From Candidatus Fraserbacteria bacterium (GTDB lineage: Bacteria > Bipolaricaulota > Bipolaricaulia > RBG-16-55-9), in assembly GCA_037443265.1 (NCBI GenBank), contig JBBIOR010000008.1, forward strand, positions 1 to 27,893: a DNA stretch of 27,893 bases, written 5' to 3'. The position numbers were made by a program, and so were the translations under genes. Below are positions 1 through 27,893 of the stretch, in pieces (the first letter of the stretch is position 1; every line of letters starts with the position of its first letter). Below the pieces are notes generated by a model that did not search any database, was not told the DNA's origin, and saw only the letters and a list, made by a program, of their open reading frames with translations.

Positions 1-145
1 GCTCCGTTCTCCAGCAGATAGAGCGCGGCATCCGGGCCGGCCGGCACCTCCACCACACACCCGTGGGCCCGCCACAGCAGCAGCCGCTCACAAGGCCCAA
101 CAACAAGAGTATTCCCAGGAGTCCGCCGAGATAGCGCGCCTTCAT
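1..145 (-). CDS. N-terminal fragment of a putative lipoprotein/exported protein (runs off window edge)
   Basis: ATG at 145, 9 nt after AGAAGGGGG SD. Translates MKARYLGGLLGILLLLGLVSGC..., i.e. basic N-region, hydrophobic core and lipobox-like LVSG-C. Promoter at 190-218. The frame downstream of about position 60 looks doubtful (see findings). Confidence 0.55.
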   Translation of the reverse strand, partial: MKARYLGGLLGILLLLGLVSGCCCGGPTGVWWRCRPARMPRSICWRTE

Positions 146-189
146 TGGCGGATGCCCCCTTCTCTTGGCCCTTTCACTTGCGGGATTTT

Positions 190-218
190 CTGTTAGCATA
201 AAACAGCCAAAATGTCAA
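190..218 (-). promoter_or_regulatory. sigma70-type promoter for the gene starting at 145
   Basis: Minus strand TTGACA (218-213), 17 nt spacer ending TGC, TAACAG (195-190). Confidence 0.5.
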
Positions 219-336
219 GGGGGGATACAGGATAAAATCCTTGTGAAACGATCGACCCCGAATACGTAGTAGCTTCTAGGGGAAATGGGGTCTGCAGCAC
301 CCAGGTGCTCCCTTCAAATTTTCAGAGAGCTTTGGG

Positions 337-1122
337 TCAGGCCGCCGGGCCGGAGAGCGAAGCGACAGGGCTCTTTAGGAAGGCCCTCAAAAGGCGACTG
401 AAGACCTCGGGCTGCTCGATGGGAGGAGAGTGGCCACAGCGATCCAGAAAGACCAGCTGAGCGTTCTCGATATGCTCCTTGAACTCCTGGGCCACTTCGG
501 GGGGAGTGATCCGGTCATTGCGCCCCCAGACGATAAGGGTGGGAATCTTGATCTTCTCCAGCTCGCTTTTGACGTTATAGTCGCGCGTGGCCTTGGCAAC
601 GCGAATCAAAAAGCGCACATACGTGCGATCCCTGAGCATCTCTTGAACGTCATCGATGATCTCCTCGGTGACGTGGCCCGGGTCATAGAAGATCTCGCAG
701 GCCTTTGTGTGGATGAACTCCCGAGTGACTTTGGGAAGCTCCCCGCCGCTTAAGCTGCGCTCAAAGAGCCCCGCGCTGCCCGTGATGATGAGCCGTTCAG
801 CGTGTTCTGGGTATCGCAAGCAGAAGTCGATGGCCACTTGACCGCCGAGCGAATTTCCGCCTATGGAGGCCCTCTCGAGCCCCAGCTCATCAAAAAACCG
901 CTTGATGAAATCCGTGAGCTGATGGATGGATTGAAGATCTTGGGGCTTGCGGGTGGGTCGACGATCCAGGGGAAGCTGCGGGGCAAGGACGTGAAACTCG
1001 TCTGAGAGATCTTGGATGATCGGGGCCCAGTTCTCGGGGCGTCCAAAGAGGCCATGGAGCAAGACAACGGCTTCTCCTTGGCCTCCTTCGAGGAAGCGCA
1101 AGGGCTCAGCTGCGGGCGTCAT
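337..1122 (-). CDS. alpha/beta fold hydrolase (MhpC/BphD-like esterase/hydrolase)
   Basis: LLHG oxyanion motif, GNSLGG nucleophile elbow, WGRNDRI acid region, CGHSPP catalytic His; GGAGGAGG SD upstream. Confidence 0.92.
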   Translation of the reverse strand: MTPAAEPLRFLEGGQGEAVVLLHGLFGRPENWAPIIQDLSDEFHVLAPQLPLDRRPTRKPQDLQSIHQLTDFIKRFFDELGLERASIGGNSLGGQVAIDFCLRYPEHAERLIITGSAGLFERSLSGGELPKVTREFIHTKACEIFYDPGHVTEEIIDDVQEMLRDRTYVRFLIRVAKATRDYNVKSELEKIKIPTLIVWGRNDRITPPEVAQEFKEHIENAQLVFLDRCGHSPPIEQPEVFSRLLRAFLKSPVASLSGPAA

Positions 1123-1161
1123 GACCTCCTCCCACGGAGTATTTTCCCTGTTTTCAGCAAT

Positions 1162-1213
1162 ACCCTAGCAAACCGCGCTGATTTTGTCAATGGCTAAAGC
1201 TTCAGTTTATAAT
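1162..1213. promoter_or_regulatory. overlapping divergent sigma70-type promoters
   Basis: Minus: TTGACA (1190-1185), 17 nt, TG-extended TAGGGT (1167-1162). Plus: TTGTCA (1184-1189), 18 nt, TATAAT (1208-1213). The two -35 boxes overlap. Confidence 0.55.
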
Positions 1214-1223
1214 ACAGCCGGCT

Positions 1224-2537
1224 ATGAGAAGTAGACTCTTATACAGGATCTGTTTGGGCCTTCTGTGCGTTGGGCTGACACTGAGCCTCGGGGTGGGCGC
1301 GCCCCGGCTCGCGGCCCAGAGCCAAATCCCCATGACGGGCACGCCGGTGCCCGGCCTAGCCAGCTTCGATCGACTCATAGTCGATCTGATGAGAATCGCA
1401 CAGATCCCCGGAGGCGCCGTGGCCGTCGCCAAAGAGGGCCGGCTGGTCTTCGCCCGTGGCTACGGCTACTCTGATCAGGAGAACAACCAGCCCATCCAGC
1501 CGGATTCGCTGTTTCGCATCGCCAGCATCTCCAAGTCCATCACGGCCGTCGCCATCTTGCAGCTGAGCGAGAGCGGCCGGCTCAGCCTGGACGAGCAAGC
1601 CTTCTGCCGGCCGGGCGTCCAGACAGGCTGCCTCCTGACCCTTGAGCCCCCTCCCGGCACAACTGTAATAGATCCACGCCTCTATGAGATCACGGTCCGA
1701 CAGCTGCTGTGGCATGCCGGCGGTTGGGATCGCGATCGTAGCGGCGACCCGATGTTCATGCCCATCACGAAAGAGGCCGCCCATGCCCTGGGCCAGCCAC
1801 CACCGGCCAGCTGCAAGTCCGTCATACGCTACATGCTGAGCCGCAGACTTGACTTCAACCCAGGCAGCTCCTATGCCTACTCCAACTTCGGCTACTGTGT
1901 CTTAGGGCGCATCATCGAGCAAGTGACGGGACAGACGTATGAAAGCTATGTCCAGCAGAACGTCCTTGCGCCGGCCGGGATCACGCGCATGCGCATCGGG
2001 CGCACATTGCCGGAAGGGCGTGCCCCAGGCGAAGTCAAATACTATGACTTCCCCGGGGCGCCTCTGGCCGAATGCGTCTTTGCTAATCTGGGCCAATGCC
2101 CTTGGCCCTATGGGGGATTTTATCTGGAGGCGATGGACTCCCACGGCGGCTGGATCGCCTCGGCCATCGATCTTCTGCGTCTTGTCACGGCCATAGACGG
2201 CCGCCGCTCGGTGCAGAGCCCGCCGCTTCAGCCCCAGACCGTCCAACGGATGATCTCACGCCCAGATCTGGGCTATTGGCAAGGTAGCTCTTGGTACTAT
2301 GCAATGGGCTGGGCCGTGCGACCCGTAGGCAACGAGGCCAACTGGTGGCATAATGGCTCGCTGCCGGGGACTTCCAGCCTTCTCGTGCGGGAAGGCCAGA
2401 CCGGCCTTAAGCTCAGCTGGGCAGCCCTCTTCAACTCTCGGCCCCGCGCGTGGGAGGGCTTCATGACAGCCTTGGATCGCGCTCTCTGGCAGGCGGTCGG
2501 CGAAGTCACCGAGTGGCCCACCCACGATCTCTTTTAG
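1224..2537 (+). CDS. secreted serine hydrolase, beta-lactamase class C/AmpC-like family
   Basis: Signal peptide; FRIASISK (SxxK), LLWHAGG, YAYSNFGY (YxN), WHNGS motifs. Substrate not determinable. Confidence 0.9.
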   Translation: MRSRLLYRICLGLLCVGLTLSLGVGAPRLAAQSQIPMTGTPVPGLASFDRLIVDLMRIAQIPGGAVAVAKEGRLVFARGYGYSDQENNQPIQPDSLFRIASISKSITAVAILQLSESGRLSLDEQAFCRPGVQTGCLLTLEPPPGTTVIDPRLYEITVRQLLWHAGGWDRDRSGDPMFMPITKEAAHALGQPPPASCKSVIRYMLSRRLDFNPGSSYAYSNFGYCVLGRIIEQVTGQTYESYVQQNVLAPAGITRMRIGRTLPEGRAPGEVKYYDFPGAPLAECVFANLGQCPWPYGGFYLEAMDSHGGWIASAIDLLRLVTAIDGRRSVQSPPLQPQTVQRMISRPDLGYWQGSSWYYAMGWAVRPVGNEANWWHNGSLPGTSSLLVREGQTGLKLSWAALFNSRPRAWEGFMTALDRALWQAVGEVTEWPTHDLF

Positions 2538-3795
2538 AAACCCTCTTGGGCTTGATGGCTCTCTCCTGCTTCAGATACACCTGCACATCCGAGGGCACGT
2601 TCTCCTCTACCACTATCCCAGGTCCCACAAATGAGCGCGCGCCGATCAAGACTCCGGGCATCGTCATCGTGCAAATCCCCAATTGAGTCTCCGCCCCCAC
2701 CATCGCGCCCAATGAGCTTAGGCCTGTGGAGACCCGCTCACCCTTCACCACGGGCTTGATCTCAGCGCGATGGACCTTCACGTTGGCCGTCACCGTCCCG
2801 GCTCCGGCCCGCGCCCCGCGATCAAAGATCGAATCCCCAAAATAGCCTGAGTGTGTGCTCGCACCCTCTTGAAACAGACAGCGGGCCACCTCCGCATGGG
2901 CCCCGATCACAACCCCTTCCTCTAGGTCGGTGTATTCCCTCACCAAGGCGTGATTTCCAATGACGCAATCCGGGCCGATGTAGCACGGCCCCTTGATCAC
3001 AGCGTATTCAAAGATCTTGACCCGCTCGCCGAGGTAGACTTCTCCCTCAATGTGGGCCAGCGGGCTGATCCGCGCTGAGGATGCCCGAAAGAATTGGAGA
3101 TGCTCGTCCATCAAGAGGCGCGTGACATGGAAGAGATCCCACGGATATTTCAACGAAGGGCTCGGCTCCTCTCGGATAACTACCCGCACGTCATGCGCGC
3201 TCATGTAGTGCGCAAGCGCCTCTTCATAGGCGTAGGGGTGCTCGTCCACACGCTCAAGAACGTCCAGAAATTCTCGGGGCACAAGATAAATCCCCACAAC
3301 CCGCACATCGCTGGGACTTTCTTTATGAGGCTTCTCGATAATCCCCACGGCCCGATCGCCTTCAAGCACCAGCACGCCATACTTCCAGGGCTCCTCTGTC
3401 CTCTGTCCTGCCAGAATGAGCTTAGAACCCGTCTCGCGACTCTTCTGGCGCATCGGCTCGATCCAGCGATCGACTGTGAACTCATGCGCGTGCAGCACAA
3501 AAAATGAGTCTTCCAATGCGCCCTGGGCCGCCCGCAGCGCATCGGCCATCCCCCGGGGGCGCTCTTGAACGACATAGCTCAATCTTAAATTGAGCTTCTT
3601 ATCTTTGAGTTCTCGCTCTATGGCTCGGGTGGGCGCCTGGACGATGAGGATCTCTTCCATGCCTGCGCGCTCCAAGGCTTCGAGCGTCCACTGGATGAGC
3701 GGCTTGCCCATCAGACGAAAAAGACTCTTATGCTGCCCCTCACAGAGCGGCCAGAATCTCGACGATTCGCCCGCGGCCAAAAGTACCGCCTGCAT
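2506..3795 (-). CDS. bifunctional sugar-1-phosphate nucleotidyltransferase/acetyltransferase (GlmU-like, archaeal-type architecture)
   Basis: LLAAGESSRFWP nucleotidyltransferase motif, YVVQ..PRG.ADA, IEKP, YPWDL, and C-terminal hexapeptide repeats; GAAGGAGG SD. 3' end overlaps the serine hydrolase by 32 nt. Confidence 0.85.
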   Translation of the reverse strand: MQAVLLAAGESSRFWPLCEGQHKSLFRLMGKPLIQWTLEALERAGMEEILIVQAPTRAIERELKDKKLNLRLSYVVQERPRGMADALRAAQGALEDSFFVLHAHEFTVDRWIEPMRQKSRETGSKLILAGQRTEEPWKYGVLVLEGDRAVGIIEKPHKESPSDVRVVGIYLVPREFLDVLERVDEHPYAYEEALAHYMSAHDVRVVIREEPSPSLKYPWDLFHVTRLLMDEHLQFFRASSARISPLAHIEGEVYLGERVKIFEYAVIKGPCYIGPDCVIGNHALVREYTDLEEGVVIGAHAEVARCLFQEGASTHSGYFGDSIFDRGARAGAGTVTANVKVHRAEIKPVVKGERVSTGLSSLGAMVGAETQLGICTMTMPGVLIGARSFVGPGIVVEENVPSDVQVYLKQERAIKPKRVSKRDRGWATR

Positions 3796-3837
3796 CCGTT
3801 TCCTCCTTCAAACAGAAGCCATTCTAGCTCATCCCCA

Positions 3838-3866
3838 TTGCGCGCGCATCCTGACACCATTACAAT
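3838..3866 (+). promoter_or_regulatory. promoter of M1 peptidase gene
   Basis: TTGCGC (3838-3843), 17 nt, TACAAT (3861-3866), ending 9 nt before the ATG. Confidence 0.5.
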
Positions 3867-3875
3867 GGGCTCGCT

Positions 3876-5642
3876 ATGAGAGCGCTCATCCTCGCCGGCC
3901 TCAGCCTCATCTCCGTCCCCTTGAGCTCTTATGCCCTACCCAACGAGGTGCAATACGCCATCGACGCGGAGCTCGATACGCAAAAGAACGTCATCGTTGG
4001 GAGAGAGATCGTTCAGTTCACCAATCGAACGGGACACGCTCTCGAAGAGCTATATTTTCACGTCTATCCCAATGCCTTTAAGCGCGACTCCAACAGCCAG
4101 TATCAACGCGATCTCCAAAGAATGGTCGGAATTCGAGATCTAAATCGCATCTACGCCGACCCAAACGACGATGCGTTCATGGAGATTGTAAGCATCACCA
4201 GCGCTGGCCGTCCGCTGAGTTTTTCTATGGAAGACACCCTCTTGACCGTCCAGCTACCGGAACCGTTGGCAGATGACGAGCCAATTGAACTGGCCATCGA
4301 GTTCATCTACGATCTTATGGAAGTCCCCCCCGAGGGGCGCATGGCGGCGACTCTAGCCATCCGCAGCGGACATCGAAACGGCGTCTACACCATCGCCCTC
4401 TGGTACCCCAGGCTGGCCGTCTATGATGAGGCCGGCTGGCACCTTGAGCCCTATAGCTACTTAGGAGAGTTCTACAGCGATTTCGCGGATTATCTCGTCC
4501 GGCTGAGTGTGCCTATGGGCTTGCTAGTGGGGGCCACCGGAACCCTGCAGCTTGAGGTAGAAGCCCCCCCGAGGAAGATCCTCAGCTTCCAAGCCGAGAA
4601 GGTTCATGATTTCGCTTGGGTGGCCAGCGCCCGCTATCAAGCGAAAGAGCTTCCGTGGGAGGGGATCACGGTCCGCGCGCTCTTTTTCGATCAAGCCGCG
4701 CTGGCCGATAGAGCTCTCGAGGCTCTGCGCTTCTTCAGCGAAGAGTTCGGCCGCTATGCCTATCCCGTCTTTACGGTCGCCCAAGTCGAGGCCGGAGGGG
4801 GCATGGAATACCCGGCCATCGTGATGATCGGGCAGGGCACCGAGCGCGAGATCGCCCATGAGATCGCCCATCAATGGTGGTATGGGGCCGTGGGCAATAA
4901 TGAGTTTGACGAGGCCTGGCTCGATGAAGGATTTACGACCTTCTCCGAAGAGCGTTATCTCATCGAGCAGCTCGGTTACCCGGAGGACTTGGCTCGTAGT
5001 TCGCTGCGCTTCCATGAGCCGGGTGAGGCCGTGCTCCAGCCGGCCTCTCACTATTCTTCGCTCTCGAGCTATGCCGCCGCCGTCTACACCAAGGCCTCGG
5101 GCATCTTGTGGATGCTCCGCGGGCTCTTGGGCCAAGAGACGTTCGATACGATCCTTCAAGAGTATTACAAGCGCTTTCAATTCAAAAATGCCACCACCCG
5201 CGATTTCGCAGCACTAGCGGAGGAGATCAGTGGGCAAGAACTCGATTGGTTCTTCGACCAGTGGCTGCGTACCACCAAGACGCTCGATTTCTCTATTGCC
5301 GAGGTGCGCTCGACTTCCCTGGGAGATGGGCGCTATCGCCATGCGATCGCGCTCGAGCGTCGCGGCGAGGCGATCATGCCTGTGGCCATCCAGCTCAGAT
5401 ATTCCAATGGCAAGACCCAACAGATCCACTGGGATGGACAGGCCACAAGAGCGGAGTTTGTCTTAGAGGCCGATGCGCCGCTTCAGCGAGTCATCATCGA
5501 TCCAGAGCGCATCATTTTGGAAGAGGACCGCTCGAACAACAGCTGGGCCGAGAGGGCGGCGCGACTCCTGGAACGTTTTTTATGGGGATTGGCAGCTGTC
5601 TTGGGCTCTCTCTGGTTGGCGAGGCGCCGTGCCGCGCCCTAA
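3876..5642 (+). CDS. M1 family Zn metallo-aminopeptidase, exported, with C-terminal membrane tail
   Basis: Signal peptide; GGMEY exopeptidase motif; HEIAHQWW followed by WLDEG (HExxH-x18-E); YTKA; C-terminal hydrophobic helix followed by RRR. Confidence 0.92.
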   Translation: MRALILAGLSLISVPLSSYALPNEVQYAIDAELDTQKNVIVGREIVQFTNRTGHALEELYFHVYPNAFKRDSNSQYQRDLQRMVGIRDLNRIYADPNDDAFMEIVSITSAGRPLSFSMEDTLLTVQLPEPLADDEPIELAIEFIYDLMEVPPEGRMAATLAIRSGHRNGVYTIALWYPRLAVYDEAGWHLEPYSYLGEFYSDFADYLVRLSVPMGLLVGATGTLQLEVEAPPRKILSFQAEKVHDFAWVASARYQAKELPWEGITVRALFFDQAALADRALEALRFFSEEFGRYAYPVFTVAQVEAGGGMEYPAIVMIGQGTEREIAHEIAHQWWYGAVGNNEFDEAWLDEGFTTFSEERYLIEQLGYPEDLARSSLRFHEPGEAVLQPASHYSSLSSYAAAVYTKASGILWMLRGLLGQETFDTILQEYYKRFQFKNATTRDFAALAEEISGQELDWFFDQWLRTTKTLDFSIAEVRSTSLGDGRYRHAIALERRGEAIMPVAIQLRYSNGKTQQIHWDGQATRAEFVLEADAPLQRVIIDPERIILEEDRSNNSWAERAARLLERFLWGLAAVLGSLWLARRRAAP

Positions 5643-6007
5643 GGCAGGCTGGGCTCTCTCGCCATGATGCGATTCTGCTCATCCACCCAGATGATCTTCG
5701 GCTGAAACAAGGCCACTTCGTCCTCTTCCAGATGGACAAAGCTCAGGATGATCACGGGGTCTCCGATCTCGCCCCAGCGCGCCGCGGCCCCATTGAGAAT
5801 GATCTCCCCGGAGCCGGCCCGGCCGGGAATGGCATACGTCTCCAGCCGCGAGCCGTTGTTGATGTTGACGACCTGGACTCTCTCATAGCTATAAATGCCT
5901 GCAGCCTCCATCAGCTGGCGGTCGACGGTGAGGCTTCCTTCATAGTCGACATTCTTGCCCGTGATCCGAGCTCTATGAATCTTTGATTTTAAAAGCTCCA
6001 GGCGCAT
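5639..6007 (-). CDS. panD: aspartate 1-decarboxylase
   Basis: KSKIHRA, YEG|SLTVD autocleavage site, NNGSRLETY, LNGAAAR; 122 aa. Confidence 0.97.
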   Translation of the reverse strand: MRLELLKSKIHRARITGKNVDYEGSLTVDRQLMEAAGIYSYERVQVVNINNGSRLETYAIPGRAGSGEIILNGAAARWGEIGDPVIILSFVHLEEDEVALFQPKIIWVDEQNRIMAREPSLP

Positions 6008-6036
6008 GTTCCGGCCCTCTCTAGCTGATCCGGGCT

Positions 6037-6117
6037 ATGATACTCTGAAACCCCTGCTCAGGCAAGCTTTCTCCGCTTTGCCAAGAGGCTGGCCAATGTG
6101 ATAGCATGGGATGCTAT
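6037..6117. promoter_or_regulatory. divergent promoters panD / aminotransferase with palindromic operator candidate
   Basis: Minus: TTGCCT (6065-6060), 17 nt, TATCAT (6042-6037). Plus: TTGCCA (6078-6083), 18 nt, TG-extended TAGCAT (6102-6107), overlapped by the perfect inverted repeat ATAGCAT-GGG-ATGCTAT (6101-6117). Confidence 0.5.
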
Positions 6118-6144
6118 TGTCGCTATGATGAAAGGAGACCTCAC

Positions 6145-7473
6145 ATGAAAAGCCCACTAGTTCACAAGCAGAAAGCCCAGCGTTCCACACCCCGCGAGCC
6201 GGGTCCGAAGTCCAAGGAGATTTTCGAGCGCAAGGAGAGAGTCGTGGCGCGAGCGATCTCCCCTCTTGCGCCCTTTATCATGGCCGAGGGCCGGGGAGTC
6301 ACAATCAAAGACGTCGACGGCCAGGAATATTTAGATTTCACCGGCGGCTGGGGGTGTCTGAACGTGGGCCACAATCACCCCAAAGTCGTACGCGCCGTCC
6401 AAGAGCAAGCCTCAAAATACATCCACACCGACTGCAGTGTGGTGATGTACGAGCCCTACATTGAGCTGGCCGAGCGTTTAATAGAGTACGCGCCGGGTGT
6501 GCGCCCCAAGAGAGTCATTTTCTTTAACAGCGGGGCCGAGGCGGTAGAAAACGCCGTCAAAATTGCCCGTTATTTCACAAGGCGCCGCGCCATCGTCGTC
6601 TTCGAGGGGGCCTTCCACGGCCGGACTCTTCTCACCATGACCATGACTCATAAAGCCATCCCCTACAAAGCCCACTTCGGCCCCTTGGCTCCCGATATTT
6701 ATCGGGTCCCCTTCCCCAACCCCTATCGCAACCCCATGAGCTTCTCCGCCTGGGAGAAGCACCTTTTAACCCTCGTGGCTCCGGAGGAGATTGCAGCCGT
6801 GGTGATCGAGCCCATCCAGGGCGAGGGGGGTTTTCTAGTCCCCTCCGAGGGCTTTCTGCCTGAGCTTCGCCGATTCTGCGATGCCCACGGAATTGTGCTC
6901 GTAGCCGACGAGGTGCAATCCGGGATGGGGCGTACCGGGAGATTCTTTGCCTCGGAGCACTTTCAGATCGAGCCGGATCTCATCTGCCTGGGAAAGTCTC
7001 TGGCCTCCGGGCTGCCTTTAAGCGGCGTGCTGGGTGCGGCTGAGATTGTCGATAGCGTGCCGGATAGCGGCCTCGGCGGTACGTTCGTGGGGAACCCCAT
7101 CGCCTGCGCAGCGGCTTTGGCCGTGATCGACGTCATCGAAGAAGAGAGGCTACTTGAGCGTGCCGTGCAGTTGGGTTCCCTCCTCGTACAGCGTTTCCAC
7201 AAGATGCAAGAGAAATATGATCTCATTGGAGATGTGCGCGGGCTGGGGGCCATGCAGGCCATTGAACTCGTCAAGGATCGCCAGACGAAGGAGCCTGCCA
7301 GCGAGGAGACGGCCCAGATCATTCAGCAGACGCTCCGGCAGGGCGTCCTTCTGGCGAAGGCCGGACTCTACAGCAATGTGATCCGCATGCTCATTCCGCT
7401 TGTGACGAGCGAAGAGGAGCTGAACGAAGGACTAGACGTGCTGGAGGACGCACTGGAGGGGATCGCGTCCTAA
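6145..7473 (+). CDS. gabT: class III PLP aminotransferase, 4-aminobutyrate--2-oxoglutarate transaminase-like
   Basis: NSGAEAVENAVK, AFHGRT, IEPIQGEGG, DEVQSGMGRTG, LGKS (PLP Lys), GGTFVGNP. Start moved from 6106 to ATG 6145, which follows an AAAGGAG SD. Confidence 0.85.
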   Translation: MKSPLVHKQKAQRSTPREPGPKSKEIFERKERVVARAISPLAPFIMAEGRGVTIKDVDGQEYLDFTGGWGCLNVGHNHPKVVRAVQEQASKYIHTDCSVVMYEPYIELAERLIEYAPGVRPKRVIFFNSGAEAVENAVKIARYFTRRRAIVVFEGAFHGRTLLTMTMTHKAIPYKAHFGPLAPDIYRVPFPNPYRNPMSFSAWEKHLLTLVAPEEIAAVVIEPIQGEGGFLVPSEGFLPELRRFCDAHGIVLVADEVQSGMGRTGRFFASEHFQIEPDLICLGKSLASGLPLSGVLGAAEIVDSVPDSGLGGTFVGNPIACAAALAVIDVIEEERLLERAVQLGSLLVQRFHKMQEKYDLIGDVRGLGAMQAIELVKDRQTKEPASEETAQIIQQTLRQGVLLAKAGLYSNVIRMLIPLVTSEEELNEGLDVLEDALEGIAS

Positions 7474-7482
7474 GCTTACGGC

Positions 7483-7570
7483 AAAAGAGGGCCAGGCAGG
7501 CTGCTGGGAAAAAGCCACGCCGGAGGTGGGGGCGTGGAGAAAAACCCAGACAGCCGAACCGAGCCCTCCC
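7483..7570 (-). ncRNA. candidate structured small RNA (rod-like, anti-SD apical loop)
   Basis: Nested stems 7487-7492/7563-7568, 7499-7508/7545-7555 (1-nt bulge), 7515-7521/7531-7537. TATAAT at 7584-7579 just upstream on the minus strand; 3' UUUU; extra G.U pairs favour the minus strand. Confidence 0.5.
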
Positions 7571-7611
7571 AAAATTTTATTATAGCTCCAGCCAGTCCAA
7601 TTCTGACAGGC

Positions 7612-8676
7612 TTATAGCCATCTCTTTCGCCGGAAGTAGAAGAGCATGGAGAGGGCCAGCAGGACCATGACCCCCAAGACGGCAAAGTATCCCCAGCGCC
7701 ACTTGAGCTCCGGCATATATTCGAAATTCATCCCATAGACGCCCGCGATGAATGTGAGCGGAATGAAGATCGTGGCGATGATGGTAAGCACCTTCATGAT
7801 CTCGTTCATCCGATGGCTGAGGCTGGATAGATAAATATCGAGCATGCCCGAGATCATATCCCGAAACGTCTCGAGGGCGTCGATGACTTGAATCGTGTGA
7901 TCATAGACGTCTCGCAGATAGATTCGGGTCGGCTCCCCAAAGAGCGAAGACTCTCCGCGATGGAGCGCGCTGATCACCTCGCGCAGCGGCCAGATCGATC
8001 TTCTTAAAAAGATCATCTCCCGCTTGAGATGCTGGATCTCCTGAAGTGTCTGAGAGCTGGGGCTCTCTACCAGCTCCTCGTGGAGCGCTTCCATTCGATC
8101 ACCCAGTCTCTCTAAGATGATAAAATAGTGATCGACAATGGCGTCGATCAACGCATAGGCCAGATAATCCGCGCCCAGCTTACGGATGCGACCCTTCCCG
8201 CTTCTAATCCGCTCGCGGATGGGATCGAAGACATCTCCCACCCTCTCCTGGAAGGAGAGCACGAAATTTCGGCCTAAGATCAAGCTGATTTGCTCATCTT
8301 CTGTTTCAGACTGCCCTTCGTGGTCGTTCAGCATGCGAAGCACGATGAAGATGTGATCGCCGTAGTCTTCCAGCTTGGGGCGCTGGCCGGTGCTCAAGAT
8401 GTCTTCCAAGACCAGAGGGTGCAGGCCGAAGTGTCTTCCGAGGGATTCAATCACCTCCACTTGATGGAGGCCGTCGACGTTGATCCAGGTCACCGTGGGC
8501 GCCTCGCGAAAGGGGAAGCATTCTTCGACGGAGCGGACTTCCCTCTCCTCAAGATGCGTCTCGTCGTAGCCGATGAGCGTAATTTTGACCCTCTCGGCCT
8601 TCTTCTCCCCAATGTGGATCAGGGTTCCTGGCGAAAGCCCGGCTTTTTTGGAGCGCCTTCGGACGAATTTGGGCAT
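7612..8676 (-). CDS. corA: magnesium/cobalt transporter CorA
   Basis: GLSPGTLIHIG, WINVDGLH, GLHPLVLEDI..TGQRPKLEDY, C-terminal two TM helices with YGMNF signature and MPEL. True start ATG 8676 after AAGGGGGA SD (354 aa). Confidence 0.96.
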   Translation of the reverse strand: MPKFVRRRSKKAGLSPGTLIHIGEKKAERVKITLIGYDETHLEEREVRSVEECFPFREAPTVTWINVDGLHQVEVIESLGRHFGLHPLVLEDILSTGQRPKLEDYGDHIFIVLRMLNDHEGQSETEDEQISLILGRNFVLSFQERVGDVFDPIRERIRSGKGRIRKLGADYLAYALIDAIVDHYFIILERLGDRMEALHEELVESPSSQTLQEIQHLKREMIFLRRSIWPLREVISALHRGESSLFGEPTRIYLRDVYDHTIQVIDALETFRDMISGMLDIYLSSLSHRMNEIMKVLTIIATIFIPLTFIAGVYGMNFEYMPELKWRWGYFAVLGVMVLLALSMLFYFRRKRWL

Positions 8677-8694
8677 GGTGATCCCCCTTGAAGG

Positions 8695-8735
8695 TGCTAG
8701 GGGGACCCCCCGGCCGCGGAGGAGTCCCCCTAGCA
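8695..8735 (-). promoter_or_regulatory. intercistronic hairpin between hup and corA
   Basis: Perfect 12-bp inverted repeat TGCTAGGGGGAC/GTCCCCCTAGCA, extended to 17 bp by G.U pairs on the minus strand, 7-nt loop, no U-tract. Confidence 0.75.
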
Positions 8736-8764
8736 GGTGCGAAAGATTGCGGTCAGCCCGAAGC

Positions 8765-9043
8765 TTAACCCCTAGCCAGGGCCTTCTTGAAGGTGGTGCT
8801 GGGGCGGAACTTGGGCACCCAGCGGGCGGGCACTTGAATGGGCTGCTTCGTGCGGGGGTTGATGCGGCGTGCCGCCTTCCGCTGGTATGCCTCAAAGGTG
8901 CCGAACCCCGTCAGCCTCACCTTCTCATTGCGCTGGCAGGATTCCAGAATCAGTGACAGCATGGCATCTAGGGTCTCTCCGGCCTTCCGCTTGGGGAGTT
9001 GGGTCTTTCGGGCGAGCTGCTCTACGAATTCTTGCTTGTTCAT
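8765..9043 (-). CDS. hup: DNA-binding protein HU
   Basis: MNKQE, V.LTGFGTF, R.ARRINPRT...I..PA..VPKFRPS..FK; 92 aa; AGGGAGGAG SD. Confidence 0.95.
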   Translation of the reverse strand: MNKQEFVEQLARKTQLPKRKAGETLDAMLSLILESCQRNEKVRLTGFGTFEAYQRKAARRINPRTKQPIQVPARWVPKFRPSTTFKKALARG

Positions 9044-9093
9044 TGAGAATTCTCCTCCCTTGAAGATGCACGCAGTCTTCCGTTAGAGTCCCG

Positions 9094-9147
9094 CTACTTG
9101 CTAGGCTTGCCGGGTTTAGGGGGTTTCTTCGGTCCTTTATCGCCCAT
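9094..9147 (-). CDS. 17-aa Lys/Pro-rich micro-protein / leader peptide MGDKGPKKPPKPGKPSK
   Basis: Manually translated ATG(9147)..TAG(9094); SD AAGGGAGGTGA at 9166-9156; first ORF downstream of the promoter at 9224-9252. Confidence 0.6.
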   Translation of the reverse strand: MGDKGPKKPPKPGKPSK

Positions 9148-9195
9148 GGAGTCTCTCACCTCCCTTGCGACGAATGGGAAATCTCTTGCTCCATC

Positions 9196-9252
9196 TGGGA
9201 TTTGCACACCCCGCGATCGATGGATCATAATGCAAATCCCATGGGCTGTCAA
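9196..9252. promoter_or_regulatory. divergent promoter region with 11-bp inverted repeat
   Basis: Minus: TTGACA (9252-9247), 17 nt, TATGAT (9229-9224). Plus: TTGCAC (9202-9207), 18 nt, CATAAT (9226-9231). Inverted repeat TGGGATTTGCA (9196-9206) / TGCAAATCCCA (9231-9241). Confidence 0.65.
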
Positions 9253-9263
9253 GAGGGGATCCC

Positions 9264-10406
9264 ATGCGGGATTTGCTGTCAGGTCTTCGAGTGTTGGATC
9301 TCACAGGGCTGCTGCCCGGCCCCTATGCCGCTCTGCTTCTAGCAGACCAAGGGGCGGATGTGATCAAAATTGAGGAGCCAGGGCGGGGAGACCCCGTCCG
9401 CTGGGTTCCGCCTCTGGTGAACGGGCGAAGTACCCGCTTCCTGGCGCTCAATCGCAACAAGAAGAGCCTGACTCTGAACCTCAAAGACCCCAAGGGGCGC
9501 GAGATCTTTCTACGGCTTTCCCAGACGGCCGATATTATTCTAGAGGGCTTTCGGCCCGGCGTGGCCCGGCGTCTGGGGATCGACTATGACCAAGTGCGGC
9601 AAATCAAGCCGGATATTATCTATTGCGCACTGACGGGCTACGGCCAGAGGAGCCCTTATCGCGATCACGTGGGCCATGATATCAATTACATCGCGCGGGC
9701 GGGGCTTCTGAGTCTCACGGGAGAGCGGCCGGTCATTCCGGGGGTGCCGGTGGCCGACTTGGCCGGGGCGATGTTTGCGGCTCTTGCCATACTGAGTGCC
9801 CTGCGGGCCCGAGATCAAGGCCGTGGCGGAGCCTTTTTAGACATCTCGCTTACAGACGCGGTCATCTCCTGGCTGACCGTCCACTGGGCCGAATATTTCG
9901 CCACGAGAAAGTCTCTAAGACCCCAAGAGCTGGTGCTCACCGGGGCTTTCCCGTGTTATCACGTCTATGAGACCCGCGATCATAGATTCATTGTCGTGGG
10001 CGCGCTAGAGCAGAGATTTTGGGCCAAGCTCTGCGAGGCTTTAGGGGTGCCGGAGTTCATCCCGCATCAATTTTCCGTGGAGAGGCGCGCAGAGATCCTG
10101 CGCTCGCTCCAAGCGATCTTCTCCGCGAAGACTCAAGAAGAGTGGCTTTGCCAGCTCGATCCCCGGGAGATTCCCGTAGCTCCAGTGCTCGAATTGGCTG
10201 AAGTCGCCCAGGACCCGCATGGGCGCGAACGGGAACTCATCCGAGAAGATTGGCTCGGCATAGCCTTTCCCGCCCGCATCTTCGGCGCTCCGGAGAAGAG
10301 GGATCAGCCTGCGCCGGAGCTGGGCGAACATACGCGCGAGATCCTGAGGGAGTTGGGGTACTCCCAAGAGGAGATTGACCACCTGGCCCGGCAGAGAGTA
10401 ATTTAA
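9264..10406 (+). CDS. CaiB/BaiF family III CoA-transferase (alpha-methylacyl-CoA racemase-like)
   Basis: LSGLRVLDL...PGP, LAD.GADVIKIE, NRNKKS, EGFRPGV, GHDINYIA, VADL, APELGEHT. Confidence 0.92.
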   Translation: MRDLLSGLRVLDLTGLLPGPYAALLLADQGADVIKIEEPGRGDPVRWVPPLVNGRSTRFLALNRNKKSLTLNLKDPKGREIFLRLSQTADIILEGFRPGVARRLGIDYDQVRQIKPDIIYCALTGYGQRSPYRDHVGHDINYIARAGLLSLTGERPVIPGVPVADLAGAMFAALAILSALRARDQGRGGAFLDISLTDAVISWLTVHWAEYFATRKSLRPQELVLTGAFPCYHVYETRDHRFIVVGALEQRFWAKLCEALGVPEFIPHQFSVERRAEILRSLQAIFSAKTQEEWLCQLDPREIPVAPVLELAEVAQDPHGRERELIREDWLGIAFPARIFGAPEKRDQPAPELGEHTREILRELGYSQEEIDHLARQRVI

Positions 10407-10482
10407 CAAGCGGAAAGGGGCTGAGAGCATACTGGATCTCCGCAATACCCTCAGGCGGCCAGCGCACATCTATCCCAAGCAG

Positions 10483-12003
10483 ATGGCCACGAGATGCCGA
10501 TCTCGGGAGCAGACCTACGCCCAGCTCTACGAGCGCGTAATGAAATTGGCCAACGGGCTGTTAGATCTGGGCCTAGAGCAGGGCGATCGGGTGGCCGTCT
10601 TGATGCTCAACTGCCATCGCTTTCTGGAGCTCTACTACGGGGCGATGTTCGCAGGACTTGTGATCGTGCCCCTCAACATCCGCTGGGGAGCCAAAGAATT
10701 CGCCTATGCCCTGGCCGACTGTCAGCCCAAAGCCTTCGCGCTGGATGCCGCGATCTACCAGCATATTAAGCCCTATATCGAGCAACTTAAGCAGCTGGGT
10801 GTACAGCATTTTCTGTTCACAGACGAGCAGGCCCCCAAGGGCATGATCGCCTATGAAGATCTCTTGCGGAAAGCCTCCACGGAGGAACCCGGCCTCAACC
10901 TGAGCGAAGACGATCTCGTCGGGCTCTTCTACACCTCTGGGACCACGGGCCATCCTAAAGGCGCCATGCTCACTCATAAGAACCTCATGATGAACGCATA
11001 CCACGCGCAGATCGCTTTTAGATTCTACAGTGATAGCGTCTATCTGCATGCGGCCCCCATGTTCCATCTGGCGGATGGGGCCGGAACTTTTACCGTCAGC
11101 TGGAACGGCGGCACGCACGCCTTTGTGCCCCGCTTCGATCCTGAAGCCGTGCTGGCTGCCATTGAACAATACCAAGCCACCACCGTGGTGCTCATCCCCA
11201 CCATGATCAACGCCCTGATCCATCATCCTAGGGTACAGCACAGTAATCTCAGCAGTTTGGCGCAGATTCTTTATGGGGCCTCGCCGATGCCGGTAGAGCT
11301 TCTCAAGCGGGCGATGAAGGTCTTTGGCTGCCAATTCCAGCAGGGCTACGGCATGACCGAGGCTGCGCCTCTGGTGACGGTGCTTACGGCCGAAGATCAC
11401 TGGCGCGCCCTCACAGAAGGCCCGGAGCGCATTCTGGCCTCGGCCGGAAAGCCCATCTTGGGAGTGGACGTGCGCATCGTGGACGATGAGGACCGCGATG
11501 TTCAGCTCGGTGAAGTGGGAGAGATCCTCGTGAGGGGTCCCAACATCATGAAGGGCTACTGGAATCGCCCAGAAGAGACTGAACAGGCCCTGCGGGGCGG
11601 CTGGTATCACACCAAAGACATGGCGAAATTCGACGAGGAGGGCTACATCTACATTGTGGACCGCAAAGATGACATGATCATCACCGGCGGAGAGAATGTC
11701 TATTCTACAGAAGTCGAGTCGGTGCTCTACGAGCACCCGGCGGTGCGGGAGGCCGCCGTGATCGGAGTGCCCGATGAGAAATGGATTCAAGCCATTCGGG
11801 CTGTAGTTGTGCTCCGCGAGGGCTATAGCGCCACCGAGCGCGAGCTCATTGAATTTTGCCGACAGCACCTTTCGCCCTACAAAGTCCCCAAGGGGGTTGA
11901 TCTTGTCCAAGAGCTGCCCAAGGGAGGCACGGGCAAGATTTTAAAGAGCGCGCTTAGGGAGCAGTATCGTGTTCTGATGCAGCAGAAAGGCAAGACCCCA
12001 TGA
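10483..12003 (+). CDS. long-chain-fatty-acid--CoA ligase / acyl-CoA synthetase
   Basis: YTSGTTGHPKG P-loop, YGMTE, GEILVRG, DRKDDMIITGGENVY, GKILK. Real start may be a non-canonical ATA at 10429. Confidence 0.93.
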   Translation: MATRCRSREQTYAQLYERVMKLANGLLDLGLEQGDRVAVLMLNCHRFLELYYGAMFAGLVIVPLNIRWGAKEFAYALADCQPKAFALDAAIYQHIKPYIEQLKQLGVQHFLFTDEQAPKGMIAYEDLLRKASTEEPGLNLSEDDLVGLFYTSGTTGHPKGAMLTHKNLMMNAYHAQIAFRFYSDSVYLHAAPMFHLADGAGTFTVSWNGGTHAFVPRFDPEAVLAAIEQYQATTVVLIPTMINALIHHPRVQHSNLSSLAQILYGASPMPVELLKRAMKVFGCQFQQGYGMTEAAPLVTVLTAEDHWRALTEGPERILASAGKPILGVDVRIVDDEDRDVQLGEVGEILVRGPNIMKGYWNRPEETEQALRGGWYHTKDMAKFDEEGYIYIVDRKDDMIITGGENVYSTEVESVLYEHPAVREAAVIGVPDEKWIQAIRAVVVLREGYSATERELIEFCRQHLSPYKVPKGVDLVQELPKGGTGKILKSALREQYRVLMQQKGKTP

Positions 12004-13145
12004 GGATCGAAGATGTCCGGACGATGGCCGTAATTGGCGCCGGGACGATGGGCCACGGCATTGCGGAGCTGGCCGCTTTGGCGGGCTACGACGTGCGACT
12101 CTACGACATCAGTGAAGAGCGGGCCCAGAAGGGCTTTGGGCAAATCGCCTGGAGCTTGGAAAAGCTCGCTCAGAAGGGCCTGATCACCCGCCAGCAGATC
12201 CAGCCTGCCTTAGAGAAGATCACGCCCCTGGCGGATCTTACGACCGCCGCCCGAGAGGCAGATTTCATCGTCGAGGCGGCCCCGGAGAATCTCAAGCTGA
12301 AGCGCGATCTCTTCAGGAGACTCGCCGAGCTGGCCCCAGCCCACGCGGTGCTCGCGACCAACACGAGCTCATTGCCCATCAGCGATCTGGCATCTGTGAC
12401 GAAGCGGCCTGAGAAAGTCGTGGGCATGCACTTCTTCAATCCCGCGGTGCTCATGCCCTTAGTAGAAGTCATCAAGGGGCGGAAGACGAGTGACGAGACC
12501 GTGCAGCTGACGGTGGAACTCGCCCGCAAGCTTAAAAAGACTCCGGTGGTCTGCCGCAAAGACGTGCGTGGGTTCATCACAAGCTCGATCTTTGAGGGCT
12601 TCATGGGGGAAGCCGCCTGGCAGGCCTCCCGTGAAAATTGCTCGATAAGAGCCATCGATGCCCGCATGAAGCAGGAAGGTTTTCCGATGGGGCCCTTCGA
12701 GCTGGCGGATCTTACGGGACTGGACGTGCAATACAACATTCTCAAGGAGGCCGGGCTGCCCATCCCGCCTCTTCTGGAAGAGAGAGTCCAAGCAGGGCAT
12801 TTGGGCCGCAAGACGGGCCAGGGCTTTTATGATTACACCCGGGGTTCGGGCCCAGACTATAAGCCCGAAGAGGCCCAGGGGTTTGATCCTCTGCCGCTTT
12901 ATGCCATGATGGCTTCCATTGCGGCCCGCTTGATCGAAGAAGACGTGGCCGATCCGGCGGATATTGATCTGGCCATGCGGCTGGGGGGAGGTTTTCCGAA
13001 GGGGCCGTGCGAGCGGGCCGACGCAATGGGGCTTAATGTGATCGTCCAAAAGCTCAATGAGCTTCGGGCCAAGTATCAAGACCCGCGCTATGAGGTCCCC
13101 TCTCTCCTGCGAAAGGTGGCCCAGGAGGGCAAGGGATTCTACTAA
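12000..13145 (+). CDS. 3-hydroxyacyl-CoA dehydrogenase (NAD-binding domain plus two C-terminal domains)
   Basis: VIGAGTMGHGIA Rossmann motif, EAAPE...K, TNTSSL, GMHFFNP, GFPMGPF, GRKTGQGFY, second DIDLAM..GGGFPKGP module; ATGA overlap with the ligase stop. Confidence 0.93.
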   Translation: MRIEDVRTMAVIGAGTMGHGIAELAALAGYDVRLYDISEERAQKGFGQIAWSLEKLAQKGLITRQQIQPALEKITPLADLTTAAREADFIVEAAPENLKLKRDLFRRLAELAPAHAVLATNTSSLPISDLASVTKRPEKVVGMHFFNPAVLMPLVEVIKGRKTSDETVQLTVELARKLKKTPVVCRKDVRGFITSSIFEGFMGEAAWQASRENCSIRAIDARMKQEGFPMGPFELADLTGLDVQYNILKEAGLPIPPLLEERVQAGHLGRKTGQGFYDYTRGSGPDYKPEEAQGFDPLPLYAMMASIAARLIEEDVADPADIDLAMRLGGGFPKGPCERADAMGLNVIVQKLNELRAKYQDPRYEVPSLLRKVAQEGKGFY

Positions 13146-13148
13146 TAC

Positions 13149-15839
13149 TCAGATCTCCGAGACGGGCATAGGCTGCCCAATGTGATATCCCTGGGCGTAG
13201 TCCACACCCAGCGCGCGCACCCGCTGCAGGGTAGCCTCATCCTCCACTTCTTCGGCGATGGTGGCCTTCCCCAGCCCCTTTGCCAGCGCGGCGATCGCCT
13301 GGACGATCTGCTGGTTCTGCGGGTCTTCTGCCAGGTGGCGAATGAAGCTGCCGTCGATCTTCAGGTAGTCCACCGACAGGTGCCGCAGGTAGTACAGCGA
13401 GGAGAAGCCGATGCCGAAGTCGTCCAGCGCTAGCTGGCAGCCCCGGGCCCGCAGGGCCTCTATACAGCGGAGCGTCCGTGCCATATCCGCCACGGCGGCG
13501 CTTTCGGTGATCTCCAGCACCAGCTTGGCCGAAGCGACCTGCGCCTCCTCGAGCATCCGCACGATGGCCCGGATTGCCCTGTCGTCCGCGATGGTCTTGC
13601 CCGAGAGGTTGACGTGCACGCGCAGATTGCGACGGCTGATCAGCATGAGCGCCTGCTGGTAGATCCAGATATCGATCTGCTGGATGAGGCCCAGGCGCTC
13701 GGCGATGGCCAGGAAGGCAGCGGGCTCCACTACCTGCGCCCTCTGCGGCAGCCGAACGAGCAGTTCGTACTGGGTGACTTCGCCCCGGCGCAGGTCGAGG
13801 ATCGGCTGAGCGTAGGCGAGAAGCTGCTCCTGCGCCAGCGCGTCGGTGAGCCGCTTAGCCCAGCCGGCACGATCCCGGAACCGCTCGCGCCAGGCCGGGT
13901 CCGGCGAAAAGACCACCGCCCGGTCGCCGCCTTGCGCTTTGGCGGCATAGAGGCTGAGATCGGCCGCCGCCAACAGCTCGTCGACGCTAAGACCGTGCTG
14001 GGGGAAGATGGCCACCCCGCAGCTGGCGGTGAGCCGCACCGGTCGGCCCGCGATCAGAGTCACCTGTTCACGCACCGCAGCCAAGATGCGTTCGGCCACG
14101 GAAAGGGCAAAATCTTCCTCCACCGGCACCACCATGACCCCGAACTCGTCCCCGCCCAGGCGGGCCAGGAGCTCACCCTCCCGCAATCGATCGCGCACGG
14201 CCCGGGCGACGGCCCGTAGCAGATCGTCTCCGGCCCGATGCCCCAGACGGTCGTTGATCTCTTTGAAGTTGTCCAGATCGAAAAAGAGCAGGCTGCCGCT
14301 CTGGCCAGCTCGCTGCGCCTGCCCGATCTGGCGCGACAGCTCCTCCTGAAAGCGATGCCGGTTGTAGACCCCCGTGAGCACGTCGTGATTGGCCAGGTAG
14401 TGCACGTCTGCCTCAAAGCGCTTGCGCGCGGTGATGTCCTCCACACCCCCCTCATAATAGGCGGGACGGCCGGAAGCATCCTGCACCACGCGGGCTGAAT
14501 CCCGCACCCAGATGAGCGTGCCGTCGAATCTTCTCCACTGCACCTCGAAGCCCACGACAACCTCTTCCCGGTCCATGAGCTCTTGCCAACGGGCACGGTC
14601 CTCTGGGTTGGCGTAGAGAGCAGCCGCGTTGGTCGCAAGTAGCGTTGCCCGATCCGGGTAGCCCAGCATCCGGACCAGAGTCTTATTCACATCTAGGAGC
14701 CGGCCCTGGGGCGTGGAGCGGTACAACCCCACGGGGATCGCCTCAAAGAGCTGGCGGTTCCTCCAGTGCTCTAGGGCCCGCGCGATAGCATTGGCCGTGA
14801 TCCCGGCTAGAAGCTGGGCAAAGCGCATCTGATCCGAGCTGATCGGCTGTGGCGAGAAGAAATCCGCAACCAAAACGCCGATGGGCTGCTCCCCGGCTAT
14901 CATGGGCAGGTTCAGGCAGGCCTGAACCCCGGCCTGCCGCACCGGCTCGGGCACAGCAAAGGGCGCCTCCGGCTGCGTGTGGTCCTCGTAGAGGGGCTGG
15001 CGCTTGTGTAGCACCCACGCCGGGCCGTTGCTCTCCGACGGCTGCAGGGGCAGCTGGAGGCGGCCGACGTGGGCCTCGCTCCACCCCCATCCCGCCACCA
15101 GCTCCAGGAAGGTGCCCGAAGGATCTATGACCAGCAGGCTGAGGGCATCAGCCCGCAACGACTCCCGCAGCACGGCAAAGCTCGCCTTCCCGATCTCCTC
15201 CAGCGAGACTAGCCCCAGCAGGGTCTGGGCCAGACGAGCGGCCGTCTCCTCTTCTTCGCGGCGGGCCGCCTCCAGCCGGACGTGAAGCTGCGCCCGCTCG
15301 ATGGCCACCCCCAGCGTCTCGGCCACTAGCTCCAGCAGCGCCAATGTCTCCTCAGAAAGCGGCTCTGGGACCGGCTTAGCCAGATTTAATAGACCCAGCA
15401 CCCGCTCCCCCGCTCGCAGCGGGACGCTCACGTGCAGGTGTAAATTCCCAGTCTGCTCAGCCACCGTCGCGGGATCGGCCCCCGCCAGCGCCTGATGGAT
15501 GCGCTTCAGCCACTCGCACTTGACGATATTCACAGGCTCCTTGAGCTCTCCCTCGAGCAGCATCCGCTGGCAGGAGCACGGCGTCCAGCGCAGGGCGGCC
15601 CACTCATCGGCGGCAAGGGCAGCAGGAAATCCATGTGCGGCCGCACAAGTGAAGCGGCCCTCTTCGTCGACAAGGAAGATCCAGCCGGTCTTCAAGCCCA
15701 GTAGCTTCATGACGAGCGCGAGGGCTGAGTCGAGCATGGGTTGAAGCTCGATCTGGCGGTTGAGGTGCTCAGCCATGGTGCGTAGTACCTCTAGCTGGTC
15801 TAACTGGAGGCGGGAACTGCGCGGGGCAGCGGGCATCAT
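13149..15839 (-). CDS. GAF-GAF-PAS-GGDEF-EAL diguanylate cyclase/phosphodiesterase
   Basis: Two GAF-like regions, PAS (GLYRST..GR), HD.LTG.YNR, DLDNFK.IND.LGH..GD, intact GGDEF, ELL variant of EAL, LEITE, DDFGIGFSS, KIDGSF, QGY. Confidence 0.93.
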   Translation of the reverse strand: MMPAAPRSSRLQLDQLEVLRTMAEHLNRQIELQPMLDSALALVMKLLGLKTGWIFLVDEEGRFTCAAAHGFPAALAADEWAALRWTPCSCQRMLLEGELKEPVNIVKCEWLKRIHQALAGADPATVAEQTGNLHLHVSVPLRAGERVLGLLNLAKPVPEPLSEETLALLELVAETLGVAIERAQLHVRLEAARREEEETAARLAQTLLGLVSLEEIGKASFAVLRESLRADALSLLVIDPSGTFLELVAGWGWSEAHVGRLQLPLQPSESNGPAWVLHKRQPLYEDHTQPEAPFAVPEPVRQAGVQACLNLPMIAGEQPIGVLVADFFSPQPISSDQMRFAQLLAGITANAIARALEHWRNRQLFEAIPVGLYRSTPQGRLLDVNKTLVRMLGYPDRATLLATNAAALYANPEDRARWQELMDREEVVVGFEVQWRRFDGTLIWVRDSARVVQDASGRPAYYEGGVEDITARKRFEADVHYLANHDVLTGVYNRHRFQEELSRQIGQAQRAGQSGSLLFFDLDNFKEINDRLGHRAGDDLLRAVARAVRDRLREGELLARLGGDEFGVMVVPVEEDFALSVAERILAAVREQVTLIAGRPVRLTASCGVAIFPQHGLSVDELLAAADLSLYAAKAQGGDRAVVFSPDPAWRERFRDRAGWAKRLTDALAQEQLLAYAQPILDLRRGEVTQYELLVRLPQRAQVVEPAAFLAIAERLGLIQQIDIWIYQQALMLISRRNLRVHVNLSGKTIADDRAIRAIVRMLEEAQVASAKLVLEITESAAVADMARTLRCIEALRARGCQLALDDFGIGFSSLYYLRHLSVDYLKIDGSFIRHLAEDPQNQQIVQAIAALAKGLGKATIAEEVEDEATLQRVRALGVDYAQGYHIGQPMPVSEI

Positions 15840-15912
15840 AGCCTACCCCCCCGATGGTCGGCGCAGCCGTGAGTGAGTGACGTACGCAAAGACATTCGCC
15901 TGGACTCGTTGG

Positions 15913-15992
15913 GTTATAGCCTGAATGGCTGGAGGGTGTCAAGCGGGTTTCGGGTGGCATACTTGACTCTTCGAGGAAAGTTATGGTAGAAT
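15913..15992. promoter_or_regulatory. divergent promoters (DGC/PDE vs ROK-mal operon) with candidate ROK operator
   Basis: Minus: TTGACA (15942-15937), 18 nt, TATAAC (15918-15913). Plus: TTGACT (15963-15968), 18 nt, TG-extended TAGAAT (15987-15992). Imperfect palindrome ACTTGACTCTTCGAGGAAAGT (15961-15981) over the plus-strand -35. Confidence 0.5.
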
Positions 15993-16017
15993 GGCCTTGA
16001 TCCCAAGGAAGGTGGCC

Positions 16018-17214
16018 ATGAGCCCAAGGAGGTACATCCCCAAAGGCGACAACCAGCTGCTCCGGGATCACAATCGCACGATAGTCTTGCGCCTCATTCA
16101 CCAGCGCGGTCCGATCTCGCGCGTCCAACTTTCCGAAAAGACCGGCTTGGAAAGCTCCACTATCACCTCCATCATGCAGGATCTCCTCAGGATCGGCCTC
16201 GTAAAGGAGATCGGCGTGGGAAAGTCCCGCGGAGGCCGCCGTCCGATCTTGCTTGATCTCAATGCCTCCTATGGCCTTGCCCTCGGGGTCAAGGTAGAGG
16301 CCAGCCGGCTGCTCCTGGGGGCTATGGATCTTAAGGGCAAGATTCTGACCTGCGCCGAGGTCCCCTTCAAAAGGGGCAGCGACAGCCCCACAGTCCTCTC
16401 CCTGCTTCAGGAAAACTTAAGACGCTGGACCTCCCAGGGTACCCGCGTGTTAGGCATCGGCGTGGGGATCTCCGGCTTTGTAGACCAGGAGACGGGCACC
16501 CTCCTCTACTCGCCGATCTTGGGCTGGGAGAACGTCGAGCTGGCAGGGCCACTCGGCGAAGAGCTGGGCCTGCCCGTCTTTGTGGACAACGACGTGAACA
16601 CCTTCACGCTGGCCGAGCTATGGCACGGCGCTGGCCGCCGGTTCCGCAACTTCCTCTGCGTGACTGTGGGGGAGGGGATCGGGGCTGGCATTGTCATCGA
16701 AGGGCGCCTCTATGAAGGGGCCATCGGCGGAGCCGGGGAGATTGGCCACACCTGCCTGGATCCCGACGGTCCGCTCTGCCGCTGCGGTGAGCGCGGCTGC
16801 CTAGAAGTCTTCGCCTCGGATGCGTTTCTCCTGCGGCGGGCTCACGAGGCCGGCTCCCCACACCCAGAGCCGGAGGAGCTCCTGCAGGCCGCGTGCCGGG
16901 GAGATCCCCTAGCTAAGAGCATCTTCATAGAGATGGGCCGCCATCTGGGCTTGGGCCTGAAGAACGCTGTCAATCTCCTCAATCCGGAGGCCGTCATCCT
17001 GGGAGGAGAGCGCCTGGAGGCCTATCCCTTCTTCGGCCCGGCCCTCGAAGACCAGCTGCGTCACCATGCCTTCCCCGAGGAGGCCAAGGAGCTCCTTATC
17101 CTGCCGGCCGAAGTGGGCCAAGCGGGCTGGATCGTAGGAGCCGCGACCCTGGCGCTCAGCCCGATCTTTGAGCTCCCTATGTACAGAAGGCCTATTAGAC
17201 ACGACGGGGGGTGA
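16018..17214 (+). CDS. ROK family transcriptional repressor (NagC/XylR-like)
   Basis: N-terminal HTH (ISRVQLS..TGL..STIT), GGRRP, VDNDVN, GEIGH...CRCGERGCLE Zn motif. Start moved to ATG 16018 (AAGGAAGGTG SD) because ATG 15991 overlaps the -10 box. Confidence 0.9.
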   Translation: MSPRRYIPKGDNQLLRDHNRTIVLRLIHQRGPISRVQLSEKTGLESSTITSIMQDLLRIGLVKEIGVGKSRGGRRPILLDLNASYGLALGVKVEASRLLLGAMDLKGKILTCAEVPFKRGSDSPTVLSLLQENLRRWTSQGTRVLGIGVGISGFVDQETGTLLYSPILGWENVELAGPLGEELGLPVFVDNDVNTFTLAELWHGAGRRFRNFLCVTVGEGIGAGIVIEGRLYEGAIGGAGEIGHTCLDPDGPLCRCGERGCLEVFASDAFLLRRAHEAGSPHPEPEELLQAACRGDPLAKSIFIEMGRHLGLGLKNAVNLLNPEAVILGGERLEAYPFFGPALEDQLRHHAFPEEAKELLILPAEVGQAGWIVGAATLALSPIFELPMYRRPIRHDGG

Positions 17215-17270
17215 GAGCCGGGTAAAAAAATCACCTAAAGCAAACCTCAAAACTATGGAGGGGTGAAAAC

Positions 17271-18473
17271 ATGTGGAAGCGTGCGTTAATGGCAGTGCTG
17301 GGATTGGCGTTTCTCGGGTTGGCGGGCGCGCAGGCGCAGCAGGCCCCCACCCTGACCATCTGGGCGGACGAGGTACGAGCACCGGTGCTCCAGCAAGTCG
17401 CCACGACCTTCACCAACGAGACTGGCGTTAATGTTCAGATCGAGCTGGTGCCCTTCGGGGACATTCGCCCTAAGTTCATTACATCGGGTCCCACCGGCAC
17501 GCCCGACCTCATCATCGGACCCCACGACTGGGTGGGCGAGTTGGTGGCCAACGGCCTGCTGGAGCCTTTGGCCCTCGGCCGGCTCCGCGAGGACTTCGTC
17601 GAGAGTGCTCTGGAAGGCTTCACTGTCGGCGGCAGACTCTATGGTTTGCCCTATGCCACCGAGGCCATCGCCCTCATCTACAACAAAGATCTCGTCCCCA
17701 CTCCCCCGGCAACGTTCGATGAGCTCGTCTCTATCGCAAAGAGACTCACCGACCCGGAGAAGGGCCAATACGGCTTCCTTCATAACGTCTGGGGACCAGA
17801 TCCCTATCATTCCTTCCCCTATGTGACTGCCTACGGCGGCTACATCTTCGGCAAGGATGCCCAAGGGCGGCTCAATCCCTGCGACGTGGGCCTGGAGCGG
17901 GGGGCCCCAGCCTATCAGCTGCTGCTTTCCCTGACGGACCAAGGGCTGGTGCCCCGCGCCACCGGCTATGGCGAGATGGCCAGCACCTTCGAGGCAGGCA
18001 AGGCGGGCATGATCGTCACCGGCCCCTGGCAGATCAAGAGCATCCGCGATAAGGGCATCAATGTAGGTGTGGCTAAGCTACCGCTGATCGAGGGCCGGGT
18101 ACCCCGACCGTTCGTGGGGGCCCAAGGCTTCATGGTGAACTCCTCCGGCGCCAACAAGCCTGCGGCGCTCACCTTCTTGTTCAACTTCATCGCCACCACT
18201 GGGATCATGGTGGATCTGTTCCGGCGTGATCCACGGCCTCCGGCCTTCAAGCCCGCCCTGGATGACTCCGCGGTCCGGGCCGATCCGACGTTGGCGGTCT
18301 TCGTGGCGAGCGTCGCCGACGGTATCCCCATGCCCAACATCCCGCAGATGTCGGCGGTCTGGGGCGCGTGGTCTGACGCGATCACGCAGATCGCGGACAA
18401 GCAGGCCACCCCTCAGCAGGCGCTGGCAGATGCCGTCACCCGCATCAAAGCGTCGCTCCAGTGCCCGCCATAA
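17271..18473 (+). CDS. malE: maltose/maltodextrin ABC transporter substrate-binding protein
   Basis: Signal peptide, PDL...PHDW.G.L, LYGLPYA.E..ALIYNKDL, TGPW, PFVG.QG, MPNIPQMSAVW; GGAGGGGTG SD. Confidence 0.9.
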   Translation: MWKRALMAVLGLAFLGLAGAQAQQAPTLTIWADEVRAPVLQQVATTFTNETGVNVQIELVPFGDIRPKFITSGPTGTPDLIIGPHDWVGELVANGLLEPLALGRLREDFVESALEGFTVGGRLYGLPYATEAIALIYNKDLVPTPPATFDELVSIAKRLTDPEKGQYGFLHNVWGPDPYHSFPYVTAYGGYIFGKDAQGRLNPCDVGLERGAPAYQLLLSLTDQGLVPRATGYGEMASTFEAGKAGMIVTGPWQIKSIRDKGINVGVAKLPLIEGRVPRPFVGAQGFMVNSSGANKPAALTFLFNFIATTGIMVDLFRRDPRPPAFKPALDDSAVRADPTLAVFVASVADGIPMPNIPQMSAVWGAWSDAITQIADKQATPQQALADAVTRIKASLQCPP

Positions 18474-18480
18474 ATCAACA

Positions 18481-18513
18481 GGGGAGGGGATCGGACTCAC
18501 CGATTCCCTCCCC
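18481..18513 (+). promoter_or_regulatory. intercistronic hairpin after malE
   Basis: GGGGAGGGGATCGG-ACTCA-CCGATTCCCTCCCC, 14-bp stem with one G.U pair. Confidence 0.75.
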
Positions 18514-18522
18514 ACATCTTTA

Positions 18523-20031
18523 ATGATAGCGCTCCTCTTTAAGATCATCTTCTTAAGCGTGGCCGACTCCTTAGGGGTTTGGGCCGCAGGGACACTCGCC
18601 TGGCAGAGAAATTGGGGGCTCCTTTCCGCCCTGTTGGTGGGGCTGACCCTGCTGAATCTGGCCCTGCTCTCCCGACGCGCCTACCCTCTGCGCTACCTCC
18701 TCCCCGGCCTGGTGCTCTTCGCCGCCATGACCTTCTACCCCATCGTGTACACCATCAATATCGCCTTCACCAACTATGGCACCGGACACCTCATGTCCAA
18801 GGAGGAGGCCATCTCGTGGTATGAGCGCCGCTACTATCAGCCCGAGGAGGGGGAGACCTTCTCCTTTCAAGCTTTCAAGGACGAGCAGGGGCAACTCAAG
18901 CTCCTGCTCACCTCACAGAAGACAGGCCGGGCCTATCTTGCGGAGGGCGCTCGCCTCCTTCCCATCAGCCTGCCAGATCCGCGCCCCTCCAACTGGCGCT
19001 CCTTAAGCCGCTCCGAGCTCGTCCAAGCCTTAGCGGCCCTGCAGCAGCTCGAGCTCCTATATGGCGAAGAGGACGTGGTCCGCATGGCCACCCTCACCGA
19101 ATTTGCCGTCTTCCGCCCTCAATACCACTACGATCGCGCCCATGACCTACTGACCGATCTGGAGACGGGTAAGATCTACCGGCCGATCCGAGGAACCTTC
19201 GTCTCCGAGGAGGGCGAGGAGTTGCTGCCGGGCTTCTATGAGTACATCGGCCTGGAGAACTTCTATCGCATCTTCTCGAACCCCCAGATCACCGGACCCT
19301 TCTTGCGCGTCTTCCAGTGGACCTTCCTTTGGGCGACGCTCAGCGTGCTTTTGACGTTCGCCCTCGGGCTGACACTAGCCATCTTCCTGAACGATCCCTA
19401 TCTTAAGGCGCGCCGGCTCTATCGCTCACTGCTGATCATCCCCTATGCGATCCCAGGCTTCATCTCTATCCTCGTTTGGGCCGGCTTATTAAACGCCGAC
19501 TTCGGCATTGTAAATAGAATCCTGGAGGATCTCTTGGGACTACGGCTGCCTTGGCTGAACGACCCCTTCTGGGGCAAGGTCGCGCTGCTTCTGGTCAACC
19601 TCTGGCTGGGGTACCCCTATATGATGATCGTGAGCTTAGGAGCCCTGCAGAGCATCCAGCCGGAGCTGTATGAGGCGGCCTACGTGGACGGTGCCAGCCG
19701 CTGGCAGCAGTTCCGGCACGTCACCTTCCCCATCCTGATGATCTCCGTGGCCCCGCTGCTGATCGGCTCGTTTGCCTTCAACTTCAACAACTTCAACGTG
19801 ATCTATCTGCTCACCGGTGGGGGTCCGCCCATCGCCGGCGCGCAGACCCCCGCTGGAGCCACGGACATCTTGATCTCCTACACGTACAAGCTGGCGTTCG
19901 CCGGCCGGCAGGGGGCCGAATACGGCTTCGCCGCGGCCATTACGATCCTTATATTCCTCATCGTGGGCACCATCAGCGCCATAAACTTCCGCCTCTCGCG
20001 CCGTCTGGAGAAGATGGGTGAAGCCCTATGA
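18523..20031 (+). CDS. malF: maltose/maltodextrin ABC transporter permease MalF
   Basis: N-terminal TMs, IAFTNYG.GHL plus large periplasmic loop, NLWLGYPYMM, LQSI..ELYEAAYVDGA (EAA motif), FAFNFNNF, GATDILISYTY. Start set to ATG 18523 (ORF-track start 18226 lies inside malE). Confidence 0.92.
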   Translation: MIALLFKIIFLSVADSLGVWAAGTLAWQRNWGLLSALLVGLTLLNLALLSRRAYPLRYLLPGLVLFAAMTFYPIVYTINIAFTNYGTGHLMSKEEAISWYERRYYQPEEGETFSFQAFKDEQGQLKLLLTSQKTGRAYLAEGARLLPISLPDPRPSNWRSLSRSELVQALAALQQLELLYGEEDVVRMATLTEFAVFRPQYHYDRAHDLLTDLETGKIYRPIRGTFVSEEGEELLPGFYEYIGLENFYRIFSNPQITGPFLRVFQWTFLWATLSVLLTFALGLTLAIFLNDPYLKARRLYRSLLIIPYAIPGFISILVWAGLLNADFGIVNRILEDLLGLRLPWLNDPFWGKVALLLVNLWLGYPYMMIVSLGALQSIQPELYEAAYVDGASRWQQFRHVTFPILMISVAPLLIGSFAFNFNNFNVIYLLTGGGPPIAGAQTPAGATDILISYTYKLAFAGRQGAEYGFAAAITILIFLIVGTISAINFRLSRRLEKMGEAL

Positions 20032-20888
20032 TGTACACCCGCCATGGGCCACTCGGCGGACCGCTGCGCCACCTCATGATCTGGCTGACCATCGCCTTCG
20101 CCCTCTTCCCCTTCCTCTGGGTGCTCTCCGCCTCGTTCAACCCCACCAACGCGCTGGTGGCCCAGGGATTGATCCCGGAAAAGGCCAGCCTGGTGCACTA
20201 TCAAGAGCTCTTCATCAACCCATATCTGCCCTTCCCGCGCTGGCTTTGGAACAGCGTCAAAATCTCAGGACTCTCAGCCTTCTTCGTCGTCTTTTTGACC
20301 GCTTTCGCAGCCTATGCCTTCTCGCGCTTCCGCTTCTGGGGCCGCCGTAGCGGCCTGCTGGCCTTGATGCTCATCCAGATGTTCCCCACCTCGCTGGCCA
20401 TTGTGGCCTTCTTCCTGCTGCTGATGAGATTGGGAGACTATCTGCCGTGGCTGGGGCTTAACACCCATGCCGGCCTGATTCTGGTCTACATGGGGGGAGT
20501 CTTGGGCTTCAACACCTGGCTGATGAAGGGCTACTTCGACACGATCCCTCATGAGCTGGAGGAGTCGGCCATGATCGACGGGGCCACCCCCTTTCAAGCC
20601 TTCATTAGAATCATCTTGCCGCTGGCCCGGCCGATTCTGGCCGTCATCTTCATCCTGACCTTCATTGGGATCTACTCGGAGTTCCTGTTGGCGAGCATCC
20701 TACTTACGGGGGCCGAGCAGTACACGCTCCCGGTGGGCCTTAAGCTCTTCATCACCGGCGAGTATGCGAGACGCTGGGGGGACTTTGCGGCGGCCTCTGT
20801 GCTGGGGGCCCTGCCTATTATGGTCCTCTTCCTCCTGCTCCAGGGCCAGATTATCTCCGGGCTGACCCGCGGAGCGCTCAAGGGGTGA
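20028..20888 (+). CDS. malG: maltose/maltodextrin ABC transporter permease MalG
   Basis: AAYAFSRFRF.GR, QMFP, KGYFDTIP.ELEESAMIDGA, WGDFAA, SGLT.GA.KG; ATGA overlap with malF. Confidence 0.93.
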   Translation: MMYTRHGPLGGPLRHLMIWLTIAFALFPFLWVLSASFNPTNALVAQGLIPEKASLVHYQELFINPYLPFPRWLWNSVKISGLSAFFVVFLTAFAAYAFSRFRFWGRRSGLLALMLIQMFPTSLAIVAFFLLLMRLGDYLPWLGLNTHAGLILVYMGGVLGFNTWLMKGYFDTIPHELEESAMIDGATPFQAFIRIILPLARPILAVIFILTFIGIYSEFLLASILLTGAEQYTLPVGLKLFITGEYARRWGDFAAASVLGALPIMVLFLLLQGQIISGLTRGALKG

Positions 20889-20896
20889 GCTGACTG

Positions 20897-22342
20897 ATGC
20901 TCCAACCAAGTGGCGGCCCTCCTCCATGGGTCCAGGACGCCGTGTTTTATCAAATCTTTCCCGATCGCTTCTACAACGGCGATCCCCGCACGGATCCAGC
21001 CGATGTGCGGCCCTGGGAGGAGCGGCCCACCCGCACGAGCTTTTCGGGTGGAGATCTCTCCGGAATCCTCAAAAGACTGGATTATCTCAAAGATCTTGGC
21101 GTGACGGCCCTCTATCTCACCCCCATCTTCAAGGCCCCCTCCAATCACAAATACGACGTCGAAGATTACTATCAAATTGACCCTCACTTTGGAGATCTTG
21201 CGCTACTCAAGGAGCTGGTGCAGGAGCTACATCGCCATAAGATGCGCTTGATTCTTGACGGCGTCTTCAATCACTGCGGCCTTTCTTTCTTCGCCTTCCA
21301 AGAGGTGCTGGAGAAGGGGCCACGCTCCCCATACTGGGAGTGGTTCGTCATCGAGGGCTTTCCCATCGTGACGGAGCCCGAGCCCAATTATCACTGCTGG
21401 GCGGGTGTGGCTCAGATGCCCGAGTTCAATCTGCAAAACCCCGCGGTGCGCCAGTATCTGCTCGAAGTCGTGCGCTACTGGCTGCGCGAGGCCGACATGG
21501 ACGGCTGGAGATTGGACACGGTCGAATACCTCGATCCCAGCTTCGTGAGGGAGATCCGCCGGGCAGCCAAAGCCGTCAAGCCGGATGCCTACGTCTTGGG
21601 CGAGGTCATGGGGACGGCTGCGGCCTGGTTCAAGGGCGGCTGCCTGGACGCCGCCATGAACTACCGGCTCTGGGAGCTACTCGTCGCCTTCTTTGCTGAA
21701 GGCCGCCTGACGGCTGAAGAGTTTGACCATGGGCTGCGCTTCCTACGCCGCTCTTATCCTGATTGGGCCAACTACGCCATGTATAATCTCTTGGGAAGCC
21801 ACGACAAACCGCGCTTCCGGACGCTCTGCCATGGGGACCTTCGCAGAGTCCGGCTGGCCTCCGCCTTTTTGTTTACGTACCTGGGTGTGCCAGCCGTCTA
21901 TTACGGGGACGAAGTGGGGCTGGAAGGTGGAGAAGATCCCGACTGTCGGCGAACGTTCCCCTGGACAACTCTAGAGTCTGATCCCATGGCGGGTGAGCTC
22001 CTGGCTTTTTATAAGCGCCTGATTCGGCTGCGCCGCCATTGGGACGCCCTACGTCGAGGCGTCTTTCGGACGCTGCACACCCAAGGGCCGCTCTTCGCTT
22101 ATGGCCGCGTCTTGCGCGATCAGGTGATTTGGGTGGTCCTCAACAACGGCCCGCAGTCCGCGCGCTTGGCACGCCCCACCCTGACTTTGGAGGGGCAAAG
22201 TCCCACTTGGGATCTGTGGGCCGAAGAGCCCTTGCCCCAGGGGAGCCATCTTGAGCTTGAGCCCTTTGGCTTCCGCTTGCTGGCGGCAGCCTTTGCATCG
22301 AAGAGAGGAGGCAACTATGAGAAAATGGCGCAAGCCATCTAA
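20897..22342 (+). CDS. GH13 cyclomaltodextrinase/neopullulanase-like cytoplasmic alpha-amylase family enzyme
   Basis: YQIFPDRF.NGD, GGDL.G, SNHKYD, DGVFNH, DGWRLD (nucleophile), GE (acid/base), LGSHD, YYGDE.G..G..DPDCR. No signal peptide and no N-terminal extra domain. Confidence 0.92.
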   Translation: MLQPSGGPPPWVQDAVFYQIFPDRFYNGDPRTDPADVRPWEERPTRTSFSGGDLSGILKRLDYLKDLGVTALYLTPIFKAPSNHKYDVEDYYQIDPHFGDLALLKELVQELHRHKMRLILDGVFNHCGLSFFAFQEVLEKGPRSPYWEWFVIEGFPIVTEPEPNYHCWAGVAQMPEFNLQNPAVRQYLLEVVRYWLREADMDGWRLDTVEYLDPSFVREIRRAAKAVKPDAYVLGEVMGTAAAWFKGGCLDAAMNYRLWELLVAFFAEGRLTAEEFDHGLRFLRRSYPDWANYAMYNLLGSHDKPRFRTLCHGDLRRVRLASAFLFTYLGVPAVYYGDEVGLEGGEDPDCRRTFPWTTLESDPMAGELLAFYKRLIRLRRHWDALRRGVFRTLHTQGPLFAYGRVLRDQVIWVVLNNGPQSARLARPTLTLEGQSPTWDLWAEEPLPQGSHLELEPFGFRLLAAAFASKRGGNYEKMAQAI

Positions 22343-25325
22343 ATGGGTACTGCTTCTGCTAGGATCGCTGCTGGGGGCGGCAGTTCTTGCCCCCAGGGAG
22401 AATCTGCCTGCCACGGGTTCGGAAGAGCCGCTCCAGCTGGCGATCATCTGGCATCAGCATCAGCCGCTCTATCAGAATCGAATGACCGGATTTTATGAAC
22501 TCCCCTGGACGCGCGTGCACGCCGTGCAGGAATACTTCGATAGCCCCAAGATCTTGCAGGAGTTCCCAGAGATTCGGGTCGCGTATAACTTGCAGCCCAG
22601 CTTAATCGCCCAGCTGGAAGATTACGCCCTGATCACCAGGGAGGAGGCCGCCCGCGGCGGCGTCTACGCCTATATGGGAGCCAGTGATCCCCATCTGGAG
22701 CTGGCCCTTAAGGAGCAATTGACACCCCAAGAGCGCGCGATTATCCAGACTCAGTTCTTCTGGATGAGCAACTACATCTTCAGCACGGACGGCCGCGTCA
22801 ACCCGTATAAAGATCTGCCTTCGGTGCAGCGCTATCGGGAGCTGCGCGCTCTGGCTGCCCGCCGGCCTCTCGACGAGGCTGAGCTTACGGATCTCAAGGC
22901 GCTCTTCCTCCTGTGGCAGACCAGCCCTGAGCTTCACGCCCCATATGGCCTGGAGCCCCTCAGAAGGAAGGCGTCCTTCACCCAAGACGATGTAGCTGCA
23001 CTCGTCCGTGCCCAGGGCGCGATCATGCAAGATGTCATAGCTCAATATCGGGCAGTGGCAGAGCGCGGCCAGGCTGAAATCTTGGGGAGCCCCTACTATC
23101 ATCCCATCCTGCCGCTTCTGCTTAGCCCCGGTTGGGAAGGCGTAAAGAAAGATCCTTGGCCCGACAGCGTACGTGCGCAGCTTAAGTTGGGAATCGCCCA
23201 ATATGAGCAGCTCTTCGGGCACAAGCCTGCGGGCCTCTGGCCGCCGGAACAGGCCGTCAGCCCCTCTATCATCCCGTTCGTAGCTGAGGCGGGTCTTAAG
23301 TGGCTGATCACAGATCAAGATCTCCTGGCCCGCGCCCTGGGACACACTCCCAACTTTGAGGAGCTTTACAGCCCTTACGTGACGGAAGAAGCCGGGCGAC
23401 GAATAATTACACTCTTCCGCGATAAGGAGCTTTCAGACCGGATCGGCTTCGTCTATGGCAGCTGGCCTACTGAGCAAGCAGTCGAAGATTTTTTGAAGTT
23501 ACTGCAACGGCGATACGAGGCGCTCGCCGATCGCAGCGAAAGGCTCGTCGTCGTAGCCCTGGACGGGGAGAACTGGATGTTCATGTCCGGCTACCCGGAC
23601 AACGGGCGGGCCTTCTTGCGCACCCTCTACCGAAAGCTGAGCGAGTCGGCCTCTTTCCGCACTCTCACGCCGACGCAGTTTCTAGCGGAGCACCCGGATG
23701 CCGCGTGGCCGCGCCTTGGGGAGCTACCCACCGGCTCCTGGAGCGGAGATCTTTCCACATGGCAGGGCGAGCCCGAGGAAGACGCCGCATGGAATCAACT
23801 GAAAGAGGCCCGACGAGCGGTTCTCTTTGCCGAGGCCGCCCAAGGCAGCACCCCTGCTCTGGAAGAAGCTTGGGAAGCCATCCGGGCCGCCGAGGGGAGC
23901 GACTGGTTCTTCTGGTATGGCACGGACTGGGACTCAGGTAACGATGAGATGTTCGATCGCCTCTTCAAGCTGCATCTCATCACAGCCTATAGGGCTATAG
24001 GCACGCCCGAACCCGAGATCCCGCAGGCACTCTTCGTCGTGAACTTGCCGCCTGTAGCGGCCGTGCTGGGGGAAGTCCAGCCGACTCTCGATGGCCAGGC
24101 CACAGCCGGCGAGTGGGAGGCCGCAGCCTTCTCTGCTGGCCCGAGCGGAGGGCCCATCACGGGCTTGGCGCTGGGAGTGAGCGGCGAGACGCTCTACCTG
24201 CGCGTCGATACGTCTGAGCCCGCCCGCAACTGGATCGGACAAGATCTCGTGCTTGGATTATATGCCAGCGGCACCCCTGAAATGCCGGTCAACGCCGCAA
24301 CCCGCTTCGGCGGAGCGCAATTGGGCTTCGGATTGGCCCAGGTCGCCCAAGTGCGCTTTGCGATTTTGGAGGGGAGCGGCCGGGGACATGTGTCGCGCTT
24401 CGTGGCCGATGGAAAGGGAGGCTGGCGCTTCGCCAGCGACATCCGCACACTCTTGAAGCGCCTCGTCGTCGCCGATGAGATCGTTGAGATGCAAATCCCC
24501 TACAGCGAGCTGGGCTTATCTCCGCAGAGGCAGGTCGCTTTGAGATTATCGCTCGAGCGGGAGCGGGGCGAGCAGGTGCAGGCCCTGCCAGGACGGCCCC
24601 TCAGCGTGCGCATCCCGCGCCGCATCAGCGGGGCGCTCTACGCCGTCTTCAGCGATCCTGCCGGTGATGACCACGGCCCCGGCACCTACACCTACCCGAC
24701 GGACCCAGCCTTTAGCCCTCAGGGCATCTTCGATCTACTGCAATATGACATCTACGAGAGTGAGCTCAGCTGGACGCTCGTCTTTGAGTTTGCGGCCCTG
24801 CCCAACCCCTGGAACTCGCCTCTGGGCTTCAGCCACCCCATCCTGAACGTCTATCTCGATGTCCAGCCCGGAGGCCTGACGGTCACCCATCCTGAGGGCG
24901 AGGCCATGCACGTGCGCTTCGCCGAAGAGCATCCTTGGGATGCCTTCCTGAAGATTGCCGGCTGGCCCGCTTATGGCAGGCTGCTCGCCACCTCCGATGG
25001 CCGGACGGCACCGATCGATGTCTCGTCAGATCCGGCTAAACGCCTGGTGATCGTCACGGTGCAGAAGGCGCTCGTGCCCCGCCTCTGCGGCTGGCACTAT
25101 GTGATGGTGGCCAGCCAGGATGGCTTCGCTCAAAATCACATCCGCCCGGTGCGCCAGCAGGCCGCTCAGTGGGTCGGCGGCGGTAACCCCCATCCGGACG
25201 TCGCGCCTCTAGCCTACGACTACTTGGCACCTCCCGGCTACACTCAAGAAGAGATCCTGAGCGGCTACGACCTCCAGCAGGGCACCTTCGCCCAGCTCGT
25301 GCCCACCCAAGTCCCCTGTCGCTGA
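22317..25325 (+). CDS. secreted GH57 amylopullulanase with C-terminal glucodextranase/DOMON-like domain
   Basis: Signal peptide from ATG 22317 (GAGGAGG SD); WHQHQP, PYYHPILPL, WPPE (nucleophile), LDGENW (acid/base), AEGSDWFFW; DPAGDDHGPGTYTYPT, NPW.SP.GFS. Confidence 0.9.
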   Translation: MRKWRKPSKWVLLLLGSLLGAAVLAPRENLPATGSEEPLQLAIIWHQHQPLYQNRMTGFYELPWTRVHAVQEYFDSPKILQEFPEIRVAYNLQPSLIAQLEDYALITREEAARGGVYAYMGASDPHLELALKEQLTPQERAIIQTQFFWMSNYIFSTDGRVNPYKDLPSVQRYRELRALAARRPLDEAELTDLKALFLLWQTSPELHAPYGLEPLRRKASFTQDDVAALVRAQGAIMQDVIAQYRAVAERGQAEILGSPYYHPILPLLLSPGWEGVKKDPWPDSVRAQLKLGIAQYEQLFGHKPAGLWPPEQAVSPSIIPFVAEAGLKWLITDQDLLARALGHTPNFEELYSPYVTEEAGRRIITLFRDKELSDRIGFVYGSWPTEQAVEDFLKLLQRRYEALADRSERLVVVALDGENWMFMSGYPDNGRAFLRTLYRKLSESASFRTLTPTQFLAEHPDAAWPRLGELPTGSWSGDLSTWQGEPEEDAAWNQLKEARRAVLFAEAAQGSTPALEEAWEAIRAAEGSDWFFWYGTDWDSGNDEMFDRLFKLHLITAYRAIGTPEPEIPQALFVVNLPPVAAVLGEVQPTLDGQATAGEWEAAAFSAGPSGGPITGLALGVSGETLYLRVDTSEPARNWIGQDLVLGLYASGTPEMPVNAATRFGGAQLGFGLAQVAQVRFAILEGSGRGHVSRFVADGKGGWRFASDIRTLLKRLVVADEIVEMQIPYSELGLSPQRQVALRLSLERERGEQVQALPGRPLSVRIPRRISGALYAVFSDPAGDDHGPGTYTYPTDPAFSPQGIFDLLQYDIYESELSWTLVFEFAALPNPWNSPLGFSHPILNVYLDVQPGGLTVTHPEGEAMHVRFAEEHPWDAFLKIAGWPAYGRLLATSDGRTAPIDVSSDPAKRLVIVTVQKALVPRLCGWHYVMVASQDGFAQNHIRPVRQQAAQWVGGGNPHPDVAPLAYDYLAPPGYTQEEILSGYDLQQGTFAQLVPTQVPCR

Positions 25326-25407
25326 AAGGAGGCTCGCGCACATCAAAGAGCTTCAAGCTTTCACCGAAGATGGTCATCTGGGTCTCACGTGGAGGGGCGA
25401 GCGGTGG

Positions 25408-27558
25408 GTGGGACGCCTGGCGCTGGGGCTCGTCGAAAATAAGCAGTGGCTCTGGAGCCACACGGGTGCGCTCCGGCTCCAAGCCCTACACGGGCTGCAT
25501 GGCGAAGATCCTCTAGGGGCCTACGAGGGCTTGGCCGCACGCTATGCGCTCGAGCAAGAGCTAGCTCTGGAGCTACGCCTCAAGCTCTATGGGGACTTCG
25601 CCGTCGCCGAAGCGGAAGCACTGAGGGACTTCTCCAGCACAGCTTTAGCCGACAGCTTCGTCGAGACGACCTTCAACGCCCCGGTGTTGCATCTCCGTGA
25701 GGGGGCCTTCTTGCTCTACAGCTGGGGCCTCAAAGATGCGCAGGAGTCCTACCCGGGAGGGGAGTGGCCCGAGGTCCACTTCGGCAAAAGCCCCGAAGAG
25801 CTACCCCACGGGCGAGCCTTTGCTCCTCTGGCCCTCTACGATGAGGAAGAACACTGCTTGGTCGTCTCACCGCTCAGTCACTTCTTGATCAGTCCGTTGC
25901 GGCTGATCCGAACGCCGCTGGGCCCGGCCGTAGCCCGCGGCCTCCATGGAAGCGTCGCGGCCGTGCCCAGGGGAACAGTGGTGAAGACGCTGCTCGTCTT
26001 CGGCCGGGGCCTCATCGCGACACTCTACGCCTGGGGCGATCTGCTCCTTAAGCTGGGCCGCAAGAGACGGATTGAGCCCTGGTCTCACCCCCTCTTGAGC
26101 CGCCTGGGATACTGGAACGCCTATGGGAGCTACTACACGGAGCTGCTCCACCCCATGAACGAGCGGATTCTGCTCGCTCTGGCTCGAGATTTCCAGATTA
26201 AAAACATCCCCGTGGGCTACTTCGGCCTGGATCTCTGGTACGAGTTTGAGGAGATCGGGCTGGCCAAAAGCTACCGACCCAGTGCGAAGAAATTCCCCCG
26301 GGGCTTGAAGGCCCTTCAGCAGAAGACAGGCCGGCCGTTCGTGCTCCATCTATCGGCCTTCAGCCGCCAGGCCTTCTCCGAAGGGGCTCGAGAGGGGCAC
26401 ATCCTGTGGGGGAAGCAGTCGGCCTGCCCTGTAAGTCGCGCCTTCTATCGCCGGCTGGCACGGCAACTCAAACAAGAGGGAGCCATAGCCGCCTGGCACG
26501 ATTGGCTACGCACCCAGCAGCACCTGGTCCCTGCCTTGAGAAGTCAGCTCGAAGCGGCAGATAGCTGGTTCGCCAGCCTCTGCACAGGGCTCTCAGATGA
26601 AGGGCTTCCCTTGATGCTGTGCATGCCGACGATGGGCTTCCATCTGGCCTCGACTCAACACTCCAACGTGATCGCAGCGCGGTCTTACACAGACTATCTC
26701 TTTAAAGTGACGGGCGCCGTCGCCCGGTTAAAAGAGCAGGGCCTCGAGATGGGCACCGTAACCCGTCAGGCGTATTTGAAGAACGAGCTTTGGCTGGGCT
26801 TGCTCCTCCACGCCCTGGGGCTACTCCCCTTCCACGATGTCTTCATCAGCCATCGCCGCCACCCGCAGGGCTTTGCCGAGCCTCAGGCCGTGCAGGAAGC
26901 GTGGTGGCGTCTGCTCAGCGCCGGCCCGGTCGGCTTCGGGGACAAGGTCGGAGAGGCCGATGTGAAGCTATTGAAGAGGCTTGTCCTGCCCGACGGCCTG
27001 CTGGCCAAGCCCGATCGGCCCCTCTGGCCGCTCGCCCAAACGCTCCACTCAGACGTCTGGGTAGCGTACACGGAGAGCCGGCCCGAAGAAGGGCCGCCTT
27101 GGCTCTACCTGACCGTGCTCAACATAGGCCACCAAAGCCGAGCTTACCTCCTAGAGCCAAGCAAGCTCCTCCCCCTTAAGAGCCCTTATCTCGTCTACGA
27201 CCCCGTGGGGGAGCAGATCGTCTCGGCCGTTCAAGGAAGATTATCCTCTGGGGAGGCACATCTTTACGTGCTGGTGCCTCAGATCGCCGGTGTGGTCGTC
27301 GTGGGCTTCCCCACGCTTGTACCCGCGCCGAGCTCACATGTGCGCCAGCTCCTAGCCGATAGTGACGGCGTGCGGCTCGATCTGCGCCTTCAGCCTGGGC
27401 TGCGCTACGAGCTCAGGGCCTGGAGCAACCAGCTCCTTGAGCTTCGCCCTGGCGGAGGAGCCGCCTCGGTAGTGGCCCGTGCCCCCACGGCCCATGGCCT
27501 ACGGCGCTGGGAGATCCAGCCTCATCAGCAAGAAGTCCAGCTTATGATGCTAAAATAA
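25408..27558 (+). CDS. uncharacterised protein, probable GH-D-clan-like (GH27/31/36-related) glycoside hydrolase
   Basis: Last gene of the mal operon. Ordered motifs GYWN.YGSYY, YFGLDLWY, KFPRGLK, HDWL, R.YTDY, PFHDVF, SAGPVGFGD, LVLPDG.L.KPDRP resemble raffinose-synthase/GH36-type barrels. Possible upstream ATC start at 25342. Confidence 0.6.
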   Translation: MGRLALGLVENKQWLWSHTGALRLQALHGLHGEDPLGAYEGLAARYALEQELALELRLKLYGDFAVAEAEALRDFSSTALADSFVETTFNAPVLHLREGAFLLYSWGLKDAQESYPGGEWPEVHFGKSPEELPHGRAFAPLALYDEEEHCLVVSPLSHFLISPLRLIRTPLGPAVARGLHGSVAAVPRGTVVKTLLVFGRGLIATLYAWGDLLLKLGRKRRIEPWSHPLLSRLGYWNAYGSYYTELLHPMNERILLALARDFQIKNIPVGYFGLDLWYEFEEIGLAKSYRPSAKKFPRGLKALQQKTGRPFVLHLSAFSRQAFSEGAREGHILWGKQSACPVSRAFYRRLARQLKQEGAIAAWHDWLRTQQHLVPALRSQLEAADSWFASLCTGLSDEGLPLMLCMPTMGFHLASTQHSNVIAARSYTDYLFKVTGAVARLKEQGLEMGTVTRQAYLKNELWLGLLLHALGLLPFHDVFISHRRHPQGFAEPQAVQEAWWRLLSAGPVGFGDKVGEADVKLLKRLVLPDGLLAKPDRPLWPLAQTLHSDVWVAYTESRPEEGPPWLYLTVLNIGHQSRAYLLEPSKLLPLKSPYLVYDPVGEQIVSAVQGRLSSGEAHLYVLVPQIAGVVVVGFPTLVPAPSSHVRQLLADSDGVRLDLRLQPGLRYELRAWSNQLLELRPGGGAASVVARAPTAHGLRRWEIQPHQQEVQLMMLK

Positions 27559-27739
27559 ACCCGTAAGCCGCCTTGATCTTGAGGTTTCCCCGCCACCGCG
27601 CATCTTCGAAAAGCGGTATTAGTGCCTACTATAACACCCAGCCCGGCAGCGTGAATAGATCACGCCAAGCGAGCAGAGCTGCCGTAGTCGCCACGATCCA
27701 GCCCAGATCTAATCCGCTGATCAGATACGCGCCCTCGGA

Positions 27740-27892
27740 TCACTGATCCTTGCGCCAGAGGGTCTCCATGAGATTGAAAGCAGCCTCGATGGTTTTAACA
27801 GCGCCCGTGTTGCCCAGAGTCGGCCGCGCCACCACCAGTGTGGCGGGACTGTAAAGCCAGATCACGGGAAGATTGTCAGAGAGCAGCCGCTG
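27740..27892 (-). CDS. C-terminal fragment of a probable peptide/nickel ABC transporter substrate-binding protein (family 5)
   Basis: Manually translated QRLLSDNLPVIWLYSPATLVVARPTLGNTGAVKTIEAAFNLMETLWRKDQ*; Q.ll.d.lP.i.Ly is typical of OppA/DppA C-termini. Confidence 0.6.
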   Translation of the reverse strand, partial: QRLLSDNLPVIWLYSPATLVVARPTLGNTGAVKTIEAAFNLMETLWRKDQ

Positions 27893-27893
27893 C

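Follow-up and report, generated by a model that had tools for sequence, protein, structure and literature searches.

Between the corA gene and a convergent class-III aminotransferase gene of a Candidatus Fraserbacteria bacterium lies a stretch of DNA that can fold into a long rod, and the question it raises is whether this stretch is a small RNA gene, the terminator of its neighbors, or a mobile repeat. A first-pass annotation, made from the letters of the DNA, had proposed an 88-nt rod-shaped small RNA on the minus strand that displays an anti-Shine-Dalgarno (anti-SD) loop. We analyzed the window, i.e., the whole stretch of 27,893 nt, together with its source genome (G000; 1.69 Mb, 44 contigs, 88% complete), in which the window copy lies on contig C8. 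The minus strand reads TATAAT, 8 nt, and then the 88-nt rod, exactly at the coordinates that had been given. The features of the locus are as follows.

6106..7473, plus strand: class-III aminotransferase gene (gabT-like; Pfam Aminotran_3, E 1.1e-127), the convergent neighbor
7483..7570, minus strand: predicted 88-nt small RNA, rod and U tail (RNAfold, the orthologue in genome G001, covariance models R1 and R2)
7483-7488, minus strand: U-tract UCUUUU, read from the sequence
7486..7497, minus strand: outer closing stem, 3′ strand, running into the U-tract and terminator-like (RNAfold; the ends of the paralogues are GCCAAGCUCUUUCUUUU)
7493..7559, minus strand: family core hairpin, given as the extent of the R2 match (82.5 bits), with covariation in the family alignment
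7509..7514, minus strand: U-rich internal loop, 3′ side CUUUUU (RNAfold)
7522..7530, minus strand: apical loop CCCACCUCC, putative anti-SD mimic (RNAfold; match to the 16S rRNA 3′ tail)
7538..7544, minus strand: U-rich internal loop, 5′ side UUUUUCU (RNAfold)
7558..7569, minus strand: outer closing stem, 5′ strand (GGAGGGCU.GGU) (RNAfold; paralogue counterpart (G)AGRGCUUGG)
7579..7584, minus strand: putative −10 box TATAAT, invariant in minimal-type genes and separated from the rod by 8 nt
7601..7608, minus strand: −35-like element TGTCAGAA, separated from the −10 box by 16 nt (TGTCRRAA or TATCGAAA in 7/7 minimal-type genes)
7612..8895, minus strand: corA (Pfam CorA, E 1.4e-79), on the same strand as the rod and upstream of it

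The rod and its family

Folding of the minus strand (7570-7483) by RNAfold returned the same stems, bulge, internal loop, and 9-nt loop as had been drawn in the first-pass annotation. The rod starts with an outer stem of 8+3 bp, which is followed by a 10-bp stem with one bulged U and by the internal loop UUUUUCU/CUUUUU, above which a 7-bp GC stem carries the 9-nt loop CCCACCUCC. Its minimum free energy was calculated as −51.2 kcal/mol, compared to an average of −31.1 ± 3.3 for shuffled sequences (z −6.19; 0/200 were as stable). The same stretch read on the plus strand gave a slightly weaker fold (−48.5 kcal/mol, z −5.83); of the two strands, the minus strand, to which the RNA had been assigned, folds better.

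We then compared the element with known RNAs. No family of Rfam 15 was matched by the window copy: the whole window gave 0 matches at the gathering score, and between 7460 and 7620, the best matches at E ≤ 10 scored 13.5 and 10.3 bits, where the cut-offs are 42 and 43. The elements of the relatives were likewise without a match in Rfam. Identity with SRP RNA, RNase P RNA, or tmRNA was rejected, each of these being found elsewhere in G000, and 6S RNA was also rejected, which was not found anywhere in this genome.

Covariance models were built from three copies of the element (R1) and then from seven (R2); the window copy is part of the R2 seed and scores 82.5 bits there, and 45 non-seed copies score 28.6-62.8 bits with R2. 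By this model, the window copy belongs to a new family of hairpins characterized by a U-rich loop and an anti-SD motif. At E ≤ 0.1, R2 found 182 matches in 35/35 genomes of the order, with 3-9 per genome. At E ≤ 1e-4, it matched 36/151 genomes of the class, all of them in families f1-f6, which are the 35 of the order and a single genome of family f6; the other families searched at this threshold (f7-f11) gave 0/115 genomes and double as a false-positive control. Weak matches in three more distant genomes had a common core, CAGGGUUUU..stem..loop with CCUCC..stem..UUUUUCCCAG. When the class was scanned with a strict pattern, only 9/184 genomes were recovered; such a scan under-reports the family, and a covariance model is needed. 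When the genomes of 185,579 species were scanned with the strict pattern, 65 loci were obtained, which by title were nearly all from MAGs of Candidatus Bipolaricaulota, Acetothermia, Fraserbacteria, or “uncultured Thermotogae”; the remaining ones were one KSB1, one Latescibacterota, one Desulfovibrio, and three labeled “bacterium” or “uncultured bacterium”. As judged by these searches, the family is confined to one order and one neighboring family, and its named carriers are Bipolaricaulota/Acetothermia MAGs. In the part of the literature on Bipolaricaulota/Acetothermia that we covered, main texts only, neither such a family nor any other regulatory RNA of this phylum was found described.

G000 itself carries nine copies identified by R2.

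C8 7493-7559, minus strand (window copy)
C29 3964-4035, minus strand
C1 107745-107817, minus strand
C1 38671-38740, plus strand
C16 17777-17844, minus strand
C6 42309-42378, minus strand
C3 13899-13974, plus strand
C10 47998-48054, minus strand
C9 8358-8408, minus strand

The first-pass annotation had described one single small RNA, and this has to be revised: the element is a member of a multi-copy family, with 9 copies in G000 and 182 across 35 genomes. The window copy is the minimal, i.e., smallest, member of this RNA family, which is absent from Rfam 15. Elsewhere in the family, the hairpin occurs within rods, three-way junctions, tRNA-like cloverleaves, and an RNA of ~270 nt. Some members combine a T-loop hairpin (GGUUCGAnUCC) with a scaffold that resembles a cloverleaf, and the family hairpin sits at the variable-arm position of these tRNA-like cloverleaves. 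Such members were considered as tRNA genes with an insertion and rejected as such, given that G000 has 40 ordinary tRNAs, including Val-UAC, and that the anticodons of the scaffolds are inconsistent.

Conservation of the structure was analyzed with an alignment of 52 copies (49 distinct rows). Standard pairs were present in 91% of the cells, compared to 37-56% in a slid control in which the partners were shifted by 1-3 columns, and 12/17 pairs had changes on both sides, amounting to 113 cells, where 0/500 shuffles reached the observed values; these covariation counts should be read with the caveat that the alignment was fitted to model R2 itself. Covariation was observed in all six pairs of the upper stem. 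The three G-C pairs beneath the internal loop were nearly invariant, with a switch from G-C to A-U in 5 rows, and an A.A mismatch was kept in 46/49 rows, its place being taken by U-A in the window copy. The internal loop had at least four U on its 5′ side in 52/52 copies and a run of at least five U on its 3′ side in 51/52. The structural conservation anticipated for the element was thus found, with homologues in which 12/17 pairs covary and the rod structure is kept. As deduced from this alignment, the hallmark of the family is, in its lower part, a 10-bp stem with one bulge and the A.A mismatch, together with the U-rich loop resting on three G-C pairs, and, in its upper part, a covarying GC stem of 6-7 bp with an apical loop that usually contains RCCUCC, the core of the 16S rRNA 3′ tail.

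Since the element is multi-copy and intergenic, we considered a mobile repeat of the MITE/REP kind without an RNA function of its own, in which the closing stem would be the terminal inverted repeat (GAGCTTGGCC...GGCCAAGCTC). The inverted-repeat end does recur among the copies, and the equivalent gap of genome G006 has no copy. Nevertheless, the copies within a genome have no similarity detectable by BLAST, whereas their structure is kept through compensatory changes. A BLAST-type search of G000 recovered the element alone, the next best match having E 0.03 over 20 nt, and a repeat search detected nothing at the window site. Moreover, G.U pairs and promoters are biased to one strand, as described below, and three paralogues have syntenic counterparts in other genera: the window copy in G001, the copy at C1:38671 in G001 and G006, and the copy on C6 in G006. 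For two other G000 copies, the match in this comparison was limited to the element itself. In G001, which belongs to another genus, the syntenic copy lies between corA and the aminotransferase gene with 83% identity and differs from the window copy by a double change of C-G to U-A in the lower stem. In G006, a congener of G001, the corresponding 56-nt gap retains just the 3′ arm and the tail of the element; this is a 5′-truncated remnant and no clean empty site. Inspection of copies by eye revealed no consistent duplication of the flanks. We infer from the remnant that the copy was lost in that lineage and is therefore dispensable. The corA orthologues of genomes G005, G017, and G014 had no copy nearby. 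A dispersed repeat had already been named as a danger to the small-RNA proposal. The element is indeed multi-copy, but its copies share structure and motifs, not sequence, and they covary; for these reasons, we regard them as paralogous RNA genes, and the mobile-repeat reading as very improbable.

Transcribed strand, promoter motif, and probable termination of corA

The strand from which the RNA would be transcribed was deduced from three observations. In the 52-copy alignment, G.U/U.G pairs numbered 43 and A.C/C.A pairs 10. Among 58 non-redundant copies, an exact TATAAT was present within 150 nt upstream in the sense direction in 16/58 and in the antisense direction in 2/58, and downstream in 0/58 on either strand. 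In 7 genomes (G000:C3, G004:C244, G009:C15, G011:C61, G013:C8, G016:C10, and G019:C72), a copy is preceded on its own strand, at 104-185 nt, by a c-di-GMP-I-GGC aptamer, and at least the aptamer-linked copy of G019 has no following gene on that strand. Because of the G.U excess, the sense bias of TATAAT, and the upstream c-di-GMP riboswitches, the data point to the minus strand of the window as the transcribed one, and all three agree with the minus-strand RNA that had been proposed. An opposite-strand reading, in which the loop serves as an SD sequence and ACCUCCUU as that of a divergent gene, is contradicted by the G.U pairs and the strand bias of the promoters.

The promoter region was compared in an alignment of 7 minimal-type genes from 5 genomes (G000, G001, G006, G008, and G004), which are the window copy, its G001 orthologue, the G000 copy at C1:38671 with its G001 and G006 orthologues, and one copy each from G008 and G004. 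In 7/7 of these genes, TATAAT preceded the rod by 8-10 nt and had a TGTCRRAA-like motif 16-17 nt upstream of it, and the rod was followed by a tail of the type GCCAAGCUCUUUCUUUU. The promoter that had been read from the window thus recurs, with TATAAT at a fixed distance, in all seven orthologues and paralogues. The −35-like element TGTCAGAA is a weak match to TTGACA. A consensus scan, with rules requiring a −35 match of at least 4/6 and limiting terminator loops to 8 nt, detected no promoter and no terminator at the window site. Taken with its tail, the window copy looks like a complete small gene of ~88 nt. Among the sequencing runs listed as containing this DNA, none was of RNA.

According to crude ORF calls, five of the nine G000 copies occupy convergent gaps, 3′ of a gene on their own strand, two are antisense between two plus-strand genes, one is between co-directional genes, and one is in a divergent gap. 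The neighboring genes of copies in other genomes are unrelated, and no G000 copy requires a downstream gene. These gene contexts therefore exclude a 5′-UTR element and favor independent transcription. A reading as a 5′-UTR or riboswitch had also been tried and was rejected, as no properly spaced start codons were seen by eye and the gene contexts were unsuitable.

The window rod starts 41 nt past the corA stop codon, and its predicted 3′ end is 9 nt away from the stop codon of the aminotransferase gene. Its closing stem, GGAGGGCU/GGCCCUCU, is followed by UCUUUU, which is the arrangement of an intrinsic terminator. No second hairpin was found between the corA stop codon and the rod. Because the rod begins so shortly after the stop codon, with no intervening hairpin, it should terminate corA, and we consider that it very probably does so; perhaps it also ends transcription of the convergent aminotransferase gene. 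Such a role can coexist with that of a small RNA in the window copy.

The same facts might be taken to mean that the window element is a mere intrinsic terminator, possibly bidirectional, for corA and the aminotransferase gene, and that its promoter-like and anti-SD letters are there by chance. The site is a convergent gap, the fold is highly stable on both strands (−51.2 and −48.5 kcal/mol) with a U-tract next to it, corA has no other terminator downstream, and 5/9 G000 copies lie in convergent gaps 3′ of a same-strand gene. However, termination calls for neither the internal loop nor the A.A mismatch nor the loop motif, all of which are kept over 182 copies. Furthermore, 2/9 G000 copies are antisense to both neighbors, TATAAT is invariant and its distance fixed, some family copies are fed by riboswitches, and on the plus strand, the stem is followed by AAAA before any U. 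Termination as the sole role is improbable in our view. The earlier remark that the element is more elaborate than a terminator needs to be is borne out across the relatives, in which the internal loop, mismatch, loop motif, and promoter are conserved.

The anti-SD loop and possible modes of action

The 16S rRNA of G000 ends with ...GGATCACCTCCTTTCT (contig C19) and shares the 7 nt CACCUCC with the window loop. Thus, the sequence that had been named as the anti-SD core is also present in the 16S tail of the organism itself. In the 52-copy alignment, the apical loop contained CCUCC in 36/52 and CCUC in 44/52 copies; 16/52 loops lacked CCUCC and 8/52 lacked even CCUC, and the loop of the G000 copy on C10 is essentially CUAG. 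The RCCUCC loop is present in the window copy and is frequent, not universal, in the family. The first-pass annotation had stressed this loop; its conservation is confirmed by these counts, but the best-conserved feature is the U-rich internal loop instead. Motifs were also counted by region in 58 copies with full flanks.

Core hairpin: CCTCC 37/58, GGAGG 0/58
5′ leader (−80 to −20): CCTCC 35/58, GGAGG 9/58, ACCTCCT 28/58, AGGAGGT 0/58
Control region (−150 to −81): CCTCC 8/58, GGAGG 10/58

In some loops and leaders, the match to the 16S tail extends over as many as 10-11 nt. The window copy is leaderless, and the loop is its sole anti-SD motif.

The explanation that we favor, tentatively and with somewhat less than even confidence, is that the window copy is a stand-alone small RNA gene of ~88 nt whose anti-SD loop masks SD sites in trans and whose rod also terminates corA. 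The RNA would start downstream of TATAAT, located 8 nt upstream, and the weak −35-like TGTCAGAA, and the closing stem with the U-tract would be its own terminator. The exposed apical loop would pair with GGAGG SD sites on mRNAs, and this pairing would keep 30S subunits off the message; we infer SD sites to be what the window RNA targets. Known small RNAs with C-rich or anti-SD motifs act in this manner. The 5′ leader of the larger paralogues offers a second ACCUCCU, single-stranded, that may act likewise.

A duplex scan against ~1,370 crudely called gene starts gave top matches that were not credible ribosome-binding sites, and corA and the aminotransferase gene were at the genome median in this crude scan; a motif scan of gene starts called in this way did not single out targets either. 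An anti-SD loop identical to the 16S tail offers little target specificity.

The invariant parts of the hairpin could be read differently, such that the defining trait of the family is a protein-binding or RNP module, consisting of the U-loop on GGG/CCC and the A.A mismatch, and that the RNAs are decoys or scaffolds. They might mimic the 16S 3′ tail and titrate a factor that reads it, or they might carry a protein, with no pairing to mRNA in either case. The U-loop (52/52) and the lower stem (G-C pairs 49/49) are the sole invariant parts, whereas apical loops vary; one hairpin is grafted into many scaffolds, which is typical of a protein-binding module; and in some leaders, as many as 11 nt agree with the 16S tail. 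However, no candidate partner gene is linked to the copies, whose neighbors are unrelated, neither a TROVE/Rsr nor an Hfq gene was found in G000 (88% complete), and the excess of CCUCC over GGAGG is most simply explained as a pairing seed. We regard a protein-binding module without mRNA pairing as a serious rival, although a rather unlikely one. It may be observed, as a point against the anti-SD model, that the common function may sit in the invariant U-loop, as 16/52 loops lack CCUCC.

The U-rich loop could also belong to a stability element of the ENE type, in which it would hold an A-rich strand in a triple helix of the U.A-U type, the three G-C pairs below receiving A-minor contacts, and would protect the RNA 3′ end or capture an A-rich RNA in trans. 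In the family, four to five U lie opposite five U above GGG/CCC (5′ side in 52/52, 3′ side in 51/52 copies). Against this, an A-rich partner (at least six A per 7-mer, within 100 nt) was present in only 1/58 copies upstream and 2/58 downstream, the predicted 3′ ends are U-rich and not A-rich, no Rfam model was matched, and polyadenylation is not known for this phylum; an ENE-type clamp is scarcely probable. A combined reading, namely a portable module made of an ENE-like clamp or protein site and a 16S-tail tip, carried on many scaffolds for global tuning of translation and placed, in one paralogue, under a c-di-GMP riboswitch, is speculative and unlikely as well.

Bipolaricaulota/Acetothermia are a deep-branching and barely cultured phylum; one cultured strain of Bipolaricaulota, with RNA-seq, is described in bioRxiv 10.1101/2025.11.21.689855. 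With 182 covarying genes in 35 genomes and a clear signature, the family could be added to RNA databases and used for MAG annotation. If SD masking by the small RNA holds, mimicry of the rRNA tail would be a widespread form of translation control outside Firmicutes, in a lineage in which no Hfq gene was found in the 88% complete G000, and one paralogue would be tied to c-di-GMP signaling.

Comparison with known systems

The csRNAs have been proposed to block translation initiation through unpaired sequences complementary to the SD sequence (PMC3091779). The streptococcal csRNAs (cia-dependent, CcnA-E) resemble the present family in being several paralogous small RNA genes of ~90-150 nt, each with its own promoter and terminator. 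The anti-SD sequence of csRNAs is placed between two hairpins and accompanied by an anti-AUG sequence, whereas that of our family is in the apical loop or the 5′ leader. The two groups have no homology in sequence or structure and no Rfam match. Furthermore, the family has an invariant U-rich internal loop, and no anti-start codon was noted in it.

RsaE/RoxS, LhrC, and the hairpins of RNAIII are Hfq-independent RNAs of Firmicutes whose C-rich motifs pair with G-rich ribosome-binding sites. Small RNAs of the RsaE/RoxS type differ from the family in phylum, in fold, and in motif, which is UCCC/CCCC there and CACCUCC here; the family also has a higher copy number and modular scaffolds.

The published search definition of ENEs is a stem-loop whose U-rich internal loop sits immediately on top of G-C pairs (PMC7583470). 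The family hairpin, with its U-loop on G-C pairs, fits this definition, as do ENEs of the KSHV PAN and MALAT1 type. Known ENEs, however, are eukaryotic, viral, or transposon-borne and depend on an A-tract, either encoded or present as a poly(A) tail, and hardly any family copy has an A-tract nearby. To our knowledge, the invariant U-rich loop on G-C pairs is the first known bacterial structure that fits the ENE search definition.

Y RNA/YrlA shares a tRNA-like part with some family members, whereas the window copy has none. An identity of the element with these RNAs was rejected, there being no TROVE/Rsr gene in G000 (88% complete) and no match to YrlA in Rfam. In the tRNA-like family members, the 5′ and 3′ ends form an acceptor-like stem; the arrangement in YrlA is the reverse of this. 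Finally, intrinsic terminators share with the window copy a GC-rich stem, a U-tract, and a position at a gene end. The window copy differs from them by its length of 88 nt, its two internal loops, its loop motif, its own putative promoter, and its 182 covarying relatives.

Copies of the hairpin family in the genome of the window

Besides the copy in the window, eight further copies of the U-loop/anti-SD hairpin family were located in the same genome (G000; C, contig).

Further hairpin family copies in G000
C29:3964-4035, minus strand
C1:107745-107817, minus strand
C1:38671-38740, plus strand
C16:17777-17844, minus strand
C6:42309-42378, minus strand
C3:13899-13974, plus strand
C10:47998-48054, minus strand
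C9:8358-8408, minus strand

Rod, double anti-SD hairpin, and tRNA-like architectures all occur among them, as does a three-way junction bearing a GNRA-like hairpin, and most carried a ACCUCCUU leader.

The corA/aminotransferase gap

In the related genome G006, the gap between corA and the aminotransferase gene measured only 56 nt.

Hairpin remnant in G006
L161 (G006:C38), 1441-1498: hairpin remnant in the corA/aminotransferase gap

Nothing but the 3′ arm and tail is left of the hairpin in this gap, so this is a decayed copy. The corA match at this locus contained two in-frame stops. On the other side of the aminotransferase gene in the window (class III, 6106-7473, plus strand), panD, encoding aspartate 1-decarboxylase (5639-6007, minus strand), adjoins it divergently, suggesting that the substrate of the "gabT" enzyme may be beta-alanine, not GABA.

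A c-di-GMP aptamer ahead of some hairpin RNAs

In seven genomes of four families, hairpin RNAs belonging to a single paralogue class had a c-di-GMP-I-GGC aptamer 104-185 nt upstream, on the same strand.

Aptamer and hairpin sites
G000:C3:13678-13762, plus strand: c-di-GMP-I-GGC aptamer, followed by the hairpin copy at 13899-13974 (plus strand)
G004:C244, G009:C15, G011:C61, G013:C8, G016:C10, G019:C72: other aptamer and hairpin sites

In G019, no gene was found downstream of the pair on the same strand. The aptamer and hairpin unit looks like a riboswitch-controlled non-coding RNA. Matches to c-di-GMP-I-GGC were unusually abundant in the order (33 of 35 genomes, up to 16 per genome and six in G000, at E≤1e-5), and the same search returned none in 14 control genomes.

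Larger and tRNA-like members

At least nine genomes share a conserved larger RNA, roughly 270 nt in length, that holds both the U-loop hairpin and a T-loop hairpin; its closing strands, GGGGAUGA.../...UCAUUCCC, are followed by a strong terminator.

Larger family members and other RNA genes
G000:C9:~8200-8560, minus strand: ~270-nt RNA
L088, L093, L094, L100, L108, L123, L142, L146: ~270-nt RNA, other loci
G000:C10:~47960-48090, minus strand: tRNA-like member
L044, L049, L073, L074, L135, L113, L080, L038, L079, and others: tRNA-like members
G000:C3:37049-37408 and 37630-37967, plus strand: RNase P RNA and tmRNA genes

The ~270-nt RNA had no match in Rfam, and it is not RNase P RNA, tmRNA, or SRP RNA. 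The genes for RNase P RNA and tmRNA lie on the same strand in G000, with ~220 nt between them.

Many larger members combine a T-loop hairpin (GGUUCGAnUCC) with a cloverleaf-like scaffold, in which the U-loop hairpin occupies the variable-arm position. When this hairpin was deleted in silico, relaxed ARAGORN recognized a tRNA-like fold on the sense strand at 15 of the 21 loci, compared with 1 of the same 21 when the hairpin was left intact. G000 contains 40 ordinary tRNAs; the anticodons of the tRNA-like family members were inconsistent.
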